Assembly (NCBI GenBank): GCA_964437505.1 | Contig: CAYTGU010000005.1 | Location: 15,645 to 79,644 of the forward strand | DNA from: an uncultured bacterium | GTDB lineage: Bacteria; JAHJDO01 | DNA: 64,000 nucleotides | Direction of reading: 5' to 3' | Program-made: the position numbers and the translations under genes | The notes under the pieces: model-generated | The model's database searches: none | What the model saw: only the letters and a program-made list of their open reading frames with translations | What the model was told of the DNA's origin: nothing | Shown here: in pieces, positions 1 to 64,000 of the stretch | Layout: every line of letters starts with the position of its first letter | How positions within the stretch are numbered: position 1 is the stretch's first letter

Positions 1-1157
1 TGCTTGGAACAGCTACTCCTTCCCTTGAAACATATTATAATATAGAAATAGGGAAGTATGAACTTATTGAGTTAAAAGAGCGGATAGATAAAAGAAAGCT
101 GCCTGATGTTAGGATTGTTGATATGCAGGATCGCAGTGTTCAGATTCCTGAGTCTCAGGTTTTTTCAAAGCCATTACTGAAGGCTATTAATGATAAACTT
201 TTAAAGAAAGAGCAAATAATATTATTCTTAAACAGGCGTGGGTTTTCAACGTTCATTATGTGCTATAAGTGTGGTTATGTTGCAAGATGTCCTGAGTGTA
301 ATGTTGCATTGGTTTATCATTCAAAACAGGATAAGGTACGATGTCATTATTGCAATTTTGAAGATAAACCTCCGAATATATGTCCTGAGTGTCAGGCTTT
401 CTATATGAAATACAGCGGTCATGGAACAGAGAAGATAGAGGAAGAAATATCAAACCTGTTTCCAGATGCGAAGTATCAAAGAATGGATACGGATACTACA
501 ACCCGAAAGAATTCTCATCAGGGAATATTAAAGGCATTCAGACATCATGAATTTGATATACTTATAGGAACGCAGATGATAGCAAAAGGACTGGATTTTC
601 CAAGGGTTACGCTGGTAGGAGTTATTTCTGCAGATACAAGTCTTTTTTTTCCGGACTTCCGCTCGGGAGAGAGGACATTCCAGCTTTTAACACAGATTGC
701 AGGTCGTTCAGGCAGAGGAACTGTTCCCGGAGAGGTTATTATTCAAACTCATAATCCAAATCATTACAGTATTATTACTTCGAGCACCTATAATTATAAT
801 GGTTTCTACAAAAAGGAAATGCTTTTCAGAAAAAGTCTTAACTATCCTCCTTTTAGGCACATAGTTCTTATAACCGTCAAGGGACACGACAATGCAAAAG
901 TTATAAGAGCGTCTAACGGGCTTGCTTTCCTGCTGCGGAAAGAATTGAAAGTACAGGATTGTCAACTTCTTGGACCGGCTCCGGCTCCTATGGCAAAAAT
1001 AAAGAATCAGTATCGCTGGCATATTCTCATAAAGCATAAGATGCCTGGGAAGATAAATATGTTTATTGAAAGATGTATGAAGGGATTAAAAGACAGCAAA
1101 TTGCAAATGGGCAAAACCAATATAATAGTAGATATTGATCCGATGAATACGCTATAA
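1..1157 (+). CDS. priA: Primosomal protein N' (PriA helicase), C-terminal part. The 5' end lies outside the window; the frame is open from nt 3.
   Basis: The frame is open from the window edge (LGTATPSLETY...). Helicase C-terminal motifs are present, as are the Cys-rich zinc-binding segments CYKCGYVARCPECN and CHYCN and a QIAGRSGR motif. Confidence 0.85.
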   Translation, partial: LGTATPSLETYYNIEIGKYELIELKERIDKRKLPDVRIVDMQDRSVQIPESQVFSKPLLKAINDKLLKKEQIILFLNRRGFSTFIMCYKCGYVARCPECNVALVYHSKQDKVRCHYCNFEDKPPNICPECQAFYMKYSGHGTEKIEEEISNLFPDAKYQRMDTDTTTRKNSHQGILKAFRHHEFDILIGTQMIAKGLDFPRVTLVGVISADTSLFFPDFRSGERTFQLLTQIAGRSGRGTVPGEVIIQTHNPNHYSIITSSTYNYNGFYKKEMLFRKSLNYPPFRHIVLITVKGHDNAKVIRASNGLAFLLRKELKVQDCQLLGPAPAPMAKIKNQYRWHILIKHKMPGKINMFIERCMKGLKDSKLQMGKTNIIVDIDPMNTL

Positions 1158-2239
1158 TGCTTTTTATGAAAACCCCCTTATATGACTGGCATGTTGCTAA
1201 TAAAGCAAGAATGGTTGAATTCGGCGGATGGGAAATGCCTGTTTATTATACTACTGTTTCCGATGAACATAATTGTGTCAGAGAAAACGCGGGACTTTTT
1301 GACCTGTGTCATATGGGTCAGATTAATGTTTCAGGAGACAGCGCATTAGAATTCCTGCAACGGATAACAACTAACAATATTTCCAAGATTGCTATCGGAC
1401 AGGTTCAGTATTCTTTGGTTTGCAACGATTCTGGCGGAGTTGTTGATGATATTCTTGTTTATAGGAAGAGTAATAGTTATCTCCTAATAGTAAACGCGTC
1501 TAATACTCGGAAGGATTTTGAATGGTTTAATACGCATAAAATACATGGTGTAGAGATTAGCAATATATCTAATAGTATTTTGATGTTAGCAATACAGGGA
1601 CCGAATGCCGAAAAATGTCTTCAGAAGATTGCGAATATAGATTTGAGAGAGATAAAGTACTATTGTTTTAGAATGGGGGAGATAAGTGGGACGAAGTCCC
1701 TGATATCACGAACAGGTTATACAGGAGAAGATGGGTTTGAAATATATGCAGAATGCGACACAAAGATCTGGGAAGCTATACTTGACGGGGGAAGAGAATA
1801 CGCAATTAAACCAATAGGACTTGGAGCGCGGGATACTCTGCGTTTGGAAGCAGCAATGTCTCTTTATGGACATGAATTAGATATAAATACTAATCCGTTG
1901 GAAGCTGGATTAGGACATTTTGTAGACCTTGATAAAAAAGAGTTCATAGGCAAAGATGCGATTGAAAGGATAAAGAAGGAGGGAATAAAGAGAAAACTAG
2001 TTGCGTTTCATATGCTGGAGAGAGGAATACCAAGACATGGATATAAGATATCTAAGAACGGGGAAGTAGTTGGGAAGGTAACAAGCGGCACAATGTCTCC
2101 GACTTTGAAAGAGTCAATAGGGCTGGGATATATAGAGAAAGAGTACTCGGATTTAAACACAAAGATAGATATTGTTATAAGAGATAAATATTGTGAAGCA
2201 ATCATTATAAAAAAACCATTTTATAAAAGAAGGGGATAG
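1157..2239 (+). CDS. gcvT: Glycine cleavage system T protein (aminomethyltransferase). The likely true start is the ATG at 1166 (MKTPLYDWH).
   Basis: N-terminal KTPLYDWHVANKARMVEFGGWEMPVYY and a GcvT-like length. The priA stop overlaps the start as TAATG, suggesting translational coupling. Confidence 0.9.
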   Translation: MLFMKTPLYDWHVANKARMVEFGGWEMPVYYTTVSDEHNCVRENAGLFDLCHMGQINVSGDSALEFLQRITTNNISKIAIGQVQYSLVCNDSGGVVDDILVYRKSNSYLLIVNASNTRKDFEWFNTHKIHGVEISNISNSILMLAIQGPNAEKCLQKIANIDLREIKYYCFRMGEISGTKSLISRTGYTGEDGFEIYAECDTKIWEAILDGGREYAIKPIGLGARDTLRLEAAMSLYGHELDINTNPLEAGLGHFVDLDKKEFIGKDAIERIKKEGIKRKLVAFHMLERGIPRHGYKISKNGEVVGKVTSGTMSPTLKESIGLGYIEKEYSDLNTKIDIVIRDKYCEAIIIKKPFYKRRG

Positions 2240-2241
2240 TA

Positions 2242-2634
2242 ATGGAAATAGAAGAGAAGGAATTTAAATTCACAGAAACACACGAATGGATCAATGTCTC
2301 GGGGAACACTGGCAAAGTAGGTCTCTCGGAGCATGCAGTAAAAGAATTAAATGAGGTGGTTTTTATTGAACTTCCTGAAGTTGGAGCGCAAGTTAGCAGA
2401 GGCAAACCATTTGGAACAGTTGAGTCTGTTAAAGCGGTTTTTGATTTGAATTCGCCTGTAACTGGAAAGATTATAACTGTAAACCAATTAGTGAAAGACA
2501 GCCCTGAAAATATTACTTCATCTCCATATAAAGAAGGCTGGATGATAGAAGTAGAATTGTCCGATATTTCTGAGCTCAGTTCATTAATGGACTATAAAGA
2601 ATACAAACAATTTCTTGAAAGCAAAGGAGAATGA
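2242..2634 (+). CDS. gcvH: Glycine cleavage system H protein (lipoyl carrier).
   Basis: 130 aa with a lipoyl-lysine context VESVKAV. It is positioned between gcvT and the P-protein gene. Confidence 0.9.
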   Translation: MEIEEKEFKFTETHEWINVSGNTGKVGLSEHAVKELNEVVFIELPEVGAQVSRGKPFGTVESVKAVFDLNSPVTGKIITVNQLVKDSPENITSSPYKEGWMIEVELSDISELSSLMDYKEYKQFLESKGE

Positions 2635-2640
2635 AATAAA

Positions 2641-3978
2641 TTGGTGTATATACCAAATACTTCCATGGATAAAAAAGAAATGTTAGAGACTATAGGATGT
2701 AGATCTATAGATGATTTATTTAGTGGAATAGATCAGAAAGTTAAGGTAAATGGCAAATTAAAGTTGCCGAAATCCCTGTCCGAAATGGAAGTTGCAGCCC
2801 TTATAAAAGAGATAGGAGAGAAAAATACTAATTTGAAAGATTATACATCGTTTCTTGGCGGAGGAGCGTATGAACATTTTATTCCGAGTGTTGTAAAGCA
2901 TATTACAGGCAGGTCAGAGTTTTATACTGCCTATACTCCATATCAGGCTGAAGCGAGTCAGGGGACATTGCAGGCAATATATGAATATCAGTCTCTTATA
3001 TGTGAACTTACTGGAATGGATGTTTCAAATGCATCCATGTATGATGGAGCATCAGCAGTGTCTGAAGCAGCTTTCATGGCATCAAGAATTACAGGACTAA
3101 AGAAGATTATTGTCTCAGAAACGGTTCATCCTAATTATCGTCAGGTTTTAAAGACATATACTGAAGCTGCTGATTTGGAATTGCAAGATATTGCATCCAA
3201 AGATGGAGTGACGGATATAGATATGTTGAAAGAATCGGTAGATGATAATACAGCATGTGTAATAATTCAGAATCCAAACTTTTTTGGATGTATTGAAAAT
3301 ATGGATACTATTGAGCATATTGTCCATTCTAAGAAATCGCTGTTTATTGTGTGCGTTGATCCGATATCTCTCGGCATTTTAGCTCCACCTGAAGAATATA
3401 ACGCAGATATTGTTGTTGGTGAGGGGCAGTCTCTTGGTAATAACCTTGCTTTTGGAGGTCCTTATTTAGGGATTTTTGCCTGCAAGAAGGATTTTCTTCG
3501 GCAACTGCCCGGAAGAATCGCAGGAAAAACAAAGGATAAAAATGGAAAGACAGGATATGTTCTAACTCTACAAACACGTGAACAGCATATAAGAAGAGCA
3601 AGAGCAACTTCGAATATCTGTTCTAATCAGGCTTTAAACGCTCTTGCTTGTACTGTATATCTTTCATGTATGGGAAAACAGGGTATTCCCAGTGTAGGTA
3701 ATTTATGTTTGCAGAAAGCGCATTATGCTCAAAATCAGATTGAAAAGATAGATGGATATACTTTGAAATTCAAGCAGCCGTTCTTTAAGGAATTTCTTAT
3801 ACAATGTCCCAGAAATCCTGAAGAGATTAATAAGAAATTATTAGAGCACAAGATAATTGGCGGTCTCGCAGCTAGCAAATTTTATCCTGAGTTAAAAGAT
3901 TGTATGCTTGTGTGTGTAACTGAGATGAGAACAAAAGAACAAATTGACAGATTCATTGATGTACTTGCCAATATCTGA
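2641..3978 (+). CDS. gcvPA: Glycine dehydrogenase (decarboxylating) subunit 1 (P-protein N-terminal subunit). The start may be the ATG at 2665 (MDKKEMLE).
   Basis: 445 aa with TAYTPYQAEASQG and ASMYDGASA motifs typical of GcvPA. It lies in the gcvT-gcvH-gcvPA gene order. Confidence 0.88.
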   Translation: MVYIPNTSMDKKEMLETIGCRSIDDLFSGIDQKVKVNGKLKLPKSLSEMEVAALIKEIGEKNTNLKDYTSFLGGGAYEHFIPSVVKHITGRSEFYTAYTPYQAEASQGTLQAIYEYQSLICELTGMDVSNASMYDGASAVSEAAFMASRITGLKKIIVSETVHPNYRQVLKTYTEAADLELQDIASKDGVTDIDMLKESVDDNTACVIIQNPNFFGCIENMDTIEHIVHSKKSLFIVCVDPISLGILAPPEEYNADIVVGEGQSLGNNLAFGGPYLGIFACKKDFLRQLPGRIAGKTKDKNGKTGYVLTLQTREQHIRRARATSNICSNQALNALACTVYLSCMGKQGIPSVGNLCLQKAHYAQNQIEKIDGYTLKFKQPFFKEFLIQCPRNPEEINKKLLEHKIIGGLAASKFYPELKDCMLVCVTEMRTKEQIDRFIDVLANI

Positions 3979-3979
3979 A

Positions 3980-4105
3980 TTACCAATAAAGAAGTGCAAG
4001 AAGTATTATCATAGCAACTGTTGCCAGAATAGCAAAGATATCCCATCCTTTAATTTTGTACTTTGCCTTCGTATACTTCCAACCGTCTTTTATATCTTTA
4101 AACAT
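3980..4105 (-). CDS. Small (41 aa) single-TM hydrophobic peptide: MFKDIKDGWKYTKAKYKIKGWDIFAILATVAMIILLALLYW. It is not in the ORF track because it is under 60 aa.
   Basis: I translated this by hand. A GGAGAAGGA RBS sits 4 nt upstream of the ATG. It has a Lys-rich N-terminus followed by one transmembrane helix, and sits in the convergent gap just after the ADH stop. Confidence 0.3.
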   Translation of the reverse strand: MFKDIKDGWKYTKAKYKIKGWDIFAILATVAMIILLALLYW

Positions 4106-4129
4106 TCCTTCTCCATATTAAGTTAAGAT

Positions 4130-5164
4130 TCAAAAAGAAATAAATGCCTTAATTACACCGTCTTTGTAATTGGAAACAAGTTCAAATGCTTTAGTGGCCT
4201 CTTCTGCTTTGAATCTATGAGTTATGAAAGGGTCTAATTTTATTCTGCCTTGAACAATATTTTCTACAACTTCAGGAAGCTCTCTACGCTGACGGCGAAT
4301 ATTTATAAGCGTTAATTCTTTTCTGCGCATTTTATCAGGCACAAACGACACGGTTTTTGCTTGGGGAATTCCTATCATTATTAGTTTACCGCCAGGCCTT
4401 AAAATATCCACTGCATGGTCAAGTGTCTCCTGTTTCCCTGCACATTCAAAAACGATATCAATACCGTTTTGGCAGACGCTGTTTATTTTTTCAATAATAT
4501 TTTCTTTACTTGGATTAAATCCATAGTTTATGCCAAGTTTTTTTACAACACCTAATCTTTCATTAATAAGATCAGTTCCAAATATATTTTCCGGATTTTT
4601 TAATTTTGAAAATACCAATACAGATAGTCCTATTGGTCCCAGACCAAGTATTGCGATATTCTGATGAGCTTCCTGTTTACTAATCTTTACAGCATACGAA
4701 CCAATACATAATGGTTCTGTTAAGACTGCTTGTTCAAAGCTCATAGTATCAGGAACGTTACATAAGCTGTTCTCAGGCATTACGATATATTCCGAAAAAG
4801 AGCCTTCTATTTGTCCCGGGCATCCGAGAAATTTAAGACTTCTGCAGGTATTTTCTCTGCCTGTAAGACACTGGTCACACTCCCCACAGGTAATTGCCGG
4901 GTCTATAGCTACCTTATCTCCAATTTTTATCTTTTTAACCTCAGCACCTATATCTTCAACTATCCCCGAACATTCATGTCCTAAGGTAAAGGGATATTCA
5001 ACGACCTGTGAGCCAATTTTCCCAGTCTTATAATAGTGAACATCCGAGCCGCAGATACCAACGGATTTTATTTTAATTAATACATCATCTGAATTGACTA
5101 TCTTTGGCTTGGCAACCTCCAACATCTCAAGTTTTTTGAGTGCTGCAAGTTTGATTGCTTTCAT
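4130..5164 (-). CDS. Zinc-dependent medium-chain alcohol/polyol dehydrogenase (sorbitol/L-iditol dehydrogenase-like).
   Basis: A GICGSDVHYY catalytic-zinc motif, a GHECSG motif, a CGECDQC structural-zinc motif and a GLGPIG Rossmann fold. Confidence 0.8.
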   Translation of the reverse strand: MKAIKLAALKKLEMLEVAKPKIVNSDDVLIKIKSVGICGSDVHYYKTGKIGSQVVEYPFTLGHECSGIVEDIGAEVKKIKIGDKVAIDPAITCGECDQCLTGRENTCRSLKFLGCPGQIEGSFSEYIVMPENSLCNVPDTMSFEQAVLTEPLCIGSYAVKISKQEAHQNIAILGLGPIGLSVLVFSKLKNPENIFGTDLINERLGVVKKLGINYGFNPSKENIIEKINSVCQNGIDIVFECAGKQETLDHAVDILRPGGKLIMIGIPQAKTVSFVPDKMRRKELTLINIRRQRRELPEVVENIVQGRIKLDPFITHRFKAEEATKAFELVSNYKDGVIKAFISF

Positions 5165-5165
5165 T

Positions 5166-6287
5166 TTACGTTAATATTCTTTTTACAACATCTATTGTTT
5201 TTCCTGCATCACCTGTTGCCTGTGCTTTCTTTAGCTCGTCTCGTTTAGCATATATCATCAGAGCTTTTTTCATTACATTAGCAAACAGTTCTCTAGAGAG
5301 AGACATTGCTTTTACAGGGTCCATTCTGTAAGTGAACTGATCTTCTCCAAACCATCCCTGATATCCTGTATCAATTGCTGCGTAACAGAAGTCAGCCAAT
5401 CTCCAATTATCTCCTGTTCCAGCAACTCTGTCCTCATCATTGGAGTGCAATTTTGCATTATTGACATGAAAGTTAGCTACAGGGACGCCGAACTTCTGCA
5501 CTGCATAAAGAGTAAAGGCAGGTTCTACCGCATACATCTGCTCATGACCATAGTCAACACAAACACCCATATTCCTACCTCCACATTCTTCATTAATCTT
5601 TTTGGCAACCAAAGCTGCACAATGAGTGGTAGGAATAATCATATTGCCTTCTCTTGGCTCGTGGAGTTTTGCTTCAACTCCAAATTTCAATCCAAACTTT
5701 TTAGCTTTTTTATTTATCTCGATACATCCTTGTATGAATCTGTCAAGAAGCACGCCATAGTTAGCTTGAAAGTTATAATCCCACCCATCCGAACCAGGCC
5801 AGAGAGCAACGCTTGCGCATCCAACCTCTTTTGCTATCTCAATCCCCTGAAGCACTATCTCAAGCGCATCTTTTCTTACTGTGGGATTTGCATTTGTTAT
5901 TCCCCCAAGTTTCCATTTTGGATCAGTCCAGAGGTTTGTATTCATATTTGTTGGTGTAACTTTATATTTCTTAAGAGCTTTTTTTACTTCATCTATGAGC
6001 TTTTTGTTCTTCCTGTAATTTTTGTCTATAAAAACAGCCTCGTGAAACTCTATTCCCTTTATTCCTGCTTCTGCCACTTTTTGTATTTGAGAAACTATAT
6101 CACTTTTGAAGTTCGTATTATCGCTGTTATACCCGACAGGTGCGAATCTATCGCAGAAGTCCCCTGCGCACCAATGTCCCGCAGCAAACTTTATCTCGTA
6201 TGTTTCAAAGAACTCATCAAGTTTTCCCCCTTCAAGATATCCTGAAAATTTTGGTAGTTGACCTAAGGTGTTTTTGTTTGCTTTCAT
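5166..6287 (-). CDS. Xylose-isomerase-like TIM-barrel sugar isomerase. It is a candidate L-rhamnose (6-deoxyhexose) isomerase of the RhaI type.
   Basis: 373 aa. An N-terminal FAAGHWCAGDFCDRF segment resembles the xylose isomerase metal-site region. Assignment to rhamnose isomerase is by context (kinase and aldolase in the same operon) and is inference. Confidence 0.55.
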   Translation of the reverse strand: MKANKNTLGQLPKFSGYLEGGKLDEFFETYEIKFAAGHWCAGDFCDRFAPVGYNSDNTNFKSDIVSQIQKVAEAGIKGIEFHEAVFIDKNYRKNKKLIDEVKKALKKYKVTPTNMNTNLWTDPKWKLGGITNANPTVRKDALEIVLQGIEIAKEVGCASVALWPGSDGWDYNFQANYGVLLDRFIQGCIEINKKAKKFGLKFGVEAKLHEPREGNMIIPTTHCAALVAKKINEECGGRNMGVCVDYGHEQMYAVEPAFTLYAVQKFGVPVANFHVNNAKLHSNDEDRVAGTGDNWRLADFCYAAIDTGYQGWFGEDQFTYRMDPVKAMSLSRELFANVMKKALMIYAKRDELKKAQATGDAGKTIDVVKRILT

Positions 6288-6358
6288 CCTTTAATATCCA
6301 GATTTTAAAATTACGCTTCTCATAACTGAATTAATGATAGCTTTGGAGAGATTGTTCG

Positions 6359-9349
6359 TCAAGCTAAATCTGCGGACTCAATAACTTCTACTTTACCAAA
6401 TATTCCATAGGGTGCAAACTTATAGTTATCTGTCCATTTTTCTTCATTGCAAAATTCTCCTGGTCCTGTCCATTGCAGTTTCCCTTTATAGTGAAGCGGA
6501 CCAAGCATATTTCTCAGGCTTCCTACAAGCTCAAGACTGATTTTGTTAGTGCCTTTTTTTAGAAGATTTGTAATATCCAGTCCATAAGGCTCCCAGCACA
6601 AAAGACCAGCTTGTCTATTGTTTATCTTTATATTTATTACCGTTGCCTTATGCTTATTAATCTTGAGTATATATTTCCTGCTTTTTCTCTTATCAACAGA
6701 TATATCCTGCTTATATGTTATTGCCCCAGGATAAAATGGAAAGCCTTGTTCTACCCAATCACCTGTTTTGATTGTATCTTTTTGTTTCTCAAGAACAAGA
6801 TTATTCTTATTAACGCTGAAGTCACCGAGTATATAACAATTTTCTAGCTCAACATCCTGTCTATATTTCTTTGTCACAACTAGCAGTTCATTTTTGCCTT
6901 TTTTTGCATATTTAGCTATTGGGATTAGTTTGAAACTTATATCAATGTACCATTCAGGGTTTTTATACGTAACCTTTTTGTTATTAACGAAAATATCGAA
7001 GTTTTGCGGCTCTTCGATCAACAAATTAATATTATTGACAGAAGCTAGATTTGATAAGAATTCGAATCTTAGAGAGACCTTTGCATTGTCTAAGTCTTTC
7101 ATATTCTTGTATGCTTTCCAGAATTGAACACCACTGTTACTCTTTATCTCAGGCAATCCAAAACGTTCCCTGATCTGTTCATGGGCTTTCCATACAGGGA
7201 GCATTCTGCTCCATTTATTATTATTTATCCTGTATCTACAGAAATCAAGTGTCAGAGCATTCATATGAGACAACTCGATATCCCACTTGTCCTCTGAAAT
7301 CGCTACTTTTTGTGTTTCCATTTCCTTTATTTCCACAGCTTTTGGGTTCTTCTTTGGATTTAATAATAGAAGCAATGAACCTGTTGGATATATACGTTCT
7401 TTTGTTTCAGCATATTCTGCAGTATTTGTAGTTCCAACTTCACAGACATCTCCTGTTTCAGTGTTCCATTTTTCGAAAACTCCTTTCCCTTTCATTCTTA
7501 TCGTAAGATTAAACCCTTTTCCCCTGTTTGTGTTAACCAAAAAGAGAAATCTCTTTTTGCCTATTTCTCTGAGCTGATAGATAATGTCTTTTGCGTCGTC
7601 CTTATTCTCGCCTGAAATTTGGACTTCCTTTTTCGAGACTTTATCGAGTGTTTTCTCTATTTTGTGCTTATCGTTATTTATTATCAGGGCATTTTTCTTT
7701 AAAAATTCCGTTATCTCATTATCCAGACTTCCGTCCACTCTATCCGGCAGATTTCCTATGGTTATAATTTTCCCACCTTGTATAGTAAAATCTTTTAACA
7801 GTTTAAATGTATTGCTATTCCATGTGATAGAGCAGGGGATAATTACTGCTTTATATCCAGCTTCTCCAATTACAAATTTCCCATCTTTTACTTTTCCATA
7901 TTTCTCGATTATCATCTCATCCCCGTAATCATAATCTCTGTGAATCTCAAGAAGATTTTTTGAGAGCTTCAAGAATTCCTTGTCTAATTCGTTCAACGCT
8001 TCGGTTCCTTTTGGATGATACACACTCCATGCGCTTCCTATTGGGTGAAGAACTAGAATATCTCTTATAGCTTTTCCCTGAGACAGGATAAAGCTTAGTC
8101 TGCCATAATAATCTTCTACTTTCTTGTAATACTTCCACCATGGAGATTGATAATGGATTGAAGCAGGATAATCTCTCTTTCTGCATCCTTTTAAAGAATA
8201 CAAAGATAGGTGCTGGCATCTGAAGTTTACCCCAAGCGCATACTGCCAATCACCAATCCATTTCTGTCCCTCAAAACTAAAATCCCAGCCTGTGCATCCG
8301 TAAAGTTCTGATAAAACTCTTTCCCGTCCAAGCTGATTTGCAACAGAAGAACACTGTTTTACTGTTAGAATTTCCGATATGCTTTCTGTGAGAATATCTA
8401 TCCCCGGCTGATGCATATACATATAATGTGGCATTGCTGCGCCAATGGCATCGGTTTGAGACTTCAGACTTAGTTCGGAAAGGTAATGCCCTGTTTGCTG
8501 AAGATTGTGCTTTTCGCACCAGTTATAAATATTCTCAGAAAAGCTCTTGAGGAATAGTTCCGTTGCACATTTCCAATAATTATATCTATGTTTTTTAAAA
8601 TCTCCAGTTTCATATATTAAAGAAGGCAAATTATCAATAATACTGTAATTACATCTTGACTTAAAATATTCAGGAAGTTTGTCTGTCCATGGAAGTACAG
8701 CTTTTACTTTCTTTGGTTTGATCTCATCAAAACCAGGCCAATGATGATAATTCGGCTCATCAGTAAAAATACCTGATATTACTTCCCCAAATTTTTCGCC
8801 TGCTTCTTTTAAATAAGCTTCATGAGTGCTTTTTATAAACTCCCGAACTGCTTCCTTACTCATTGTGTCAAGGTATGATGCTCCGTTATACCTTGGGCTG
8901 TCAGGAGCGTACTCAAAGGTTACAACTAATAATTTCTTTTTGGCATTTGGTATGGCCTTTACCAATATCTTTCCTTTAACGTTCTTAACATCTTTTGAAG
9001 AAATTTCCCTAAAAACAATTCCTTTATTTCTATATTTTTTGTTTTTTGATGTAACAATCCCACCTGCTGCCCCGCTCGGGTACCCGTCCTCATCATAAAG
9101 CCATGCGTTCATTCCTGTCTTTTTAGCCTCATCCACACATACTTTTATCATCTTCATCCATTCTTTAGACAAATATTCTGTAATAAGCCCAACTCTTGAA
9201 TGCATGAAAAATCCGCCCATGCCGGACTTTTTCATCTCTCTTATCTGTCTTCTTAATTCATTCTCTTCCAGCTTATCATTCCAGCTCCAGAACGGCGCTC
9301 CCCGCCAATCCTTGCCTGGATCTTTGAATGTTTTTTGTGTCTGACTCAT
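6359..9349 (-). CDS. Large (996 aa) putative glycoside hydrolase. It is a candidate alpha-L-rhamnosidase-like enzyme by context only.
   Basis: The N-terminal segment (RGAPFWSWNDKL ... EMKKSGMGGFFMHSRVGL ... WLYDEDGYPSG) reads like a TIM-barrel glycosidase catalytic domain. No signal peptide is obvious. The family was not confidently recognised. Confidence 0.4.
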   Translation of the reverse strand: MSQTQKTFKDPGKDWRGAPFWSWNDKLEENELRRQIREMKKSGMGGFFMHSRVGLITEYLSKEWMKMIKVCVDEAKKTGMNAWLYDEDGYPSGAAGGIVTSKNKKYRNKGIVFREISSKDVKNVKGKILVKAIPNAKKKLLVVTFEYAPDSPRYNGASYLDTMSKEAVREFIKSTHEAYLKEAGEKFGEVISGIFTDEPNYHHWPGFDEIKPKKVKAVLPWTDKLPEYFKSRCNYSIIDNLPSLIYETGDFKKHRYNYWKCATELFLKSFSENIYNWCEKHNLQQTGHYLSELSLKSQTDAIGAAMPHYMYMHQPGIDILTESISEILTVKQCSSVANQLGRERVLSELYGCTGWDFSFEGQKWIGDWQYALGVNFRCQHLSLYSLKGCRKRDYPASIHYQSPWWKYYKKVEDYYGRLSFILSQGKAIRDILVLHPIGSAWSVYHPKGTEALNELDKEFLKLSKNLLEIHRDYDYGDEMIIEKYGKVKDGKFVIGEAGYKAVIIPCSITWNSNTFKLLKDFTIQGGKIITIGNLPDRVDGSLDNEITEFLKKNALIINNDKHKIEKTLDKVSKKEVQISGENKDDAKDIIYQLREIGKKRFLFLVNTNRGKGFNLTIRMKGKGVFEKWNTETGDVCEVGTTNTAEYAETKERIYPTGSLLLLLNPKKNPKAVEIKEMETQKVAISEDKWDIELSHMNALTLDFCRYRINNNKWSRMLPVWKAHEQIRERFGLPEIKSNSGVQFWKAYKNMKDLDNAKVSLRFEFLSNLASVNNINLLIEEPQNFDIFVNNKKVTYKNPEWYIDISFKLIPIAKYAKKGKNELLVVTKKYRQDVELENCYILGDFSVNKNNLVLEKQKDTIKTGDWVEQGFPFYPGAITYKQDISVDKRKSRKYILKINKHKATVINIKINNRQAGLLCWEPYGLDITNLLKKGTNKISLELVGSLRNMLGPLHYKGKLQWTGPGEFCNEEKWTDNYKFAPYGIFGKVEVIESADLA

Positions 9350-9537
9350 AAATTTTCCCCTTTTCAGTGTTTTATTATTTCTTTGTGTCTTTACCGTACT
9401 GATTATAATTCATGTTGAAAAAACAAGCTATAAGGATTTTAAGAAAAACTAGGAGGGTTTTAGAATTTTCTGTATTCTCTGGGGGAGGTTTTTGTGGATT
9501 CTTTAAATATCTTTGTCATAATTTTCTTCAACGTATC

Positions 9538-10209
9538 TTATAACTCTGAAACAAGTTTTTCTTTTAACAGCATTTTTCTATACGATTCAGCTTCCATATT
9601 GTTGATCTGTTCAGATTGGTTTTTTGTAAAGAATTTCATTTTACCAAGCGATTTTGCTGCTACGAATGTCTTGCAGGCATCTTCAATGAGAAGAGTTCTA
9701 TAATAAGCCTCCTTTAAATTTGATCCAACAGTCAAAAGACCGTGATTGCACATTAGAACAGCGTTGTGTTTTTTTATAACATTTTTCACTTCTTCTGCCA
9801 GTTCTATTCCTCCCGGGAGTACATATTTTATAGTGGGAACATCACCTACCAGTGCGGCAAGATCCGGGGAGAAAGGCTTGAGTGTTATCTCTTGCATTCC
9901 AACTGCAGTAGCAATAGGAGCGTGAGTGTGAATTACAGCAGTTATATCTTTCCTTTCAAGATAACAACCTAAATGCATAGCGATTTCGCATGTCGGCTTT
10001 TTGTTTCCACATACAATATCTCCCGTTTTCAAATCAACTCCTATATAATCTGATGTTTTTGCTTCTTCAAAGCAAATGCCGCTGGCTTTCATATAAACAA
10101 TATTGTCAACTCGCGCGCTTATATTACCGCCCGGACCAACAACCAGTTCCTTGTCAGCAATCTTTTTACCTATTTCTACCAACTGTTTTCTAATTTCAAT
10201 ATTTTCCAT
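9538..10209 (-). CDS. Class II aldolase/adducin-family protein (L-fuculose- or L-rhamnulose-1-phosphate aldolase-like).
   Basis: 223 aa with a GPGGNISARV N-terminal motif and a His-rich metal site (AVIHTHAP) typical of the FucA/RhaD/AraD fold. Confidence 0.8.
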   Translation of the reverse strand: MENIEIRKQLVEIGKKIADKELVVGPGGNISARVDNIVYMKASGICFEEAKTSDYIGVDLKTGDIVCGNKKPTCEIAMHLGCYLERKDITAVIHTHAPIATAVGMQEITLKPFSPDLAALVGDVPTIKYVLPGGIELAEEVKNVIKKHNAVLMCNHGLLTVGSNLKEAYYRTLLIEDACKTFVAAKSLGKMKFFTKNQSEQINNMEAESYRKMLLKEKLVSEL

Positions 10210-10212
10210 TTC

Positions 10213-11397
10213 CTATTTCCCTTTCTCCATTTGTCTCAATGTATGATTTTGTAAAAAATATGCTCCATCCATAAATGTTTTTCTGATAGGGGTTAATTCT
10301 TCAGAGTCAAAGTCATCAACAAGTTTTTGTCCAAACTTGTTCATTTCCGTTCCTGCTATTATCGGAAGATTAAATTTTTTTGCAATTTCTACTGCTTTGT
10401 AGAGATTTTTTACTTTAATTCTTTTTTCCTCTTTGTCCTTTATATTGTAGTTTCTGTCAGGGATTATGTTCATCATTGAAATCCCCTTACCGATCAATAG
10501 ATTAAGTAATTCCTCCAGATTTTTCTCTCCATCAGAAAGTCCGTTAAGCCATGTTGCACACGGAATTCCGCCTAATTCTATTATCATCTTATTTACCGTT
10601 TGAATCTCAGGAAAGGTCGATGAATCCGGCTTTATATATGCGATACCCTCGTTTTTCATAAACTTTGAACGAATTATTTCGCACAGAACATAAGGATTAT
10701 CCCAACTGCTATTGATATCCTCTTCCTGCACTGAAAGTTTTGATCTCCAATATTTGATGAAGCTTGCAGAGTTTTTAAAAACATCTTTTGATTTATTATA
10801 AAAAGCTCTTAGGATGTGTCTTTCCGTGACGTTGTCGTTAGGAGTGAGGGGAATAACGTCTGTATCATATTCAATTCCGATATCGCTCAAATGATCATTT
10901 AATATATCCACCATTTTTCTGGTTCGCAGATGTGCTCGGTGAGACATCTCTTTTAATATTTTATTAGCAAGGGATTCAGTAGAGGGAAGTTTCGTAAATC
11001 CCGTCCCCATCAAGTAGTAGACTCCAGGTTCTCCGGGTGAATTTATCTCTTTATCTTTAAGTTCAGGAATGAAAACTCTGGTTTCTATGCCAACAGAAGC
11101 TTTTAGATTTAACAAGTCAGCTGCATAAAACAGCTCTTCAATTCCGTCCAAAACGTCAAAATCTACTACTTGGCATAACTTAATGCCATTTTTTTTGCAC
11201 AACCATGCTATCTTTATTGGCGAATAGCCATATCCGTTAAATGAAAAAAAACTGTGACAATGCATGTTTGAAATTTCTTTTTCCTTTAACCACTTGACTT
11301 TACCCTTTTTTTTGAGCTTAATAAGTTCCAAGAGAGCGTTTTTTCTTATGTCTTTATCAAAGTTATCAAGATTGGTTTCCAACAGCTCTATCATCAT
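10213..11397 (-). CDS. PHP-domain (polymerase/histidinol-phosphatase-like) metal-dependent phosphoesterase of unknown specificity.
   Basis: 394 aa with an NMHCHSFFSFNG N-terminal PHP motif. It is embedded in the sugar operon between the aldolase and SDR genes. Confidence 0.5.
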   Translation of the reverse strand: MMIELLETNLDNFDKDIRKNALLELIKLKKKGKVKWLKEKEISNMHCHSFFSFNGYGYSPIKIAWLCKKNGIKLCQVVDFDVLDGIEELFYAADLLNLKASVGIETRVFIPELKDKEINSPGEPGVYYLMGTGFTKLPSTESLANKILKEMSHRAHLRTRKMVDILNDHLSDIGIEYDTDVIPLTPNDNVTERHILRAFYNKSKDVFKNSASFIKYWRSKLSVQEEDINSSWDNPYVLCEIIRSKFMKNEGIAYIKPDSSTFPEIQTVNKMIIELGGIPCATWLNGLSDGEKNLEELLNLLIGKGISMMNIIPDRNYNIKDKEEKRIKVKNLYKAVEIAKKFNLPIIAGTEMNKFGQKLVDDFDSEELTPIRKTFMDGAYFLQNHTLRQMEKGK

Positions 11398-12188
11398 CTC
11401 ATTTCCTGTCCGCCGGTTACATTTATTGCCTGACCAGTCATGTAAGAGGCTTCATCACTTGCCAAAAAAGCTACTACATTGATAACATCGTCATAGGTGC
11501 AGCCTCTTGCTAACGGAACTTGTTCTATATATTTTTCCCTTACCTCTTCCTTTGAAATACCCCATTTTTTTGAATATTGCTCAAAGAGACTGTTTTTCCA
11601 TAAAGGAGAATCAAGAAAATTTCCGGGACAAACTGAATTAACTCTTATGCCATATGGAGCAAGATCCAGAGCAATACTTTGAGTTAGTCCTATGCCTCCA
11701 AATTTAGATGCAGCGTATGCAGAATTTTTAAAACTGCCTTTTTTACCTGATTTAGAGTTAATTTGTATAATCGTACCCTTCTTTTGTCTTTTCATCATCT
11801 TTGCTGCTTCACGTGCACATAAGAAATACCCAATGAGGTTTACATCAATCACTTTTTTCCATTCATTGAGCGGAAATTCTGTTATTTCCTTTGCGATAAG
11901 AATTCCAGCATTACTGACTAATATATCTAGATTCTTAAATTCTTTCTCAATCTTTTCAAACATACTGATTACCTGAGCTTCTTGTGTTACATCTACCTCT
12001 ATAGCAACTGCTTTAATTTTGTATTTTTCCTCTATCTCTTTAGCTACTTTTCTTGCATTTCTTTCTGATATATCTGCAACTGCTACCTGACATCTCTCTT
12101 TTGCAAAATATTCTGCTATTGCCTCTCCGAATCCTTGTCCTGCACCAGTTACTAAAACCGTTTTGCCCTTCAAACCAGGTTGTAACAT
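11394..12188 (-). CDS. Short-chain dehydrogenase/reductase (SDR) family oxidoreductase.
   Basis: 264 aa with a TGAGQGFGEAIA cofactor motif, NAG and the YAASK catalytic tetrad region. Confidence 0.85.
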   Translation of the reverse strand: MLQPGLKGKTVLVTGAGQGFGEAIAEYFAKERCQVAVADISERNARKVAKEIEEKYKIKAVAIEVDVTQEAQVISMFEKIEKEFKNLDILVSNAGILIAKEITEFPLNEWKKVIDVNLIGYFLCAREAAKMMKRQKKGTIIQINSKSGKKGSFKNSAYAASKFGGIGLTQSIALDLAPYGIRVNSVCPGNFLDSPLWKNSLFEQYSKKWGISKEEVREKYIEQVPLARGCTYDDVINVVAFLASDEASYMTGQAINVTGGQEMR

Positions 12189-12216
12189 TTTATGGAATCT
12201 CCTCTTATTTGTATTT

Positions 12217-13323
12217 TTATGGTTTTATAACCACTTTTAAAGCGTTTCCTTTTTTATCTAGCATTTTTTCCATCGCTTCAACTATGTTTTCTAAAGAAAA
12301 TATATGTGTAACTATTTTATCCATAACTAGTTTTTTGCTAACAATTAGTTTTAAAGCTTCTTCAAATTGTGATTTATGTGAAGCAAAAGCTCCGTAAATA
12401 GAAACTTCTTTGTAATGAATTATGTTCCCGTCCAATTTTAAAATAGAATTCTGTTTCGGGAATCCGGCAAAAAAGCTCAATCTTCCTTTCATAGCCATTG
12501 CACCTAAAAAATCCTCTGCTACTTTGCTAACAGAGCATGCAACTATTCCAACGTCAACCCCTTCGCCCTTAGTGATTTCTGATATACTCTGTACTAAATC
12601 AGCATCTTTAGTGGCAATATAATGGTCAAATCCAAATTCTTTTGCTTTTGTAAGCCTCTCTTCAGAATATTCAGCCAGTATAACCTTTGCTCCCTTAGCT
12701 TTTGCCAGTAGACAATGCATCAAGCCAATAGGTCCTGCTCCTACTACGGCAACGTACTCACCTCTTTTAATGTTTAGATAATTCTGCCCGTTTATTGCGC
12801 ACGAAAGCGGTTCAATCATTGCCAGATATTCATCGGAAATAGGCGCATCGCTTAGGACAGGGATTATAACACCCTGTTTTACAGCACGGTCCTGAACTAA
12901 TATGTATTCGGCAAAGCCTCCGGGATAATAATATCCAATAGGTTTGTTATTAGCGCACATATTATAATTACCTTCTCTGCAAGGTCTACACTCTTTCTTT
13001 TGGCAGCCTACTGAAGTTACCATGATTACTTTGCTTCCAATCTCGTATTCCCGATTTTTGACTTCAGAACCAATTTCTTCTACGATTCCTACGATTTCAT
13101 GTCCTATGATAAATTTGCCCTCGCCATATCCTCGAATTTGGGGAACGGATCCTTTAGTAGCGTCCTTTGTGCCTTCATACATTCTCCCGTCTGTTCCACA
13201 AACAGCGCAAGCGGTAACTTTTATAAGCACGTCGTTCTCTTTACAATTCGGCTTTGGAACGTTTTCAGTTCCCATATGTTTAGGTCTGTCCGTGTATAAA
13301 AAAGCGGCTTTCATTTCTTGCAT
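12217..13323 (-). CDS. Zinc-dependent medium-chain alcohol dehydrogenase family protein.
   Basis: 368 aa with a CAVCGTDGRMYEG catalytic-zinc motif, a CQKKECRPCREGNYNMC structural-zinc motif and a GAGPIG motif. Confidence 0.8.
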   Translation of the reverse strand: MQEMKAAFLYTDRPKHMGTENVPKPNCKENDVLIKVTACAVCGTDGRMYEGTKDATKGSVPQIRGYGEGKFIIGHEIVGIVEEIGSEVKNREYEIGSKVIMVTSVGCQKKECRPCREGNYNMCANNKPIGYYYPGGFAEYILVQDRAVKQGVIIPVLSDAPISDEYLAMIEPLSCAINGQNYLNIKRGEYVAVVGAGPIGLMHCLLAKAKGAKVILAEYSEERLTKAKEFGFDHYIATKDADLVQSISEITKGEGVDVGIVACSVSKVAEDFLGAMAMKGRLSFFAGFPKQNSILKLDGNIIHYKEVSIYGAFASHKSQFEEALKLIVSKKLVMDKIVTHIFSLENIVEAMEKMLDKKGNALKVVIKP

Positions 13324-13338
13324 TTAGTTTCTCCTGAT

Positions 13339-14814
13339 TTAGTTTTTTAATTTATGGTTTTTGTATCTTTTATAAGCTTCTTCCCAGATATCTGTTTGTT
13401 CAGGTTCATATCTGATGAGTTCAAACGAGTTTCGAACAATTTCTCTTGCCTGTTTAACGGATGAAAGCTCACCCGTTGCAATGGCCTGTATCAAAATATT
13501 GCCGATTGCAGTTGCTTCAACAGGTCCGGCAATAACTGGTTTTTGAGTTGCATTTGCGGTAAGTTGGCATAAAAGCTTATTTTGTATTCCTCCTCCGACA
13601 ATGTGGAGTACATCTATTTTTCGCTTTCGCATTTCTTCGAGTTTTTCAAGAACCTGACGATATTTAAATGCCAGACTTTCAAGAATACAGCGCAGGATAC
13701 TTCCCCTATCAGATGGAACTTTTTGATTTGTTTTGCGACAGTAATTCTGAATTTTTTCCGGCATGTTGCCAGGCTTTAAAAAAGCTGTGTCTTCAGGATC
13801 TATAAAACAGAAAAACGCTTCTGCCTTTTCTGCTTGTTTTGTTAAATCAGGGTAGGAAAGTTTTATATTTTGCGATTCCCAGCTTCTTTTGCATTCCTGA
13901 ACCAGCCAGAGTCCCATGATATTTTTTAGGAAACGAAATGTATTGTTTACGCCTCCTTCATTAGTGAAATTATTTTTTAATACTTCCTGATTTATCAATG
14001 GACTGCTTATTTCGCATCCCATTAAAGACCACGTGCCGGAACTTAAAAATGCCCAGTTATTTCCTTCAGCTGGAACAGCCGCAACTGCTGCTGCTGTATC
14101 ATGCGATGCTGTAGCAATGACAGGTATTTGAGGTATTCCCAGTTCTTTAGCTATGAACGGTAGGAGCTTTCCTGTGACAGTTCCTGGATTTACAACCTGC
14201 GGCATTATTTCACAAGGAATGTTTAAATTTTTTAGAATTTCATTACTCCATCCATTCTTGCGCGGATCATAACACTGAGTGGTAGTAGCCAAGGTAAACT
14301 CTGCTGCTTTTTCTCCAGAGAAGAAGTAACTAAACAGGGCCGCTATCGGCAGGAGACAATCCGCCGATTTAAGAAGGTAGGGCTGATTTATTTTCATCCA
14401 TAGTAGTTGGAAAAGTGTATTTATTTGCATGAATTGAACGCCTGTTTTTTCAAATACTTCTTCCCGCGGAACTTTTTTGAAACATTCTTCCATCATTCCA
14501 TCAGTCCGACTGTCCCTGTAATGCAGAGGATTTTCTAATAGATGGTTATTTTTATCAATGAGCCCGAAATCTACGCCCCAGCTATCGAATGCAATTGCGG
14601 CGATTTCAGACTTGTTGCACTTTTGCAATCCTTTTTTTATCTCATTAAAAAAGTTTATGGAGTCCCAGTAGAGAATGTTATTAAATCTTGTACCTCCTGT
14701 AGTAAATCTATGTTTCTCTTCAAGGACTATTTTCTTCCCATCAAATTTGCCAAGTATTAATCGTCCACTTTCTGCGCCTAGATCAACAGCTATGTAATTT
14801 TTGCTTTTTCCCAC
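13339..14814 (-). CDS. rhaB: FGGY-family carbohydrate kinase, rhamnulokinase-like.
   Basis: 491 aa. The N-terminus YIAVDLGAESGRLILGKF...HRFTTGG...ILYWD follows the rhamnulokinase pattern (AVDLGASSGRV...HRF..G....V.WD). Confidence 0.65.
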   Translation of the reverse strand: MGKSKNYIAVDLGAESGRLILGKFDGKKIVLEEKHRFTTGGTRFNNILYWDSINFFNEIKKGLQKCNKSEIAAIAFDSWGVDFGLIDKNNHLLENPLHYRDSRTDGMMEECFKKVPREEVFEKTGVQFMQINTLFQLLWMKINQPYLLKSADCLLPIAALFSYFFSGEKAAEFTLATTTQCYDPRKNGWSNEILKNLNIPCEIMPQVVNPGTVTGKLLPFIAKELGIPQIPVIATASHDTAAAVAAVPAEGNNWAFLSSGTWSLMGCEISSPLINQEVLKNNFTNEGGVNNTFRFLKNIMGLWLVQECKRSWESQNIKLSYPDLTKQAEKAEAFFCFIDPEDTAFLKPGNMPEKIQNYCRKTNQKVPSDRGSILRCILESLAFKYRQVLEKLEEMRKRKIDVLHIVGGGIQNKLLCQLTANATQKPVIAGPVEATAIGNILIQAIATGELSSVKQAREIVRNSFELIRYEPEQTDIWEEAYKRYKNHKLKN

Positions 14815-14923
14815 AGTAAATTCCTTATCATTCAGACTCTGGCAACATTATGCCATAATTCTTTATTTATTTAAAACAAAATTTATGATATTCTTGCGTT
14901 ATTGAAAGTGAGGGACATGGGTT

Positions 14924-16012
14924 ATGTTGAATGTTGTTATTATGGCAGGTGGAAAAGGGGAAAGATTTTGGCCAAAGAGTAGAGAAAAAAGCCCTAAACA
15001 GCTATTGTCAATAGGTTCAAAAAATACCATGCTTCAGGAAACAGTAAAAAGAGCGCAAGCTCTAACTTCTTCAGAAAATATTTTTATAGTTACACGGGCT
15101 GAGTTGGAGGGTGAGATAATTAAGCAGATTTCTCCTATTCCAAAAGAAAATATTATAAATGAACCGTTTGGTAGAAATACTGCAGCTGCAATAGGTCTTG
15201 CAAATATAGTTATTCAGAAGAGAGATAGTATTTCAAGAGATAAAAGTTCCATTATGGTTGTGTTGCCGGCTGACCATATCATAAAAGACGTCAGACAATT
15301 TAAAAAGACAATAGCTGTTGCCTCTATAGCGGCTGAAGAAGGACATCTTGTTACAATAGGTATAAAACCAAACTATCCTGAAACTGGTTACGGATATATT
15401 CATAGGGGGAACAAGGTATCTAGTGATATACAGGGTGTTTTTAAAGTGAAAGAATTTAGAGAAAAGCCTGATTTGAAAACTGCAGAAGAGTTTTTAAAAA
15501 AAGGGGAGTATTATTGGAACAGCGGTATGTTTGTATGGACAGGGAAAGAAATAGAAAAAGCATTTAAAAAGTATATGCCTAAACTTTCTCACGCTCTAAA
15601 GGTTATAGACAATTCTCTTTCATCTTCGTACCTGGATAAAGTTATAAAAGAGGAGTATGAGAAACTGGAGAAGGTCTCAATTGATTATGGAGTTATGGAG
15701 AAGGCAGAGAATGTAAGCGTTATAGAGGGGCTTTTTGACTGGAATGATGTGGGCTCATGGCTAGCTCTGGAGAAAGTTTATAAAAAAGATGATAATAATA
15801 ATATCGTTGTGGGAGATTATGTAGGCATTGATACAACTGATTGCATATTAATAGGGGATAAGAGTCCAATAACTACTATGGGTGTTTCGGATTTGATTAT
15901 TGTAAACACAGGAGATGTTGTACTTGTCTGCAAGAAAACAGAGGCTCAGAAAGTGAAAGAATTATTGAAACATATTAAGAAGAATAAAAAACTTTCCAAA
16001 CTAGTTAAATAA
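14924..16012 (+). CDS. manC: Mannose-1-phosphate guanylyltransferase (no cupin/PMI domain).
   Basis: Contains VIMAGGKGERFWP...PKQLL, the nucleotidyltransferase signature of ManC/CpsB. Confidence 0.85.
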   Translation: MLNVVIMAGGKGERFWPKSREKSPKQLLSIGSKNTMLQETVKRAQALTSSENIFIVTRAELEGEIIKQISPIPKENIINEPFGRNTAAAIGLANIVIQKRDSISRDKSSIMVVLPADHIIKDVRQFKKTIAVASIAAEEGHLVTIGIKPNYPETGYGYIHRGNKVSSDIQGVFKVKEFREKPDLKTAEEFLKKGEYYWNSGMFVWTGKEIEKAFKKYMPKLSHALKVIDNSLSSSYLDKVIKEEYEKLEKVSIDYGVMEKAENVSVIEGLFDWNDVGSWLALEKVYKKDDNNNIVVGDYVGIDTTDCILIGDKSPITTMGVSDLIIVNTGDVVLVCKKTEAQKVKELLKHIKKNKKLSKLVK

Positions 16013-17014
16013 ATGATAAAAATTTGGATTCAATTCTCGATAGGCGCAATTATAATTATTCTTGCCGGTTTTAGGTTGTCAAAGTATGGGGATATAATTG
16101 CTAAAAAGACAGGTATTGGCAGAGCGTGGATAGGAATGATATTCCTTGCCGGTGCAACAGCGCTTCCGGAATTTTTTACTACGTGTAGTTCCATAGTTAT
16201 TGAGGATGCTCCTAATTTAGCTGCAGGCAACGTCCTTGGAAGTATCATGTTTAATCTTTTTATAATTGCGATACTCGATATTGTTCAAGGGCATGGACCA
16301 ATTTTAAGGAAAGTGAATCTTGGACTGATTTTGCTTGGTGCGATTTCTGTGATCCTCTCGGTGGTGGCAATTTTGGGTATGTTGTTAAAGAATACAGTGT
16401 CAGTTTTTTCCATAGGTCCCGCAAGTTTCTTGATAGTAGGAATATATTTGATAGGTATGCGTCTTTCCTTTAGATATCAATATCGCAATTCTGATAAATC
16501 TCAGGATGTAGAAGTAAATGAAGAAAAAAAATATGAGAAAATTTCAACTTCAAAGACAATTTTCGGCTATCTGCTTTGCGCTGCGGCTATTTTTGGAGGA
16601 AGTGTATGGGTTGCTCATACTGCTAAACAAATAGCCGTAGTAACAGGATTAGGGGAAACTTTTGTTGGCAGTCTTTTCCTTGCGATAGTAACATCTCTTC
16701 CTGAGCTTATGGCAACAATAGGAGCAGTTAGAATGGGGCTATTTGATATGGCGATCGGAAATATATTTGGAAGTAATATGTTAAATATAGTGCTAATACC
16801 AATCAGCGATGTCTTATTCAGAACTGGTTCTATATATGCCTATCTATCTTCTACTCATATCCTGACAGCGATTGTAGGAATTCTTTTAACAATGATTGTA
16901 ATAATCGGGATTATTTATCGCTCCAAAAAATCCTTTCTTAAGCTTGGTTGGGATGCAATAGCTATAATTATAGTATATATTGCCAGTACATATATGGTTT
17001 TTAGGTTGAGGTAG
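16013..17014 (+). CDS. Na+/Ca2+ exchanger (CaCA/YrbG-like) family membrane protein.
   Basis: 333 aa with about 10 transmembrane helices. Alpha-repeat motifs GNVLGSIMFN and GNIFGSNMLN are present. Confidence 0.75.
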   Translation: MIKIWIQFSIGAIIIILAGFRLSKYGDIIAKKTGIGRAWIGMIFLAGATALPEFFTTCSSIVIEDAPNLAAGNVLGSIMFNLFIIAILDIVQGHGPILRKVNLGLILLGAISVILSVVAILGMLLKNTVSVFSIGPASFLIVGIYLIGMRLSFRYQYRNSDKSQDVEVNEEKKYEKISTSKTIFGYLLCAAAIFGGSVWVAHTAKQIAVVTGLGETFVGSLFLAIVTSLPELMATIGAVRMGLFDMAIGNIFGSNMLNIVLIPISDVLFRTGSIYAYLSSTHILTAIVGILLTMIVIIGIIYRSKKSFLKLGWDAIAIIIVYIASTYMVFRLR

Positions 17015-17040
17015 AATTTACGAAATAACAAGGAGGTAAA

Positions 17041-17553
17041 ATGGACTTAAAAGAGCTGATTCGGGATGTGCCTGATTTCCCAAAGAAGGGTATAATTTTC
17101 AAGGACATAACTACATTACTTAAGGATAAAGATGCGTTTAAAGAGGCGGTTGATAAACTAGCAGAAGAGTGTAAGGGGAAAAAGATTGATACAGTAGTTG
17201 CTGTAGAAGCAAGGGGCTTTATATTTGGCGGAGTGTTAGCGTACAAGCTCGGAGCAGGATTTGTCCCGCTCAGAAAACCAGGAAAGCTTCCATACAAGAC
17301 AATAAAAGAGACATACGAGCTGGAATACGGCACTGATACATTGGAAATACATGAAGACGCAATAAAATTAGGGGATAATGTATTGGTTATAGATGATCTT
17401 CTTGCAACAGGCGGAACGAGTTTGGCAACAGTTAAACTTGTTAAGAAACTTGGCGGCAATGTATCAAAGATTGTTTTTCTCATAGATCTTACGTTTTTGA
17501 AAGGCGCTGAAAAACTTGAAGGATACGACGTAAGTTCATTGATAAAATATTGA
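17041..17553 (+). CDS. apt: Adenine phosphoribosyltransferase.
   Basis: 170 aa with [13 protein letters not shown] and a [15 protein letters not shown]-binding motif. A GGAGG RBS precedes it. Confidence 0.9.
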
Positions 17554-17562
17554 TGATAATCT

Positions 17563-17638
17563 GCGCCTGTAGCTCAGTAATGGATAGAGCAAGGGATTCC
17601 TAATCCCTGTGTCGGAGGTTCGAATCCTCTCAGGCGTA
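17563..17638 (+). tRNA. tRNA-Arg (anticodon CCT).
   Basis: Manual cloverleaf: acceptor GCGCCTG/CAGGCGT (G1·U72 wobble), D arm GCTC..GAGC, anticodon stem AGGGA/TCCCT with loop TTCCTAA, and a TTCGAAT T-loop. Confidence 0.8.
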
Positions 17639-17700
17639 CTATGATGCATATTAAATTGAAAAGTGTGTATGTTTTATGTTATAAGTCTCTGTGAGTTTTT

Positions 17701-17772
17701 GGGCGATTAACTCAGCGGGAGAGTGCTACTTTCACAGAGTAGAAGTCACTGGTTCAAACCCAGTATCGCCCA
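17701..17772 (+). tRNA. tRNA-Val (anticodon CAC).
   Basis: Manual cloverleaf: acceptor GGGCGAT/ATCGCCC, anticodon stem CTACT/AGTAG with loop TTCACAG, and a TTCAAAC T-loop. Confidence 0.8.
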
Positions 17773-17808
17773 CTGTGAAATGACCGTAGCTTTTTTAGGG
17801 GGTTAGAT

Positions 17809-17982
17809 ATGAAATGCGATACGTGTGGAAAAGATGTTGCTAAGGTAAAAAGGATTGTTCTTGAGAAAGGCTATGATAGAATACAGGCAAAAGCAATTTA
17901 TAATTGCGAGGAGTGTTATAGGAAGAAAGAGACTGATATAGAGAAACGCGTTCAATCTGAGTGTAAAGAGAAAGGAAAGTAA
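17809..17982 (+). CDS. Small (57 aa) CxxC...CxxC zinc-ribbon protein: MKCDTCGKDVAKVKRIVLEKGYDRIQAKAIYNCEECYRKK...
   Basis: I translated this by hand; it is under 60 aa and so absent from the ORF track. A strong RBS (GGGGGTTAGAT) precedes the ATG. Its stop abuts the start of the next gene. Confidence 0.5.
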   Translation: MKCDTCGKDVAKVKRIVLEKGYDRIQAKAIYNCEECYRKKETDIEKRVQSECKEKGK

Positions 17983-18702
17983 ATGACAGGGCTGAAGAAC
18001 GATATTAAGTTATTGATTCAAGTCCAGGATTTAGATGTGCAAATACAAAATTTAGATACAAAGATAAAAAGAATACCCAAAGAAATGGATGCTCATTATG
18101 GGAATTTTAAGGCAAAGAAAGACGAGTTAGCAGTTCTAGAGTCAGAACTTGTTGAAATTCAGAAGAATAGAAAATTGAAAGAGGTTGAGCTTGATAGTGC
18201 TACAGAAGCAATAAAAAAATATAAAACACAACAGTCTTCTGTTAAAACGAATAAAGAATATACTTCTCTTCAGCATGAGATTGAACAAATACAAGAGAAG
18301 AATTCTATACTGGAAGACGAGATACTCTTATTTATGGAACAATCAGATGTGGCGCATAAAAATATAGAAAAAAAGGCAGAGGAGATTAAGCTGGAGAATG
18401 GAAAACTTGAACAGGAAGAGCAGGAGAATAAGAAAAAAATAGCCCGGTTTGAACAGGAACTTCAAAAAAGGCAAGAGGAGCGTACGAATTTAGTTAGTAC
18501 TGTAAATAATGCTATTGTAGCCAAATATGAAAGAATTAGGGATTTTAAGAACGGAGTGGGTATTGTAAATATTAGTGACGGAACATGTGGGGGCTGTCAT
18601 ATGGAATTACCTCCGCAGATTATAAATGATGCGAAAACTGGTAACAGAATTACTGTGTGCGAAAGATGTTCGCGTATACTGTACGTAAAGGAAGATGATT
18701 AG
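17983..18702 (+). CDS. COG1579/DUF164 coiled-coil protein with a C-terminal C4 zinc ribbon.
   Basis: 239 aa, with a long coiled coil followed by CGGCHMELP...CERCSRIL. This family commonly sits next to RNase H-like genes (as with Mycobacterium Rv2229c/Rv2228c). Confidence 0.8.
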   Translation: MTGLKNDIKLLIQVQDLDVQIQNLDTKIKRIPKEMDAHYGNFKAKKDELAVLESELVEIQKNRKLKEVELDSATEAIKKYKTQQSSVKTNKEYTSLQHEIEQIQEKNSILEDEILLFMEQSDVAHKNIEKKAEEIKLENGKLEQEEQENKKKIARFEQELQKRQEERTNLVSTVNNAIVAKYERIRDFKNGVGIVNISDGTCGGCHMELPPQIINDAKTGNRITVCERCSRILYVKEDD

Positions 18703-19209
18703 ATGGAGGAGTTAACTATATACGTTGACGGGGCATCGGCTGGTAATCCTGGGAAAGCAGGCGTCGGTGTTGTCTTTTTTCGTGAAGGGGAAAAAGTAAA
18801 GGAATGTTCTCAATACATAGGAATTACAACAAATAATGTAGCTGAATATATGGCTGTAATTTTTGCCATGCAGGAAGCTCTGATTATGGGTGTGAGAAAT
18901 ATTGCTGTTTTTACAGATAGCGAGCTTGTTGCAAATCAGGTAAATGGTGTCTATAAAGTCAAAGATAACAATTTATTTCGCTTGCATAAACAGGTTCAAC
19001 ATCTAAAAAATGGTTTTAAAAAGTTTAATATTACCCATATAGAACGTGCGGGTAATAAGGAAGCTGATAAGTTAGCAAGCAGGTCGGTTGATCGCCTCGA
19101 TGTATGTCGGGGAGGAAAGTCCGGGCTCCAGAGAGCAAGATGTCCCATAACCAGGGATGGAAGCGATTCCGAGGAAAGTGCAACAGAAAATAAACTTCCC
19201 CGCACCTAA
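18703..19209 (+). CDS. rnhA: RNase HI-like ribonuclease H (archaeal/actinobacterial type). The annotated ORF reads about 135 nt into rnpB, and the true C-terminus is uncertain.
   Basis: YVDGASAGNPGKAGVGVV...TNNVAEYMAVIFAM...FTDSELVANQ...ERAGNKEADKLA carries the RNase H DEDD catalytic residues. The ORF tail (DVCRGGKSGLQRARCP...) is encoded by rnpB P1-P4 sequence. Confidence 0.8.
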   Translation: MEELTIYVDGASAGNPGKAGVGVVFFREGEKVKECSQYIGITTNNVAEYMAVIFAMQEALIMGVRNIAVFTDSELVANQVNGVYKVKDNNLFRLHKQVQHLKNGFKKFNITHIERAGNKEADKLASRSVDRLDVCRGGKSGLQRARCPITRDGSDSEESATENKLPRT

Positions 19210-19428
19210 TTTTAGGTGCGGGGTAAAGTTGAAATGGTGTGGTAAGAGCACACCGATCTGATAGTGATATCAGGTGCATGGTAAACCCCATCTGGAGAAA
19301 GGCTAAGTAAGAGGGAAGGGACTGCTCGTCTCAATTTAACCCTTGGGTAAGCCGCTAGAGGTCGATAGCAATATCGGCGCAAGATAGATGGTCAACTATT
19401 ACAGAACCCGGCTTATAGACCTGCTTAT
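19075..19428 (+). ncRNA. rnpB: RNase P RNA, bacterial type A (rnpB).
   Basis: Contains GGAGGAAAGTCCGGGCTCC (P4 5' strand), GTGCAACAGAAA, GGTAAGAGCACACC, GGTAAACCCCA and the 3' ACAGAACCCGGCTTA. The 5' AAGCAGGTC pairs perfectly with the 3' GACCTGCTT (P1). Confidence 0.9.
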
Positions 19429-19429
19429 T

Positions 19430-20011
19430 TTATCTATAAAGTCTGTGTTTTTGTATGTAGTCTTTAACTTTCTCAGGCAGTAGGTATTTTATCGGATTGC
19501 CAGATGTTATTCTCTTTCGAATGTCAGAAGAAGAGATTTTAAGAGAGGTAATCTCCATTATCTCCGTATGGTTTTTGAAAACTTGTTTTGCTCTTTCTAT
19601 ATCATATCCTGGACGAGTTGTTACTATAAACTTACACATTCTTAAAAGCTCATCAGGAGATGCCCATCTATTTATTTCCAAAAAAGCATCTGCGCCTATT
19701 ATAAAGTATATATTAGTATCTTTTCCGTATTTTTTCATGAGCGTTTTAATCGTATCTATAGTATGTGATGCGCCTCCTCTTTTTATTTCAATATCTGAGA
19801 CCTCAAAATAAGAATTATCAGATATTGCTAATTTTATCATCTTAAGACGATGCCGAGCATCAGCAAGATTGGAAGAGGTCTTGAGAGGGTTAAGGGCTGA
19901 AGGAATAAATATTACCTTGTCAAGTTTAAATTTATTGCAAACTTCAGAAGCGCTCACAAGATGTCCATAATGAATGGGATTAAAAGTGCCGCCCATAATA
20001 CCAATACGCAT
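19430..20011 (-). CDS. nadD: Nicotinate-nucleotide adenylyltransferase.
   Basis: Contains GIMGGTFNPIHYGHL, the (H/T)xGH nucleotidyltransferase motif. Length is 193 aa. Confidence 0.88.
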   Translation of the reverse strand: MRIGIMGGTFNPIHYGHLVSASEVCNKFKLDKVIFIPSALNPLKTSSNLADARHRLKMIKLAISDNSYFEVSDIEIKRGGASHTIDTIKTLMKKYGKDTNIYFIIGADAFLEINRWASPDELLRMCKFIVTTRPGYDIERAKQVFKNHTEIMEITSLKISSSDIRKRITSGNPIKYLLPEKVKDYIQKHRLYR

Positions 20012-21249
20012 TATATTCGCACCTGCCCATTGCCGAATATAAGATATTTGTAGGTTGTGAGTTCTTCCAGTCCCATAGGTCCTCTGGCATGCAGCTTGCC
20101 TGTACTTATACCAATTTCAGCGCCCAGTCCAAATTCGCCGCCATCAGTAAATCGGGTAGATGAGTTGACGTATACAGTAGCAGAGTCTACTTCTTTCAGA
20201 AACCTGTCTGCAGATGAACTGTTTTTTGTAATTATAGCGTCAGAATGACATGACCCATATGTGTTAATGTGATTGATTGCCTCCTGTTCTGAGGAGACTA
20301 TTCTGATGGAAAGTATTAAGTCAAGGTATTCAGTTGACCAGTCTTTCTTCTTTGCCAGTTTTATTCCAGAAACAAGTTTTTTTGTTTCTCTACAGCCCCT
20401 TATCTCTACACCTGCATTCCTGAATATCTCTATCATTTGAGAAAGAAAGACTTTGGCGATATCTTTATGAACAAGAAGTGTTTCCATTGCATTGCAGACT
20501 CCCGGACGCTGAACTTTTGCGTTAAGACATACAGTTTTTGCAATATCAATATCTGCATGTTTATCAACATAAGTGTGGCATATTCCATCACTATGTTTAA
20601 TTACAGGTATGGTGGAGTTCTTAACAACAAATTTTATAAGACCTTTTCCACCGCGTGGAATTATAAGATCAATATATTCATCCAGTTTTAACATACGATT
20701 TACCATTTTACGGTCAGTGCTTTTTACCATTTGTATGCTATCAGAAGGAACTTTTGTTTTTCGCAGGCTGTTTATCATTATTTGATATAAAGCAATATTT
20801 GAATTTATGGATTCTTTTCCTCCGCGAAGAATAACAGCATTTCCAGCTTTCAGGCAGAGGCTTGCTGCGTCCACAGTGACATTAGGTCGGGATTCATAGA
20901 TTATACCTATAACACCAATAGGCACACTTACTTTTTCTATCCTTAATTTATTTGGACGGGTTGTCTTACTGAGTATTTTACCAACAGGGTCTGGGAGTTT
21001 AGTTAATTGCTTTAGGGATTTACAAATATTTTCTATTCGCTCCGAAGTTAAAGTTAGACGATCTATTAAAGCAGGGGACAGGTTGTTTCCTTTTGCACGT
21101 TTAATATCAATGATATTTGCAGATAGGATTCTAGATTTATTTTTTTCAATACCATTGGCAATGACCAGAAGAGCTTTGTTTTTTTCTTCTGTTGAAAGAG
21201 TTGCCAATACTCTTGATGCATCCTTTGCATGCTGAGCGATTTTTTTCAT
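20011..21249 (-). CDS. proA: Gamma-glutamyl phosphate reductase (glutamate-5-semialdehyde dehydrogenase).
   Basis: 412 aa aldehyde dehydrogenase fold with a ProA-type C-terminus. It overlaps proB in operon fashion. Confidence 0.88.
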   Translation of the reverse strand: MKKIAQHAKDASRVLATLSTEEKNKALLVIANGIEKNKSRILSANIIDIKRAKGNNLSPALIDRLTLTSERIENICKSLKQLTKLPDPVGKILSKTTRPNKLRIEKVSVPIGVIGIIYESRPNVTVDAASLCLKAGNAVILRGGKESINSNIALYQIMINSLRKTKVPSDSIQMVKSTDRKMVNRMLKLDEYIDLIIPRGGKGLIKFVVKNSTIPVIKHSDGICHTYVDKHADIDIAKTVCLNAKVQRPGVCNAMETLLVHKDIAKVFLSQMIEIFRNAGVEIRGCRETKKLVSGIKLAKKKDWSTEYLDLILSIRIVSSEQEAINHINTYGSCHSDAIITKNSSSADRFLKEVDSATVYVNSSTRFTDGGEFGLGAEIGISTGKLHARGPMGLEELTTYKYLIFGNGQVRI

Positions 21250-22418
21250 AATATTACCAGATTATCCCTGTGTATTACTTCATCATAGGACTTATAACCG
21301 AGTATATCTTCAATTCGGGAAGTCTTATTCCCTTTAATTTTTTCCACATCTTTGTCTGAATAGTTGACTAGCCCTCTTGCAAATTCGCTACCTCCGGTAT
21401 CAGCAATCCCTACTACATCTCCTATGCTGTACTTTCCTTTTGAAGCAATAATGCCTGTTGATAAAAGGCTCTTACCTTTGTTTATTAAAACTTGTTTTGC
21501 CCCTTCATCAACAATGATTGTTCCTCTTATATAATGAGCAAATGCTATCCATTTCTTTCGACCAGTTTTTCTTTTATCAATTTTTGGGAGGAAAATCGTA
21601 CCGACTTTTTCTCCATTCATTATTCTAGAAAGAGTATTCTTCTTTAGTCCATTAGCTATTATTACAGTTACACCTGACTGGGTTCCCATTTTGGCTGCAG
21701 TTATCTTTGTCAACATTCCTCCAGCCCCTGTTTTTGAGTCAGAAGCATACGATTCTATTTCAGATCGTATTTTGTCAACTTCAGATATAAGAGAAGCTTG
21801 TTTGCTTTTTTTAGGATCAACAGTAAACAGTCCATCAATGTTAGAAAGCATAATTAAAAGGTCTGCATCTAAGAGGTTAGCAACAAGTGCGGAAAGAGTA
21901 TCATTATCTCCAAACTTAATTTCGTCAGTTGCAACAGTGTCATTTTCATTAACAATAGGAATAACGTTCTCTTTAAATAGTTCCATTATTGTATTGCGTA
22001 TATTTAGGTATCTAAGTCTGGATTTAAAATCATCTCTTGTGAGCAGAATCTGCGCAGTATGATATCCTCTTTTTTTAAAGATCTCTTCATAAGTATGCAT
22101 TAGCTTATTCTGCCCTACGGCAGCAATAGCTTGTTTTTTTGATATTGTCAATGAATGCTTCTTAATACCTAAAGCTTTCATACCTGCGCCTATAGCTCCG
22201 GAGGACACAATAATTACTCGAATATTTTGTTTTCTAAGTTCAGCTATTTCCGTGGCAATATTGGATATTCTAGCTCTGTTTAACCCAGTGTTTGAGGTCA
22301 GCACATACGTACCTATCTTAATAACTACACATTTAGCGTTTTTTATTAACTCTTTTCTTTTCACAGCGCTTTGCCTTCTCATCGCCTTTACAGCGTTTGA
22401 GTAATTAAAATTATTCAT
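21246..22418 (-). CDS. proB: Glutamate 5-kinase with a C-terminal PUA domain.
   Basis: 390 aa amino-acid kinase fold (VIKIGT...) plus PUA. Its stop overlaps the proA start. Confidence 0.88.
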   Translation of the reverse strand: MNNFNYSNAVKAMRRQSAVKRKELIKNAKCVVIKIGTYVLTSNTGLNRARISNIATEIAELRKQNIRVIIVSSGAIGAGMKALGIKKHSLTISKKQAIAAVGQNKLMHTYEEIFKKRGYHTAQILLTRDDFKSRLRYLNIRNTIMELFKENVIPIVNENDTVATDEIKFGDNDTLSALVANLLDADLLIMLSNIDGLFTVDPKKSKQASLISEVDKIRSEIESYASDSKTGAGGMLTKITAAKMGTQSGVTVIIANGLKKNTLSRIMNGEKVGTIFLPKIDKRKTGRKKWIAFAHYIRGTIIVDEGAKQVLINKGKSLLSTGIIASKGKYSIGDVVGIADTGGSEFARGLVNYSDKDVEKIKGNKTSRIEDILGYKSYDEVIHRDNLVIL

Positions 22419-22476
22419 ATTATAACCAACTCTTGTATTTATTACTATGTTTTTGAGGAGCAGTACGCTTTTAATG

Positions 22477-23115
22477 CTATCTGCATAGGCTCATACTGTG
22501 AAGGTTTAGATATCTCCTGACTTTGTCTCCGATAGCTCCCTCTCTTATAATCGTGAGCGGGGAACTTGCAGCATTGACTATTGTTGATTCAATTCCCTCA
22601 GGTTTTGTTTCGTTGTCATCAACGAGAATGTCAACCTTGTTTTCAAACATATCGCTGAGTTTATTCAGAGATAATGATTGTTCATTATATCCTGAGATAT
22701 TAGCACTTGTTGTAGCAATAGGTACTCCTAATTCTTCTACAAGAAATCGCGGTATTGGATGATTTGGTATCCTGAAACTTACTGTATTGAATTTATCTGT
22801 TTTAAAGATGCACGCCTTGGATATTGGAATATTTTCTTTTGCTCTTAAGATAATTGTGAGTGGACCAGGCCAGAACTTGTTCATAAGCTTTCTTGCTATT
22901 GGCTGGATGTCATAAGCAATATCTCCTACTTGCTTTAAGTCTGAAATAAATAAAATTAAAGGTTTTCTACGGTCTCGGGTTTTTAGATCATAAATTTTAT
23001 CTATGGCATGTTCTATATTACATATGCATCCAATGCCATAAACAGTATCAGTTGGAAAGATTAGAATTTTACCTTTTCTTAAGACTTTAATCGCCGAGGA
23101 TCTGTTTACTTTCAT
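22477..23115 (-). CDS. tsaC: L-threonylcarbamoyladenylate synthase (YrdC/Sua5 family), involved in tRNA t6A formation.
   Basis: 212 aa with the ILIFPTDTVYGIGC YrdC signature. Confidence 0.85.
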   Translation of the reverse strand: MKVNRSSAIKVLRKGKILIFPTDTVYGIGCICNIEHAIDKIYDLKTRDRRKPLILFISDLKQVGDIAYDIQPIARKLMNKFWPGPLTIILRAKENIPISKACIFKTDKFNTVSFRIPNHPIPRFLVEELGVPIATTSANISGYNEQSLSLNKLSDMFENKVDILVDDNETKPEGIESTIVNAASSPLTIIREGAIGDKVRRYLNLHSMSLCR

Positions 23116-24175
23116 CTAGGAAGATTCCTTGCAGATTCATTTTTAACTCTTCAGGATTTGTTGCATTGGCCATAGCCTGTTCTCTGCTTACAAAGCCCTT
23201 TTTACATAATTCAACCAGAGACATATTGAATGTTTGCATACCATCTTCCATTCCACCTTGAATAGCAGATATTATCTTATTCAGCCTGTTTTCCCTTATC
23301 AGTCTGGAAACCATAGGGGTATTTATCAATATTTCCACTGCAGGTGTTACTCCACCCTGGTCCATTCGTGGTATAAGCCGTTGGCAAATAACAGCTTTAA
23401 GATTAAGAGAAAGTTGCATTCTGATCTGATGATGTTGAGACGGAGGGAAAAAATCAAGTATTCTGCTAAACACTCCTGATGTGTCAGTTGAATGAAGTGT
23501 TGTAAAGACAGTATGCCCTGTTTCTGAAGCACCTAGAGCAATATGAAAACTTTCAATATCTCTCATTTCGCCTATTAGGATAACATCCGGATCCTGGCGC
23601 ATGGCATGGCGCAGGGCAATAGAGTATGAAGATGTATCTATATGTACTTCTCTCTGATTTACAATGCTTTTTTTGTCTTTATGGAGAAACTCAATAGGAT
23701 CTTCAACGGTTATAATATGGCGATTTAATTTCTCGTTTATATAATTTATCATAGACGCGACAGTTGTCGATTTTCCACAGCTTGTTGTGCCGGAAACAAT
23801 AACTAACCCTCTGTTTGACAGTGATATTTTTTCTAATGCAGAAGGCAAATTTAACTCTTCAAATGATCCTATATCTGTTCTTACCCTTCTCAAAACTAGT
23901 CCAATCGTTCCCCTCTGATAGAAAATATTAACCCTGAAACGTCCTAGATTCTCAAGTCCGTATGAAATATCCATTTCAAACTCTTTATCAAATTTTTGCT
24001 TTTGTTGCTCATTCATTAACTCAAGGGCGATTTCTCTGGTATCTTTTGAAGAAAGTATTTCACCATATGAACATAACTCTCCATTTATTCTAATTTTAGC
24101 AGAGCTCCCTGCTTTTAGATGTAAATCCGTGCCATTTCTTTGAACTAGTTCTTTAAGATATTCTTTTGTATTCAT
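23087..24175 (-). CDS. pilT: Type IV pilus retraction ATPase PilT (twitching motility).
   Basis: 362 aa with a Walker A motif (GTTSCGKSTT), ITVEDPIEF, and His/Asp boxes of PilT/PilU secretion ATPases. Confidence 0.85.
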   Translation of the reverse strand: MNTKEYLKELVQRNGTDLHLKAGSSAKIRINGELCSYGEILSSKDTREIALELMNEQQKQKFDKEFEMDISYGLENLGRFRVNIFYQRGTIGLVLRRVRTDIGSFEELNLPSALEKISLSNRGLVIVSGTTSCGKSTTVASMINYINEKLNRHIITVEDPIEFLHKDKKSIVNQREVHIDTSSYSIALRHAMRQDPDVILIGEMRDIESFHIALGASETGHTVFTTLHSTDTSGVFSRILDFFPPSQHHQIRMQLSLNLKAVICQRLIPRMDQGGVTPAVEILINTPMVSRLIRENRLNKIISAIQGGMEDGMQTFNMSLVELCKKGFVSREQAMANATNPEELKMNLQGIFLDESKQILGD

Positions 24176-24191
24176 TTTTCCTCTTCTTCTA

Positions 24192-25301
24192 TTATTTTTT
24201 ACTTCTCAAAAATGTTGGAATGTCCAGATTGCTGTCACCACCCAGCTCTCTGTTTACTTTTTCCAGCATAACCCGATCCTTTATCATAGTTTCTTTCCCG
24301 TGAACTCCCAATGCCTTTGAAACGAATTTTACTTCCTTTTTCTCCAAAGATGGAATATCAGTAGCAATAATTGTAAGTTTCAGCATATTGTTTAGTCTTT
24401 TATCTATAATAGCTCCGAATACTATATTAGCGCTATGTATTACTGCTTTACGAACATTATCAATAATCTTTTCAACTTCTCCAAACCTGAGATCTTCACC
24501 TCCTGTTATATTGACAAGCATTGTTTTTGCACCTTTGATATCAATCCCTTCTATGAGTGGACATAGAAGAGCATTTTTAACAACAGAGGATATTCTGTCT
24601 TCACCATATGCAGTTCCCACTGCTAAGGTAGCTTCTTTGCCATGGGTTATTACCTGCTGAATGTCCGATATATCAAGATTTATTATTCCTGGAGCAGCTA
24701 CAAGGTCAGAGATTGCGCTAATAGCGTCGAATAAAGTGTCATTTGTAAATTCAAATGCTTTTGAGAAAGAAGAGTCTTTGTCAATGGTTCCAAAAAGTTT
24801 CTGGTTTGGTATGGAGATTATTGCGTTGGATTTTTCTTTTATTGCTCTTAGTCCATCTTTGGCCTGCATACATCTTTTTTTTCCTTCAAATAGAAAAGGG
24901 CTTGTAACTATTGCTATTGTTAACGCCCCTAGTTCCCTTGCAATTTCACAGATTAGTGGGGTTGCTCCTGTGCCTGTTCCGCCACCAAGTCCGCAGGTCA
25001 CAAACACGATGTCTGAGTTTTTTAATGCTTCGGCAATTTCTGCTCTGCTTTCATTCAGGCTTCGACGTCCTAAGTCTATATCAGAACCCGTTCCAATTCC
25101 TCTCGTTGTCTGCAGACCAATCTGAATTTTATGGGGAACAATAGATGTCCTAAGAGCCTGAATATCTGTGTTAATGTTAATACATTCTACTCCGGAGAGG
25201 CCTTTTTTGTATATTGCATCTACAGAATTATTACCACCTCCACCAACTCCAACTACCTTGATACTTGCGCCTACTTTGGTCTCTTCAACTATCTCAAACA
25301 T
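24192..25301 (-). CDS. ftsZ: Cell division GTPase FtsZ.
   Basis: Contains IKVVGVGGGGNN and the GGGTGTG tubulin signature. An AAAGGAG RBS precedes it. Confidence 0.95.
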   Translation of the reverse strand: MFEIVEETKVGASIKVVGVGGGGNNSVDAIYKKGLSGVECININTDIQALRTSIVPHKIQIGLQTTRGIGTGSDIDLGRRSLNESRAEIAEALKNSDIVFVTCGLGGGTGTGATPLICEIARELGALTIAIVTSPFLFEGKKRCMQAKDGLRAIKEKSNAIISIPNQKLFGTIDKDSSFSKAFEFTNDTLFDAISAISDLVAAPGIINLDISDIQQVITHGKEATLAVGTAYGEDRISSVVKNALLCPLIEGIDIKGAKTMLVNITGGEDLRFGEVEKIIDNVRKAVIHSANIVFGAIIDKRLNNMLKLTIIATDIPSLEKKEVKFVSKALGVHGKETMIKDRVMLEKVNRELGGDSNLDIPTFLRSKK

Positions 25302-25320
25302 TAGTTATATTCCGCTCCTT

Positions 25321-25554
25321 TTAGATTGCTTTCCCTAATCGCTCTGCCAGCCATACCTTGATAACAGATTGACGAGGCACCCCTAGACGCTTTGCTTCCT
25401 TATCCAATGAGTGAATCATCCAAATAGGGAAGTCCACATTAACCCTTTTCTGGTCTTGCTCAAGCCTTCTCGCCTTTGTAAGATCTAGATACTTAGAAAC
25501 GTTATTCCCTTCATCAAACTTTTTATCAAACTCTCTAGCTTTCATATATTTCAA
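25321..25554 (-). CDS. brnA: BrnA-family antitoxin (CopG/RHH-like), the antitoxin half of a BrnT/BrnA type II TA pair.
   Basis: 77 aa, overlapping the upstream toxin gene. The sequence ...LDKEAKRLGVPRQSVIKVWLAERL is a typical BrnA C-terminus. Confidence 0.7.
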   Translation of the reverse strand: MKYMKAREFDKKFDEGNNVSKYLDLTKARRLEQDQKRVNVDFPIWMIHSLDKEAKRLGVPRQSVIKVWLAERLGKAI

Positions 25555-25795
25555 CCTCCTCTTTTCGGGATTGTCTTACTGAAATAATTCTTATCTTTTC
25601 GCCGCGATAGGTAACAACTCCTGACCAATGCTTTCCAGAAATCATACCAATTACCAAATATCTTGGTTCATCACTGGTTCTTGCCGGAATTTCAATTAAG
25701 TCAGTATCCTCCCATAATAACTGCGCTTCAATAAAGTCAATACCATGTTTATTCTTATTGATTTCGCTTTTCTTAAGGTCAAACTCAAACTCCAT
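25535..25795 (-). CDS. brnT: BrnT-family toxin (DUF497/COG2929 ribonuclease toxin). The ORF is open to 25825, but the likely start is MEFEFD at 25795.
   Basis: MEFEFDLKKSEINKNKHGIDFIEA...YLVIG...VVTYR matches the BrnT N-terminal pattern (MKFEWD..K...N..KHG). Confidence 0.7.
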   Translation of the reverse strand: MEFEFDLKKSEINKNKHGIDFIEAQLLWEDTDLIEIPARTSDEPRYLVIGMISGKHWSGVVTYRGEKIRIISVRQSRKEEVEIYES

Positions 25796-25952
25796 AATAT
25801 AATTTATATACCAAAAAGATACCAATTGTCAACAAAAAAATCTCTTTTTCGTCATTGTAGAAACGTAGCGACGCTGCAATCTGTCATTCTTTTCGACGCA
25901 ACCGCTTGCTTTAGCTGGCGGTTATCTGGGCAGTCCCATTTGCTTTGTTGTG

Positions 25953-26531
25953 TTATTCTTTGATTTGATTGGGGAAGCCAGACGTTTGTTTCTTCAAGAC
26001 AATGGTGTATTCGATATGATCTTTAAATGGAATGACAAACAGCATCAGCCCTTTTTCCTCAAAGGTGGAGGATATGGTCAGGTTCCCTTCAGAATCTTTA
26101 GACATTACGCTAGTCCGGGATTTCTTTGCGATGCCAGGGAAAATGGCTAGACCAACAGTGGAGGGACTATCTGCCACATAATACAAGCAGCCCTGATTCC
26201 AGTTGAACGTCTTGGGTTGAAACACGAGCTCCTTGGTTTGAATTACTCCATTTGACCAATAGTAAACTATGGTCATCATTCGGTCTGACTCTTGCTGGAT
26301 TACTACTTCTGAATTATTTGAGATACTAGTAGCGCTAACAAAGGGATTGCCCGTCCTGAAGTATCCACTACAGTTAGATTTGAGAAAAATGTATGTCCCC
26401 GAGAAATCAGCGTGTTTGTTGTCGTACGTCTGACCTCTACCACTAGGCACAAACAATACGACACACCAGACAAGGCACCATAAAACAAATATCCCAAGAC
26501 CCCATAGACATCTATGTTTTTTTTGCATCAT
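25953..26531 (-). CDS. Hypothetical secreted or membrane-anchored protein (192 aa), with an N-terminal hydrophobic signal/anchor.
   Basis: MMQKKHRCLWGLGIFVLWCLVWCVVLFV is followed by a beta-rich domain. GC content is visibly higher than in its neighbours. No family was recognised. Confidence 0.5.
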   Translation of the reverse strand: MMQKKHRCLWGLGIFVLWCLVWCVVLFVPSGRGQTYDNKHADFSGTYIFLKSNCSGYFRTGNPFVSATSISNNSEVVIQQESDRMMTIVYYWSNGVIQTKELVFQPKTFNWNQGCLYYVADSPSTVGLAIFPGIAKKSRTSVMSKDSEGNLTISSTFEEKGLMLFVIPFKDHIEYTIVLKKQTSGFPNQIKE

Positions 26532-26557
26532 AACATTACTCCCTGCTTAATTTTCCC

Positions 26558-27772
26558 TCAGAAAAAATCTCCAAATATCTTCTTTACGCTTCCTGTCATT
26601 CTACCCATAAGGTTTTTATTTTCAAATCTTGACGTTCCTCCAAATTTTCTGAAGTAAGAACCATGTTGTAATAGGCCGACACATGTTGAATAACTTGGCT
26701 TGCCAGAGATATCTTCAAGCTGGTATGCAAGATTTGGGATGCCCATTCTTGTTGGCAGATTAAATGTATCTCTTACGGTTGAAGTCATTCCTTTAAGCAA
26801 AGAGCCGCCACCTGTGAGAACTACTCCAGAGGCAATTAGATTTACAAAGTCCGCTCTTTCTATCTCTTCCTTTACAATTCGGATGGTTTCTGTAATCCTG
26901 GGTTGAACAATCTCCGAAAGCTGATATGGGGAGAAATGATTAGAATTCTCCTGATTATTAGTATTGGTTTCCATATCTAACCCAGCGCCGTATTTTTTCT
27001 TTATTTTCTCTGCTTCAGGTGTGGAGATATGAAGGCCTATAGTTATGTCATTTGTTATATGATTACCGCCTACTGGTAGTACCTGAGAATATTTCAACTC
27101 ATCTTTTTCAAAAATAACAAAATTTGTTGTACCTGCTCCCATTTCAATCAATACAACGCCAAGCTCTTTTTCACTCTGTGATAGTACCGATTCAGAAGAG
27201 GCCAATAGATTAAATACAATATCTTCTATCTGAAATCCAGCCTGATTAACACTTTTTATGAAATTCTGTGTATGTGTTACCATGCCAGTAACAATATGTG
27301 TCATTATTTCAAGTTTCACACCATTCATGCCGATTGGATCCTTAATCTCTGTCTGGCCATCTACAATGAAGTCTTGAGGCAGAACTTGGATAATTTCCCT
27401 TCCTTCCGGCAAGGCAATTGCTTTGGCTGTTTCTATCACGTTTCGAGTATCTTCAACTGTGATCTCTCTGTCTTCTCTTCTAACTGGAACACTTCCTTTG
27501 CTGTTAACTGTATTAATATGTCCGCCTCCTATTCCCATGAATACAGATTTGATTTCTAGTTCAGATGTCTTTTCTGCCTCTCTAAGAGCTTCTTTAATAT
27601 CATTGGTTACAACATCTATATTAACAATAAGTCCTTTTTTTAGGCCTCTGGTAGGAACTATTCCCATTCCTATAATTTCTATACTATCCTCTTTGTCCAA
27701 TTTGCCAACCATAGCGCATATTTTAGAGGTTCCTATATCCAGTGCTGTTACAATGTCTTTCCGAGTTCGCAT
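26558..27772 (-). CDS. ftsA: Cell division protein FtsA.
   Basis: 404 aa actin-like ATPase with VTALDIGTSKICAMVG and DIGGGTT-like phosphate motifs. Confidence 0.92.
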   Translation of the reverse strand: MRTRKDIVTALDIGTSKICAMVGKLDKEDSIEIIGMGIVPTRGLKKGLIVNIDVVTNDIKEALREAEKTSELEIKSVFMGIGGGHINTVNSKGSVPVRREDREITVEDTRNVIETAKAIALPEGREIIQVLPQDFIVDGQTEIKDPIGMNGVKLEIMTHIVTGMVTHTQNFIKSVNQAGFQIEDIVFNLLASSESVLSQSEKELGVVLIEMGAGTTNFVIFEKDELKYSQVLPVGGNHITNDITIGLHISTPEAEKIKKKYGAGLDMETNTNNQENSNHFSPYQLSEIVQPRITETIRIVKEEIERADFVNLIASGVVLTGGGSLLKGMTSTVRDTFNLPTRMGIPNLAYQLEDISGKPSYSTCVGLLQHGSYFRKFGGTSRFENKNLMGRMTGSVKKIFGDFF

Positions 27773-27776
27773 AAGG

Positions 27777-28604
27777 TTACTTTCTGTATTTTACAGGAAT
27801 AGCATTTAAATCTTCTCCAAAACGTAGATCTATATAGAGAAGTTTTTTCTTTTGAGTTTGTCCAAGTCTGCTTAGAAGATTCTCTAATATTACGAGCTTT
27901 TCTTCAAAGCCAGTTTTGCCCATTCTTATTTTTATTTCATTGTCTTGGCATATAAAATCGAGAATCAGGGCTTTAGATCTTTTAACATTTATGTTTTTTA
28001 ACCTGCCAAATTCAGCAAGTCTTCCCACATTATAGGTTTTTATAATTGTAATAATCTTTTTTATTAATTCAGACACTTCGGGGTTTTTTATTTTCAATCC
28101 TATTATTTCAGGTAAACCTCTTGATCCATTAAGCTTAATAATTACCCCATCCTCATCTATCCCATATATATTGTGGTCGCATGAGATCTGTCCAATAGGA
28201 ATTCTCTCTTTTATATTTACTAAAATTATATTCGGAAATGAGCGCTCAATAACGACAGACTTTACATCTGGTAGGGCTTCGTAGCGTGATCTCAACCTGT
28301 TGATATCAAGAGCAAAAATATTCTCACCTTTTATATCATTAATTTCTTTTAAAATAACCACATTATCAAGAAATTTATTATTATTTACAATAACATTATT
28401 AATACAGAAGTAATTTGAATGAATAATGAATTCTTTAAATCTTAATACTATGAAAAAAGCGGCGTATATGATTAACAGTAGACCTATTATTTTGCTTATT
28501 CGTAAGGCTCTTTTTTTAATCAGCATTTTATGTGGATGCGGCGCGGCAGAGACTCTAGGTGCTATTTTAACATTCCTGCGAAGTTTTGTTTTTCTACTTT
28601 TCAT
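27777..28604 (-). CDS. ftsQ: Cell division protein FtsQ/DivIB (POTRA domain).
   Basis: 275 aa with an N-terminal TM segment, then POTRA plus the FtsQ beta domain. It lies between ddl and ftsA. Confidence 0.75.
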   Translation of the reverse strand: MKSRKTKLRRNVKIAPRVSAAPHPHKMLIKKRALRISKIIGLLLIIYAAFFIVLRFKEFIIHSNYFCINNVIVNNNKFLDNVVILKEINDIKGENIFALDINRLRSRYEALPDVKSVVIERSFPNIILVNIKERIPIGQISCDHNIYGIDEDGVIIKLNGSRGLPEIIGLKIKNPEVSELIKKIITIIKTYNVGRLAEFGRLKNINVKRSKALILDFICQDNEIKIRMGKTGFEEKLVILENLLSRLGQTQKKKLLYIDLRFGEDLNAIPVKYRK

Positions 28605-29505
28605 TTTTCCTGATTGCCAGATCCAGTAATCTCAAGCAGAGTTCCATGAAACTTATTCCAGCAGCCTGTGCAGCTTTTGGCAGCAAACTGGTTTCTGTAA
28701 GTCCTGGAATTGTATTAATCTCCAGAACATAGGGATTGAGTTTGCTGTCAAGTTTCATATCCGCTCTTGACATTCCAGAGCATCCAAGCACTTTATGGGC
28801 ATTGAGAGCTATCTGTTTTATCTGGGCGTTTTTCTCCTCTTGAAGCTTTGCAGGCACAACAAAATCCGTGGATTCTTTCTTGTATTTTGCATTAAAATCA
28901 TAAAATCCGGACTTTGGAATAATTTCAATTACCGGCAAAGCTTTCTCCTCTAAGATGCCGACAGTTATTTCTTTCCCGTCTATATATTTTTCACATATTA
29001 TATTATCATCATAACAAAAGGCAGTCTCAAGAGCTTTCTTAAATTCATCTTCTTTTCTTACAATAGATATCCCGATTGTTGAACCCTCAGTAGACGGCTT
29101 AACAACTATAGGAAAGTTCTCCAAAGGATTAATATGACATTTGCCTTTGCTCACTACTCTAAACTCTGGAGTCGGAATTCCAGCAATCTGAAACAAACGC
29201 TTGGAAGCGATTTTATCCATAGAGAGAGCGCTTGCAAGAACTCCGGAACCTGTATATGGGATGTTTAATATATCAAGCATTCCCTGTATTGTTCCATCCT
29301 CTCCGGGCTTTCCATGAAGAGCAATAAATACCAGATCTATTTTCTCTTTTATCAGCCTGTCAGGTAACTCTCTATTAACATCAAAAGCAGTAACATTCAG
29401 CTGAGCTTCTTTAAGAGCCTTTAGCACACAATTCCCACTTTTAAGAGATATTTCTCTCTCTGAAGAAGGTCCTCCCATTAAAATAGCAATACGCCTATTT
29501 TTCAT
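28594..29505 (-). CDS. ddl: D-alanine--D-alanine ligase.
   Basis: 303 aa ATP-grasp fold with HGKPGEDGTIQG and the C-terminal E..N..PG motif. Confidence 0.9.
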   Translation of the reverse strand: MKNRRIAILMGGPSSEREISLKSGNCVLKALKEAQLNVTAFDVNRELPDRLIKEKIDLVFIALHGKPGEDGTIQGMLDILNIPYTGSGVLASALSMDKIASKRLFQIAGIPTPEFRVVSKGKCHINPLENFPIVVKPSTEGSTIGISIVRKEDEFKKALETAFCYDDNIICEKYIDGKEITVGILEEKALPVIEIIPKSGFYDFNAKYKKESTDFVVPAKLQEEKNAQIKQIALNAHKVLGCSGMSRADMKLDSKLNPYVLEINTIPGLTETSLLPKAAQAAGISFMELCLRLLDLAIRKNEK

Positions 29506-30440
29506 ATCCCTATTATTTTAATTTCTTCCTCTAATTTTACACCAGTTTTTTCAAAAACTATTAATTTAATTTTTTTAATAAGTTTGAGCACATCCTGAGC
29601 GTTTGCATTGCCACTATTAATAATAAAATTGGCATGTTTCTCTGAGACCTGCGCATCTCCAACAGCAAGCCCTTTTAACCCAGCTTCGTCAATTAATCTG
29701 CCGGCAGAATGTCCATTCTGATTTTTAAATATACACCCTGCGCTTGGTATGTCAAGAACCTGTGTGGACTTTTTGTGCTCCAAAAGCTGGGATATTCGTC
29801 CATTGATTTCTTTTTCTTTTCTGCACTCTAATTTTAGCTTTACCTCAAGTATTATGTATTCGGATAGGTTAGACTTGCGATATTCAAAATGCAGGCCATC
29901 TTTTTTAAGTTCAGATACATTGCCCTTCATATCAATTACTTTTACTGATTCAACAAAATCCCCAATTGACACATGCTCTATGTTTCGGATTTCGGATTTC
30001 GGATTTCGGATTTTTTTCGTCCCTGCATTCATGCTCACTGCGCCGCCAACAGTTCCTGGGATACCTGCTGCAAACTCAAGTCCTGCAAGAGCTTCTCTTG
30101 CCGCTTGTTTTAAGACTCTTGAGAGCAAAGCACCAGTTCCGCATATAATAGATTCTCCTTTTATTTTGATACCACATAACCCATGTTCCAAATTTAACAC
30201 AACACCTCTTATCCCTTTATCACTGATCAATACGTTCGTTCCCTTGCCAATGGTTGTAACGGGAATGTTGTAACTATTACAGAACATGAGAGTGTTTTTG
30301 ATATCTGAAATATCTTTCGGATATATCCAAACATCTGCAGAGCCTCCAATTCTAAAGGAGGTATGCTTGGCTAAGAGTTCATTAAACCTGATCTCTCCTC
30401 TTATCAAATTACGGAACTCTTTAGCTAATTCTTTATTCAT
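29502..30440 (-). CDS. murB: UDP-N-acetylenolpyruvoylglucosamine reductase.
   Basis: 312 aa FAD-binding fold (GGSADVW..., GTVGGAVSMNAG). It carries an internal heptamer repeat; see the repeat feature at 29983-30010. Confidence 0.88.
   Translation of the reverse strand: MNKELAKEFRNLIRGEIRFNELLAKHTSFRIGGSADVWIYPKDISDIKNTLMFCNSYNIPVTTIGKGTNVLISDKGIRGVVLNLEHGLCGIKIKGESIICGTGALLSRVLKQAAREALAGLEFAAGIPGTVGGAVSMNAGTKKIRNPKSEIRNIEHVSIGDFVESVKVIDMKGNVSELKKDGLHFEYRKSNLSEYIILEVKLKLECRKEKEINGRISQLLEHKKSTQVLDIPSAGCIFKNQNGHSAGRLIDEAGLKGLAVGDAQVSEKHANFIINSGNANAQDVLKLIKKIKLIVFEKTGVKLEEEIKIIGI
29983..30010. repeat. Perfect tandem heptamer (TTTCGGA)x4, immediately followed by T7, inside the murB coding sequence.
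   Basis: Read directly: tgTTTCGGATTTCGGATTTCGGATTTCGGAttttttt. On the coding strand it encodes KKIRNPKSEIRN. Confidence 0.95.
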
Positions 30441-31825
30441 ATTAATTTATCGGCAAGTTTCCCTGCTACTTCGGAAATATCACCTGCTCCCATAAAAAGC
30501 ATTATATCTCCTTTCTCCATAGTATTGCTCAGATAACTGAGAATTCTACTTTTGTCAGGAATATATACGGCATTTTTATAGCCATGATTCTTCATAGTAC
30601 TAAAGATTATATCTGTATTCGCTCCCTTTATAGGAGCTTCTCCTGCGCTGTATACATCGGTTAATATAACCTTATCAGCTTTTGATAGAGACACAGCGAA
30701 CTGTTTGTAAAGTTTTTCAGTTCTTGTGTATCTATGCGGTTGAAATACAGCCACAATACGCTTTTTCTCTAAGTTTTTGGCTGTTTCTAAAACGGATTTA
30801 ATTTCAGCCGGATGATGAGCATAATCATCTATAACCATTATGTTGCCGATATGCGCCTTAATCTGAAATCTTCTGTCAACACCCCTGAAACTTTGCAGGC
30901 TTTCCTTAACTGCATCAAAGGATAATCCTATTTCCATACCAAGCGCAATTGCTGAAAGCGCATTAAGCACATTATGTTTTCCAGGAACACTGAGCGGAAA
31001 AGAGCCCAGTAATTCAGTATTTTTGTATACATCAAAACGTGTTGAAAGTCCTTCGCATATCAGGTTGTCAGCCCGTATATCAGCATTTTTGCTCATTCCA
31101 TAGGTTGTTATTGGAGTTTTAATTTTTTTTTTATGTAGTTTTGAAACCAGTTCTTTTACATTATTATTGTCAATGCAACAAAATATCCTGCCGGATTTAT
31201 CTATATGTTCTGCAAAATTGAGAAACGCATTTATAATATCTCCAAGATTCTCATAATGCTCCAGATGGTCTTCATCAATATTTGTAATAATGCCGAAATA
31301 CGGATTTAGTTTCAGAAAGGATTTATCGCTTTCGTCAGCCTCTGCTACAAACCATGGGCTTGCTCCAAAGCGGGCATTTCCCCCTAAAGAACTAATTTCA
31401 CCGCCTACAATTACTGTCGGGTCATACTCTGTTTCTATAAGCATATGCGCAATCATTGATGTTACTGTGGTTTTTCCATGACAACCTGTTACAAATATGC
31501 TCTTTTTGTTATTTGCCATTTTTGCGAGCAGTTCTGCTCTGTGAATTATTGGGATTTTTCTTTTTCTGGCCTCAACAAGTTCAGGGTTAGACTTTGAAAT
31601 AGCTGTGGAATAAACGATAAGATCCTGGCTGTTTATGTGCATGGAATTATGACCAGTGAAGATATGCGCGCCGTTTAGTCTTAGTTTATTGGTTATTGAT
31701 GAAGGTTTCTGGTCCGAGCCACTTACCTGATATCCTGATTTAAGTAGGATATAGGCAATCCCGCTCATTCCTATCCCACCAATACCAACAAAATGAATAG
31801 ATTTAGTTTCTTTTTGTATCATCAA
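30437..31825 (-). CDS. murC: UDP-N-acetylmuramate--L-alanine ligase.
   Basis: 462 aa with HFVGIGGIGMSG and GTHGKTTT Mur ligase motifs. Confidence 0.9.
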   Translation of the reverse strand: MMIQKETKSIHFVGIGGIGMSGIAYILLKSGYQVSGSDQKPSSITNKLRLNGAHIFTGHNSMHINSQDLIVYSTAISKSNPELVEARKRKIPIIHRAELLAKMANNKKSIFVTGCHGKTTVTSMIAHMLIETEYDPTVIVGGEISSLGGNARFGASPWFVAEADESDKSFLKLNPYFGIITNIDEDHLEHYENLGDIINAFLNFAEHIDKSGRIFCCIDNNNVKELVSKLHKKKIKTPITTYGMSKNADIRADNLICEGLSTRFDVYKNTELLGSFPLSVPGKHNVLNALSAIALGMEIGLSFDAVKESLQSFRGVDRRFQIKAHIGNIMVIDDYAHHPAEIKSVLETAKNLEKKRIVAVFQPHRYTRTEKLYKQFAVSLSKADKVILTDVYSAGEAPIKGANTDIIFSTMKNHGYKNAVYIPDKSRILSYLSNTMEKGDIMLFMGAGDISEVAGKLADKLI

Positions 31826-33500
31826 TCAATATAAAATCAATTAGTCTCTTATCGCTATTCACTTTAACTATTTTTGCCTTTACTGAATCTCCAAGCTGGA
31901 ATCTTCTCTTTGTGCGTCTTCCTACAAGCGCAAACTGTTTCTCAGAGAAAGTGTAGTAGTCATTCTTTAATGCGCTGACATGAACAAGCCCTTCAGCAAG
32001 AGTATCACTAAGCTCAATAAATAAGCCATATGGCTGAACACCGGATATTACCCCTTCAAATATGTCTCCCACTTTATTTTTCATAAACTCAACCTGTTTT
32101 AACTTAATTGTTTCTCTTTCTATTTTAAGAGCTATTTGCTCTCTTTCAGAAGCAATGCCTGCAATCTCAGGAAGGTTATCCATTCGGTTTTTAAACTTGT
32201 TTTTAAGAATTCTGTGAACAATTAAGTCAGGATAGCGCCTGATAGGGGAGGTAAAATGAGTATAGCAGTTTAATGCAAGCCCGAAGTGCCCAACATTCTT
32301 GGTGGAATATATTGCTTTTTGCATGCATGTTAAAAGGATCTGGCTAATAAGAACGTGGTCCTTTTCCCCATTTGTTTTATGCAGGAATCTCTGTATGTAT
32401 TTTGGATTTTTGGATTTATTTTGATCAAATTTGTAATTCAGCGTTTTTGCAAGCATTGCAAAGTCTTTTATTTTTAGGTCGTCTGGAGTTTCATGAATAC
32501 GATAGATCATAGGAACCTTATTCTTAGTAATGTATTCTGCTACGCACTGATTTGCAAGAAGCATGAATTCCTCGATCAAAACATGACTGGATAATCTCTT
32601 CTTCTTTTGAATATCAAGAACTTTCCCATTCCCGTCAAGCGAGATTTTAACCTCGGGGACATCAAAATCAATGTATCCTCTATCCAATCTTTTTTTATCT
32701 AATATCTTGCTTAGTTTGTACATAATTTTTAGAGCTGATGATATTCCTGTGTGTTTACTTGCCTCGTTAGAATATATCAATTCTTCTGCAGATTCATATG
32801 ATAACCTTGCCTTGCTTTTGATTATGCTCTCAAAGATTTCGTATTCTGTAATATTGCCCTGCGCATCTATTTTTATCATGACTGTTAAAGTTAATCTGTT
32901 TTCGTCAGGCTTTAAACTGCACAGATTCTCAGAAAGCTTGGAAGGCAGCATTGGAATCACTTTATCAGGCAGGTATATGCTTGTTCCTCTGGAAAGAGCT
33001 TGGTTGTCTATATGCTTATTTTTATTTACATAATGATCAACATCCGCTATGTGAACGCCCAGTGAGAAACCTCCTTTCTCAGTTTTCTCGATAGATACTG
33101 CATCGTCAAAATCCTTTGCATCTTCAGGGTCTATTGTAAAACATGTAAGTTCTGTTAGGTTGCGGCGCTTTTTAATTTCTTCTTTAGAAATAAACGGATC
33201 AATTCTTTCACATTCTTCTATTACTGATTTAGGAAAAGTTGGTGATATTTTAAATTCTTCTAAAATACTCTTAATAGGATCAACTATCTTTGAAGCGGTA
33301 TATCTGCCACCTCTGTCTTTCACAATTAGTCCTTGTTTGAAAATTTCCTTTACAGTGCGGCGAAATTTTGGATATGCAGTTCTGTGAATGCCCATTGTTC
33401 TTGCTAGTTCTTTTATTTTTAATGGACGCTTTGATTTTTTAAGACAAGATATAATTTTATCTGTAAGGGGACTTCGATATTCGGATTCGGAAATTTTCAC
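31803..33500 (-). CDS. rnr: RNase II/R-family 3'-5' exoribonuclease (short RNase R-like, with an N-terminal winged-helix and a C-terminal S1 domain).
   Basis: 565 aa with an RNB catalytic region (FTIDPEDAKDFDDAVS) and a C-terminal S1 domain (GDIFEGVISGV...). Confidence 0.8.
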   Translation of the reverse strand: MKISESEYRSPLTDKIISCLKKSKRPLKIKELARTMGIHRTAYPKFRRTVKEIFKQGLIVKDRGGRYTASKIVDPIKSILEEFKISPTFPKSVIEECERIDPFISKEEIKKRRNLTELTCFTIDPEDAKDFDDAVSIEKTEKGGFSLGVHIADVDHYVNKNKHIDNQALSRGTSIYLPDKVIPMLPSKLSENLCSLKPDENRLTLTVMIKIDAQGNITEYEIFESIIKSKARLSYESAEELIYSNEASKHTGISSALKIMYKLSKILDKKRLDRGYIDFDVPEVKISLDGNGKVLDIQKKKRLSSHVLIEEFMLLANQCVAEYITKNKVPMIYRIHETPDDLKIKDFAMLAKTLNYKFDQNKSKNPKYIQRFLHKTNGEKDHVLISQILLTCMQKAIYSTKNVGHFGLALNCYTHFTSPIRRYPDLIVHRILKNKFKNRMDNLPEIAGIASEREQIALKIERETIKLKQVEFMKNKVGDIFEGVISGVQPYGLFIELSDTLAEGLVHVSALKNDYYTFSEKQFALVGRRTKRRFQLGDSVKAKIVKVNSDKRLIDFILIDDTKRN

Positions 33501-33511
33501 TTTAAAATGTC

Positions 33512-33578
33512 CCCTCTGTCATTGCTGAGAGTGAAATTCTCGGCCACGCCGCTACGCTTCTCGCAATGTCATTTTTGC
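33512..33578 (+). repeat. Copy A of a ~55-nt repeat element (core ...GAGAGTGAAATTCTCGGCCACGCCGCTACGCTTCTCGCAATGTCATTTTT). It lies downstream of the MNT gene and can fold as an imperfect hairpin.
   Basis: Read directly. It is homologous to copy B (34345-34397, same orientation) and copy C (25846-25886, opposite orientation). Confidence 0.7.
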
Positions 33579-33590
33579 TATTAAATGAGG

Positions 33591-33920
33591 TCAAGAAATC
33601 TCTATGCCGAATTTTCTAATCTCAATAATAAGCGGAGAATCATGATTTCTGTATTCTTGCAGAGAAACAGGAATTGGTTCAATACGAGTATCTATCCTGC
33701 GGGTTTTTTTTAAAAGAAATTGAAGTTCGTCTGTGGTGTCCTTCCCGAATTTAGAAGAAATAATGCAAAGGTCAATGTCGCTTTCTTTTTTTGCTTTCCC
33801 TCTGGCATAGGAACCAAAAAGAATTAATTTCTCAACAGGCGTACCTTCTTCCTCTAAGAGATTTCTAAACCTTAAAGCGATATTTTGTATGTTTTTTCTT
33901 ATAGTTTTCTTTTTAGCCAT
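33591..33920 (-). CDS. Nucleotidyltransferase (MNT-type), the antitoxin partner of the HEPN toxin.
   Basis: 109 aa with the GSYARG...DIDL minimal nucleotidyltransferase motif. It overlaps the HEPN gene. Confidence 0.8.
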   Translation of the reverse strand: MAKKKTIRKNIQNIALRFRNLLEEEGTPVEKLILFGSYARGKAKKESDIDLCIISSKFGKDTTDELQFLLKKTRRIDTRIEPIPVSLQEYRNHDSPLIIEIRKFGIEIS

Positions 33921-34285
33921 AGATATATGTCCTTCGCTCTCTTAAAATATCCTTCCGTATATTCTTTAGTTGCTTTTTTGAAAAATTTGCGTTTATAGTC
34001 ATTATACCTTGCCTCAATGTTAAAACTGGTTATTTCAGCCAAAAGATCTAATTGTTCTTCAGAAAATTCGATACCACTTAATTCTGACAATCTTACTAAA
34101 TTATGTACATAAGGAGCTTGCTGTTTTGTTTTCTTGACCACCAATGATTTAATAATCTTCTCAAGAAATAAATGACAAAAGAAAAGACAATGATGATATC
34201 TCTTTGAGATGAAAAGACTTTTAGCGGTTTTAAGGTCATCTTCAGCCCCTTCAAACCAGTAATTAATCATCTCGCTAATTTTCAT
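33899..34285 (-). CDS. HEPN-domain protein, the toxin of a HEPN/MNT type II or VII TA module.
   Basis: 128 aa helical protein with the typical HEPN layout and an E..RY-like C-terminal region (NIEARYNDY). It is co-oriented with, and overlaps, the MNT gene. Confidence 0.75.
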   Translation of the reverse strand: MKISEMINYWFEGAEDDLKTAKSLFISKRYHHCLFFCHLFLEKIIKSLVVKKTKQQAPYVHNLVRLSELSGIEFSEEQLDLLAEITSFNIEARYNDYKRKFFKKATKEYTEGYFKRAKDIYLWLKRKL

Positions 34286-34344
34286 GTTTCTATTTTATCA
34301 CCTCTCTCATAAAAATCCACTAATATTTATATTTGATCAAGTCG

Positions 34345-34397
34345 GAGAGTCACAGAGAGATTGCTTCGTCGCTTACACTTCTCGCAATGACATTTTA
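34345..34397 (+). repeat. Copy B of the same repeat element (GAGAGTCACAGAGAGATTGCTTCGTCGCTTACACTTCTCGCAATGACATTTTA). It lies between the ppiD-like stop and the HEPN start.
   Basis: Read directly. It forms a direct repeat with copy A across the HEPN/MNT cassette. Confidence 0.7.
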
Positions 34398-35858
34398 GTC
34401 TAGAGATGTGGATTTAGATCGTATTTTATCAAGATTATTTACAATCTTTGCTTCCTGCTTTAGGTTTTTGAACCATTTCTCATATACTAACTGCTTCTTT
34501 TTTTGCATAAGAGTCTGTTTTATCTGTTCCTTCTGTGCATCAAATTCTTCTTTATCAGCGGCTTTTTTCTCAACAAGTTCAATCACAAATATACGTTGGG
34601 GTTCTGACACTTTTTTTATATCATCTTTTTTTAGGAGGAACACTTCTGCTATGAGTTTAGGGGCATATCCTAGGTCTTTTGCATACACTCCTCTTTCAAA
34701 AAACTCTGTTTGCTTAATCTCATAACCGGACTTTTTTGCCAACTTTTCAATGTTTTTTGCCCCGAACCGAGATTCTCTGGTTCGGGGAAATTTTTTAATG
34801 AACTCATCTGCTTTTTTCTCAGCTAGTTCCTTTGCTTTAAGAACAGTTAATCTTTTGCGTACTTCATCCTTCACTTCTTCTATCTGATCAGGTATGTAGG
34901 ATGGTTTTAGATCCACAAGTCTTAATATACAAAATCCTTTAGCTGTTTTAACAGGGTTGCTTATATCATCTTTGCTAAGAGAAAATGCGCTTTGAGAAAA
35001 CTCACGGGAATGGCCTATTTCTAAAATTTCCTCTGTTTCTGCGAAATACCCGGTCTGCTTTGATGAGAGGTTCTCTTTCTTCAATACCTCTTTCCATTTA
35101 TTTTCTTCTCCCAGGTCAATAGAAAGATCATATGCTCTCTCTTCATCTTTAATAAGAACGTATTCTATATTAACCCTATCAGGCTGCTTGAACGACTTTT
35201 TATTCTTAGAAAAATATTCAGTAATATCTTCATCATTCACAGATACCTTAGTTTCGAATTCATCTACACTGAAGCGTATATATTTGATTTTTACTTTTTC
35301 GTTTTTTACCATAAATTCGTCTAAAATTACATTGTCGCTTATTATAACTGGCTCAGTGATTCTTTTCCAAAGATGCTCAAGTGCAAGAGATTGCCTAATC
35401 CCGTTCTCAATTCTTTGCCACTGAGAAGCAGGGATGCCGTTTACATACTGTTCAAACTTTGCCTTATCAAACCCGCCTTTCTTGTTTTTAAATACAGGAT
35501 CTTGTTTTATCCTATCTATAATCTCTTTATCTGATATTTTTATACGCTGTTTCTTTATCTCCTGCATAAGGAGTCTTTGGTCTATTAATTGATTTAGAAC
35601 CTGTTTCTCTAAGTCCAGATTTTTTTTGATTCTGTCAAATTGATCTCCATACATTTTTCTATAATTTCTCTCCGTACTTATTAGAGCATAGCTGAACTCT
35701 TCATGCTTGATAACATCTCCATTCACTTTTGCTACAGCAATATTCGTTTTTGCTTTGAATGTCATATGCATTCCCCATGAAAAGAATATTGTAGCTAGGA
35801 AGCTTAATGCCGTTATCCACATTATTGGCTTCATGTTCTTTCTTATAGACTTAAGCAC
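34395..35858 (-). CDS. Periplasmic chaperone / peptidyl-prolyl isomerase PpiD-like (SurA N-terminal-like plus PpiC rotamase domains), N-terminally membrane-anchored.
   Basis: 487 aa with an N-terminal TM segment (IMWITALSFLATIFF) and a parvulin-type domain. Confidence 0.7.
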   Translation of the reverse strand: MLKSIRKNMKPIMWITALSFLATIFFSWGMHMTFKAKTNIAVAKVNGDVIKHEEFSYALISTERNYRKMYGDQFDRIKKNLDLEKQVLNQLIDQRLLMQEIKKQRIKISDKEIIDRIKQDPVFKNKKGGFDKAKFEQYVNGIPASQWQRIENGIRQSLALEHLWKRITEPVIISDNVILDEFMVKNEKVKIKYIRFSVDEFETKVSVNDEDITEYFSKNKKSFKQPDRVNIEYVLIKDEERAYDLSIDLGEENKWKEVLKKENLSSKQTGYFAETEEILEIGHSREFSQSAFSLSKDDISNPVKTAKGFCILRLVDLKPSYIPDQIEEVKDEVRKRLTVLKAKELAEKKADEFIKKFPRTRESRFGAKNIEKLAKKSGYEIKQTEFFERGVYAKDLGYAPKLIAEVFLLKKDDIKKVSEPQRIFVIELVEKKAADKEEFDAQKEQIKQTLMQKKKQLVYEKWFKNLKQEAKIVNNLDKIRSKSTSLD

Positions 35859-35882
35859 TGTTTTTTCTCCTGATTCAAAAAG

Positions 35883-35956
35883 TACGCCAGGAGGGATTCG
35901 AACCCCCGGCCCTCTGCTTAGAAGGCAGATGCTCTATCCAACTGAGCTACTGGCGC
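35883..35956 (-). tRNA. tRNA-Arg (anticodon TCT).
   Basis: Reverse complement GCGCCAGTAGCTCAGTTGGATAGAGCATCTGCCTTCTAAGCAGAGGGCCGGGGGTTCGAATCCCTCCTGGCGTA. The anticodon loop is CTTCTAA and the acceptor stem again has G1·U72. Confidence 0.8.
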
Positions 35957-36052
35957 AGGCATAATTGCAGGTATGTTAGCAAAAAGCGCAACCCAGTTCA
36001 AGGTACAAATTCCAATAGACAAAACAGCATGTAATGTTATAATCGGTCTGTT

Positions 36053-36715
36053 ATGAAAAGAGGGTTTTTATTAACATTGGAGGGACCTGAGGGTAGTGGG
36101 AAATCCACGCATTCCAAGTTACTCGCTAGTTATCTTACTCAGAAAGGAATTAAGATTTATTGCACAAGAGAGCCGGGTAGCACAGCATTAGGAGAAAAAA
36201 TGAGGCAATTACTGCTCTCTCCTATGCACAAGAATATGTCAATAAGGACCGAATTACTGCTGTATGAAGCAGCGCGAGCGCAGCATGTTGATGAGATTAT
36301 TATCCCTGCATTAGGGAAAAACATTGCTGTAATCTGTGATCGTTTCTATGATGCTACATTTGCATATCAAGGGTATGGAAGAAAAATAGATCTGAATATT
36401 GTAAAGTACATAAATGACTTTGCTGTGAACAAGGTAAAACCAGATCTGACAATTCTTTTGGATATTGATGTGAATGTTGGGTTAAAAAAATCCTCGCATT
36501 TATCAAAGGATTCTTTTTTGGGAGGAGAGAGTGACAGGATTGAGCAGGAAGATATTGAATTTCATAAAAGAGTGCGGGAAGGATATCTCAATCTTGCAAA
36601 AAGAGAGCCGGAACGTATAAAGGTGGTAATGGTAAAAGATGAGATTAGCAAGACACAGTTAGAAATTCAGAGATATGTAGACGATTTATTGAAAAGAAAT
36701 AATTATGTCATTTAA
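36053..36715 (+). CDS. tmk: Thymidylate kinase.
   Basis: Contains LEGPEGSGKST (P-loop) and DRF, with a lid region. Confidence 0.9.
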   Translation: MKRGFLLTLEGPEGSGKSTHSKLLASYLTQKGIKIYCTREPGSTALGEKMRQLLLSPMHKNMSIRTELLLYEAARAQHVDEIIIPALGKNIAVICDRFYDATFAYQGYGRKIDLNIVKYINDFAVNKVKPDLTILLDIDVNVGLKKSSHLSKDSFLGGESDRIEQEDIEFHKRVREGYLNLAKREPERIKVVMVKDEISKTQLEIQRYVDDLLKRNNYVI

Positions 36716-37739
36716 TGATATTGTTGGACAAGAAATACCTATAAGACTTTTGCAGAATTCGTTAAAACATAGAAGAGTCTCTCATGCTTATCTATTTATT
36801 GGTCCGCGTGGAGTGGGTAAAAAGTTAACAGCAATTAATCTTGCCAAGGCATTGAATTGTGAAGAGTCCGCTAAGGTTCCTTGTGATAGATGTGTAAGTT
36901 GCAAAAAAATAGATGCTTCCATACATCCGGATGTAAAATGTATTTATCCAACAGGGCCTTCTTTATCCATAACAATCGATAATATTAGAGAATTAAGAAC
37001 ACAAATATCGTTTAAAACATATGAGGGGAAGAAAAAAGTATATATTATTGCAGAAGCAGAAAATATGGGACTTCAAGCTGCAAATTGTCTTTTAAAAACA
37101 CTGGAAGAACCCCCCGATAATTCTATACTAATCTTAACTTCTACAGACTCACATCTGCTTTTACAAACTATAGTTTCACGTTGTCAAACAGTTCCTTTTA
37201 GCAGAATAGAGCTTCGAAGAATTGAAAACTTTTTAATAGAGCATCATAGAGTAAACAAATCTCTTGCTCGTTTCATAGCCAATTTATCCCAGGGTAGTTT
37301 AGGTGAGGCGCTTAAGTTGAAAGATGATACTCAAATACCTCTCATAAAGACAAAATTAATGGATGTTCTTAATAGATTGAGGAATGAAGATGTACTTGGT
37401 CTTGTAGGGGAGTTCAATAAGGAAATCTTTGCTAATGGTCATGATGAGAAGAGGATGGATGTTGCAGAATATAGAAATAAGTTACATATAGGCTTGGACA
37501 TGCTTACAACATGTCTCAGAGATATTGCGATATTGAAACAAGCTAGAGAACAAGTTCCTCTTATTAATTTGGATATTAGAGAAGATCTAAAACAACTGGA
37601 GAATCAGTTCTCTCTGTCTCAGATTGATGGCTTTTTGAACACAATTACTGATATGAAGATGTATGTAAAGAACAATGTTAATCCTCAACTTATTTTAGAA
37701 AGACTACTTTTGGACATGCAAGGGAAGGTAGATGCATAA
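36705..37739 (+). CDS. holB: DNA polymerase III subunit delta' (clamp loader).
   Basis: 344 aa AAA+ fold with GPRGVGKK and a C..C..C zinc module. It follows tmk as in many bacteria. Confidence 0.8.
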   Translation: MSFNDIVGQEIPIRLLQNSLKHRRVSHAYLFIGPRGVGKKLTAINLAKALNCEESAKVPCDRCVSCKKIDASIHPDVKCIYPTGPSLSITIDNIRELRTQISFKTYEGKKKVYIIAEAENMGLQAANCLLKTLEEPPDNSILILTSTDSHLLLQTIVSRCQTVPFSRIELRRIENFLIEHHRVNKSLARFIANLSQGSLGEALKLKDDTQIPLIKTKLMDVLNRLRNEDVLGLVGEFNKEIFANGHDEKRMDVAEYRNKLHIGLDMLTTCLRDIAILKQAREQVPLINLDIREDLKQLENQFSLSQIDGFLNTITDMKMYVKNNVNPQLILERLLLDMQGKVDA

Positions 37740-38511
37740 GATAACGCAGGTTAGAATTTGCAGAGACAGAACACTATGGCTTGATGTTGGGAATACTATT
37801 CCTAAATACAATGATTACTGCTTAATAGAGACAGATGGAGATAAATATTACGCTAAAGTTGCATCAGGCATACGAGAGGTAGCTGATTGTATATGTTCTA
37901 AAGACAATGGACAAATCATTAGAGTTGCAACAGAGAATGATATAAGTCAGATACAGGATATATTGGAACGAGAGAAAAAGTCATTGGCGATATGTTTAGA
38001 AAAAGCAGATAAACACGGTCTTCCAATTAGAGTTATAGATGCAAAATTCGCACACGACAGAAGTAAAATAATCTTTCATTTTGTAGCAGACAACAGAGTG
38101 GATTTTAGAGACCTGTTAAAAGATATTGAACACACATTAAAAACGAGAGTAGAATTAAGGCAAATAGGCGTGCGGGATAGAGCGAAAATTGTTACGGGAT
38201 GTGGGCATTGTGGGAGAGTTCTTTGTTGTGCAAGCTTTATTAAGGAGTTTCAGGCAGTTACTATTCAAAATGCTAAATCTCAGAATTTCCACTTAGACCC
38301 TTCAAAAATATCTGGTTTATGTGGACGCTTGATGTGCTGTCTGAGATATGAATCGGAGTTGTATCAAGAGATGAGAAAATCCTTTCCCAAAATAGATACA
38401 ACGGTGAATACAGAACACGGACAGGGGAAGGTCGTTGATTTAAATATACTCAGAAGCAGTGTTACTGTAGAATTGGAGAGTGGTAAAAGGTACGAACATA
38501 AGATAAAATAG
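37732..38511 (+). CDS. ricT: PSP1-domain protein (YaaT/RicT-like).
   Basis: Contains CGHCGRVLCCASF and GLCGRLMCCLRYE PSP1 C-terminal motifs. It sits in the conserved holB-yaaT neighbourhood. Confidence 0.75.
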   Translation: MHKITQVRICRDRTLWLDVGNTIPKYNDYCLIETDGDKYYAKVASGIREVADCICSKDNGQIIRVATENDISQIQDILEREKKSLAICLEKADKHGLPIRVIDAKFAHDRSKIIFHFVADNRVDFRDLLKDIEHTLKTRVELRQIGVRDRAKIVTGCGHCGRVLCCASFIKEFQAVTIQNAKSQNFHLDPSKISGLCGRLMCCLRYESELYQEMRKSFPKIDTTVNTEHGQGKVVDLNILRSSVTVELESGKRYEHKIK

Positions 38512-38528
38512 GGAAAGAGGATGATATT

Positions 38529-39305
38529 ATGAGAATTTTTGCTATTGGAATGCATCCTGATGATGTAGAGTTTATTATGGCAGGGACTCTTGCTCTGCTA
38601 AAGAAGAAAAGGCATAAGATAACCATTGCAACTGTAGGGTCAGGAGATATGGGATCTGTTGAATATGTTCCAGCAGACCTGAGTAGAAAACGCTATATGG
38701 AGGCTAAGGCATCAGCAGAACTGCTTGAAGCAGAATACATTAGTTGTGGCATATCCTGTTTGCATGTTGTGTTTGATAATCCAACAAGGTTTATGGTTAC
38801 GGAAATGATACGAAAAATAGACCCTGACATTGTTATTACTATGTCTCCTCAGGATTATATGAAGGATCATGAGATAACTGCTGATTTGGTCTGGGATGCG
38901 TGTTTCAACGCGTCAATTCCCAATTATCATACTTGTTTGGTAAATCCAGCAAAAGCAACATCTAAGATTCCATATTTATACTATGGAGATCCATTGGATT
39001 TAACGGATAGATTCGGTAATTCTATAGAGCCTGAGTTTTATATAGACATTAAAGATGTGATGGAAACCAAATCAAGTATGTTAAAGAAACATGAAAGTCA
39101 ACGGTCATGGTTAAAAAGGCAGCACGGCATGGACAAATATACAGAGACTATGAAAGAACTTTCACGCAGAAGAGGAAACGAGATTGGCATAGAACATGCC
39201 GAAGGATTCAGACAACATAAAGGACATCCATTTCCTCAGGATAATATTTTAGAGAAATTGTTGAAAAACAAGGTTAAATATAAAAAGCAAGATAACGGAG
39301 GATAA
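38529..39305 (+). CDS. PIG-L/LmbE-family N-acetylglucosaminyl deacetylase.
   Basis: Contains [11 protein letters not shown], the H-P-DD metal motif of LmbE-like deacetylases. Length is 258 aa. Confidence 0.75.
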
Positions 39306-39307
39306 CT

Positions 39308-40258
39308 ATGGATTTAATGAGCACAATTAAAGGATCTTTGTTAGAAAATTTCTTCCCGCAAGGATGGGATATGGAGAAGCTGGACAAATGTTGTGATAAT
39401 CCCCCTGAGTCTATTACTGAGCGTCAGAATTGGTGGAATAAGCAGTTTGAACCTGTTCCATGCGAAACCTTGAGTGATTTCGATACCATGATGGGGCATG
39501 AAATAGCCATAGAGATTAAAAGGGCGGGAGATGAGGGCAGGAAGATAGCATTTATATTGCCTGTTGGTCCTATGGGAATGTATAAATGGGCTGTTTATTT
39601 TCTAAAAGAATGGAATGTGGATTGCAAACATGTTTATGGATTTAATATGGATGAATGGAGCGATAAAGATGGAAATACATTGCCTTCTGATAATACAGGG
39701 GCTTTTCAAAATGCAATGCAGCAAGCTTTTTACGGACCGCTCGGAGATCTAACTGTTCCCAAAGGACAGCGGCATTTTGCTACAAAGGAAATGCTCTCCA
39801 CATATCCTGAGAAGATAAGAGAACTCAAGGCAGAAGGAGCGGAGCTTGTAGTTGTCTTTGGTATTGGAAGAGTATTTCACATTGCATTCTGGGAGCCGCA
39901 TTTTGCCAGCGAGTTTTCAGGAGAGGAAGAATGGAAGAAGCAGGAATACAGACTGGGAGCAAAGTTGCATCCTCTGACTATAGAGCAGAACGCAGTAACC
40001 AGTTTTAAGAGCAGGACAACACTTGTTCCGTGTTTTGCAAATACAATTGGTCCTGGTCTATTCCTTAAGGCGAATAAAATAATCGGCGGATGTGACGGGA
40101 CATTAGGCAGGGGAATGATGTGGCAGGGATTATCTCTCTGGGTTACTTTAAGACACGGACCAAGCATCTGGATTCCTTCCAGCTTTATGCCTACTTTGGC
40201 AGGAAAACTCTTCTTTATGAAAGAGCTTGCAGGTCCATTAGTAGCAGACTGTAATTGA
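39308..40258 (+). CDS. Glucosamine-6-phosphate deaminase/isomerase (NagB)-like family protein.
   Basis: 316 aa with [11 protein letters not shown]...VYGFNMDEW, which resembles the NagB G.TP...Y...FNLDEY core. Confidence 0.55.
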
Positions 40259-40282
40259 TTTATGTAAAAACATAAAGTCTTT

Positions 40283-40368
40283 GCCGGAGTGGTGGAACTG
40301 GCAGACGCGCCGGACTCAAAATCCGGTGGAGCTTAAACTCCGTGAGGGTTCGACTCCCTCCTCCGGCA
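40283..40368 (+). tRNA. tRNA-Leu (anticodon CAA), with a long variable arm.
   Basis: Acceptor GCCGGAG/CTCCGGC, anticodon stem CCGGA/TCCGG with loop CTCAAAA, and a TTCGACT T-loop. Length is 86 nt. Confidence 0.8.
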
Positions 40369-40393
40369 CTAAACAAACATTTAGGGGAATGTT

Positions 40394-41890
40394 ATGAAAA
40401 AGGAATTAATTATAAGCGTAGACGCTTATGAAGTAAGGACAGCGTTGTTGGAAGAAGGTGTCTTGGCTGAGTTTGCTATTGAAAGAAAAGGGGAAAGACG
40501 CATTGCAGGCAATATTTACAAAGGCAAGGTAAAAGCCATACTGCCAGGTATACAATCCGCATTTGTAGATATAGGGCTGGAGAAAAACGGATTTCTGCAC
40601 GTTAAGGATATAGCAACTCCTTCAGCAGTACTGGAAGATGTAGAAGAGTGCGAAGGAAGTGGTGGAATAGTTTCAAAGAGATCTCAAAAAGAGTCTATAT
40701 CAGATATTCTGACTAATGATCAGGAAATACTTGTTCAAGTTATAAAGGAACAATTGGGAACAAAAGGAGTGAAGCTGTCGTCTTTTATTTCTATACCTGG
40801 TAGATTCTTGGTTTTGATGCCAACAGTTAATCATATAGGTGTATCCAGAAAAATAGATAATCAAAATGAAAGATATCGCTTAAAAGAGATTGCTAAAAAA
40901 ATCAGACCTGAGAATATGGGGCTTATTATTAGAACAGGAGGTGCAGGAAAGACAGAAAAAGAGTTCGCTGATGAAATTAATTATTTGGTAAGACTCTGGA
41001 GAAGGATTCAAAAAAGGGCGAAAATATCTGAGGCATTGACCGTGGTTTACCAAGAGTATAATTTGATCCACAGGCTTGTGCGGGACTTACTGCGTCCTGA
41101 CATTCAAACAGTGTTGATAGATTCAAGTGATGAATATAACAAGTTGAGACAGTTTGTGGGTGGAGTATTGCCTGAAATGAAATCTCGTATAAAATTATAC
41201 AATGAGAAACAGAAGTTATTTGATAAGTATAATCTAGAAAAAGAGATAGATAAAGCGTTGCAAAATAAAGTAAGACTAAAAAGTGGTGGATGGATATTAA
41301 TTGAACAGACAGAGGCTCTTGTTTCTATAGACGTAAACACAGGGAAATATGTGGGGAAAACCTCCTTAGATGATACAGTTTTAAAAACTAATCTTGAGGC
41401 TGCTGTAGCGATAGCTCGTCAACTTCGTCTCAAGGATATGGGAGGAATTATAATAATCGATTTTATTGATATGAAGTATGAAAAGCATAAACATAAGTTA
41501 TTGCAAGTTTTTAAAGATGCTTTAAAAAGGGACAGAGCTAAGACTACAGTAGCGCAATTAAGCAAACTTGGTCTTGCCGAAATGACCAGACAAAGAGTTA
41601 AGCAAAGTGTCATTGATTACTTATTCCAAGTTTGTCCTTATTGTAAGGGAAAAGGCAATATAAAGTCGTTAGCAACTACATGTATTGAGTTACAGCGAAG
41701 AATAGAGCAATTATGTGCGACCAGATCAATGCGGACTGTTTGGGTAAAGATTCACCCATCTATATCTTCTTATCTTACAAAGCATTATAGAAAAACATTG
41801 ATTGGGTTGGAATTAACACATAATAAAAAAATCATTCTGGAATCGGATCTAAGCATGCATATAGAGGCTTCGGAAGTAAAATGTTTGTAA
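40394..41890 (+). CDS. rng: Ribonuclease G/E family endoribonuclease.
   Basis: 498 aa with an N-terminal S1 domain (GNIYKGKVKAILPGIQSAFVDIG) followed by the RNase E/G catalytic core. Confidence 0.85.
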   Translation: MKKELIISVDAYEVRTALLEEGVLAEFAIERKGERRIAGNIYKGKVKAILPGIQSAFVDIGLEKNGFLHVKDIATPSAVLEDVEECEGSGGIVSKRSQKESISDILTNDQEILVQVIKEQLGTKGVKLSSFISIPGRFLVLMPTVNHIGVSRKIDNQNERYRLKEIAKKIRPENMGLIIRTGGAGKTEKEFADEINYLVRLWRRIQKRAKISEALTVVYQEYNLIHRLVRDLLRPDIQTVLIDSSDEYNKLRQFVGGVLPEMKSRIKLYNEKQKLFDKYNLEKEIDKALQNKVRLKSGGWILIEQTEALVSIDVNTGKYVGKTSLDDTVLKTNLEAAVAIARQLRLKDMGGIIIIDFIDMKYEKHKHKLLQVFKDALKRDRAKTTVAQLSKLGLAEMTRQRVKQSVIDYLFQVCPYCKGKGNIKSLATTCIELQRRIEQLCATRSMRTVWVKIHPSISSYLTKHYRKTLIGLELTHNKKIILESDLSMHIEASEVKCL

Positions 41891-41916
41891 TACTATGACA
41901 TGGTGGGCATTCAAGT

Positions 41917-41945
41917 TTGACAATTGCTTACGTGTATGCTACTCT
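41917..41945 (+). promoter_or_regulatory. Candidate sigma70 promoter for rplU: TTGACA-N17-TACTCT.
   Basis: Read directly upstream of the GTG start of rplU. The -10 element is weak. Confidence 0.3.
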
Positions 41946-41973
41946 CCGTCAACAATTAAAAAGGGGATATAAA

Positions 41974-42306
41974 GTGCAAGCAGTTATTGTTACGGGTGGC
42001 AAGCAGTTCAAAGTTTCAGAAGGTGATGTTATAAAAACAGAAAAGATCGAAAAAAAGGTTGGTGACAAGATTAGTTTTGAACCTATCTTTATTTCTGATA
42101 AAGAAACTGTATCCGTAGATAAAGATTATCTAAAGGATGCGAAGGTTCATGGGGAAGTTGTCTCACAGATTAAAGGGAAGAAAATTATAGTATTTAAAAA
42201 GAAAAGACGCAAGGGTTACAGTCGTAAGATTGGACATAGGCAGCTTTTGACAGAGGTTAAGATTGGGAAAATATCTCTTGCAAAGGAAGAGAAAAAAAGT
42301 GCGTGA
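41974..42306 (+). CDS. rplU: 50S ribosomal protein L21. The GTG start at 41974 is preferred over the track's ATG at 41917.
   Basis: (M)QAVIVTGGKQFKVSEGDVIK matches the L21 N-terminus. An AAAAAGGGGA RBS sits 7 nt upstream of the GTG. Confidence 0.85.
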   Translation: MQAVIVTGGKQFKVSEGDVIKTEKIEKKVGDKISFEPIFISDKETVSVDKDYLKDAKVHGEVVSQIKGKKIIVFKKKRRKGYSRKIGHRQLLTEVKIGKISLAKEEKKSA

Positions 42307-42937
42307 TAAAAAACTAGAATCTGACATCATAGACCTAAAGGAATTTATTCGACTTTGGGTTACATTTGGAGAGTTTCTAAAACAAGGCGAAGAGAATTTA
42401 AATGCACAAAAAGAGCAGGAGTTTATGGAGGCGAAAAGTCTTCTAGCGCGTAAGTATGAGTCAGTAAGCGGGGTACTTGAAGGTCAATACAGTCCTGATA
42501 ATAAAATATCAAGTATACTAAGTCAATCAGTTTCATTGAATAATATAGCTTCCTCAGATATGCAATCCAGAAAACTGGAGAATGACTGGCATGTTTCTTA
42601 TATATTCCTGAATAAACGATTGGGAGGGCTTGAAGGGCAGAAAGAGAAGTTAGCTAAAATCAGCACACTAGGAACTATAATTATACCAAAAATCAGAAGA
42701 GGACTAATTAAGCTTTTCGTTTTTGTAGTACTAATAGCTATTTTGACAGCAGGAGCTTATATTGGATATAGAGTGCTTTTTGTGAAGGCTGTTGTAGAAC
42801 CTGAGGTAAAAACAAATGTTCCTGTACAAGTAGCAGAGAATGTTGTTGAGAACAAGACCATTATTACTAATATTAGAAATATATTGAACGAAATAGCGGA
42901 TAAGATAAAGAAGGATGGACGAAGTGAAATCAAGTAG
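42263..42937 (+). CDS. Hypothetical single-pass membrane protein. It sits where rpmA (L27) is normally found. The start is uncertain (possibly GTG at 42299 or a later ATG).
   Basis: One TM helix (LIKLFVFVVLIAILTAGAYIGY) and no recognisable family. Its 5' end overlaps the rplU stop. Confidence 0.45.
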   Translation: MGKYLLQRKRKKVRDKKLESDIIDLKEFIRLWVTFGEFLKQGEENLNAQKEQEFMEAKSLLARKYESVSGVLEGQYSPDNKISSILSQSVSLNNIASSDMQSRKLENDWHVSYIFLNKRLGGLEGQKEKLAKISTLGTIIIPKIRRGLIKLFVFVVLIAILTAGAYIGYRVLFVKAVVEPEVKTNVPVQVAENVVENKTIITNIRNILNEIADKIKKDGRSEIK

Positions 42938-42949
42938 AGGAATTCAATA

Positions 42950-43225
42950 ATGACAAAGAGAGACATTGTAATAAAGATTTCTGAAGAGTTGGGAGTGACT
43001 CAAGTTATTGTAGCAAAAGTGGTTGATAGACTGTTACACCATGTATGTGATAGTGTTCTCAAAGGAGAAAAGGTGGAATTGCGTAACTTCGGTGTTTTTG
43101 AACAAAAGTCGAGAAAAGCCAGACTGGGCCGTAATCCAAAGACTGGGCAGGAAGTACCTATCCCTGCAAGAAAAGTTGCCTACTTCAAACCAGGAAAAAT
43201 AATGAAAGAAAGGATGCTTGGCTAA
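42950..43225 (+). CDS. hup: HU/IHF-family nucleoid-associated DNA-binding protein.
   Basis: 91 aa with the ...RNFGVFE...GRNPKTG..V.IPA... beta-arm signature. Confidence 0.88.
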   Translation: MTKRDIVIKISEELGVTQVIVAKVVDRLLHHVCDSVLKGEKVELRNFGVFEQKSRKARLGRNPKTGQEVPIPARKVAYFKPGKIMKERMLG

Positions 43226-43240
43226 AAGAGATATGTCCTT

Positions 43241-43282
43241 GAGGTATAAGGCTCGGCTTTTTAGTGTCCGAGTCTTATTTTT
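43241..43282 (+). terminator. Candidate rho-independent terminator after hup.
   Basis: An imperfect hairpin GGCTCGG-cttttta-gtgtCCGAGTC followed by a TTATTTTTTTT run. Confidence 0.45.
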
Positions 43283-43295
43283 TTTGTGATAAAAG

Positions 43296-44297
43296 ATGAA
43301 AAAGTTAACGTATAAAAAAGCTGGTGTGGATATAAAAAAAGGGGACAAATTTGTAGACGTAATAAAGCCTCTTGCGAAATCCACTTTTGATAAAGGCGTA
43401 CTTAGCGGTTTAGGCGGTTTTGCTGGTTTCTATGAGCCCGATATTACTGAGTATAGCAAACCAGTTCTTCTTGGCGCAACAGATGGTGTTGGCACAAAGC
43501 TTGAAATAGCATGCAAGTGTAAAACATACAACACTGTTGGCATAGATTTAGTGGCAATGTGTGTGAATGATCTTGTTGTGCAGGGCGCAAAGCCTTTATT
43601 CTTTCTTGATTATTTAGCTACAGGGCGTCTTAATGTTAAAAGTGCGGCAAGTGTTGTAGAAGGGATTGTCAAAGGATGCAAGGATGCTGAGTGCGCTTTG
43701 CTTGGTGGAGAAACAGCAGAAATGCCCGGATTTTATAAGCCGGGCGAATATGAGCTTGCAGGCTTTACAGTAGGGATTGTGGACAAGAGCAAAATAATAA
43801 CCGGAGCAAAAATCACTTCAGGCGATGTCATAATAGGACTTCAATCCTCAGGGCTGCACAGCAATGGATTCTCTTTAGTAAGAAAGGTGTTTAATATTGA
43901 TAAGATTGGTTCGCAATTAAAGAAGGAGCTTTTGACACCTACCAGAATTTATGTAAAGGTCATTATGAAACTTTTGGGAAAATGCAAGATAAAAGGAATG
44001 GCTCATATAACGGGTGGAGGTATTGAAGGAAATCTTGCAAGGGTTCTGCCAAAAGACTGCCAGGCTCATATAAATAGAAAAAGCTGGAAAACACCTCATA
44101 TATTTGAACAAATTCAGAAAGAGGGGAATATTGAAGTAAAGGAAATGTTTAAAGTGTTTAATATGGGCATTGGGATGATACTAGTGGTCTCCAAAAAAGA
44201 GGCTGACAAAGTAATGTCTTTTCTCTCTAAAATAGGAGAAAAAGCTTATTTGCTCGGAGAGATTTCTAAAGGCAAGCGTAAGGTAAAATTGATTTGA
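43296..44297 (+). CDS. purM: Phosphoribosylformylglycinamidine cyclo-ligase (AIR synthetase).
   Basis: 333 aa with a YKKAGVDI N-terminus and GLGGFAG..., the PurM fold. Confidence 0.9.
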   Translation: MKKLTYKKAGVDIKKGDKFVDVIKPLAKSTFDKGVLSGLGGFAGFYEPDITEYSKPVLLGATDGVGTKLEIACKCKTYNTVGIDLVAMCVNDLVVQGAKPLFFLDYLATGRLNVKSAASVVEGIVKGCKDAECALLGGETAEMPGFYKPGEYELAGFTVGIVDKSKIITGAKITSGDVIIGLQSSGLHSNGFSLVRKVFNIDKIGSQLKKELLTPTRIYVKVIMKLLGKCKIKGMAHITGGGIEGNLARVLPKDCQAHINRKSWKTPHIFEQIQKEGNIEVKEMFKVFNMGIGMILVVSKKEADKVMSFLSKIGEKAYLLGEISKGKRKVKLI

Positions 44298-44908
44298 TTA
44301 TGGGAAAAGCAAAATTAGGGGTTTTGGTCTCAGGTAGAGGATCCAATCTTCAGTCTATTATTGATAATATTGAAAAAGGGAAATTGAATGCGGAAATAGC
44401 TGTTGTTATAAGTGATGTGGAGGATGCGTATGCTCTGGAAAGGGCAAGAAAGCACAATATAAGAACTTGTTTTGTTAATTCAAAGGACTTTAAAGCCCGA
44501 GGTAGATTTTTTGATGAAATAGGAAAGACTCTGGAAAAGAACAGTGTTGAATATGTGATTCTTGCAGGATTTATGAGAATAATTCCTTTATCATTGATAA
44601 ATGCATACAAAAATAAAATATTAAATATTCACCCTGCGCTCCTTCCTTCTTTTCCGGGATTGGGTGTGCAGAAAAAAACACTGGAATATGGGGTAAAATA
44701 CTCTGGCTGTACAGTGCATTTTGTTGATGAAGGGTGTGATACAGGTCCTATAGTTCTACAAGCAGTTGTTCCTGTGCTTGAGGACGATACTGAGGAAACT
44801 CTGTCTCAGCGCATTCTTAAAGAAGAACATAAAATTTATCCAGAGGCTATTGATATGGTCATAAATGGCAAGGTAAAGATTGTGGGGAGAAGGGTGATAA
44901 GAAAGTGA
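44294..44908 (+). CDS. purN: Phosphoribosylglycinamide formyltransferase.
   Basis: 204 aa with SGRGSNLQ, NIHPALLP and SGCTVHFVDEG formyltransferase motifs. Confidence 0.9.
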   Translation: MIMGKAKLGVLVSGRGSNLQSIIDNIEKGKLNAEIAVVISDVEDAYALERARKHNIRTCFVNSKDFKARGRFFDEIGKTLEKNSVEYVILAGFMRIIPLSLINAYKNKILNIHPALLPSFPGLGVQKKTLEYGVKYSGCTVHFVDEGCDTGPIVLQAVVPVLEDDTEETLSQRILKEEHKIYPEAIDMVINGKVKIVGRRVIRK

Positions 44909-45771
44909 AAAAGAGATTATTTAATAAAGTTTGTATATTTGGGGTCGGGCTTCTTGGCGGTTCCATAGGTATGGCAATTAAAAAGAATGGGCTTGCCAAT
45001 AAGGTTATTGGTATTGGCAGAGATATTGCAAAACTTAAAAAAGCTGTTTCTGCGGGAGCAGTTGATAGAGTTACAACCGATTATATAGCAGAAGTTAAGG
45101 ATGCGGATCTGATAATTCTGTCAATGCATATAAATTCTTCTATTGAAGCTGCAAAAAAAATAGCGCCTTTTTTAAAAAAAGGAACGATAGTTACTGACGT
45201 AGAAAGTACAAAGGAACTGTTTTGCCGGAAGATGCAGGAGATATTGCCTGATGGAATACATTTTGTCGGCGCGCATCCGATAGCCGGATTAGAAAGGCAC
45301 GGTGTTGATGTTGCAACCAATAGATTATTTGATGGAACAGTGTGTGTAATTGCAAAGACCTCAAAAACAAATAAAAATGCGCTCCTAAAAGTTACAAAGC
45401 TATGGAATAAAGCAGGAGCCAATGTTGCCTTTTTCTCACCAGGTCAGCATGATAAGCTCGTTGCTCTTACAAGTCATCTGCCTCATATAACAGCTGTATC
45501 GCTTATTAATGCTTTGGGCAAAAAAGGTACAGTAGATAAAGATTTAAAACTTGTTATTGGAAACGGGTTTAAAGACACAACCAGAATTGCTTCAAGCTCT
45601 CCTCAAATGTGGCAGGAAATATGTAAGACAAATAAAAAGAATATCTTGGATGTTTTATCGGGATTCCAAAGAGAACTGGATAAGATATACAAATTAATAG
45701 ACAAATCTGACAGCGAAAAACTAATCAAAGAATTTGAAAAAGCTAGGTCAATAAAAAACATTCTAGAATAA
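44905..45771 (+). CDS. tyrA: Prephenate/arogenate dehydrogenase.
   Basis: 288 aa with a Rossmann motif (IFGVGLLGGSIG) and GAHPIAG. Confidence 0.8.
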   Translation: MKKRLFNKVCIFGVGLLGGSIGMAIKKNGLANKVIGIGRDIAKLKKAVSAGAVDRVTTDYIAEVKDADLIILSMHINSSIEAAKKIAPFLKKGTIVTDVESTKELFCRKMQEILPDGIHFVGAHPIAGLERHGVDVATNRLFDGTVCVIAKTSKTNKNALLKVTKLWNKAGANVAFFSPGQHDKLVALTSHLPHITAVSLINALGKKGTVDKDLKLVIGNGFKDTTRIASSSPQMWQEICKTNKKNILDVLSGFQRELDKIYKLIDKSDSEKLIKEFEKARSIKNILE

Positions 45772-45774
45772 AGT

Positions 45775-47130
45775 ATGTATAAACCTCCATTAATAATAAC
45801 TCCTATAAAGAAATTATCCTGCACTATTTGTGTTCCCGGAGACAAATCAATTTCTCATCGCGCTGTTATTCTTGGCTCTCTTGCAAAAGGCACAACAAAA
45901 ATAACAGGTTTTCTTAAGAGCGAAGACTGCATGAGAACTGTTGAAATCTTCAGGCAGCTGGGTGTTGATATATCGATGGTCGGAAATGAGATAGTGATAA
46001 CTTCGAATGGTCTCCATGGACTAAAAGAGCCAAAAGAAGATTTATATGCAGGTAATTCAGGAACGACAATGAGACTTATGCTCGGGGTTCTGGCAGGTCA
46101 GAAGTTTACTGCAAGGATTACAGGCGATGATTCTCTTTGCAAAAGACCTATGCAAAGGGTCACAGAGCCATTAAGAAGAATGGGGGCTAAGATTACAGGT
46201 ACCGTTAAAAGTGACAACGAATATGCTCCTGTTACAATTAGTGGGGAACAGCTCTCACAAAAAAGAATAACACCGTCATTAATTCCCAGTGCACAGGTAA
46301 AATCCGCAATTCTTTTAGCAGGTTTATATGCAAAGGGTAAAACTTCAGTTTTAGAATTTTCTAAATCACGAGATCATACTGAAAGAATGCTCAAATATTT
46401 TGGAGTAAATTTGGAGATAGAAGGAGAAATAGGAGAAGGATACAAAGTGTCAATAGACGGTCACTCTCAATTGAAGTCTAAGGACATAGTTATCCCCGGA
46501 GATATTTCTTCTGCCGCGTTTTTTATTGTCGCTGCTTCATGTTTGAAAGATTCGAAAATTTTAATTAAAAATGTAGGAGTAAATCCTACGCGGACAGGTA
46601 TAATTGATGTAATGGAAGGGATGGAGGCTAATATAGAATTAAAAAACGAAAAGACAATTTCAGGAGAACCACGGGCGGATATTCTTGTTAAAAGCAGCAG
46701 GCTTAAGGGAACTACTATTGAACCTAATGAAATTCCAAGAATAATTGATGAAATTCCTATAATTGCGGTTGCTGCTGCATTTGCTAAAGGAAAGACTGTA
46801 ATCAAAGGAGTCTCTGAATTGAAAGTTAAAGAAAGCAATAGGCTCATGGCAATTGATAACCTATTTCACTACTTTGGAATGGAGCTTAATGATTGTAGTT
46901 CTGAAAGTCTGGTTATCCCGGGAGATCAAGTTAAAAACATGAAATCTAAACTCTTTGCCTTTAACAGCCTTGGAGACCACCGAATAGCTATGACAGGAAT
47001 TATTATGGGTCTTATGGCAAAAGGAGAAACAAAGATAGGGGATACAGATTGTATTAATACGTCTTTTCCTGACTTTATAAAAACATTGAAAAAAATGACT
47101 TCTGAAGGAACGATTAAAGTTGAGAAATAA
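45775..47130 (+). CDS. aroA: 3-phosphoshikimate 1-carboxyvinyltransferase (EPSP synthase).
   Basis: 451 aa with PGDKSISHRA and LGNSGTTMRL motifs. Confidence 0.9.
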   Translation: MYKPPLIITPIKKLSCTICVPGDKSISHRAVILGSLAKGTTKITGFLKSEDCMRTVEIFRQLGVDISMVGNEIVITSNGLHGLKEPKEDLYAGNSGTTMRLMLGVLAGQKFTARITGDDSLCKRPMQRVTEPLRRMGAKITGTVKSDNEYAPVTISGEQLSQKRITPSLIPSAQVKSAILLAGLYAKGKTSVLEFSKSRDHTERMLKYFGVNLEIEGEIGEGYKVSIDGHSQLKSKDIVIPGDISSAAFFIVAASCLKDSKILIKNVGVNPTRTGIIDVMEGMEANIELKNEKTISGEPRADILVKSSRLKGTTIEPNEIPRIIDEIPIIAVAAAFAKGKTVIKGVSELKVKESNRLMAIDNLFHYFGMELNDCSSESLVIPGDQVKNMKSKLFAFNSLGDHRIAMTGIIMGLMAKGETKIGDTDCINTSFPDFIKTLKKMTSEGTIKVEK

Positions 47131-47782
47131 AATAACGATAGCTATTGACGGGCCTGCCGGTTCAGGTAAAAGCAGTGTTTCAAAGATTGTTGCAAGAAGG
47201 TTGGGGCTTTTGTATATAGACACAGGCGCTATGTACAGAGCGTTGACACTTAAGGCTATGAGAAATGGTATTGACATGAAAAAAGAGACAGATCTGGTAG
47301 AACTTGCGCATAATACGGAAATTGAGCTAATTCATCAGGAAGAGGAAACTGTTGTTTTACTTGATGGACGAGATGTAACAGAGGAAATAAGAGGAACTGA
47401 TGTAACAAATAATGTCTTTTATCTTGCCAGAACAGAAGGGGTAAGAGAGTGCATGAAGAAATTGCAGAGGAAAATTGCAGAAAAAGGTAATGTTGTAATG
47501 GAGGGACGGGATATTACAACGGTTATATTGCCTGATGCTGACTACAAGTTTTATCTGGATGCTTCTTTTGAGGAGCGGGTAAAAAGACGCAGGAAAGAAT
47601 TAGAACAAGATGGTCAGCAAGTTGTAAAATCAGAACTTTCAGAGGATATAAAAGTGCGGGACAAAAAAGATTTAACAAGAAAAATAGCGCCTTTAAAAAA
47701 AGCAGAGGATGCTATTATTGTTGACTCAACAGGAATGAGTTTGGAAGAAGAAGCAGAAACAGTCATATCCTATATAAAATGA
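47120..47782 (+). CDS. cmk: Cytidylate kinase.
   Basis: Contains IAIDGPAGSGKSS and YIDTGAMYRA. Confidence 0.9.
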   Translation: MRNKITIAIDGPAGSGKSSVSKIVARRLGLLYIDTGAMYRALTLKAMRNGIDMKKETDLVELAHNTEIELIHQEEETVVLLDGRDVTEEIRGTDVTNNVFYLARTEGVRECMKKLQRKIAEKGNVVMEGRDITTVILPDADYKFYLDASFEERVKRRRKELEQDGQQVVKSELSEDIKVRDKKDLTRKIAPLKKAEDAIIVDSTGMSLEEEAETVISYIK

Positions 47783-48387
47783 TATATACAGTAGCTAAAT
47801 TAATTTCATATATTTTCTGTAAGATTTATTTCAGATTAGAAGTGAATGGTGCTGATAATATCCCTGAAAAGGGGGGAGTGTTAGTGGCTTCAAATCATGG
47901 CAGTTTCCTTGATCCTGTTATTGTAGGTGTTGGAATATCGAGACAAACTTATTACCTGACAAAACAAAGCTTGTTTGAGATTCCTATATTTAGATTGTTA
48001 ATCAAAGCTTTGCATACTATTCCTGTAAGGCGTGAGTTGGTGAGTGTTTCTACCTTTAAAGAATTAATTAAATCCCTGAATGCTAAAAAAGTTATTATTT
48101 TATTTCCCGAAGGGACAAGAAGTCTGGATGGAAAACTAGGTCAAGGAAAAGTTGGTGTGGGTATGATTGCTTTAAAAGCAGATGTTCCCATTATACCTGC
48201 ATATATAGATGGAGCAATAAAGGCTTTTCCTAAAAATGGAAAATGGATATATCCAAAGAAGATTAGAGTTATATTTGGCAAGCCAATTATGCCAAATTGT
48301 AAAGATCTAAATAAAAAAAACTATCGAGAGATAAGCACTCAAGTAATGCAGTCTATAAGTAGTCTAAAAGAAAATATCGCTTGCTAA
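47779..48387 (+). CDS. plsC: 1-acyl-sn-glycerol-3-phosphate acyltransferase.
   Basis: 202 aa with NHGSFLD (the HX4D motif) and FPEGTRS. Confidence 0.85.
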   Translation: MIYTVAKLISYIFCKIYFRLEVNGADNIPEKGGVLVASNHGSFLDPVIVGVGISRQTYYLTKQSLFEIPIFRLLIKALHTIPVRRELVSVSTFKELIKSLNAKKVIILFPEGTRSLDGKLGQGKVGVGMIALKADVPIIPAYIDGAIKAFPKNGKWIYPKKIRVIFGKPIMPNCKDLNKKNYREISTQVMQSISSLKENIAC

Positions 48388-48460
48388 TAGGAAAACAGTC
48401 TGCTATTTTGTAGGAATAAATTTTGGGACATTTCGAAAAAATGAGGAGGATTTTAGTTTA

Positions 48461-50074
48461 ATGCAAAAGACTAAGGAAGATTTAGAAGCATTATATGAAC
48501 AGAGTTTTAAAAATATTAAAAAAGGGGATGTGGTAAAGGGTGAAATTATTGAAATAGGACGAAATGAGGTAGTAGTGGATATAGGGTATAAGTCTGAAGG
48601 AGTAATCCCCATTGATGAATTTAAGGATGCATCTAAGCTAAAGGTTGGAGATGAGACCGAAGTTTTACTTGAGAAAATTGAAGATGAATCAGGCGTAGTT
48701 GTCTTATCAAAAGAAAAGGCTGGCCAAATGAAGTTTTGGAACGAAATCGTGGCGGCATTTTCAGAGGAAAAAAGCGTCACAGGCAGACTAATAAGAAAGA
48801 TAAAAGGTGGATTTTCTGCAGATATCGGAGTTGAGGGGTTCTTACCTACTTCACAGTCAGATATTAAGATAATTGCTGATTTTGAAAATATGGTTAATAA
48901 GGATTTAGAGTTTAAGATCATAAAATTGAATAAAATGCGTAGAAATGTTGTGCTTTCTCGCAATGCGTTGTTTAAGAAGACACAAACAGAGGATAGAGAA
49001 AAACTTTTTGGAGAGCTAAAGGAAGGACAGATTAGAAAAGGATTCATTAAAAATATAACAGATTTTGGAGCCTTTGTTGACCTTGGAGGAATTGATGGAT
49101 TGCTTCATATAACAGATATATCATGGGGGCGCATATCGCATCCTTCAGACGTGCTTTCTCTTGGACAGGAGATAGAAGTTATGATTTTATCAATTGATAA
49201 AGAAAAGAATAGAGTATCTCTCGGTCTAAAGCAGAAAGCTACCAATCCGTGGTTAGATATAGATAAAAAATATCCTATTGGTTCAAAGGTTAAAGGAAAA
49301 GTAGTGAATATTACTGCCTATGGGGCTTTTGTTGAATTAGAAGAAGGAATAGAGGGCTTAATGCATATATCTCAGATGTCATGGACTAAAAAGATTATGC
49401 ATCCGTCTGAAGTTGTAAATGTGGGAGATGTAGTAGAAGCTATAGTTTTAAGTCTTGAAAAGGGAGAGGAAAAAATTTCTTTAGGTATGAAACAGTTAGA
49501 AGTAAATCCGTGGGAAAAGGTAGAAAAAAAATATCCTGTTGGAACAAGGATTAAAGGCCTAATTAGGAACATAACTGATTATGGTGTATTTGTTGAAGTA
49601 GAAGAAGGAGTAGATGGTCTGGTACATATCTCGGATTTATCATGGTCCACGAGGGTAAATGATCCGTCAAAAATATTTAAAAAGGGTGATGAAATAGAAG
49701 TTGTTGTTTTATCTATAGACTCAGATAATAAAAAAATATCGCTAGGTGTAAAACAGCTTACACCTGACCCTTGGGAAAAGTTATCTGATAAATACGAAGT
49801 TGGAATGAATATGGAATGTAAAGTAATAAAGATAACTAAATTTGGTATTTTTGTTGAGCTGGAACAAGGAGTAGAAGGGTTGGTTCATGTTTCAGAGCTG
49901 GCTGAAGAAGAGAATCTGGAGAAAAAATATAAAATTGGCATGAAGATCACTGCTAGAATAGTTAGAATTGATTTACGGGAAAGGAAGATAGGTCTAAGTA
50001 TAAAGGAATCTGACAATAAGCAGGAAAAAGAAGAAATAAAAATTGAAGACAAGCAAACTAAAAAAGAAGAATAG
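48461..50074 (+). CDS. rpsA: 30S ribosomal protein S1.
   Basis: 537 aa with multiple S1 repeats (G..V.G.V..I...G.FV). An AGGAGG RBS precedes it. Confidence 0.9.
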   Translation: MQKTKEDLEALYEQSFKNIKKGDVVKGEIIEIGRNEVVVDIGYKSEGVIPIDEFKDASKLKVGDETEVLLEKIEDESGVVVLSKEKAGQMKFWNEIVAAFSEEKSVTGRLIRKIKGGFSADIGVEGFLPTSQSDIKIIADFENMVNKDLEFKIIKLNKMRRNVVLSRNALFKKTQTEDREKLFGELKEGQIRKGFIKNITDFGAFVDLGGIDGLLHITDISWGRISHPSDVLSLGQEIEVMILSIDKEKNRVSLGLKQKATNPWLDIDKKYPIGSKVKGKVVNITAYGAFVELEEGIEGLMHISQMSWTKKIMHPSEVVNVGDVVEAIVLSLEKGEEKISLGMKQLEVNPWEKVEKKYPVGTRIKGLIRNITDYGVFVEVEEGVDGLVHISDLSWSTRVNDPSKIFKKGDEIEVVVLSIDSDNKKISLGVKQLTPDPWEKLSDKYEVGMNMECKVIKITKFGIFVELEQGVEGLVHVSELAEEENLEKKYKIGMKITARIVRIDLRERKIGLSIKESDNKQEKEEIKIEDKQTKKEE

Positions 50075-50097
50075 CAAAATTGGGAAGAGATTATAAG

Positions 50098-50128
50098 CGA
50101 AGGTGCATGTAAAAGTGCACCTTTTTTA
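50098..50128 (+). terminator. Rho-independent terminator after rpsA.
   Basis: GAAGGTGCA-tgtaaaag-TGCACCTT hairpin (8-bp stem) followed by TTTTTT. Confidence 0.7.
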
Positions 50129-50133
50129 ATGAG

Positions 50134-51045
50134 ATGATAGCTTTTTTTGTCCTAATATTTAGTTTATGTGTAGGTAGTTTTTTAAATGTATGTATTTATC
50201 GAATCCCTAGGCAAAAGTCTATAGTGTTGCCATCGTCCCTATGTCCAAAATGCTCTAAGAGCATAAAATGGTTTGATAATATTCCACTGATAAGCTATAT
50301 CCTACTTAGAGGCAGATGCAGGTTCTGTAAAGAGAAAATATCTGTGCAGTATTTTATTGTTGAGCTTCTCACAGGAGTTCTATTCCTGTTACTGTATTTT
50401 AAATTTGGCATTAAACCCAAATTTTTTATATACTCGCTTCTTTTTGCTGTATTCATAGTTGTTTCTTTTATCGATATTGAGTGGATGCTTATTCCTGATT
50501 TTTTTTCTCTTTTCGGAATTGCATTCGGGCTTTTAGTAAGTTTTCTTTATCCTCCATTAATGAATTCACTATCAAACCTTGAAGCTTTTCTAAAATCCTT
50601 AGGAGGGGCTTTATGTGGGGGATTAAGTCTTACATGTGTGGCTTTTTTTGGCTGGTTTGTCTTTAGAAAAGAGGCAATGGGGGGCGGCGATATCAAGTTA
50701 ATAGCAATGATAGGAGCATTTATTGGATGGCAGTCTACTTTAATGACTCTTTTTATCTCGTTTCTCACAGGCGCATTTTTTGGAGTAAGCTTCCTAATTG
50801 TAATAGCGATAGAAAGAACAGGCACAACACTTAGGAGAATAAAAATGAAGAGTAGGGGACTCACAAAAACTCAACTTTATTTCATAGTGTCTTCTAAGAG
50901 CCTGATTCACCAATTGAGTCGTAGAAGAGGGACTGCGATCCCATTTGGTCCATATATTGTGCTTGGAGCAATTTTATCCATATTATATGGAGATAAGCTT
51001 CTTAAAATTTATCCTATTGTTCTCCAGAAGATATGGGGCATGTAA
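50134..51045 (+). CDS. pilD: Type IV prepilin leader peptidase / N-methyltransferase (A24 family).
   Basis: 303 aa with an N-terminal tetra-Cys module (C..C...C..C) and a GGGDIKL aspartyl motif. A roughly 35-aa insertion precedes the conserved PFGPY. Confidence 0.85.
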   Translation: MIAFFVLIFSLCVGSFLNVCIYRIPRQKSIVLPSSLCPKCSKSIKWFDNIPLISYILLRGRCRFCKEKISVQYFIVELLTGVLFLLLYFKFGIKPKFFIYSLLFAVFIVVSFIDIEWMLIPDFFSLFGIAFGLLVSFLYPPLMNSLSNLEAFLKSLGGALCGGLSLTCVAFFGWFVFRKEAMGGGDIKLIAMIGAFIGWQSTLMTLFISFLTGAFFGVSFLIVIAIERTGTTLRRIKMKSRGLTKTQLYFIVSSKSLIHQLSRRRGTAIPFGPYIVLGAILSILYGDKLLKIYPIVLQKIWGM

Positions 51046-51057
51046 GGGAGACTGACA

Positions 51058-52509
51058 GTGGAAGAAAAATCAGTATTTGGACTTGGGAGAGATGGAAGAA
51101 GAGGCTATACTTTACCTTTATGTGATGTATTAGAGAGGGATATTTTAGAACTAGTTCCTGCAAGATTCATCAGGAAGAATGCTCCCAACTTGCCACAGCT
51201 TACAGAGTTAGAAGTTATAAGACATTTCACAAGACTTTCAAAGGTCAATTTCAGTGTTGATTCCGAACTGTATCCTTTGGGTTCTTGTACAATGAAATAC
51301 AATCCAAAAATCAATGAAGAATTAGCAGAGTCCATAGATTTTAGATGTATTCATCCTTTTGCCTCAGAAGAGTTATCTCAAGGAGCATTACACATTCTTT
51401 ATCATATGGACAGGCTCCTTTCAGAGATTGGGGGTATGGCAAAAACATGTATGCAACCAGCTGCTGGTGCACATGGTGAGCTTACAGCAATGATGATGAT
51501 AAAAGCGTATTTTAAAGATAAAAAAGAGAAGAGGGGAAAGGTGATAGTTCCTGATTCGGCACATGGGACGAATCCTGCTAGTGCTGCATTATGCGGTTAT
51601 GAAGTAGTTGAGGTTAAATCTGATAATAGAGGAAACATTGATGTAGAATCTTTAAAGAACGTTGTTGACGAAAAAGTCGCATGCCTTATGTTGACTAATC
51701 CAAACACATTAGGACTGTTTGATGAACATATTATGGAAATATCCGAGATCATACATTCAAAAGGTGCTCTTTTATATTATGATGGTGCAAATATGAACGC
51801 AATACTTGGTATTGTACGGCCGGGTGATATGGGGTTTGATATAATGCATTATAATCTTCATAAAACCTTTTCAACACCTCATGGCGGAGGCGGCCCTGGC
51901 TCAGGTCCAATAGCATGTAAAGAACACCTAAATCCATATTTGCCTTTACCACTGATAGAAAAAGATGAGGAGGATAATTACTATTTTAAGTATAATTGTC
52001 CAAAATCAATAGGCAGAATGCACTCATTCTATGGCAATTTTCTAGTAATATTTAAAGCGTATGTATATATCAGAATGCTTGGACCAGATGGGCTTAGAGA
52101 TGTTAGTGAGAATGCTGTGCTTAATGCAAATTATTTATTGGCTAAATTAAAAGATAATTTTGATATATCATATGACAGGAATTGCATGCATGAATTTGTT
52201 TTATCTGCGCAACGATTTAAGGGAAAAGGAGTAAGAGCACTGGATATTGCAAAAAGATTGTTGGATTATGGCATACATCCTCCAACAGTGTATTTTCCTT
52301 TAATTGTGCACGAAGCACTGATGATAGAGCCAACAGAAACAGAGACAAAAGAAACACTAGATGAATTTGTAGATGTAATGGCCAAAATAGCGCAAGAGAT
52401 AGAAAACGCCCCTGAAAAGGTTGTAAATGCACCGCATAAGACTTCTTTATCAAGGCTGGATGAGGTTGAAGCTGCAAGACACCCTGATTTACGATGGTCA
52501 GCGGATTAA
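51058..52509 (+). CDS. gcvPB: Glycine dehydrogenase (decarboxylating) subunit 2 (P-protein C-terminal subunit), located about 47 kb from gcvPA.
   Basis: 483 aa with a PLP-binding region (YNLHKTFSTPHGGGGPG) typical of GcvPB. Confidence 0.88.
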   Translation: MEEKSVFGLGRDGRRGYTLPLCDVLERDILELVPARFIRKNAPNLPQLTELEVIRHFTRLSKVNFSVDSELYPLGSCTMKYNPKINEELAESIDFRCIHPFASEELSQGALHILYHMDRLLSEIGGMAKTCMQPAAGAHGELTAMMMIKAYFKDKKEKRGKVIVPDSAHGTNPASAALCGYEVVEVKSDNRGNIDVESLKNVVDEKVACLMLTNPNTLGLFDEHIMEISEIIHSKGALLYYDGANMNAILGIVRPGDMGFDIMHYNLHKTFSTPHGGGGPGSGPIACKEHLNPYLPLPLIEKDEEDNYYFKYNCPKSIGRMHSFYGNFLVIFKAYVYIRMLGPDGLRDVSENAVLNANYLLAKLKDNFDISYDRNCMHEFVLSAQRFKGKGVRALDIAKRLLDYGIHPPTVYFPLIVHEALMIEPTETETKETLDEFVDVMAKIAQEIENAPEKVVNAPHKTSLSRLDEVEAARHPDLRWSAD

Positions 52510-53649
52510 GTTTCTTATTTTCTGAAACTCTTCCCACATTGCCCAAAAGTTTTTCGCAGGGACATCTGCCTGAATATTGTGAATAGCGGAAAATACATAT
52601 CCTCCATCTTTGGCAAGTATGTCAACGGATTTTTTTACATCATCTCTAACCTGTTGAGGTGTTCCATGAGGCAGAGTCTCCTGGGTATTAATTCCTCCTC
52701 CCCAGAAACAAATGTCTTTTGAAAATTCTTTTTTTAATTTTTCTGCGTTCATACCTGTAGCGTTGGTTTGCACAGGATTTAATATATCTACCCCTATATC
52801 AATAAAGTCCGGGATTATCTCTGATATGGCGCCGCAGCTATGAAAGAAAATTTTCGCTTGAGGAGCTTTTGATTTGATAAAAGACAACAGCTTCTTTTGT
52901 CTCGGCTTGAGAATTTCTCTATACATATCAGGTGAGACCAATAAACTTTGCTGTGTCCCAAGGTCGTCGCATTCAGCAATAATATCTGCTCGCTTTCCTG
53001 CAAATGAAAGAACTCTATCCCAGTATCGCATTTTTATTTCCAGTATTTTGTCAATCAAGTACTCAGCCATTTTTTTAGAACAAGCCAAATCCATGTAAAA
53101 ATTTTCGTAGCCTCTTATCCTAAAAGCCATCTCAAATAATCCTGCGCAATTGCGGTCAACTACAAGCGCTTTATCATCGGGGATAGCACCAAGCTCTTTT
53201 CTTAATATATCAAAGTTAACTGTCTTCTCAGGATCTGGAAAATCATACGATTTCAAATCCTCAATGGTTTTTGCATTCTGAAGAGGATATGCAGTATTTT
53301 CGTTAAAATAAAAATCCAACTCTGTGTTCATACTCCATGTTATACCCCATTCATCCAGATAACTTATTGTTTTACCCTTTTTGATTGCTTTCTTCTCAAG
53401 ATTGTAAATACGTGGCGGACCAAGTCTCACAGTATCTACTTCTAAATAATCAAGAACTTGTTTTGACGGAATGACAATTTGTTGTATGTCATCATGCATT
53501 ATAAAATCGCAAGAAAGATTCCGCAATTTCATAGCATTTATAAAAGCAATTTTTGTAATTGCAGTTACTGTTGTTCCTGAGAGATCACAAGGAATTTTAT
53601 CAGGTACAGAATGTTCAATTGCTCTTAAAACTCGCTCCCTTGAATTCAT
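52498..53649 (-). CDS. Uroporphyrinogen decarboxylase (URO-D) family protein (HemE/MtaA-like).
   Basis: 383 aa (beta/alpha)8 URO-D fold family. Its specific function was not assigned. Confidence 0.6.
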   Translation of the reverse strand: MNSRERVLRAIEHSVPDKIPCDLSGTTVTAITKIAFINAMKLRNLSCDFIMHDDIQQIVIPSKQVLDYLEVDTVRLGPPRIYNLEKKAIKKGKTISYLDEWGITWSMNTELDFYFNENTAYPLQNAKTIEDLKSYDFPDPEKTVNFDILRKELGAIPDDKALVVDRNCAGLFEMAFRIRGYENFYMDLACSKKMAEYLIDKILEIKMRYWDRVLSFAGKRADIIAECDDLGTQQSLLVSPDMYREILKPRQKKLLSFIKSKAPQAKIFFHSCGAISEIIPDFIDIGVDILNPVQTNATGMNAEKLKKEFSKDICFWGGGINTQETLPHGTPQQVRDDVKKSVDILAKDGGYVFSAIHNIQADVPAKNFWAMWEEFQKIRNLIR

Positions 53650-53820
53650 GCGAAAAATTTTAACATAATAACAAACACATGTCTTTAGAATAAATCACTT
53701 TTTTGTTTAAATTTTCACTGTAGCTGTACTGTTTCAGAAAATGAAATCGGGAACAAGGTCTTTAGTCATATTGCTTATTATTTTCTTTTGCAGGATGTTT
53801 TTTAATGATAATATGACTAT

Positions 53821-55269
53821 ATGGAGAATATCAATGTTAAAGACAATTTAATGCAAAGGGCATCAAAAATCATTTGTAATTATAGAATGATTTCAAAAAG
53901 AGACAGTTTACTTGTCGGTGTTTCAGGAGGACCTGATTCTGTCGTTCTTTTATATCTTCTCATGGAACTCAAAGATAAGTATAATCTTCAGCTTTATATA
54001 GTTCATCTAAATCATATGCTTAGAGGAAATGAATCTGAAGAGGACGCAAGGTATGTGAAAAGACTAGCAAAAAAGTTAAAGCTTCCTGCTTTTATTGGGA
54101 ATAAGGATGTGAATAAATTCGCAAAAGTAAACAAACTGTCCTTAGAAGAAGCCGCCAGAATTCAAAGATATGATTTTTATGAACAAATAGCAGACAAATT
54201 GAATATAAGAAAGATCGCCTTAGGCCACACTGCAGATGACAATGCAGAAACTGTTATCATGAGATTATTAAGAGGTGCAGGAGAGACAGGATTAACAGGC
54301 ATCTATCCTGTTAGACATATTGGAAACTTAAAAGTGATTCGTCCGTTACTGAATATTTACAGAGTAGAGATTGAAGCGTTTCTAAAAGAGAAAAAAATCA
54401 GTGTGCGTACTGATTCCTCTAATGTGGACAGCAAATTTCTCAGGAATAAAGTCAGATTAAATTTAATACCACTTTTAGAGAAAAGCTATAATCAAAATGT
54501 AAAGCAGGTATTAATTAATACGGCTGATATTTTAAGAGAAGAGAATGAATATCTTGAAGAGATTGCAGAGAAGTTTTATTCCGAAAGCATTCGGAAGACT
54601 GTCTTAGGTAAAAGTAATGAGAATATACAGCTGGATATCAGTAAAATTAGAAGTTATCCTCTGGCAATTCAAAGAAGAGTTATTAGATATGGGATTAAAG
54701 AACTGACTGGAAGTCTAAGGCAAATTACATATCTGCATTGTAATGAAGTATTAAAACTGTTAAAGGGCAATCTAGCTTATGGGCAGATAGACTTACCTAA
54801 TGGATTAGTAGTGGAACGGATGCGTAGAGAGTTGGTTATTCGCAGAGGCAAGGCACAGAATATACGTAGCATAATCTATCCTGTTAAGATTCCGGGAGAA
54901 ACTATTATTTCTGAGCTTGGAGTAAAACTAGTCTGCACAATTTACATCAAAAAGAGCAACATCAAACTCTCTAGACATGGGCAGCAATATCAGGAGTACC
55001 TTGATTACGGCAAAATCAAGGAACCTGTTTTTATAAGAAGTCGAAAAAACGGAGATACATTTCAGCCGTTGGGAATGATTGGGAAAAAGAAGATAAAGGA
55101 TTTTCTCATAGACCAAAAAATTCCTCAGCCTGAAAAGAACAGGGTTCTGCTTCTAACTGATAAAATAGGTATTATCTGGATTGTAGGTTTTAGGATTAGT
55201 GATAAATTTAAGGTTACAGAAAAGACAAAACAAGTTTTAAAAGTGAGATTCTTAAAAATAAAGAAATGA
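53821..55269 (+). CDS. tilS: tRNA(Ile)-lysidine synthetase.
   Basis: Contains VGVSGGPDSVVLL, the PP-loop SGGxDS motif, in a 482-aa protein with a TilS-like C-terminal domain. Confidence 0.85.
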   Translation: MENINVKDNLMQRASKIICNYRMISKRDSLLVGVSGGPDSVVLLYLLMELKDKYNLQLYIVHLNHMLRGNESEEDARYVKRLAKKLKLPAFIGNKDVNKFAKVNKLSLEEAARIQRYDFYEQIADKLNIRKIALGHTADDNAETVIMRLLRGAGETGLTGIYPVRHIGNLKVIRPLLNIYRVEIEAFLKEKKISVRTDSSNVDSKFLRNKVRLNLIPLLEKSYNQNVKQVLINTADILREENEYLEEIAEKFYSESIRKTVLGKSNENIQLDISKIRSYPLAIQRRVIRYGIKELTGSLRQITYLHCNEVLKLLKGNLAYGQIDLPNGLVVERMRRELVIRRGKAQNIRSIIYPVKIPGETIISELGVKLVCTIYIKKSNIKLSRHGQQYQEYLDYGKIKEPVFIRSRKNGDTFQPLGMIGKKKIKDFLIDQKIPQPEKNRVLLLTDKIGIIWIVGFRISDKFKVTEKTKQVLKVRFLKIKK

Positions 55270-55281
55270 CGGAAAGGGGAT

Positions 55282-56244
55282 TTAATTCAGCAATTTTTCA
55301 ACGTGATTTATCAAATCTTTTACACCTTCTCCGGTCAGCGCAGAAATAGCAGATATATTCTTTGAATGCAGCTTTCTTTTAAAATCTTTAAGATTGACTT
55401 GCGCAGTAGTCATATCCATCTTATTAGCAACTATTATTTGGGCTCGATCACCTAAATTGTGTAAAGATAATTCCTTATTAATAGCATTAAATTTTGAATG
55501 TGAGTTTTTATCAGACATATCAATAAGATGTAGAATGATTTTTGTTCTGCTGATATGAGCCAAAAACTTGTTCCCCATTCCTTTTCCCTTGTGCGCACCT
55601 TCTATTAACCCTGGAATATCGGCAGCTACGAAGGATGAGTCATGTATTTTTACAACTCCCAAAAGCGGCTCTATGGTGGTAAATGGATAATCAGCTATTT
55701 TAGGCCTGGCATGTGATATGCGAGAAAGCAAAGTGGATTTTCCTGAGTTTGGATATCCAACCAGCCCAACATCAGCGATTAGGCGTAGCTCTAATCTAAT
55801 ATCCTTTTCTACTCCTTCTTTGCCTTGTTCTGCGATTCGCGGAACGCGTCTGGTAGATGTGGCAAATTTGGCATTTCCTTTTCCTCCTCTTCCGCCACGC
55901 GCAACTATGACACTATCAGCAGGATGACTAAGATCTGCAATAATTCTATTATTTTCTCTTATAATTGTTCCAACAGGTACATTTAATATAAGGGCAGGAC
56001 TGTTTTTGCCAAACATTTTTTTGCCTTTGCCATGTTGGCCATGTTTGGATTTGATATGTCTTTTATGAAGAAAATTGATAAGAGTTCTTTGATGTGGGTC
56101 AGCTTCAACAATGATGTCTCCTCCCTTTCCACCATCTCCTCCGTCAGGACCGCCTTTGGGAACGTGTTTTTCCCTGCGGAAGCTTACACATCCGTTACCA
56201 CCGTCGCCTGCTTTTACGTGTATGACAACATCATCAACAAACAA
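55282..56244 (-). CDS. obg: GTPase Obg (short form lacking a C-terminal extension).
   Basis: FVDDVVIHVKAGDGGNGCVSFRREKHVPKGGPDGGDGGKGGD Obg fold, followed by a GYPNSGKST G1 motif. Confidence 0.9.
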   Translation of the reverse strand: MFVDDVVIHVKAGDGGNGCVSFRREKHVPKGGPDGGDGGKGGDIIVEADPHQRTLINFLHKRHIKSKHGQHGKGKKMFGKNSPALILNVPVGTIIRENNRIIADLSHPADSVIVARGGRGGKGNAKFATSTRRVPRIAEQGKEGVEKDIRLELRLIADVGLVGYPNSGKSTLLSRISHARPKIADYPFTTIEPLLGVVKIHDSSFVAADIPGLIEGAHKGKGMGNKFLAHISRTKIILHLIDMSDKNSHSKFNAINKELSLHNLGDRAQIIVANKMDMTTAQVNLKDFKRKLHSKNISAISALTGEGVKDLINHVEKLLN

Positions 56245-56245
56245 A

Positions 56246-56689
56246 TTATGCCTTTATTACCCATGTTTTTACTTCTGCTGTTACTTTTGGGTGAAGCTTG
56301 ATTTGGATATTAAAAACACCTAACTTTTTTATTGGTTCTTTTAATATGATTTTCTTCTTATCAATCTCTATTCCTTCCTGCTTTAGCATGTTTGCAATAT
56401 CAATAGAAGTAACAGAGCCATACATTTTTTCATCTTCTCCAACTTGAACAGGGATGGTTAAAGATAAACCAGAAAGCTTTTTTGCTATCTCTTCAACTCC
56501 TGCTTTTTCCTCCTGTATTTTTCTTCCTTTAGCTTTTTTAATTTGTTCTGCAACTTTCTCAGCACCTGGAGTTGCTTTAAGAGCTAATCCGTGTGGTAAT
56601 AGATAGTTTCTGCCATAGCCGTCTGCAACCTTTACTATATCTCCTATGCTTCCTAATTTGTCAATATCCTGTTTTAAAACAACCTTCAT
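56246..56689 (-). CDS. rplI: 50S ribosomal protein L9.
   Basis: MKVVLKQDIDKLGSIGDIVKVADGYGRNYLLP, the L9 N-terminus. Confidence 0.9.
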   Translation of the reverse strand: MKVVLKQDIDKLGSIGDIVKVADGYGRNYLLPHGLALKATPGAEKVAEQIKKAKGRKIQEEKAGVEEIAKKLSGLSLTIPVQVGEDEKMYGSVTSIDIANMLKQEGIEIDKKKIILKEPIKKLGVFNIQIKLHPKVTAEVKTWVIKA

Positions 56690-56701
56690 TTTATTCTCCT
56701 C

Positions 56702-57649
56702 TCACATTATACTATTTAGAATGGTTTTTGTCTTATTGAGACTTTTTTTGTCTTCTACATTGAGTATCTGAATACTCTTATCAATTCTTGAGATAAGTCC
56801 TGATAATACTCTCTTTGGTCCTACTTCGATAAATGTTCTAATTCCTGCTGATATCATGTTTTTAATTGAATCTTCCCATAGTACAGAGCCTGTTATTTGT
56901 TTAGTCAATGTCTCTTTTATATCAGAGGGCTTTGTTATCGGTTTTGCAGAAACATTTGCATATACGGGAATATTTGCAGTTTTAATGTTAAAATTTTGCA
57001 GTTCATCGTATAATTTTTCCTTTGCAGATTGCATTAGACAGGAATGAAACGGACCGCTCACTGCTAGTTTGATTACTTTTCGCACTCCTGCGGCAGTAGC
57101 TTCTTCTATTGCCTTATCAATAGCTTTATACTGGCCGGATACGACAATTTGCCCGGGACAATTATAATTAGCGATTTGTATAACTCCATATTTAGATGAG
57201 ATTTTGCAAATATTTTTAACTTGTTTAGTATCTAATCCAATAATTGCTGCCATTATGCCAGGGTGTTGCTTGGATGCTTCCTGTATAAATAGACTTCTTT
57301 TCTTAACAAGTAATAATGCGGATTCCATATCCAATGCATTTGAAGCTACCAAAGCGGAGTATTCCCCTAAACTGTGACCTGCAACAAAAGAAACAGAGTC
57401 TTTTTTAAGAAACTTATTAAGTACTGCTAAACAGGCAATACTCGCTGTAAGTATCGCTGGCTGGCAATTCTCTGTAGCACTCAAATTTTCTATAGGACCT
57501 TCAAAACACAATTTTGCAATATCATATCCGAGAACTTTATTTGCACATTGAAAGATATCTTTAGCACATGAATAATTATGGTAAAAGTCTTTTGCCATTC
57601 CAACATATTGGGAACCTTGACCGGGAAACACATACGCGATTTTCTTCAC
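56702..57649 (-). CDS. fabD: Malonyl-CoA:ACP transacylase.
   Basis: Contains FPGQGSQ and the GHSLGEYSAL active-site serine motif. Confidence 0.9.
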   Translation of the reverse strand: MKKIAYVFPGQGSQYVGMAKDFYHNYSCAKDIFQCANKVLGYDIAKLCFEGPIENLSATENCQPAILTASIACLAVLNKFLKKDSVSFVAGHSLGEYSALVASNALDMESALLLVKKRSLFIQEASKQHPGIMAAIIGLDTKQVKNICKISSKYGVIQIANYNCPGQIVVSGQYKAIDKAIEEATAAGVRKVIKLAVSGPFHSCLMQSAKEKLYDELQNFNIKTANIPVYANVSAKPITKPSDIKETLTKQITGSVLWEDSIKNMISAGIRTFIEVGPKRVLSGLISRIDKSIQILNVEDKKSLNKTKTILNSIM

Positions 57650-57650
57650 T

Positions 57651-58640
57651 CTACCACCTTATAATAGCTGATGCCCATGTAAGACCAGCGCCAAAAGCGT
57701 CCAGAAGTATTATCTGTCCATCTTTTAATTTTCCCGAAGCTGCTGCTTCAGCTGTTGCTATTGGTACTGAAGCACCTGAAACATTTCCATATCTGGTAAC
57801 ATTTATCCATACTTTTTCCAAAGGAGCGTTAAGTCTTTGCGCTAAAGCATTTATAATTCTCAAGTTTGCCTGATGAGGAATAACAAGATCTATATCTTCG
57901 TTTTTTAGATTACATTCAGAAAGCACCTTATCTGCGGCACTTGTCATTGCCCTAACAGCAAGTTTAAAAACAGAATTCCCGTTCATTTTTAGAAAATGCA
58001 ATTTGTCATCTACTGTTTTATGTGTTGCAGGAAATTGTGAACCTCCGCCAGGCATATTCAGCAGATCCCAAGCTGACCCATCAGCACCAAGATATGAACC
58101 CAAGATAACCCTCCTGTTATTCGCGGCGCGTCCAATAACAGCGGCACCTGCTCCATCTCCAAATAGTACACAGGTTGTACGATCTGTCCAATCTGCAATT
58201 CTGGAGAGCGTATCTGCGGCAACAATTAAAACTCTTTTAAATGTATTACTTTCAACAAAACTTTTTGCCATTGTTAAAGCGTAAATAAAACCACAGCAGG
58301 CTGCGTTGACGTCAAATGCGCACACAGTTTTAGCTCCTATTTTATCCTGAAGAATGCACGCGGTGGAAGGGAATGGCATATCAGGGGTTATAGTAGCAAC
58401 AATAATACAATCTATTTGTTTTACATCGACTCCAGCATTTTTAAGAGCTTTCTGAGAAGCAAACATAGCAAGGTCAGAGGTGGTATGTTTATCATCAATT
58501 ATACGTCTCTCTTTTATACCTGTTCTTGTTGTAATCCACTCATCAGACGTATCCACCATTTTTTCAAGGTCTGCATTCGTAAGAATTTTTTCCGGCACAT
58601 AAAAACCAGTTCCCAAAATACCTACTTTAATATTATCCAT
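57651..58640 (-). CDS. fabH: 3-oxoacyl-ACP synthase III.
   Basis: 329 aa with AACCGF (active-site Cys) and the GNTSAASVP-like motif (GNVSGASVP). Confidence 0.9.
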   Translation of the reverse strand: MDNIKVGILGTGFYVPEKILTNADLEKMVDTSDEWITTRTGIKERRIIDDKHTTSDLAMFASQKALKNAGVDVKQIDCIIVATITPDMPFPSTACILQDKIGAKTVCAFDVNAACCGFIYALTMAKSFVESNTFKRVLIVAADTLSRIADWTDRTTCVLFGDGAGAAVIGRAANNRRVILGSYLGADGSAWDLLNMPGGGSQFPATHKTVDDKLHFLKMNGNSVFKLAVRAMTSAADKVLSECNLKNEDIDLVIPHQANLRIINALAQRLNAPLEKVWINVTRYGNVSGASVPIATAEAAASGKLKDGQIILLDAFGAGLTWASAIIRW

Positions 58641-58644
58641 TTTT

Positions 58645-59631
58645 TTAGTTTCTTAACCTCTCTTTTATATGTTCATTAACATGGTTGTTTACGAATTTCT
58701 CAGCTACCAAAATGCTGTTTTTGATAGCCAGAGAAGAAGAATTGCCATGAGCTTTTATACATACACCGTTAATTCCAAGAAAAGGCGCACCGCCATATTC
58801 TGCATAGTTCAGACTTTTTTTGAAGTTCTTATAAGCGCCTCTACTCAACATAGCTCCAATTTTAGAGAGAAAACTACTTTTCAGTTCATTGCGTAGTTTA
58901 AGATATATATTTTCTCCCAGTCCTTCAGTAGCCTTAAGGATTATATTGCCAATAAAACCATCACAAACAATAACATCAACTTTACCATTAAAAATATCTC
59001 TTCCCTCTACATTGCCAACAAAGTTAATTGGCGCTTTTTTTAATTCTTCATATGCTTTTTTTGTTAAGTCATTTCCTTTATGTTCCTCTTCTCCAATGTT
59101 CAAGAGACCTACTTTTGGAGTTCCTTTTTTCAAGATATACTTGCTGTATTCATTTCCCATTATTGCAAATTGGTAAAGGTTCAAAGGGCTACAGTCCACA
59201 TTTGCGCCTACATCAAGCAGTAGGGAAGCTTCACTTAGAGTAGGCATCAAGATAGCGATTGCTGGGCGCTCTATACCCTCTATTGTTCTTATATAGATTG
59301 CAGCAGATGCCATGTATGCTCCTGTATTGCCAGCTGATACTACAGCGTCTGCTTCTTTATTTTTAACCAGCTCTATTGCTTTGATCATAGATGAATCTTT
59401 TTTTCGCCTGATAGCTTGAGAAGGAGACTCATGCATTGCTATGACTTCAGATGCATGTTTAATCTGAATATTGGAACCAGTATATTTACGTTTTGTTAAC
59501 TCCTTTTTTATTATTTTTTCATCACCAACCAGTATCAGATCAAATGGCTTGTTTTTGGCAGCATCTAAAGCCCCTTCTATAACCACAGAAGGACCTTTAT
59601 CAGCGCCCATAACATCTATGGCTATTTTCAT
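58645..59631 (-). CDS. plsX: Phosphate:acyl-ACP acyltransferase PlsX. The ORF is open to 59655, but the internal start MKIAIDVMGAD at 59631 is preferred because it avoids overlap with rpmF.
   Basis: Contains the IAIDVMGADKGP PlsX N-terminal signature. Confidence 0.85.
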   Translation of the reverse strand: MKIAIDVMGADKGPSVVIEGALDAAKNKPFDLILVGDEKIIKKELTKRKYTGSNIQIKHASEVIAMHESPSQAIRRKKDSSMIKAIELVKNKEADAVVSAGNTGAYMASAAIYIRTIEGIERPAIAILMPTLSEASLLLDVGANVDCSPLNLYQFAIMGNEYSKYILKKGTPKVGLLNIGEEEHKGNDLTKKAYEELKKAPINFVGNVEGRDIFNGKVDVIVCDGFIGNIILKATEGLGENIYLKLRNELKSSFLSKIGAMLSRGAYKNFKKSLNYAEYGGAPFLGINGVCIKAHGNSSSLAIKNSILVAEKFVNNHVNEHIKERLRN

Positions 59632-59632
59632 A

Positions 59633-59818
59633 TTATGAAGCCTTCTTAATTTCAATTACTTTTTTACCATTATAGTACCCACAATGAGGACAAACTATAT
59701 GTGGGGATTTGACCTGATTGCAATGTGAACATGTACACATTGCAGGTAATGACAATTTTTTATGTGTGCGTTTTTTATCCCGTCTTGATTTTGAGAACTT
59801 TCTTTTTGGAAGTGCCAC
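59633..59818 (-). CDS. rpmF: 50S ribosomal protein L32 (GTG start).
   Basis: 61 aa. MALPKRKFSKSRRDKKRTH matches the L32 N-terminus, and a C..C...C..C zinc ribbon is present. An AAAGGAG RBS precedes it. Confidence 0.85.
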   Translation of the reverse strand: MALPKRKFSKSRRDKKRTHKKLSLPAMCTCSHCNQVKSPHIVCPHCGYYNGKKVIEIKKAS

Positions 59819-59848
59819 TGTTATTCTCCTTTTTTTCTAAGTTGTTTC

Positions 59849-59868
59849 GGGTCGGATTTATCCGACCC
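59849..59868. other. Perfect 8-bp hairpin GGGTCGGA-ttta-TCCGACCC between the pta stop and the rpmF start.
   Basis: Read directly. There is no U-tract on the minus (transcribed) strand, so it is not a classic intrinsic terminator. Confidence 0.5.
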
Positions 59869-59886
59869 CTACATTTATTCTTAATA

Positions 59887-60882
59887 CTAGGCAGAGTGAG
59901 CTTGTATTGCTGCAATAGCAGATATATTAACAATATCATCTACATTGCATCCCCTGGACAGGTCATGCGCAGGTTTTCGAAGTCCCTGCAGTAGGGGGCC
60001 TAGAGCTTGTGCTTTTGCTAAACGTTGAGTAAGTTTATACGATATATTACCTGATTCTAAATTCGGGAATATTAATACATTAGCTTTCCCTGCAACATTA
60101 CTCTGGGGTGCCTTTATTTTTGCAACTTCCGGAACAATAGCAGCATCTGCTTGTAGCTCTCCGTCAATTTGTAGATCGGGACACATTTTTCTTGCAAGTT
60201 CAGTAGCTTTTATTACTTTATCAATAAGACCATGAGATGCGCTTCCATTTGTTGAGAATGAGAGCATAGCAACCCTTGGCTCAGATTTTATGAACATACA
60301 GGCTGTTTTTGCGGACGCTATGGCGATACTAGCAAGCTCTTCGGATGTTGGATCTGGTACAATGCCTGCATCAGCGTATATAAAAATACCATGCTCTCCA
60401 TAAACGCAGTCTGGAACAATCATAACAAAGCAGCTTGAGACTACTTTTATACCATTTGCAGGACCTATTAGCCAGATTGCAGCACGCAAGACATTTGCAG
60501 TAGAATTTACTGCTCCTGATACTGAACCGTCAGCCATGCCTTTTCTTACCATCAAAGCGGCGTATAAGAGAGGCTGCTTAATATGTGTACAGGCGTCTTC
60601 TTTACTTGTGCCTTTATGTTTCCTGAGATTATAAAATAATTCAATGTCTTCATCTGTTACTTTTTGTTTTGGATCAATTACTTTCACGTTTTCTATATTT
60701 ATACCAGCATGTTTTGCTACCTTAATTAGATTCTCTCTTTTTCCTAATAGGATAGGGTCAGCAATCTTCTCTTTTTTCAGTATGGATGCAGCTTGTATTA
60801 CTCTTAGATCCTGTGACTCAGGTAGGACTATTCTTTTCCTGTCAGACTTTGCTTTATTTCTGATTTCTTCTATTAAATTCAT
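59887..60882 (-). CDS. pta: Phosphate acetyltransferase (short Pta, PTA_PTB family).
   Basis: 331 aa with a RIVLPESQD N-terminus and a C-terminal DLSRG..V.DIVN motif. Confidence 0.8.
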   Translation of the reverse strand: MNLIEEIRNKAKSDRKRIVLPESQDLRVIQAASILKKEKIADPILLGKRENLIKVAKHAGINIENVKVIDPKQKVTDEDIELFYNLRKHKGTSKEDACTHIKQPLLYAALMVRKGMADGSVSGAVNSTANVLRAAIWLIGPANGIKVVSSCFVMIVPDCVYGEHGIFIYADAGIVPDPTSEELASIAIASAKTACMFIKSEPRVAMLSFSTNGSASHGLIDKVIKATELARKMCPDLQIDGELQADAAIVPEVAKIKAPQSNVAGKANVLIFPNLESGNISYKLTQRLAKAQALGPLLQGLRKPAHDLSRGCNVDDIVNISAIAAIQAHSA

Positions 60883-60971
60883 ATCAGATTTTCCTATTTA
60901 AAAGGTCTCACACTATACCAACTCACTCTAGTTTTGTCAAAACAAAATCCTGTTATAGCTAAAAATTTCGC

Positions 60972-61000
60972 TTGACATCTTCTGATAGGCTGTATACAAT
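60972..61000 (+). promoter_or_regulatory. Near-consensus sigma70 promoter (TTGACA-N17-TACAAT) with a perfect 10-bp palindrome TTGTATACAA (a GntR-type GT..AC operator) overlapping the -10.
   Basis: Read directly 27 nt upstream of the GntR regulator start. Confidence 0.55.
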
Positions 61001-61026
61001 TGTAATGCAATATAAAAAGGTTCTAG

Positions 61027-61656
61027 ATGAAAGATACATTAATAAAACAATTATATAAAAAAATTAGACTAAGCATTCTGAATGGTGCGATAAAGCCTCA
61101 TGAGAGAATTGTTGAACAGGTTCTCGCCAAAAAATATAAGGTTAGCAGGACTCCTATTAGAGAAACTCTGCGTTTGTTAGAAAACGAAGGATTGATCACA
61201 GTTATCCCTAATGTGGGAACATTTGTAAAACAACATTCTCTGGATGAGATAAAACAGATTTATGAAGTACGAGCATTATTAGAAGGTTGCGCTGCAAGAT
61301 TAGTTTCTCTGCGTATCAAAGATGAGGAAATAAAAAAGCTGGAGAATATTGCTAAAAAGAATGAAGAAGCTATACAGAACATGGATTGTGATACTTTGGT
61401 GAAAACAGACAGGGAGTTTCATGAGTTCATTATGAAAAAGTGTGAAAATAAAGAACTTGCCAGGATTATGGAATTATACGATTTTCAAACAACAAGTTTA
61501 TATACCAAAAGTATTAGACATGGGGAATATTCAGGAAAAAATCTAAGCTATTCACATCTGCCAATTATAGAAGCTATTAAAAAAAGAAACCCAGATTTGG
61601 CAGAAAAACTGGCAAGAAGACATATAGAGGAAGCAAAAGAGAGGTTGCTGAGGTAA
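61027..61656 (+). CDS. GntR-family transcriptional regulator (FadR/FCD subfamily).
   Basis: 209 aa with an N-terminal winged HTH (ERIVEQVLAKKYKVSRTPIRETLRLLENEGLI) and a helical FCD-like C-terminal domain. Confidence 0.8.
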   Translation: MKDTLIKQLYKKIRLSILNGAIKPHERIVEQVLAKKYKVSRTPIRETLRLLENEGLITVIPNVGTFVKQHSLDEIKQIYEVRALLEGCAARLVSLRIKDEEIKKLENIAKKNEEAIQNMDCDTLVKTDREFHEFIMKKCENKELARIMELYDFQTTSLYTKSIRHGEYSGKNLSYSHLPIIEAIKKRNPDLAEKLARRHIEEAKERLLR

Positions 61657-61708
61657 TGTCTTCCAGCTGCTAATGGTTCACAGTTGATTTAAAAGATTAA
61701 TCCAAATA

Positions 61709-61963
61709 ATGATGAAACAAACATACAATCTTGGGATAATTGGTAAAGTAGATGCAGTGATACTTGCACGTGATGATGGAGAAAATCATCTCTCTATGGC
61801 AAAGCCTTTTATTGAAAAGGATATCCCTATATTAATTGATAAACCCCTTACTGATAATGCAGAAGATCTGAAGGAATTTATACAATATTATGAAAAAGGG
61901 AAATTAATTATGTCATGCTCAAGTATCTTGCGGTTTACTGGGGACTGCGCAATATTCGTGTAA
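61709..61963 (+). pseudogene. Fragment of a Gfo/Idh/MocA-family oxidoreductase. The N-terminal Rossmann region is truncated and the C-terminal domain is missing.
   Basis: ...VDAVILA...LIDKPLTDNAEDLKEF resembles the EKPLA region of Gfo/Idh/MocA. The ORF is only 84 aa. Confidence 0.5.
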
Positions 61964-62184
61964 ATGCAGTAGTTCCAGGAGCATTTCCGCATTCAAAAGC
62001 ACGATGGTGTGCAGATAATCCAGAGTTCCCAGCTTTTTTAGAGCGTTTGGCAGATAAGGTACCGCTTGGACGTATAGGACGTCAGGATGAAATGGCTGGC
62101 GCAGTTATTTTTCTTGCTTCTGACGAAGCGTCGTATGTAACGGGACACACTTTAGTTGTAGATGGTGGATGGACAGCGTGGTAA
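61915..62184 (+). pseudogene. C-terminal fragment of an SDR-family dehydrogenase, fused or juxtaposed to the preceding fragment.
   Basis: IRVNAVVPG...PLGRIGRQDEMAGAVIFLASDEASYVTGHTLVVDGGWTAW is a canonical SDR C-terminus. The N-terminal cofactor-binding half is missing. Confidence 0.6.
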
Positions 62185-62209
62185 TCAATATAATCAGAGG
62201 AGAGAAAAG

Positions 62210-62992
62210 ATGAAAATGCGAGCAAGCAGGGTACTGCAGAAACTTCGTGCAGGTGAAATAGTGAGTTGTTTTAAATTAAACTTGTCCTGTGGTCGTGCCG
62301 CAGATATTGCAGCCATGAGTGAGTTTGATTGTCTCTGGCTGGATATGGAACATGTGCCTAGTGACTGGTCTGTAATAGAAAAACAAATCTGGGCGGCTAA
62401 AGCTCATGACGTTGATGTCATGGTGCGTGTATCCCGTGGTGGGTACAGCGATTACATCAAACCTTTGGAATTGGATGCTTCTGGTATCATGGTGCCTCAT
62501 ATCATGAGCCTGGCAGATGCAGAGAACGTTGTCAGGATGACTAGATTTCATCCTGTTGGTCGCCGTCCCGTTGACGGTGGCAATACAGATGGTGCATACG
62601 GCAAGATTGATTTTGTCAAATATCTTAAACAGGCAAATGAACAAAGATTTGTCGCCGTACAGATAGAGGACCCTGAACCGTTGGATGACTTGGAAGCCAT
62701 TGCTTCTCTTGAAGGTATAGACATGATCTTTTTCGGACCAGCGGATTTTAGCCATGGGATTGGCGCACCTGGTGAATGGAATTGTACCAAGTTGGTGGAG
62801 ACACGCAAGCGCATAGCTGAAGTCTGTACAGAGCATGGAAAATTTGCAGGTACTATTGGGAGCATTGATAATTTAAATGAGCTTATCAGTATGGGTTATC
62901 ACTTTATTAGTGTAGGCGCCGATGTAGTGGGTCTCGGTCAATATTGTGACAGGGTAATGATGGAATTCAGAAATGCATTATTAGGTAAATAA
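62210..62992 (+). CDS. HpcH/HpaI-family aldolase (2-keto-3-deoxy-sugar-acid aldolase, e.g. KDR/HpaI-like).
   Basis: About 260 aa with a TIM-barrel class II aldolase pattern (...LWLDMEH..., ...VRV...). A CAGAGGAGAG RBS precedes it. Local GC is visibly higher. Confidence 0.7.
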   Translation: MKMRASRVLQKLRAGEIVSCFKLNLSCGRAADIAAMSEFDCLWLDMEHVPSDWSVIEKQIWAAKAHDVDVMVRVSRGGYSDYIKPLELDASGIMVPHIMSLADAENVVRMTRFHPVGRRPVDGGNTDGAYGKIDFVKYLKQANEQRFVAVQIEDPEPLDDLEAIASLEGIDMIFFGPADFSHGIGAPGEWNCTKLVETRKRIAEVCTEHGKFAGTIGSIDNLNELISMGYHFISVGADVVGLGQYCDRVMMEFRNALLGK

Positions 62993-63263
62993 ATTTACTT
63001 AAAATGTCATCGCTTTCGCTTATTTGTGCTTTACGCCTTATATTGCAGATTGTTTTATTACCTCTGGATCTTTGAAAATTTTTTCTAACATGGTAGCCTC
63101 CCTTTCTGGCTTTTATAGCCAATAGGAGAGTACCATATTATGTTAAGCTATTAAAGAAACGAATAATCGTAACTGTCGTGTACACCCAGATTTATTCACA
63201 GAGCGAAACTTACCATAACCCAGTGCTTATCATAAAACACATGATCAGATCAAGAAAGCCGGG

Positions 63264-63623
63264 ATGATTGAAGAGGCAAAGTTTGTTTTGTCTTGCGATG
63301 AATACAAGTATGAGATCAGCGAAGCTATGCGTGATGCTGCTAAGAAAACAAAGACTGGCATTGGAGCGAATCTCGCGCTATTAGACGCAGCAAGGCGATA
63401 TGAAACCAGAGTATGGTGCGATATCTATAACCTTGGCGGAAGTCATGGTCGAATTGGTAATGCTTATCGCCATTTAGCGGATCACGTAAATTTTGGTAAC
63501 AGTTTAGCTGTGGAAAGTAATGGAAAAATTTGGATGAGAAAATCGGCAACTAAATTTGAAAGAAGTAAAGATAATAGTCAGGGCGATCTTGTTTGTAGCA
63601 GATTAAATTGTCTTGAAAGTTAA
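63264..63623 (+). CDS. Hypothetical protein (119 aa), possibly a gene fragment.
   Basis: An ORF with no recognised family. It lies in a degraded GC-richer region next to a transposase remnant. Confidence 0.3.
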   Translation: MIEEAKFVLSCDEYKYEISEAMRDAAKKTKTGIGANLALLDAARRYETRVWCDIYNLGGSHGRIGNAYRHLADHVNFGNSLAVESNGKIWMRKSATKFERSKDNSQGDLVCSRLNCLES

Positions 63624-64000
63624 GGAGTTAATCCTTTGGTAAGAAGAGTTATGAGAACTTGTTTTGGGTCCAAGCCTTTGAGTTTGGCAGTTTGGATAAT
63701 AGTTGAAATAAGAGATACGTTCTTGGTTCTCTGGTCAGAGCGATTGCCGAAGATAATTTCGTTCAGCAAGCACTTTGGAAGGGGATTCTCCGTTAAGATG
63801 AGGACAAGATTTGGAGAAAGGGCAATGCTGAACTCTTGCTGCAACAGGATGAGAATAACTCATTCTTTGAATTCGCCTTTTTTAATTAATTGGACGTTTA
63901 TGTCTGTAAGTTCTTCAATGAGGTCTCTATGATGATAGTAATTGTTGAGAAGTTTTTGAACTTGCTTGCGAAGTTTAGGAGGAATAGTCGTTCTCTTCTT
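63620..64000 (-). mobile_element. IS66-family transposase (TnpC) C-terminal remnant. The reading frame is interrupted by an in-frame TGA at 63860-63862 and continues past the window edge.
   Basis: ...NEIIFGNRSDQRTKNVSLISTIIQTAKLKGLDPKQVL matches the conserved IS66 TnpC tail (YLFAGSDEGGERAA.IYSLIGTAKLNGIDPEAYL). The upstream in-frame part is ...LIKKGEFKE*VILILLQQ. Confidence 0.55.

What the first reader, a model, noticed from the sequence alone, without database searches (positions are those of the whole stretch)
25846..25886. Third copy of the same repeat family, inverted, immediately upstream of the brnT/brnA module
The reverse complement of 25846-25886 is gacagattgcagcgtcgctacgtttctacaatgacgaaaaa. 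It aligns with copy B (gagagattgcttcgtcgcttacacttctcgcaatgacatttta) at about 30 of 38 positions. So both TA insertions in this window (HEPN/MNT and BrnTA) are associated with the same ~40-55-nt element. A possible degenerate fourth copy lies just after the HpcH aldolase stop (63001-63030; its reverse complement reads ...agcgaaagcgatgacatttta). A shared element at independent TA insertion sites points to a common insertion mechanism or a shared operator or promoter motif for these addiction modules.
Basis: seen in the sequence. Interest (0 to 1): 0.62.

Follow-up and report, generated by a model that had tools for sequence, protein, structure and literature searches.

The report
Decayed Ssn-type hairpin repeat beside toxin-antitoxin genes
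The 41-base element upstream of brnT/brnA is a real but worn copy of a hairpin-forming DNA repeat found across many bacterial phyla, the kind recently shown to be cut by small GIY-YIG 'Ssn' nucleases; it is not a toxin-antitoxin promoter or operator, although in this lineage it sits beside every toxin-antitoxin insertion examined.

Summary
Copy C (25846-25886) and copy B are reciprocal best non-self matches in the window. A profile built only from copies in other organisms ranks B, A and C as the window's top three hits. The proposed fourth copy (63001-63030) gets no hit.

The family is very widespread: AGATTGC-YWCG-[variable hairpin]-CTCGCAATGAC. It has a (C/T)GTC tag, a covarying inner stem and frequent inverted doublets, and occurs in about 17 phylum-level groups and in many viral contigs.

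It belongs with the CGTC-tagged REPs (Di Nocera 2013), now called NTS/SRM repeats (Chenal 2025). Small single-domain GIY-YIG genes are bracketed by inverted copies, and this was re-found here independently. This subtype fails the published SRM search pattern.

It is not an operator or promoter. Eighty homologous BrnTA cassettes share a promoter/operator that lies downstream of the element, and 77 of them lack the element.

Four relatives have empty ppiD-rnr sites with no repeat. All four toxin-antitoxin (TA) modules seen in this lineage carry a copy at a cassette boundary. Across the whole family there is no significant TA enrichment.

Verdict: a new member of a known kind. The local link to TA insertions is real but unexplained.

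The parts
25850..25883 (+). Copy C, written head-first on the + strand: CGTC tag (25850-25853), stem ATTGTAG (25854-25860), 13-nt loop, stem CTGCAAT (25874-25880), C after the palindrome (25881).
   Evidence: Sequence. Reciprocal best match to B. Third-best profile hit in the window. Folds with DNA parameters as a 7-bp stem with one G-T pair plus a 3-bp inner stem, -3.3 kcal/mol.
25883..25889 (+). GTCATTC: remnant head of a second, truncated unit. In relative L336 a complete ATTCCTGC..GCAGGAAT unit lies here in tandem.
   Evidence: Alignment of the window with L252/L336: homology starts at GAATGACAG.
25796..25832 (-). brnTA promoter/operator: -35 TTGACA at 25827-25832, GGTATA..TATA repeats, -10 region near 25803-25810. 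It lies between copy C and the brnT start codon.
   Evidence: Conserved across 80 BrnTA cassettes; cassette homology ends just upstream of the -35. Identical over about 60 nt in L336. Promoter-like site at 25825-25796.
25535..25795 (-). brnT (86 aa, BrnT_toxin)
   Evidence: Pfam PF04365, E 3e-24; called gene in public contigs.
25321..25545 (-). brnA (74 aa, CopG-type antitoxin). Its stop is 19 nt from the ftsZ start.
   Evidence: Pfam PF12441.
25953..26531 (-). 192-aa ORF of unknown function with a hydrophobic N-terminus. It is lineage-variable cargo between ftsA and copy C.
   Evidence: No Pfam hit. Absent from or replaced in relatives L332, L335 and L336.
34357..34392 (-). Copy B, head-first on the - strand (TGTCATTGCGAG..GAAGCAATCTC). 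It is the one copy that matches the family pattern exactly. It abuts the ppiD-like stop codon (34395-34397).
   Evidence: profile E 8e-10.
33517..33572 (.). Copy A: an inverted doublet with the tagged ends outward. It consists of a truncated arm TGTCATTGCTGAGAG (33517-33531, + strand) and a fuller unit ending CTCGCAATGTCA (about 33542-33571).
   Evidence: profile E 0.036; folds as one long hairpin, z = -2.0.
33510..34418 (-). The whole insertion relative to four relatives: 21 nt + B + HEPN (33899-34285) + MNT (33591-33920) + A + 7 nt. It replaces 19 nt of the empty site, including the last ppiD codons. The right junction is ambiguous within the shared CATTTTAAA (33501-33509).
   Evidence: Empty sites in L332, L333, L335 and L336. 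Pfam HEPN and NTP_transf_2.

Best explanation
Copy C is a decayed member of a very widespread family of short hairpin-forming DNA repeats.

Written head-first, the family reads (C/T)GTC-ATTGC-GAG-[variable hairpin]-(A/T)(A/G)-GCAAT-CTC. It is a subtype of the CGTC/TGTC-tagged REP superfamily, also called NTS/SRM repeats.

From published work on the superfamily (Chenal 2025), these repeats act as single-stranded DNA. The hairpin, the GTC just 5' of it and the C just 3' of it are bound by a cognate single-domain GIY-YIG nuclease (Ssn). Ssn cuts the ssDNA a few bases upstream. The nuclease gene itself sits between two inverted copies, and gene-less inverted doublets and single copies are scattered in intergenic DNA.

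Shown here:
- Membership of A, B and C in the family.
- Covariation in the family's inner stem.
- The doublet arrangement.
- Inverted copies of this subtype flank GIY-YIG genes homologous to Neisseria SsnA.
- C is not part of the brnTA promoter/operator.
- A and B are absent from the empty sites of relatives.

Inferred:
- In this lineage the copies are passengers or recombination scars at the edges of accessory DNA. The repeat centres follow the genome rather than the locus, which suggests turnover or gene conversion among copies.
- C itself (CAATGAC instead of CGCAATGAC, one base deleted) has no specific role in brnTA expression beyond being a weak hairpin.
For: Identity of the copies:
- B matches the generic pattern exactly. 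The profile built from external copies ranks B, A and C as 1, 2, 3 in the window.

Breadth:
Hosts span about 17 phylum-level groups and include cultured Pedobacter, Chryseobacterium, Hymenobacter and Sporomusa.
- 339 instances gave 244 distinct sequences with conserved flanks.

Structure:
- In the 37-nt class, 72 cells show changes on both sides of an inner-stem pair, against 25.6 +/- 3.8 in shuffles. The covariation score is 0.328 against 0.088 (0/500 shuffles) and 0.05-0.10 for slid controls.

Arrangement:
- 67 of 98 close pairs are inverted with the tagged ends outward.
- Flanking genes are convergent in 30 cases and divergent in 10.
- There is no orientation bias relative to transcription.

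Enzyme link:
- GIY-YIG genes are bracketed by inverted copies in L227, L164, L167 and L217.
- In 22 loci chosen by the protein alone, a GTCA-tagged hairpin lies within 200 nt upstream in 20, downstream in 19, and on both sides in 18. The background rate is 0.044 per 400 nt.
- All 8 annotated regions fetched from cultured bacteria show the same arrangement with that genome's own repeat type.
- The L227 protein is 44% identical to the Neisseria gonorrhoeae SsnA-region homolog (E 9e-27).

Literature:
- PMC3733652 describes CGTC/TGTC tags, stems starting with A-T pairs, and no dedicated transposase.
- PMC11893778 describes Ssn, NTS/SRM and NTS-ssnA-NTS; the GTC and the C after the palindrome are critical, and cleavage is on ssDNA only.

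Not an operator:
-.

Local history:
-.
Against: - The published degenerate SRM search sequence matches none of 339 canonical copies of this subtype and nothing in the window.
- The subtype has an interrupted stem and long variable loops. The CGTC-REP families described in 2013 have 8-9 bp stems with 4-5 nt loops and a CCA tail.
- No ssn homolog is present in the 64-kb window or in about 86 kb from four relatives. Whether a cognate nuclease exists in this genome is therefore unknown.
- B and C fold no better than shuffled sequence as RNA.
- The strict co-location with TA modules in this lineage (4 of 4 modules, no copy elsewhere in about 150 kb) is not predicted by a purely passive-relic view.
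Confidence: 0.75

Rival explanations
1. Common insertion or exchange mechanism. The repeats are the active junction sites through which TA cassettes were brought in. Two routes are possible: recombination between repeat copies, or Ssn-type cleavage of incoming or lagging-strand ssDNA that delimits repeat-gene-repeat units.
For: - All TA modules seen in the lineage have a copy at a cassette boundary: window HEPN/MNT (both sides), window brnTA, L336 brnTA and L335 parE-type.
- Empty ppiD-rnr sites in four relatives have no repeat.
- B and A abut the limits of HEPN/MNT cassette homology to within a few bases.
- The right insertion junction is 7 nt outside the tagged end of the outer unit. This is about where Ssn cuts relative to NTS.
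- Between the window and L336, homology upstream of brnTA breaks inside the repeat.
- Precedents: the NTS-gene-NTS configuration around variable genes in Neisseria, and REP in the variable folA-apaH region that holds ccdO157 in E. coli.
Against: - 77 of 80 BrnTA cassettes and 4 of 4 other HEPN/MNT contexts lack the element.
- brnTA has a copy on one side only.
- The left HEPN/MNT junction is 21-25 nt from B.
- Other accessory insertions in the lineage have no copy: the 6-gene block in L333 and the 271-aa ORF in L332.
- A two-gene cassette has only its boundaries as intergenic space, so 'at the boundary' is weak evidence.
- There is no significant family-wide TA enrichment.
Confidence: 0.2
2. 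Shared operator or promoter motif for the addiction modules.
For: - The element lies 50-110 nt upstream of three different TA operons in this lineage.
- Its head, ATGACA, resembles a -35 hexamer. One weak promoter-like match uses it near rnr.
Against: - The conserved brnTA promoter/operator is downstream of C and is present in 77 cassettes without the element.
- Three unrelated antitoxin families would have to bind one site.
- Orientation relative to the operon differs between B and C.
- At the orthologous brnTA site the repeat centre is unrelated (7/19) although the promoter is identical.
- No promoter hexamers lie inside C.
Confidence: 0.03
3. RNA-level hairpin. In this view it acts as an mRNA 3'-end stabiliser, a processing site or an insulator that shields the autoregulated TA operons from read-through within the dcw and ppiD-rnr operons.
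For: - REPs are known to stabilise upstream mRNA (reviewed in PMC3184786).
- Elements are enriched between convergent and co-directional genes and depleted between divergent ones.
- The TA modules here are inserted inside operons.
Against: - There is no orientation bias relative to transcription (28 vs 40 and 37 vs 40).
- No T-tract or terminator-like site was found.
- B and C are not more stable than shuffles as RNA.
- SsnA does not bind the RNA form of NTS.
- No Rfam family matches.
Confidence: 0.1
4. Chance similarity in AT-rich intergenic DNA.
For: C is short, has two indels relative to B, and its profile E-value alone (0.74) is not significant.
Against: - C and B are reciprocal best hits, well above background.
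- C is the third-ranked hit for a profile built from unrelated organisms.
- The positional ortholog in L336 is a clearer copy (E 0.015) at the same place.
- The diagnostic CGTC tag, the ATTG..CAAT stem and the C after the palindrome are all present.
Confidence: 0.02

Closest known systems
NTS / Ssn-related motif (SRM) repeats and the Ssn family of single-domain GIY-YIG ssDNA nucleases (Chenal et al., Nat Commun 2025, PMC11893778)
   Same: - An unpaired (C/T)GTC lies directly 5' of a palindrome, and a C lies directly 3' of it.
- Hairpin of 20-50 nt.
- Hundreds of dispersed intergenic copies, often as inverted pairs.
- Inverted copies bracket a roughly 95-aa GIY-YIG gene. Here this holds for the ATTGC subtype (L227, L164, L167, L217, L348).
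- The gene product is 44% identical to the Neisseria homolog.
- Each nuclease lineage has its own repeat variant.
- Repeats surround variable genes.
   Different: - The stem is ATTGC/GCAAT, interrupted by a purine-rich internal loop (GAG / AAG), with an inner hairpin of free sequence and length.
- The published SRM search sequence matches 0 of 339 copies.
- Hosts include many phyla outside Pseudomonadati, such as Chloroflexota, Patescibacteria, Bacillota and Omnitrophota, plus many viral contigs.
- No ssn gene is seen in this window, and no cleavage was tested.
CGTC-tagged REP superfamily (Di Nocera, De Gregorio, Rocco, BMC Genomics 2013, PMC3733652), which includes Neisseria dRS3 and Rickettsia RPE-4/6
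   Same: - Terminal CGTC, often changed to TGTC.
- Stem beginning with A-T pairs.
- A short unpaired tail.
- Mostly inverted dimers.
- Presence in several phyla.
- No Y1 transposase attached.
   Different: - The described families have continuous 8-9 bp stems, 4-5 nt loops and a CCA tail.
- This subtype has a 5-bp outer stem, an internal loop, a variable inner stem and a CTC tail.
GTAG-tagged REP / REPIN elements with RAYT (Y1, IS200/IS605-like) transposases
   Same: - Intergenic hairpin repeats.
- Inverted doublets.
- A single-copy enzyme gene flanked by inverted repeats.
- Action on single-stranded hairpins.
- Within-genome homogeneity of the repeat type.
   Different: - No GTAG tag.
- The associated enzyme is a GIY-YIG nuclease, not a HUH/Y1 transposase.
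- No recurrent transposase family was found in 240 element-bearing loci.
Integron attC sites flanking gene cassettes, which are often TA modules
   Same: - Imperfect palindromes with conserved ends and a variable centre.
- Recombine as folded single strands.
- Flank small promoter-containing cassettes such as TA modules.
   Different: - No RYYYAAC / GTTRRRY core sites.
- No integrase or attI, and no cassette arrays here.
- Copies are dispersed across the genome.

Membership tests
NTS/SRM repeats of Ssn nucleases | Three conserved nucleotides (GTC) directly upstream of the palindrome, which give the element its orientation and are needed for cleavage | tested here: met
   C: CGTC at 25850-25853. 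B: TGTC. A: TGTC on the outer arm and TGAC on the inner unit. Family logo: GAC followed by A or G in the opposite orientation. Feature taken from PMC11893778.
NTS/SRM repeats of Ssn nucleases | Palindrome of 20-50 nt able to form a hairpin as ssDNA | tested here: met
   C folds as a 7-bp stem plus a 3-bp inner stem with DNA parameters. Family-wide inner-stem covariation score is 0.328 vs 0.088, 0/500 shuffles. The fold of B is weak.
NTS/SRM repeats of Ssn nucleases | Cytosine immediately after the palindrome (most critical base for binding) | tested here: met
   GCAAT-C in B and C; invariant in the family pattern (AGATTGC read on the other strand). Lost in the inner unit of A.
NTS/SRM repeats of Ssn nucleases | Match to the published degenerate SRM search sequence HGTCWYN(0-2)YYVSBRHN(0-5)WNVSBRGN(0-2)RNCYNB | tested here: not met
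   0 of 339 canonical copies and 0 sites in the window match. Proteobacterial positive controls (L366, L367, L368, L372, L373) do match.
NTS/SRM repeats of Ssn nucleases | Inverted copies flank a single-domain GIY-YIG (cd10448-type) gene | tested here: met
   Met at family level: L227, L164, L167, L217 and L348 carry the ATTGC subtype. In 18 of 22 protein-selected loci the gene is flanked on both sides. All 8 regions from cultured bacteria show it. Not met locally: no homolog in the window or in the relatives' loci.
NTS/SRM repeats of Ssn nucleases | Cleavage of the ssDNA form by the cognate Ssn | not testable with these tools
   Requires purified protein and oligonucleotides.
NTS/SRM repeats of Ssn nucleases | Many copies per genome together with an ssn gene | not testable with these tools
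   Only 64 kb of this genome and about 86 kb of relatives could be read. That gave 3 copies in the window and 2 in the relatives.
CGTC-tagged REPs (Di Nocera 2013) | Terminal CGTC (or TGTC) tag, and a stem with A-T pairs in first and second positions | tested here: met
   C reads CGTC-ATTG... In the family the tag is T in 214 and C in 90 of 337 instances. Definition.
CGTC-tagged REPs (Di Nocera 2013) | Continuous 8-9 bp stem, 4-5 nt loop, CCA tail | tested here: not met
   The family has a 5-bp outer stem, an internal loop and a variable inner stem with a CTC tail. C has a 7-bp stem, a 13-nt loop and a CTG tail.
GTAG REP / REPIN-RAYT | GTAG tag and an associated Y1 transposase | tested here: not met
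   No GTAG at the conserved ends. No recurrent transposase-like family was found among 2221 ORFs of 240 loci. The associated gene is GIY-YIG.
Integron attC | R''/R' core sites RYYYAAC ... GTTRRRY, next to an integron integrase or in a cassette array | tested here: not met
   Core sites are absent from A, B, C and the family consensus. No integrase is seen in the window ORF map or in the Pfam scan of the neighbours.
TA operator/promoter | Conserved together with the TA cassette and overlapping its promoter | tested here: not met
   77 of 80 BrnTA cassettes lack it; the conserved promoter/operator lies downstream. 4 of 4 other HEPN/MNT contexts lack it.

The most novel reading that the evidence does not exclude
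In this deep-branching, compact-genome lineage the Ssn-type repeats are the working junctions of a cassette-exchange process, not passive relics. Repeat-bracketed TA modules would be cut out of, or delimited on, single-stranded DNA by a cognate GIY-YIG nuclease. They would then be recombined into operon-internal sites such as ftsA-ftsZ and ppiD-rnr. This would give Ssn/SRM systems a role in moving addiction modules. A more modest corollary also follows: the published SRM definition misses a subtype found across many phyla, so the reach of Ssn systems is considerably underestimated.
Probability: 0.15. Interest if true: 0.7.

Novelty: new member of a known kind. Interest (0 to 1): 0.4.

Why it matters
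The finding itself is a worn copy of a known class of repeat. It should not be annotated as a TA regulatory site.

Three points go beyond that.
1. The ATTGC-GAG..AAG-GCAAT subtype is present in about 17 phylum-level groups and in many viral contigs. It escapes both Rfam and the published SRM search pattern. Censuses of Ssn-associated repeats, and the many spurious small ORFs that translate them in MAGs, could be improved with a profile for it.
2. The CGTC-REP superfamily was described in 2013 as lacking a dedicated enzyme. It lines up host by host with Ssn genes, and this was reproduced here from sequence alone.
3. In this lineage every TA module examined sits next to a copy, at sites that are empty and repeat-free in relatives. 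One of these sites is inside the otherwise rigid ftsA-ftsZ junction. This offers a concrete, testable case for whether such repeats take part in cassette gain.

Tried and rejected
- Exact-sequence literature search for the core strings returned only unrelated primers.
- Rfam gave nothing at any copy. This covers the gathering-threshold scan of the window and E-value scans of 15 element-rich loci, including Pedobacter loci, to test a recollection that the Pedo-repair motif might be this element.
- Integron attC, Xer/dif-like sites and intrinsic terminators were considered and rejected on sequence. There are no core sites and no T-tracts.
- IS200/IS605- or RAYT-type mobilisation was considered because of the subterminal-hairpin geometry of the HEPN/MNT insert. 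No Y1 transposase recurred in 240 loci, and the enzyme that does recur is GIY-YIG.
- I briefly treated the GIY-YIG link as new. Two literature searches found nothing. A third found Chenal et al. 2025, which had already established it.
- The Pandey & Gerdes 2005 paper on TA loci as mobile cassettes could not be read because it is not held.
- The first exact-protein look-up of BrnT with the TTG start failed. The ATG start is the one on record.
- The first Pfam census of neighbours was uninformative for small TA families, because only the top 25 families are listed. It was repeated on proteins of 140 aa or less.
- The NCBIfam scan of the GIY-YIG proteins returned nothing.

Full report
**1. The observation**

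The window has about 37% G+C and carries a dcw cell-division cluster on the minus strand.

Copy B is at 34355-34397. Copy A is at about 33517-33572.

Gene order on the minus strand around C is: ftsA (26558-27772), a 192-aa ORF of unknown function (25953-26531), copy C, brnT (25535-25795), brnA (25321-25545), ftsZ (24192-25301). Around A and B it is: ppiD-like (34395-35858), B, HEPN (33899-34285), MNT (33591-33920), A, rnr.

A Smith-Waterman scan of both strands makes B and C reciprocal best non-self hits at 18.5. The background maximum is 14.0-14.5, the mean about 7 and the sd about 1.8.

The similarity is therefore real. C is the most degenerate of the three copies.

**2. The family**

B matches the pattern AGATTGC-N(8-24)-CTCGCAATGAC exactly. 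I recalled this pattern from spurious ORFs in metagenome-assembled genomes and then tested it.

Titles of the genome records cover about 17 phylum-level groups:
- Chloroflexota, Planctomycetota, Pseudomonadota, Nitrospirota, Desulfobacterota and Bacillota
- Bacteroidota, Ignavibacteriota, Patescibacteria, Omnitrophota, Armatimonadota and Gemmatimonadota
- Zixibacteria, Latescibacterota, Aminicenantes, Riflebacteria, Moduliflexus and Binatia

Cultured hosts include Pedobacter, Chryseobacterium, Hymenobacter and Sporomusa.

The 339 instances give 244 distinct sequences. Their consensus is G-AGATTGC-Y-W-C-G-[variable]-C-TCGCAATGAC-(A/G). Read from the other strand this is (T/C)GTC-ATTGC-GAG-...-GCAAT-CTC.

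In the 37-nt length class the inner stem covaries strongly:
- 72 cells have changes on both sides of a pair, against 25.6 +/- 3.8 in shuffles.
- The covariation score is 0.328, against 0.088 in shuffles (0/500 reach it) and 0.05-0.10 for slid controls.

Other family-level properties:
- Close pairs are mostly inverted with the GTC-tagged ends outward (67 of 98).
- Flanking genes are convergent three times as often as divergent.
- Orientation relative to transcription is unbiased.
- No Rfam family matches.

**3. Membership of the window copies**

An nhmmer profile was built only from the 242 external copies. In the 64 kb it ranks B first (E 8e-10), A second (E 0.036) and C third (E 0.74, with its 3' half as a further weak hit). 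Nothing is found at 63001-63030.

Head-first on the + strand, C reads CGTC-ATTGTAG-AAACGTAGCGACG-CTGCAAT-CTG. With DNA parameters it folds as a 7-bp stem with one G-T pair plus a 3-bp inner stem.

**4. What the family is**

An all-against-all comparison of 2221 ORFs from 240 element-bearing loci found no recurrent transposase. It did find a small GIY-YIG protein.

In L227, L164, L167 and L217 that gene lies between two inverted copies, in the order head-to-tail, gene, tail-to-head.

I then drew an independent sample chosen by the protein alone, 22 viral-contig loci at 38-52% identity:
- A GTCA-tagged perfect hairpin lies within 200 nt upstream in 20 loci, downstream in 19, and on both sides in 18.
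- The background rate is 0.044 per 400 nt.
- Each protein group carries its own stem sequence.

tblastn against plasmid records found 'GIY-YIG nuclease family protein' genes in Rhizobium, Sinorhizobium, Sphingobium, Azospirillum, Novosphingobium, Neisseria, Aeromonas, Planktothrix and Spirosoma. All 8 regions I fetched show the gene bracketed by that genome's own YGTC-tagged repeat. In N. gonorrhoeae this repeat is dRS3.

These hosts overlap the list of CGTC-REP hosts in Di Nocera et al. 2013. That paper describes CGTC/TGTC tags, stems starting with A-T pairs, and the apparent lack of a dedicated transposase.

A third literature search found that the link is already published. Chenal et al. 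2025 (PMC11893778) define NTS (CGTCATTCCCGCGMAVGCGGGAATCYRG) and the broader 'Ssn-related motifs'. They show that the roughly 94-aa GIY-YIG protein SsnA binds NTS only as ssDNA and cuts a few bases upstream. The three bases before the palindrome and the C after it are critical. They also describe the NTS-ssnA-NTS architecture and the clustering of NTS around variable genes.

The L227 protein is 44% identical to the Neisseria homolog (E 9e-27).

The ATTGC subtype has every sequence feature that matters functionally. It nevertheless fails the published degenerate SRM search string, which matches 0 of 339 copies while matching the proteobacterial controls.

I therefore file the element as a new member (subtype) of a known kind.

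**5. Is it a TA operator or promoter?**

No.
- A metagenome scan returned 80 BrnTA cassettes at 71-86% identity.
- Their upstream regions share TTGAC(A/T)-..GGTATA..-GGTATAAT-..TATACC-ATG, and homology stops just upstream of the -35.
- In the window this promoter lies between C and the start codon (25796-25832).
- Only L252/L253 (the same lineage, same position), L260 and L265 have any superfamily unit near the cassette.
- HEPN/MNT cassettes at 80-95% identity sit in four other genomic contexts without the element. The cassette homology ends exactly where B and A begin in the window.
- B and C have opposite orientations relative to their operons.

**6. Local history**

Four relatives have RNase R 84-89% identical to the window's:
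- All four have ppiD and rnr adjacent, with neither HEPN/MNT nor any repeat between them.
- L335 has ftsA and ftsZ directly adjacent.
- L332 has one 271-aa ORF between ftsA and ftsZ.
- L336 has two minus-strand ORFs, two tandem repeat units, brnTA and a 269-aa ORF between ftsA and ftsZ.

The window's HEPN/MNT insertion spans about 33510-34418 and replaces 19 nt of the empty site. B lies 21 nt inside the left junction. The outer tagged end of A lies 7 nt inside the right junction.

L335 carries a parE-type module inserted between tmk and ppiD, again with a copy about 110 nt upstream (E 0.006).

Thus all four TA modules seen in about 150 kb of this lineage have a copy at a boundary, and no copy lies anywhere else. 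In the window the three copies fill the three TA-flanking gaps out of 17 gaps of at least 60 nt.

At the orthologous brnTA site the promoter is identical between the window and L336, but the repeat centres are unrelated (7/19). C's centre resembles A and B of its own genome (13-14 matches). L336's centre resembles the L335 copy at a different locus (15/19).

This points to turnover or gene conversion among copies rather than simple vertical decay.

**7. Is the TA association general?**

I compared genes adjacent to elements with genes more than 1.2 kb away in 119 genome loci:
- Adjacent genes are not smaller than distant ones (median 218 vs 190 aa).
- Among proteins of 140 aa or less, the 73 adjacent ones include Gp49/HigB, PaREP1 (HEPN-like), PIN and HicA, one each, plus two GIY-YIG.
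- The 73 distant ones include RHH_6 and CopG_antitoxin.

This is at most a weak, non-significant enrichment. My gene calling was crude, and about a third of elements fell inside predicted, probably spurious, ORFs. A modest effect would therefore be missed.

**8. Conclusion**

C is a real, decayed Ssn-type (CGTC/TGTC-tagged) hairpin repeat, not a TA regulatory element.

The generic mechanism comes from published work on the superfamily: an ssDNA hairpin recognised and cut nearby by a cognate GIY-YIG nuclease, with the gene flanked by inverted copies. Its application to this subtype is inferred from sequence features and gene context.

Why the copies sit beside every TA module in this lineage is not settled. 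Three explanations remain open: hitchhiking with imported DNA, recombination at repeats, and nuclease-defined cassette ends. Section 6 gives the facts that bear on them.

The decisive data are a whole-genome census for repeats and ssn in this lineage, and base-level junction mapping across strains.

Noticed in passing
window 24192-27772; L332, L335, L336: The ftsA-ftsZ junction is usually invariant, but in this lineage it is a hot spot for accessory genes. It holds 0 genes in L335, 1 in L332 (271 aa), 3 in the window (192-aa ORF + brnTA) and 5 in L336. The 192-, 268- and 269/271-aa proteins have no Pfam family on record.
   Followed up: partly
window 25902-25926: Logan contigs from three different runs (L002, L005, L007) all start at GATAACCGCC.., and L251 ends there. 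This is a recurrent assembly break at the imperfect hairpin AACCGCCAGCTAAAGCAAGCGGTT, 16 nt from copy C. It could reflect a strain polymorphism or a graph artefact.
   Followed up: partly
window 25796-25832 and L252-L331: The BrnTA cassettes share a strongly conserved promoter with inverted GGTATA/TATACC repeats. These overlap the -10 and run up to the start codon, which makes them a likely BrnA operator. They are conserved across 80 metagenomic cassettes in unrelated contexts.
   Followed up: partly
L335 6686-8433: A relative carries a different accessory block between tmk and the tRNA-Arg/ppiD region: ParE toxin + antitoxin, an Xre-type HTH protein and a NYN-domain protein. An ATTGC-type repeat lies at 7220-7257.
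   Followed up: partly
L333 11585-17836: Another relative has a six-gene minus-strand block, including an ECF-type sigma factor and a 748-aa PD40/Tricorn-like protein, inserted between rnr and murC. It has no repeat at either junction.
   Followed up: no
P0121-P0195: Nearly all contigs carrying close HEPN homologs are very short, 0.5-4 kb. This suggests the cassettes sit between sequences that break assemblies, or occur in several contexts within a community.
   Followed up: no
L057 2695-2819; L021 5117-5173: Head-to-tail tandem arrays of the repeat occur: four copies with a 33-nt period in L057 and two with a 30-nt period in L021. This arrangement differs from the usual inverted doublets.
   Followed up: no
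L008-L127 (viral contigs): About 28 viral contigs share a 355-aa protein and other structural-looking genes. They carry several copies of the repeat in their intergenic regions, often 10-35 nt from gene starts or ends. One group of phages may therefore be rich in Ssn-type repeats.
   Followed up: no
L366 (Azospirillum lipoferum 4B plasmid AZO_p3) 492-998: An annotated GIY-YIG nuclease gene with its flanking CGTC repeats lies between sufB and sufC, that is, inside the suf operon.
   Followed up: no
window 63000-63263 and 63264-63932: The string TAAAATGTCATCGC follows the HpcH aldolase stop and matches the head and flank of copy B at 14/15 positions, but nothing more. Downstream are two adjacent small ORFs (119 and 98 aa) with no Pfam family, which could be another two-gene module.
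   Followed up: partly
window 31803-33500: RNase R of this lineage is short (505-535 aa) and lacks the N-terminal domains that the next-closest homologs have. Those homologs are only about 49% identical and come from Zixibacteria, Ignavibacteria and Caldithrix. NCBI names the close relatives only 'bacterium', so the lineage is deep-branching and unclassified.
   Followed up: no

Follow-up and report, generated by a model that had tools for sequence, protein, structure and literature searches.

To our knowledge, non-triplet microsatellites occur as a rule only in contingency genes that are dispensable. The stretch of DNA analysed here (64,000 nucleotides from an uncultured bacterium, referred to below as the window) carries a perfect heptanucleotide array inside murB, the gene of an essential cell-wall enzyme. 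How could such an array arise in this gene, and how does it persist there?

The array, its gene and the encoded loop

The murB CDS (29502..30440, minus strand) is an intact ORF encoding 312 residues. Pfam detected FAD_binding_4 (PF01565, PCMH-type; 2.8e-21) followed by MurB_C (PF02873; 3.9e-35) in its product, both above the curated cut-offs, and a phmmer search of the PDB reached 9e-59 with 3TX1. The AF2 model (pLDDT 91.7) has the three-domain MurB fold, and its top Foldseek matches are all MurB (3TX1, 1HSK, 4PYT and 9DTK; TM 0.88-0.95, rmsd about 2 Å), with TM 0.88-0.92 for the first three. The length of 312 residues, the best sequence and fold matches, all of them type II enzymes, and the reading AGC236IFKN, with Cys236 at the proton-donor position, place the protein among the type II(b) UDP-N-acetylenolpyruvoylglucosamine reductases. 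Y187-R188, A234-G235-C236 and E306 are invariant or nearly so in the family alignments (A1 and A2). Guided by the motifs FGYR, GSFFKN and LEPE, we take R188, C236 and E306 to correspond to E. coli R159, S229 and E325 (Arg, Ser-or-Cys proton donor and Glu). We take the gene product to be a functional MurB with predicted NADPH / EP-UDP-GlcNAc reductase activity. The gene is single-copy and lies in a dcw-cluster context, murC-murB-ddl-ftsQ, all on the minus strand. Upstream, murC (30437..31825; Mur_ligase, Mur_ligase_M and Mur_ligase_C) shares a start/stop overlap with murB; downstream, ddl (28594..29505; Dala_Dala_lig_N and Dala_Dala_lig_C) also overlaps it, and ftsQ (27777..28604; POTRA_1 and FtsQ_DivIB_C) completes the set.

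A preliminary description of this DNA, whose assignment of the gene is borne out by Pfam, had pointed to four copies of TTTCGGA followed by T7 at 29983-30017, and both are exactly there. The array proper (29983..30010) reads (TTTCGGA)x4 on the plus strand and (TCCGAAA)x4 on the coding, minus strand, where it encodes IRNPKSEIR(N). Directly 5' of it on the coding strand is an A7 run (30011..30017, minus strand); the first three T of the corresponding T7 amount to a partial fifth unit, and CG comes next. The coding strand thus reads ACG AAAAAAA (TCCGAAA)x4 CATAGAG, translated as T-KKIRNPKSEIRN-IEHVS. TRF reported the repeat at 29983-30013 (period 7, 4.4 copies, 100% matches, score 62) as the top-scoring tandem repeat of the window. 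Among 300 first-order Markov simulations based on the window, none produced a perfect four-copy heptamer array, which puts the murB repeat beyond chance. In 228 kb of the lineage, perfect heptamer arrays of at least three copies occur at the murB site only, and a genome-wide heptamer instability was therefore rejected. The window has one other period-7 TRF match (10201-10232), a degenerate purine-rich gene junction.

We also considered whether the array acts as a nucleic acid element. RNA structure prediction at the array gave no conserved fold (z from -1.2 to +0.7), an Rfam search found nothing at the site, and no promoter or terminator signal was found there. Since the units differ completely between relatives, with no common fold and no Rfam match, we rejected a structured or protein-binding RNA or DNA element such as iterons or a riboregulator. 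A programmed frameshift or transcriptional slippage site was discarded as well, the ORF being intact and A7-A9 runs being present in three alleles only.

At the protein level, the array lies within a lineage-specific insert of 54 nt (29967..30020, minus strand; codons T141-S158), delimited by alignments and the AF2 model between the conserved MNAG and IGD motifs. Its part without repeat, a tail at 29967..29982 (minus strand; CATAGAGCATGTGTCA; IEHVS), is fast-evolving in the lineage comparison. At this position of the FAD-binding domain, where the invariant N-A-G ends, canonical MurB has an N-x-G-A-Y-G-x-E turn (E. coli Tyr125; PDB 2MBR, 4JAY, 1HSK and 3TX1). As the preliminary description had proposed, the insert replaces the YGGE segment: in alignments to solved MurBs, the KKIRNPKSEIRN segment stands in for the 'AYG-G-E' turn and adds 13 residues. 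While the remaining enzyme superposes on canonical MurB (TM about 0.9), this lineage lacks both the Tyr and the Gly-Gly-Glu and has a hairpin of 11-18 residues instead. Loss of the Tyr is not unique to the lineage, as Thermus MurB (2GQT) reads MNAGTR, but the long repeat-encoded hairpin is. The expected surface loop is seen in the AF2 model as a protruding hairpin (strands 140-143 and 155-158) with a tip of low confidence; pLDDT falls to 60-72 in the stretch 141-160, and residues 149-151 score below 50.

The preliminary description had further argued that gain or loss of one or two units would shift the frame, and this logic holds. When we modelled 0-8 units, the ORF was kept only at 1, 4 and 7, and all other numbers truncated the protein at 144-172 aa. 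Frame-keeping copy numbers are therefore those equal to 1 mod 3, and the in-frame step is three units, that is, 21 nt or 7 aa. In the same modelling, the gain or loss of one A in the A-run would compensate off-frame unit numbers.

Alleles at the same site in relatives

An identical array (28/28 nt) is present in four further assemblies from different samples (L096, L097, L098 and L099), and a MurB protein identical to that of the window occurs on 5 contigs (NCBI, JGI and ENA). As the assemblies with the array include SPAdes-style, JGI and NCBI MAG contigs, the possibility of an assembly artefact, raised in the preliminary description, is rejected. Beyond these, a scan of genome contigs with the whole protein returned relatives at 45% identity or less among the matches listed.

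Copy number does vary among relatives, a comparison that the preliminary description had proposed. The site of the insert measures 3, 21, 33, 54 or 66 nt. Alleles of 305 aa hold exactly one TCCGAAA unit at the place of the array, and those of 312 aa hold four, which bears out the view that the repeat has expanded. A third state is represented by L091, in which three units are combined with a 19-nt quasi-palindromic insertion, so that the total (14+19=33 nt) stays in frame. We regard this allele as direct evidence of a single-unit change that was later compensated. Insert-free alleles (NAG-A-IGD) and short non-repeat inserts occur in the same family with catalytic residues intact. Lengths are thus quantised: the family proteins, in about 24 clusters, all fit an allele with no insert, a short insert, one unit, four units or a compensated number.

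Other relatives have arrays of entirely different units at the same site, again in four copies and with the same 54-nt length: ATCAAAA in L081, GCGCAAA in L082, and two GGAAAAA with two GGGGAAA in L083 and L084. All of them have the heptamer form NNNNAAA. The L081 allele nests beside the TCCG-type L096 and L097 (91 and 88% DNA identity). On both DNA and protein trees, alleles with one and four units are interleaved, although both trees have a star-like shape and recombination may have blurred them. Since four-copy arrays of different units recur at the site, the insertion is apparently not a single tolerated event. Of the tolerated loop expansion considered in the preliminary description, the tolerant loop and the expansion therefore stand, whereas a single event does not fit the recurrence of different arrays and the interleaving of one- and four-unit alleles. 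Relatives lacking the repeat at the same loop length had been named there as evidence against expansion; such relatives do keep the exact length without TCCGAAA, but another four-copy heptamer takes its place.

The array and the adjoining tail differ sharply in conservation. Across five lineages the array shows 0/28 differences, while 47% of third positions vary; it is the longest invariant stretch of murB in these lineages, and the gene has no other invariant 28-nt window. The probability of an invariant array is about 2e-5 at the gene-average constraint and about 1e-8 at the third-position rate. The tail, by comparison, typically shows 5-7 differences per 15 nt between lineages, at or above the third-position rate, although the excess is only marginally significant for most pairs. 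An invariant array beside a diverged tail fits young, re-expanded arrays.

Origin and maintenance of the array

We think it somewhat probable that the site is a locus-specific hot spot of heptanucleotide expansion and contraction, lying in a hairpin loop that tolerates structural change within a MurB that is functional. One loop unit built as AAA-NNNN-AAA, such as GAAA-TCC-GAAA, provides direct repeats of 3-4 nt that lie 7 nt apart. Replication slippage between them would duplicate the 7-nt unit, after which the array length could shift easily. As 7 cannot be divided by 3, purifying selection acting on MurB would retain only arrays whose unit number is 1 mod 3, leaving populations at one or four units, and off-frame numbers would survive only with a second, compensating indel. 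If turnover, by deletion from four units to one and re-expansion from one, is fast relative to point substitution, arrays would stay perfect and the unit sequence would be replaced wholesale between relatives. A difficulty is that going from one unit to four by single-unit slippage passes through frameshifted, presumably lethal, alleles of two and three units. Neither two-unit nor uncompensated three-unit intermediates, nor a seven-unit allele, turned up in the protein searches or in a DNA scan covering 0-7 copies, and for this reason we infer recurrent re-expansion rather than observe it. The single unit GAAATCCGAAAC is, moreover, unusually conserved among TCCG-type alleles, which would call for extra selection.

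Selection on the loop itself is a distinct but minor possibility. Slippage would then merely supply variation, and a positively charged hairpin by the NADPH/UDP-sugar channel would be functional: it could capture anionic substrates electrostatically, or present a surface that must vary to evade an inhibitory protein, for instance a toxin or the lysis protein of a phage. Recombination would shuffle and maintain alleles of differing length and sequence among lineages. We know of no inhibitor that would match this role. The peptides encoded by all four array types have a net charge of +4 to +5; however, since AAA is part of every unit and the units are read in three frames, the peptide is always hydrophilic and rich in Lys/Arg, and such Lys richness comes automatically. 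Location also speaks for a function. In P. aeruginosa MurB, Tyr-132 forms a hydrogen bond with the nicotinamide ribose of NADP+ (PMC3689657), and the offsets from E. coli numbering suggest that the insert starts at the position of this tyrosine of the N-x-G-A-Y-G motif, so that the loop would not be remote from the cofactor. On the other hand, the tip of the hairpin is of low confidence in the AF2 model, with no defined surface, and the family members with a short insert or none keep their catalytic residues, which makes the extension dispensable. Four-unit alleles are as frequent as one-unit alleles among relatives, even though a deletion between perfect repeats should arise more readily. This suggests that a longer basic loop is not deleterious and perhaps mildly favoured. 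Finally, the window, L098 and L099 share an identical array and tail (P about 0.01 per pair) despite a divergence of about 25% at third positions. Here recombinational sharing of one allele, not independent expansions, could be responsible. The rapid divergence of the tail points in the same direction as this sharing, towards selection, but its excess is of marginal significance for most pairs.

An improbable alternative is a static, ancient insertion, that is, one old expansion carried as passenger sequence in the loop, with occasional deletions to one unit. Deletion from four units to one is mechanistically easy and by itself would scatter one-unit alleles among four-unit lineages, and the loop evidently tolerates many lengths. 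Yet an old neutral array should decay, and in five lineages no other 28 nt of murB are as well conserved as this one, right beside the fast tail. Moreover, a single ancient event cannot produce the three further unit types at the site, each in four copies and one of them nested within the TCCG clade.

The preliminary description had also mentioned a contingency locus. According to this reading, gain or loss of one unit would reversibly turn murB off, as bet-hedging into a non-growing or wall-deficient state, and transcriptional or ribosomal slippage at A7-A9 might partly rescue off-frame alleles. A perfect non-triplet repeat within an ORF is a hallmark of simple sequence repeat (SSR) contingency loci, and here its perfection is kept across lineages. 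These units have no stop in any of the three frames, a property of only 139 of the 256 possible NNNNAAA units. An A7-A9 run adjoins the array in the window, L098 and L081, where one A more or less would restore the frame; in most relatives, however, the position reads AAAGAAA or AAGAAA (A8 or A9 being the other forms), which means that a slippery site is not conserved there. No uncompensated off-frame number was found in intact alleles among about 25 allele clusters. A locally validated two-anchor pattern that allowed for 0-7 copies matched only four JGI contigs when metagenome DNA was scanned with it, all with one unit or no repeat and none with 2, 3, 5, 6 or 7 copies. A protein search with the N-terminal part only, aimed at truncated alleles, gave just two matches. 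The first, L100, ends within an array of at least five units with an in-frame TAA; this could reflect population heterogeneity, but the array sits at an error-prone contig tip. The second, P0127, ends in Illumina-adapter sequence. Considering also that murB is single-copy within the dcw cluster, we find a contingency switch, or recoding rescued by slippage, very unlikely. Slightly harder still to credit is its strongest form, a hypermutable switch in which single-unit slippage frequently yields murB-OFF cells that revert or are sustained at a low level by A-tract slippage. Were it true, cells with murB off would have stopped growing or be wall-deficient, which would protect them from wall-targeting phages, predators or antibiotics; selection for mutability would keep the array perfect in every lineage, and an essential peptidoglycan gene would serve as a contingency locus.

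It is hardly conceivable that the array is an assembly or sequencing artefact, given that independent assemblies and assemblers agree, the array is in frame and one-unit homologues exist at the same site, or that a widespread mobile or functional (TCCGAAA)4 motif was inserted into murB, for although the exact 28-mer occurs in 9 IMG/VR viral contigs, each time in exactly four copies and with unrelated flanks, control arrays matched in composition turn up about as often in such contigs ((CCTGAAA)4 in 8, (GCGCAAA)4 in 1 and (TCGCAAA)4 in 0), mostly also in exactly 4 copies, and these matches represent ordinary SSR background. Collapse of a longer array to about four copies in a de Bruijn graph was likewise rejected, because the array (28-32 nt) is far below the final k-mer implied by the MEGAHIT-style 'k141' contig names and other assemblies agree.

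Relation to known repeat systems and significance

Heptanucleotide repeats are known from contingency loci, an example being the 7-bp repeats upstream of H. influenzae hmw1A/hmw2A. Phase variation by slipped-strand mispairing at SSR contingency loci has been described in Haemophilus, Neisseria and Campylobacter (reviewed in PMC11868660). The murB array resembles these loci in being perfect and maintained so, in having a unit that is not a multiple of three, in lying inside an ORF and presumably in the slippage chemistry. The host gene, however, is an essential housekeeping enzyme and not a dispensable or environment-facing one like the surface, restriction-modification and LPS genes, and intact alleles show only in-frame copy numbers, with no sign of ON/OFF switching. 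In one respect the murB array is the opposite of a typical contingency locus: relatives share the copy number but not the unit sequence. In-frame coding VNTRs and loop-length polymorphisms of bacterial proteins offer another comparison, as length variation is confined to a surface loop, proceeds in 7-aa peptide steps and leaves the catalytic core untouched. What sets murB apart from them is the unit of 7 nt, owing to which the in-frame step takes three units, each unit is translated in three frames, and the next in-frame state can be reached only through frameshifted intermediates or by a jump of several units. In insect endosymbionts, rescue by transcriptional slippage at poly(A) does occur. 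Slippage-prone coding homopolymers and their avoidance or rescue have been studied (Baranov et al. 2005, PMC1088944; Ackermann and Chao 2006, PMC1378130). The A7-A9 run beside the array is likewise a potential site of transcriptional or replicational slippage, but unlike slippage-rescued genes, murB is read without a frame change, its A-run is not conserved, and off-frame rescue is purely hypothetical.

In murB, a perfect heptamer array persists in an essential cell-wall enzyme across an uncultivated lineage, in one or four copies, with the unit replaced several times. At the practical level, pipelines that annotate or polish MAGs could take arrays of this kind for errors. MurB is a target of antibiotics, and the lineage provides a natural system for studying the sequence freedom of a loop beside the MurB substrate channel. 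It may serve equally as a natural system for learning how arrays cross lethal frameshifted intermediates, whether by multi-unit jumps, by compensating indels of the L091 kind or by slippage rescue.

The heptamer array and its host gene

Four exact copies of TTTCGGA occupy positions 29983-30010 of the + strand, followed by T7 (30011-30017) and then CG. They lie within a minus-strand ORF of 312 aa (29502-30440), the coding strand of which reads ACG AAAAAAA (TCCGAAA)x4 CATAGAGCATGTGTCA across the array and specifies the peptide T-KKIRNPKSEIRN-IEHVS. We found this array to be the top tandem repeat of the 64-kb window (Tandem Repeats Finder: period 7, 4.4 copies, 100% matches, score 62), and when the window was simulated 300 times with a first-order Markov model, no perfect four-copy heptamer array appeared. 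The preliminary description, which had placed such a repeat in murB, was accurate. The window's second period-7 match, at 10201-10232, falls on a degenerate, purine-rich junction between genes, and the murB site holds the sole perfect heptamer array with at least three copies in the 228 kb of the window plus 13 related loci. The array is thus a property of the murB site and not of the genome as a whole. A search of the array site for an Rfam family, a conserved mRNA fold, a promoter or a terminator returned none. The murB antisense strand has a terminator-like hairpin (30085-30101, + strand; GCAAGAGCTTCTCTTGC, then a T-rich tail) some 70 nt away from the array; the region has two terminator-like sites versus 0.7 expected, and this hairpin is probably due to chance.

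The 312-aa ORF contains the Pfam domains FAD_binding_4 and MurB_C and matches solved type II MurB enzymes with E = 9e-59 to 2e-51. Its AlphaFold2 model (mean pLDDT 91.7; alignment of 64 sequences) superimposes on the MurB structures of Listeria, S. aureus and others with TM 0.88-0.95, and the protein retains R188, C236 and E306 as conserved counterparts of the catalytic Arg, proton donor and Glu. Together, the domains, the superposition and the catalytic residues indicate that murB is intact and presumably functional. Its Cys at the proton-donor position places the protein among the enzymes that PMC3689657 defines as 'type IIb'. The gene belongs to a murC-murB-ddl-ftsQ cluster in which start and stop codons overlap. 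Three relatives have, inserted between murB and ddl, an ORF that weakly or faintly resembles Y1 (IS200/IS605-type) transposases (L083:3445-3999, L084:1462-2016 and L098:2515-3210), which makes this junction an apparent hot spot of insertion in the lineage. Between the same two genes, the related locus L081 has three extra ORFs (10750-12871; 450, 84 and 145 aa; no Pfam match), the 450-aa one bearing a perfect 12-nt x4 tandem repeat, (AACTACCCAGAA)x4, at 11868-11915. Elsewhere, the window encodes a bacterial class A RNase P RNA (19076-19431, + strand, 291 bits) and four tRNAs (17563-17638, 17701-17772, 35883-35956 and 40283-40368); no rRNA gene was found within it.

The insert in the MurB protein

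After the invariant M-N-A-G, the window protein has 13 extra residues instead of the short 'A-Y-G-G-E' turn of solved MurBs. The AlphaFold2 model folds this insert into a protruding hairpin (strands 140-143 and 155-158) whose tip is encoded by the repeat and modelled with low confidence; mean pLDDT is 60 for residues 141-150 and 72 for 151-160, falling below 50 at 149-151. The position of the motif tyrosine is occupied by the first insert residue. Tyr-132 of P. aeruginosa MurB forms a hydrogen bond with the NADP+ nicotinamide ribose (PMC3689657), and from the numbering offset (E. coli Tyr125/Arg159 versus P. aeruginosa Arg-166) we infer that Tyr-132 is this motif tyrosine. Since the insert would start at the NADP+-contacting position, the hairpin is predicted to rise from the edge of the substrate channel, with a solvent-exposed tip. 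Loss of the tyrosine is not unique to this lineage, as Thermus MurB (2GQT) reads MNAGTR. All array products are Lys/Arg-rich (net charge +4 to +5), because every unit contains AAA.

Alleles at the site in related lineages

A search of 5.8 billion proteins yielded only about 24 clusters of relatives at 72% identity or more; the next matches, from Omnitrophota, Nitrospirota and Firmicutes, reach at most 48%. MurB lengths among the relatives fall into classes of 295/296, 301, 305, 312/313 and 317 aa, and every difference maps to the loop. We compared the MNAG-to-IGD region in the DNA of 14 alleles. The window and L096-L099 carry (TCCGAAA)x4, identical at 28/28 positions (312/313 aa). Other four-copy alleles are built from different units: (ATCAAAA)x4 after an A9-run head in L081 (313 aa), (GCGCAAA)x4 in L082 (312 aa) and (GGAAAAA)x2 (GGGGAAA)x2 in L083/L084 (312 aa). 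In all four-copy alleles the total insert is 54 nt and the units are NNNNAAA. Exactly one TCCGAAA is present in L085-87, L092 and L094 (305 aa), a 21-nt non-repeat insert in L089/90/93/95 (301 aa) and no insert (NAG-A-IGD) in L088 (295 aa).

The 317-aa allele L091 (1511-1614; ENA ERZ23498673 scaffold_95499; protein P0005, variant P0121) reads TCCGAAA TCC[TCCCGAAAACCTTCGGGAC]GAAA TCCGAAA, that is, three units plus a 19-nt quasi-palindromic insertion. Relative to a one-unit allele, 14+19 = 33 nt have been added in frame, the insertion length exactly offsetting the off-frame unit number. The inverted repeat CCCGAA/TTCGGG within the insertion suggests an origin through template-switch mutagenesis. 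In L100 (1170-1218; ENA ERZ27315925 k141_170928), whose murB N-terminal part is 88% identical to that of the window, ACGAG (AAAAAGG)x4 TAAAAGG TAA is followed by the contig end; this array has at least five units, its T-containing unit makes an in-frame TAA, and the assembly breaks inside it. L100 could represent population heterogeneity, a pseudogene or a contig-tip error, and is weak evidence because the array stands at a contig tip. P0127, a partial MurB from a 555-nt ENA contig, ends in ...GRSEEHTSELQSH, a translated Illumina adapter, and comes from a contig of a public assembly that is chimeric or untrimmed.

The five (TCCGAAA)x4 genes share 82-91% DNA identity and vary at 47% of third codon positions, yet their 28-nt arrays show zero differences (P ~2e-5 at gene-average constraint, ~1e-8 at the third-position rate). 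Elsewhere in the gene there is no invariant 28-nt window, the longest other invariant run being 19 nt, and the 15 nt directly 3' of the array usually show 5-7 differences from one lineage to another, which equals or exceeds the third-position rate. Translation runs through successive units in all three frames, so that every base of the unit takes first, second and third codon positions, and this, together with exclusion of stop-creating units (139/256 NNNNAAA units are open in all frames), may conserve the unit beyond ordinary silent sites. In the protein tree of all family members, one-unit, four-unit and other states are thoroughly interleaved, and the tail haplotypes IEHVS, IEYVS and IKY.. 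(the non-repeat 3' part of the insert) occur with differing copy numbers. L081 is closest to L096 (91% DNA identity) and nests with L096/L097. In the window, L098 and L099, array and tail are identical despite ~25% third-position divergence elsewhere (P ~0.01 per pair). The trees are star-like and may be blurred by recombination.

Proposed turnover of the array and competing readings

When 0-8 units were modelled in the window gene, the ORF was kept only at 1, 4 and 7 units (305, 312 and 319 aa); any other number stops the protein at 144-172 aa, before R188, C236 and E306 are reached. Natural alleles are the frame-allowed ones (one unit, four, or three with a second indel), the exception being the contig-tip L100. 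No allele with 2, uncompensated 3, 5, 6 or 7 units was present in the family protein list; a metagenome DNA scan with a pattern accepting 0-7 copies found none with 2, 3, 5, 6 or 7, and an N-terminal search aimed at truncated products found no off-frame or seven-unit allele, L100 aside.

The simplest account is a recurrent hot spot of heptamer expansion and contraction. In the one-unit allele (GAAA-TCC-GAAA), direct repeats of 3-4 nt spaced 7 nt apart would seed duplication via replication slippage; arrays would then shift length readily, selection on MurB purging all states that are not 1 mod 3. Turnover outpacing point substitution would keep arrays perfect, and a single unit mutated in the one-unit phase could be amplified as a new unit type. 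Recombinational sharing of alleles between lineages may add to the pattern. L091 shows that single-unit changes do take place and that a compensating indel can rescue them. The hot-spot account is weakest on the path from one to four units, which would require crossing frameshifted intermediates, a multi-unit jump or bridging compensation, possibly by +/-1 A in the neighbouring run (which restores the frame when modelled in the window gene) or by slippage at the RNA level on A7-A9. No such intermediate, jump or bridge was observed among the alleles found.

It is possible that the extension is functional or under diversifying selection: the basic hairpin sits at the substrate channel, four-unit alleles are as common as one-unit alleles though deletion is easier, and the tail evolves fast. 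However, insert-free and short alleles keep intact active sites, making the extension dispensable. A phase-variable contingency switch in murB is very unlikely: out-of-frame alleles, the defining evidence for it and for slippage-rescued recoding of murB alike, are absent among the intact alleles found, and the slippery run is not conserved, most relatives reading AAAGAAA at the A-run position. A single ancient, passively tolerated insertion cannot account for perfect arrays adjoining a fast-evolving tail, nor for the four different units that the site carries, of which one is nested in the TCCG clade. The assembly artefact considered in the preliminary description is excluded by independent assemblies carrying the array.

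The exact 28-mer also occurs in nine IMG/VR viral contigs (L101-L109; e.g. L101:2919-2946, L108:10728-10755), mostly GC-rich, in four copies each and with unrelated flanks. We rejected the idea of a travelling motif: same-composition controls are as common, mostly in four copies too ((CCTGAAA)4 in 8 viral contigs, (GCGCAAA)4 in 1, (TCGCAAA)4 in 0), which suggests that the viral matches are ordinary microsatellite background. In several of these contigs the array lies between a stop codon and the RBS and ATG of the next gene; in L107, degenerate units and a long inverted repeat surround it.

The murB element works like slipped-strand microsatellites, and its product behaves like in-frame loop-length VNTRs. 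It differs from classical coding VNTRs in having a unit that is not a multiple of three, and from contingency loci in that no OFF alleles were found and the host gene is essential. Targeted literature searching found no description of a comparable array. Mononucleotide runs fall short of their expected lengths in genes that are essential and highly expressed (PMC1378130). In that light, a perfect heptamer array in murB that is kept across the lineage, quantised to one or four units and apparently rebuilt repeatedly with new units, is unusual.

What the first reader, a model, noticed from the sequence alone, without database searches (positions are those of the whole stretch)
33501..34400. HEPN/MNT toxin-antitoxin cassette bracketed by ~55-nt imperfect direct repeats between the ppiD-like gene and rnr
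Copy A (33512-33578) and copy B (34345-34397) share a core. A reads gagagtgaaattctcggccacgccgctacgcttctcgcaatgtcattttt. B reads gagagtcacagagagattgcttcgtcgcttacacttctcgcaatgacatttta. They lie in the same orientation and exactly flank the two-gene HEPN/MNT module. Copy B begins at the ppiD-like stop codon and copy A ends 20 nt before the rnr start, as if a cassette had integrated with duplication of a site. Copy A also has internal dyad symmetry (ctctgtcattgc ... gcaatgtcat). A cassette-like, repeat-bounded TA module suggests a recombination or mobilisation mechanism. No canonical GTTRRRY core is visible, so it does not look like a classic integron attC. Alternatively it could be a conserved regulatory or structured-RNA element.
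Basis: seen in the sequence. Interest (0 to 1): 0.68.

Follow-up and report, generated by a model that had tools for sequence, protein, structure and literature searches.

The report
REP-type hairpin repeats flanking inserted toxin-antitoxin cassette
The two "direct repeats" around the HEPN/MNT toxin-antitoxin genes are real, but they are copies of a very widespread small palindromic (REP-like) repeat that arrived with a 920-bp piece of foreign DNA. They are not a duplicated integration site or an integron site.

Summary
The two copies share a significant core of about 30 nt (26/30), not about 55 nt, in direct orientation on the coding strand. A degenerate third copy lies at 25849-25885.

The repeats belong to a large dispersed family of hairpin repeats, consensus yGTC-ATTGC-GA-[variable hairpin]-GNR-GCAAT-Cyy. 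I found it in more than 120 IMG/VR contigs, in plasmids of Novosphingobium, Methylocystis, Methylosinus, Halomonas and Legionella, in Helicobacter prophages, and in Bacteroidota and Parcubacteria MAGs. Its closest described relatives are the "CGTC-tagged" REPs of Di Nocera et al. 2013.

Sister genomes have ppiD overlapping rnr, with no TA module and no repeat at that junction. The block 33501-34420 is therefore a 920-nt insertion that carries both copies, and it is not a target-site duplication. No integron attC core sites are present.

The same HEPN-MNT cassette (80-97% amino-acid identity) sits in at least five other genomic contexts. Most of these lack the repeat. In one other context (L130/L131), homology to the window begins exactly at the stem of the left repeat, so that copy travelled with the cassette.

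All three copies in the window border the only two TA modules, HEPN/MNT and BrnT/BrnA. My verdict is ordinary REP-type repeats hitch-hiking with mobile TA DNA. A causal role for the repeats in cassette capture is not excluded.

The parts
33501..34420 (-). 920-nt inserted block, absent from sister genomes. Order on the minus strand: 24-nt leader with a new ppiD C-terminus and stop, REP copy B, half of a second REP, TA promoter, HEPN, MNT, REP copy A with an inverted head, then 16 nt carrying a new Shine-Dalgarno sequence (GAGGGG) for rnr.
   Evidence: blastn against L009 loses homology at 34421 and regains it at 33478. Junction sequences were read. The sister junction is ...AAAATACG GC GTGCACAGTAA, where the rnr GTG lies inside the ppiD 3' end.
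34355..34393 (-). REP copy B, a complete unit: TGTC-ATTGC-GA-GAAGTGTAAGCGAC-GAA-GCAAT-CTCT. It starts 2 nt after the ppiD stop codon.
   Evidence: nhmmer with a profile of 81 IMG/VR units gives E = 5e-10 over the full length. It is 35/37 identical to an L056 copy. blastn gives 94% over 33 nt to Methylocystis rosea plasmids.
34339..34352 (-). 5' half of a different, classical CGTC-type REP (tGTGAC-TCTCCG-ACTT), directly upstream of the cassette promoter.
   Evidence: The same string, CGTCATTCTCCGACTT, abuts the cassette in L131/L132. The full hairpin CGTCATTCTCCGACTTGGCGGAGGAATCC lies downstream of the cassette in L137/L138.
34286..34329 (-). Promoter and 5' leader of the TA cassette. Together with the genes and 17 nt downstream (33574-34329), this is the segment conserved in every genomic context.
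   Evidence: blastn of the insert against L130, L131, L133, L135, L136, L137 and L140. Alignment A1. L135 shows TTGACT-17-GATAAAAT at this position.
33899..34285 (-). HEPN-domain protein (128 aa), the predicted toxin.
   Evidence: PF05168, E = 2e-19. 76 homologues were found, mostly on short contigs.
33591..33920 (-). Minimal nucleotidyltransferase, MNT (109 aa), the predicted antitoxin. It overlaps HEPN by 22 nt.
   Evidence: PF01909, E = 1.2e-13. The GS...DID motif is visible in the translation.
33543..33574 (-). REP copy A, the 5' part of a unit: TGAC-ATTGC-GA-GAAGCGTAGCGGC-GTG-GC. The 3' stem is disrupted (GCcgagAATTTC).
   Evidence: nhmmer E = 7e-4, model positions 5-23 only. Sequence read. 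It begins 3-5 nt after the end of the conserved cassette.
33517..33531 (-). Inverted unit head (CTCTCAGCAATGACA). It pairs with the head of copy A to form a mini heads-out dimer, and it is also an imperfect inverted repeat of the head of copy B.
   Evidence: Hairpin of -19.1 kcal/mol, z = -2.5. Inverted repeat I3, arms 33517-33536 and 34373-34392.
25849..25885 (+). Third, degenerate REP copy (CGTCATTGTAGAAACGTAGCGACGCTGCAATCTGT), about 55 nt upstream of the BrnT start and abutting its promoter.
   Evidence: nhmmer E = 0.02, model positions 2-35. Sequence read.
25321..25795 (-). BrnT/BrnA toxin-antitoxin module inserted between ftsA (followed by a lineage-specific 192-aa ORF) and ftsZ. It is the only other TA module in the window.
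   Evidence: PF04365 E = 3e-24 and PF12441 E = 2e-7. The other small ORFs in the window are housekeeping genes or have no Pfam match.
34395..35858 (-). ppiD-like chaperone. Its last 8 codons (SKSTSLD*) are supplied by the insert, where sister genomes have RAQ*.
31803..33500 (-). RNase R/II (rnr). In sister genomes its start overlaps the ppiD stop.

Best explanation
The two repeats are copies of a dispersed, hairpin-forming REP-type repeat family. It has a constant base, (C/T)GTC-ATTGC-GA...G(A/T/C)(A/G)-GCAAT-C, and a variable tip hairpin that covaries. It occurs singly or as heads-out inverted dimers.

The copies are not a duplicated target. They lie inside a 920-nt block of foreign DNA (REP - HEPN - MNT - REP) that was inserted into a ppiD/rnr junction where the two genes formerly overlapped.

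The HEPN-MNT operon, with its own promoter, is a horizontally mobile two-gene cassette found in many phyla. In the sub-lineage that reached this genome it had picked up REP units in its flanks, and these hitch-hiked with it. This is shown for the left copy and inferred for the right copy. A sister REP of the same subtype sits beside the window's other TA cassette.

The REP units themselves most likely work as folded single strands. The conserved base and 5' tag would be recognised in trans by a still-unidentified protein, probably through a strand-specific DNA process of the IS200/RAYT type. This is inference. In the ppiD-HEPN-MNT-rnr transcript the units would form intercistronic stem-loops, but they are not intrinsic terminators.
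For: Shown:
1. Family membership. A profile built from those copies recovers the window copies. Copy B matches Methylocystis, Methylosinus and Halomonas plasmids directly. The consensus dimer matches 55 unannotated places on 10 plasmids, at least 40 of them on one Novosphingobium replicon, and also Helicobacter canis prophages.
2. Structure. There are 132 distinct inner sequences that keep end-to-end complementarity. The mean terminal stem is 2.0 pairs against 0.53 in shuffles. 64 dimers were found, 52 of them heads-out.
3. Generic location. A unit sits between every gene of a phage capsid/connector module, at the ruvC start in a Bacteroidota MAG, and after proS in a Parcubacteria MAG.
4. Empty sites. 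L006-L009 and L165/L166 have ppiD overlapping rnr and no REP in about 70 kb.
5. Cassette mobility without the REP. HEPN-MNT at 80-97% amino-acid identity lies between other housekeeping genes, and the conserved segment corresponds to window 33574-34329.
6. Hitch-hiking. Homology between the window and L131 starts at the REP stem foot and runs through the REP and the half-REP into the promoter. The flank-only score is 43, against 18.6 +/- 3.7 for shuffles (maximum 39 of 1000).
7. Common origin of the window copies. All three carry GAGAAG/GAAA plus a GTA(A) loop. That combination is seen in 0 of 113 long-form IMG/VR units.
8. The three copies occupy exactly the three gaps of at least 40 nt that border the two TA modules, out of 20 such gaps. 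By chance this is 1 in 1140.
9. No terminator-like site and no Rfam family.

Inferred: a strand-specific DNA process. 61 of 68 singleton units share one strand within their contig, while orientation relative to genes is only about 56% sense.
Against: - Only 64 kb of this genome could be read, so the genome-wide REP count and the adjacency to TA modules are unknown.
- The sister genomes are 76-83% identical in ppiD. An intermediate ancestor with a single REP at the junction therefore cannot be excluded.
- The right copy (A) is not found next to the cassette in any other context, so its co-arrival is inferred.
- The perfect REP-TA adjacency in the window, and the fact that the shared mobile segment begins at a REP stem, could mean the repeats take part in the insertion rather than just riding along.
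- No trans-acting protein was identified.
- The IMG/VR sample was ascertained with a pattern that fixes the constant parts, so covariation could be assessed only in the tip.
Confidence: 0.62

Rival explanations
1. REP-mediated cassette capture. A circular or linear [REP + HEPN-MNT] unit integrates by recombination at a resident REP hairpin, either site-specifically like attC x attC or through short homology. This leaves one REP on each side in direct orientation.
For: - The flanking copies are in direct orientation and abut the conserved cassette on both sides.
- The DNA shared between two unrelated contexts starts exactly at the REP stem.
- All three window REPs border TA cassettes.
- A half-REP (CGTCATTCTCCGACTT) lies at the cassette's left edge here and in L131, while the full hairpin is downstream of the cassette in L137.
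- A possible matching 3' half (GGCCGAGAAT) lies right of the cassette, P of about 0.002 per 90 nt, found post hoc.
Against: - Five sister empty sites have no REP.
- Novel DNA extends 24-31 nt to the left and 16 nt to the right beyond the REPs.
- Four of the six cassette contexts have no REP at the border.
- The BrnTA module has a REP on one side only, and in the opposite orientation.
- No recombinase gene was seen next to the block.
- The putative 3' half-site can equally be read as the tail of copy A with a 4-nt insertion.
Confidence: 0.17
2. In-situ colonisation. The TA cassettes were inserted first. REP units active in this lineage later settled in the only permissive new intergenic DNA of a 95%-coding genome.
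For: - The genome is very compact, with only 20 gaps of at least 40 nt in 64 kb.
- The three copies share a private subtype, which is consistent with local amplification.
- The right copy is not seen with the cassette elsewhere.
Against: - The left copy sits in the same position relative to the cassette in a different genome context.
- Seventeen other gaps, several of them longer, carry no copy.
- Sister genomes have none.
Confidence: 0.15
3. The 920-nt block is a non-autonomous IS200/IS605-like (PATE-like) single-strand transposon. Two similar subterminal hairpins on the same strand serve as its left and right ends, the TA genes are cargo, and a Y1 HUH transposase mobilises it in trans.
For: - There are two hairpin units on the same strand. 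The left hairpin foot lies about 31 nt inside the left end of the insert, and the foot of the copy-A hairpin lies about 16 nt inside the right end.
- There is no target duplication and no long terminal inverted repeats.
- The family shows strand bias within contigs that is independent of gene direction.
- CGTC-type REPs have no known dedicated transposase (PMC3733652).
Against: - No TnpA or RAYT was found near the block or between inverted units in the sampled loci.
- The second TA module has one REP only.
- The same cassette occurs with one REP or none.
- The insert ends could be defined only to within a few nucleotides.
Confidence: 0.05
4. The repeats are integron attC sites or a CALIN remnant, or alternatively a TA-specific regulatory or structured RNA.
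For: They are palindromic sites with a conserved base and a variable centre flanking a small promoter-bearing cassette. TA modules are typical cargo of chromosomal integrons (general knowledge).
Against: - No RYYYAAC or GTTRRRY boxes. Neither intergenic region contains GTT or AAC at all.
- Units are 24-45 nt long, not 57-141 nt.
- The same units lie between phage structural genes and housekeeping genes.
- No Rfam match.
- Both orientations relative to genes occur.
Confidence: 0.01

Closest known systems
CGTC-tagged REPs (Di Nocera, De Gregorio & Rocco 2013, BMC Genomics 14:522, PMC3733652). Examples are Neisseria dRS3 and Rickettsia RPE-4 and RPE-6.
   Same: - A 5' unpaired tag of CGTC or TGTC (276 of 300 sampled units).
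- The stem starts with AT.
- A short unpaired tail (C-CAG or C-TCA).
- Units are often paired as inverted dimers.
- Copies are intergenic, high in copy number and spread over many phyla.
- No flanking dedicated transposase.
- A classical member (CGTCATTCTCCGACTTGGCGGAGGAATCC) lies next to the same cassette in L137.
   Different: - The described families have uninterrupted 8-9 bp stems with 4-5 nt loops. This family has a 5-bp ATTGC/GCAAT base, a GA/GNR internal loop (sometimes a second GA/GA module), and a tip hairpin of variable length.
- The peptides the paper lists for intragenic copies (VIPAKAGI, SFPRKRES, VIPGLDPGI) correspond to ATTCC-type units, not ATTGC-type units.
- The exact sequence was not found in the searchable literature.
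GTAG REPs / REPINs with RAYT transposases (Nunvar 2010; Bertels & Rainey 2011; Ton-Hoang 2012, PMC3333891).
   Same: Short imperfect palindromes with a conserved 5' tetranucleotide, doublets in inverted orientation, and presumed mobilisation as single-stranded hairpins.
   Different: The head is (C/T)GTC, not GTAG. No RAYT gene flanked by these units was seen. Sequence conservation extends across phyla and into phages, whereas REPIN families are usually specific to a species or genus.
IS200/IS605 family and their non-autonomous derivatives (PATEs).
   Same: Two similar subterminal hairpins on one strand, no terminal inverted repeats, no target duplication, and possible passenger genes.
   Different: No transposase and no defined cleavage tetranucleotides. 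The cassette also occurs with one hairpin or none.
Integron gene cassettes with attC.
   Same: A small promoter-bearing or promoterless cassette bounded by structured palindromic sites with a conserved base and a variable centre. TA modules are frequent cargo.
   Different: No R'/R'' core sites, no integrase, units much shorter than attC, and no array.
HEPN/MNT toxin-antitoxin modules (PF05168 + PF01909 pairs).
   Same: Two overlapping small genes with these domains and their own promoter, patchily distributed across phyla.
   Different: The gene order here is HEPN first, then MNT. Activity was not tested. No obvious Rx4-6H motif was checked.

Membership tests
CGTC-tagged REP superfamily | Unpaired 5' tetranucleotide CGTC (variants TGTC and CCTC) | tested here: met
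   Heads in 300 sampled units: TGTC 151, CGTC 125. Copy B has TGTC, the third copy has CGTC, and copy A has TGAC.
CGTC-tagged REP superfamily | Stem beginning with complementary A-T, T-A pairs, and a short unpaired tail (consensus CCA) | tested here: met
   The ATTGC...GCAAT base is invariant by construction of the search. The most common 3-nt tails after GCAATC are CAG (72), TCA (50) and TCG (37) of 300.
CGTC-tagged REP superfamily | Continuous stem of 8-9 bp with a loop of 4-5 nt (families CGTC-1 to CGTC-4) | tested here: not met
   The family has a 5-bp base, a GA/GNR internal loop and a variable tip. It is therefore at best a new family of the superfamily. Figure 2 of the paper could not be read.
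REP elements in general | Many dispersed, mostly intergenic copies per genome, as singletons and inverted dimers | tested here: met
   At least 40 places on one 1.76-Mb Novosphingobium replicon, all unannotated. Up to 10 copies per 10 kb in viral contigs. 64 dimers. Only 3 copies in this 64-kb window.
REPIN/RAYT system | GTAG head and a RAYT gene flanked by the repeats | tested here: not met
   The head is yGTC. The single ORFs enclosed by inverted units in the sampled loci look like phage genes by inspection (a terminase-like protein, small putative DNA-binding proteins and a large tail-fibre-like protein); Pfam was not run on them, and none resembles a transposase. Bacterial genomes were not searched for RAYT genes.
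Target-site duplication of an integrating element | A single copy of the repeated sequence at the empty site | tested here: not met
   L006, L007, L008, L009 and L165 have no copy at the ppiD-rnr junction, and no copy anywhere in about 70 kb.
Integron attC | R'' (RYYYAAC) and R' (GTTRRRY) core sites bracketing an imperfect palindrome of 57-141 nt, with intI or an array nearby | tested here: not met
   There is no GTT or AAC in either intergenic region on either strand. Units are 24-45 nt long. The IntegronFinder covariance model was not available.
IS200/IS605-type or PATE element | Same-strand subterminal hairpins, no TSD or TIR, and a Y1 transposase (in cis or in trans) with defined cleavage sites | tested here: inconclusive
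   The hairpin arrangement and the lack of a TSD fit. No transposase was identified, cleavage sites are not definable, and the second TA module has one unit only.
MITE | Terminal inverted repeats plus a target-site duplication | tested here: not met
   There is only an imperfect 15-20 nt inverted repeat, between the head of copy B and the inverted head at 33517-33531. No TSD is present at the insert ends.
Type II/VII HEPN-MNT toxin-antitoxin module | Adjacent or overlapping small genes with a HEPN domain and a minimal nucleotidyltransferase domain | tested here: met
   PF05168 E = 2e-19 and PF01909 E = 1.2e-13, with a 22-nt overlap. Toxicity and neutralisation are not testable here.
Rfam structured RNA | A match to any curated covariance model | tested here: not met
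   No hit at the gathering threshold in the window or in six REP-rich loci. Only a chance snoRNA hit at E = 0.41 in 33400-34500.

The most novel reading that the evidence does not exclude
The REP hairpins are not passengers but the recombination sites through which small promoter-bearing cassettes, here TA modules, are captured and moved. This would be either an attC-like folded-DNA system without an integron integrase, or a PATE-like single-strand transposon using (C/T)GTC-tagged hairpins as ends. It would also identify the long-missing mobilisation route for CGTC-type REPs, and explain why one approximately 30-nt hairpin is conserved from Alphaproteobacteria to Patescibacteria and phages.
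Probability: 0.12. Interest if true: 0.75.

Novelty: new member of a known kind. Interest (0 to 1): 0.36.

Why it matters
For this window, the result removes a tempting but wrong reading (a duplicated integration site or a novel cassette recombination site). It replaces that reading with a documented 920-nt insertion of a horizontally mobile HEPN-MNT operon into a pair of translationally coupled genes, ppiD and rnr. The insert rewrote the ppiD C-terminus and supplied a new ribosome-binding site for rnr.

More generally, the ATTGC-type unit is a very widespread hairpin repeat that spans several phyla and also occurs in phages. It generates spurious ORFs such as 'MRLLRRSAPRNDK...' and '...SLRGAERRSNL'. 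I could not find it described by sequence in the searchable literature. Its constant base with a variable tip, and its within-contig strand bias, point to recognition by a conserved but unknown trans-acting protein. If its adjacency to TA cassettes proves general, it would connect REP biology with the unexplained mobility of TA modules.

Tried and rejected
- Third 12-mer hit at 48954: it lies in coding sequence and scores below any useful level with the profile (E = 1.8). Treated as chance.
- Exact subfamily pattern ATGNCATTGCGAGAAGYGTA in IMG/VR: no hits. The relaxed subfamily pattern gave one true low-GC hit (L170) and one chance coding hit.
- Literature search by sequence strings and by REP-derived peptide strings: nothing relevant. 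One primer coincidence.
- Supplements of Di Nocera 2013 searched for ATTGC-type sequences and peptides: none.
- RepRanger paper: no sequence match.
- A 2026 bioRxiv preprint on non-coding element mining could not be opened.
- Looked for a transposase among the single ORFs enclosed by inverted units in viral contigs: they look like phage genes by inspection, and Pfam was not run on them.
- HEPN relatives in viral contigs: none useful.
- MAFFT alignment of the left flanks misplaced the gap. It was replaced by a pairwise local alignment.
- L163 and L164 proved identical to the window at all three junctions compared (both REP-bearing junctions around HEPN-MNT and the REP-BrnT junction), so they gave no polymorphism information.
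- The ftsA-ftsZ region of sister genomes could not be reached. L165 carries a different large insertion there, and the look-ups were exhausted. The empty-site test for the BrnTA + REP block was therefore not possible.
- The window's own genome was not in the GTDB representative collection.
- The organism could be placed only as an unclassified deep lineage.


Full report
**1. What is there**

All four genes lie on the minus strand:
- a ppiD-like chaperone, 34395-35858
- a HEPN protein, 33899-34285
- a minimal nucleotidyltransferase (MNT), 33591-33920, which overlaps HEPN by 22 nt
- RNase R/II (rnr), 31803-33500

The two intergenic regions contain a shared sequence. The repeat finder gives 33553-33575 against 34374-34396 at 21/23 identity. 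A local alignment gives 26/30 with one gap and a score of 38, against 14.1 +/- 2.1 (maximum 22) for shuffles.

Read on the coding strand, the copies are:
- Copy B: TAAAATGTCATTGCGAGAAGTGTAAGCGACGAAGCAATCTCT, directly after the ppiD stop codon.
- Copy A: CAAAAATGACATTGCGAGAAGCGTAGCGGCGTGGCCGAGAATTTCACTCTCAGCAATGACAG, 18 nt after the MNT stop codon.

Copy A folds into a good hairpin (-19.1 kcal/mol, z = -2.5 on the + strand). Copy B alone does not fold better than shuffles.

**2. The repeat belongs to a very large family**

Copy B resembled a repeat I recalled from spurious ORFs in many genomes, so I scanned IMG/VR with CATTGCGAG-N(2-14)-GCGACGAAGCAATC. By my rough estimate, fewer than one hit would be expected by chance for 23 specified bases.

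The 300 units extracted from these loci show the following architecture:
- a head of TGTC (151) or CGTC (125)
- a constant base, ATTGC-GA ... G(A/T/C)(A/G)-GCAAT-C
- an optional second G-GA...GA-C module
- a tip hairpin of variable length and sequence that keeps its complementarity (GCGAAGC, GCCGAAGGC, GGCCGCCGCAGCGGCC, GTCCCGATTTATCGGGAC and others)

There are 132 distinct inner sequences. Their mean terminal stem is 2.0 pairs, against 0.53 in shuffles. About 40% of units (128 of 306) form inverted dimers: 64 dimers, 52 of them heads-out.

Copy B is 35/37 identical to a unit on an unrelated viral contig, L056.

A profile HMM built only from 81 viral-contig units finds three copies in the window:
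- copy B, E = 5e-10, full length
- copy A, E = 7e-4, 5' half only
- a third, degenerate copy at 25849-25885 on the + strand, E = 0.02

Copy B itself matches Methylocystis, Methylosinus and Halomonas plasmids by blastn. The consensus dimer matches 55 unannotated places on plasmids of Novosphingobium (at least 40 on one replicon), Methylosinus, Methylocystis, Halomonas and Legionella. It also matches Helicobacter canis prophages.

Units also occur next to housekeeping genes in two MAGs:
- Bacteroidota: at the ruvC start, where it produces the spurious N-terminus MRLLRRSAPRNDK.
- Parcubacteria: after proS.

One unit also sits between each gene of a phage capsid, connector and head-completion module.

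There is no Rfam family, even at E <= 1, and no terminator-like site.

Orientation relative to neighbouring genes is nearly random (177 sense, 138 antisense). Within contigs, however, singleton units are strongly co-oriented (61 of 68). This points to a process at the DNA-strand level rather than an RNA function. That step is inference.

**3. The block is an insertion and the empty site has no repeat**

Relatives with 76-83% ppiD identity (L006-L009) and L165/L166 have ppiD directly overlapping rnr. Their junction reads ...GATAAAATACGGCGTGCACAGTAAAAAA..., with the rnr GTG inside the ppiD 3' end.

Homology between the window and L009 breaks at 34421 and resumes at 33478. Reading the junctions, the insert is 33501-34420, or 920 nt. 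It supplies a new ppiD C-terminus (SKSTSLD*) and a new Shine-Dalgarno sequence for rnr.

None of the sister loci, about 70 kb in total, contains any copy of the repeat. Both copies therefore belong to the inserted DNA, which rules out a target-site duplication.

attC is also excluded. The two intergenic regions contain neither GTT nor AAC on either strand.

**4. The cassette moves, mostly without the repeat**

HEPN homologues at 80-97% identity, each with its MNT partner, lie in other contexts:
- L130/L131: downstream of a glycosyltransferase-9 gene; in L131 the cassette is followed by cobS.
- L133/L134: next to AbiEii.
- L135: between fmt and enolase.
- L139/L140: in a PIN/RHH TA island.
- L136 and L137: two further contexts.

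More distant relatives are in Patescibacteria, Omnitrophota, Sedimentisphaerales and Bacteroidota MAGs.

The segment conserved in all contexts corresponds to window 33574-34329. It runs from the promoter to 17 nt past the MNT stop codon. Copy A begins 3-5 nt beyond its right end.

Most contexts have no ATTGC-type unit at the border. The cassette therefore does not need the repeat to move.

One other context does share the repeat. The left flank of L131 (and L130) aligns with the window from exactly the REP stem foot (ATTGC against ATTTC), through the REP, through a half copy of a classical CGTC-type REP (CGTCATTCTCCGACTT), and into the promoter. The flank-only score is 43, against 18.6 +/- 3.7 for shuffles, with a maximum of 39 in 1000.

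The left repeat therefore travelled with the cassette into two unrelated insertion sites. The complete form of the second REP (CGTCATTCTCCGACTTGGCGGAGGAATCC) lies downstream of the cassette in L137/L138.

**5. Association with TA modules in this window**

The third copy lies about 55 nt upstream of a BrnT/BrnA module inserted between ftsA and ftsZ.

The window is about 95% coding, with 20 gaps of at least 40 nt. The three copies occupy exactly the three such gaps that border the only two TA modules. The chance of this is 1 in 1140 for unweighted gaps.

All three copies share a private subtype, GAGAAG/GAAA plus a GTA(A) loop. That combination occurs in 0 of 113 long-form units of the IMG/VR sample, although it is present in one low-GC viral contig. 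The three copies therefore have a common source.

**6. Interpretation**

The best-supported reading is that these are ordinary REP-type hairpin repeats that hitch-hiked with horizontally acquired TA DNA. This is shown for the left copy and inferred for the other two.

Their closest described relatives are the CGTC-tagged REPs of Di Nocera et al. 2013 (PMC3733652). The similarities are the same head, a stem that begins with AT, a short tail, inverted dimers, wide phyletic spread and no dedicated transposase. The stem architecture differs, and I could not find the ATTGC type in that paper's text or supplements. I therefore file it as a further family of that superfamily rather than a member of CGTC-1 to CGTC-4.

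Three rivals remain possible:
- REP-mediated capture or integration of the cassette
- later in-situ colonisation of the new intergenic DNA
- a PATE-like single-strand transposon

The evidence that keeps a causal role alive is:
- the perfect REP-TA adjacency
- the start of the shared DNA at the REP stem
- the half-REP at the edge of the cassette
- a possible matching 3' half at 33533-33545 (P of about 0.002, found post hoc). This can equally be read as the tail of copy A with a 4-nt insertion.

The evidence against a causal role is:
- the REP-free empty sites
- novel DNA extending beyond the REPs
- REP-free copies of the same cassette
- the one-sided, oppositely oriented REP at BrnTA

**7. Context and limits**

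The organism is an unclassified deep-branching bacterium. Its FtsZ falls from 83-96% identity in a handful of MAGs to 44-46% in any named phylum.

Only 64 kb of its genome was available. L001-L005, L163 and L164 match the window wherever they were compared and appear to be the same population: L001 over 1,300 nt around the insert, L002-L005 by the same HEPN protein and gene context, and L164 at the three REP junctions. The empty-site test could not be done for the BrnTA block.

The family sample came from a pattern that fixes the constant parts. The covariation evidence therefore applies only to the tip hairpin.

Noticed in passing
window 25321-25885: A BrnT/BrnA toxin-antitoxin module, with its own TTGACA-17-TATATA promoter, is inserted inside the dcw cluster between ftsA and ftsZ. 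A degenerate copy of the same REP subtype lies immediately upstream of it.
   Followed up: partly
window 25953-26531 (minus strand): A lineage-specific 192-aa ORF with an N-terminal hydrophobic segment and no Pfam match lies between ftsA and the REP/BrnTA block. It is absent from the sister loci examined (tblastn).
   Followed up: partly
L165 15838-18424: In a sister MAG (GCA_030652805.1), the position after ftsA is occupied by a 1696-aa UvrD-helicase/AAA/MTES_1575 protein that looks defence-related. The ftsA-ftsZ junction therefore appears to be an insertion hot spot in this clade.
   Followed up: no
window 34339-34352; L131 about 690-705; L137 about 1345-1375: A second, classical CGTC-type REP (CGTCATTCTCCG-ACTTGG-CGGAGGAAT-CC) is associated with the same cassette. 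It is a 5' half at the left edge in the window and in L131, and a full hairpin downstream in L137. A possible 3' half (GGCCGAGAAT) lies at window 33536-33545. Whether the cassette sits inside a split REP is unresolved.
   Followed up: partly
window 33501-33516 and 34398-34420: The insert rewrote host genes. The last residues of ppiD change from RAQ* to SKSTSLD*. rnr loses its overlap with ppiD and gains a GAGGGG Shine-Dalgarno sequence from the insert. In L006-L008 rnr is about 55 residues shorter at the N-terminus.
   Followed up: partly
L162 5910-5947; L153 6469-6575: REP units create spurious or extended ORFs, for example a RuvC N-terminus 'MRLLRRSAPRNDK' and an antisense '...SLRGAERRSNL'. 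This is a likely source of many hypothetical-protein annotations in databases.
   Followed up: no
L142 3800-4000 and 4710-4810: In a Patescibacteria MAG, the HEPN-MNT pair is flanked on both sides by (AAAAAYC)n heptamer-like repeats that run up to the start codons.
   Followed up: no
L139/L140 about 270-2000: In another context, the HEPN-MNT cassette sits in a small island of PIN/RHH and PIN/HTH toxin-antitoxin pairs.
   Followed up: no
window about 35.9-36.1 kb: Gene orientation and GC skew both switch sign here, with a cumulative skew minimum near 36 kb beside tRNA-Arg(TCT). This could be a replication origin, or simply the boundary between divergent operons.
   Followed up: no
window 62000-64000: GC content is higher here (0.41 against about 0.36). 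The region has several long gaps (258 and 271 nt), an 89-aa fragment matching only the C-terminal part of enoyl-ACP reductase (adh_short_C2), and two small ORFs without Pfam matches. It may be another accessory or decaying region.
   Followed up: no
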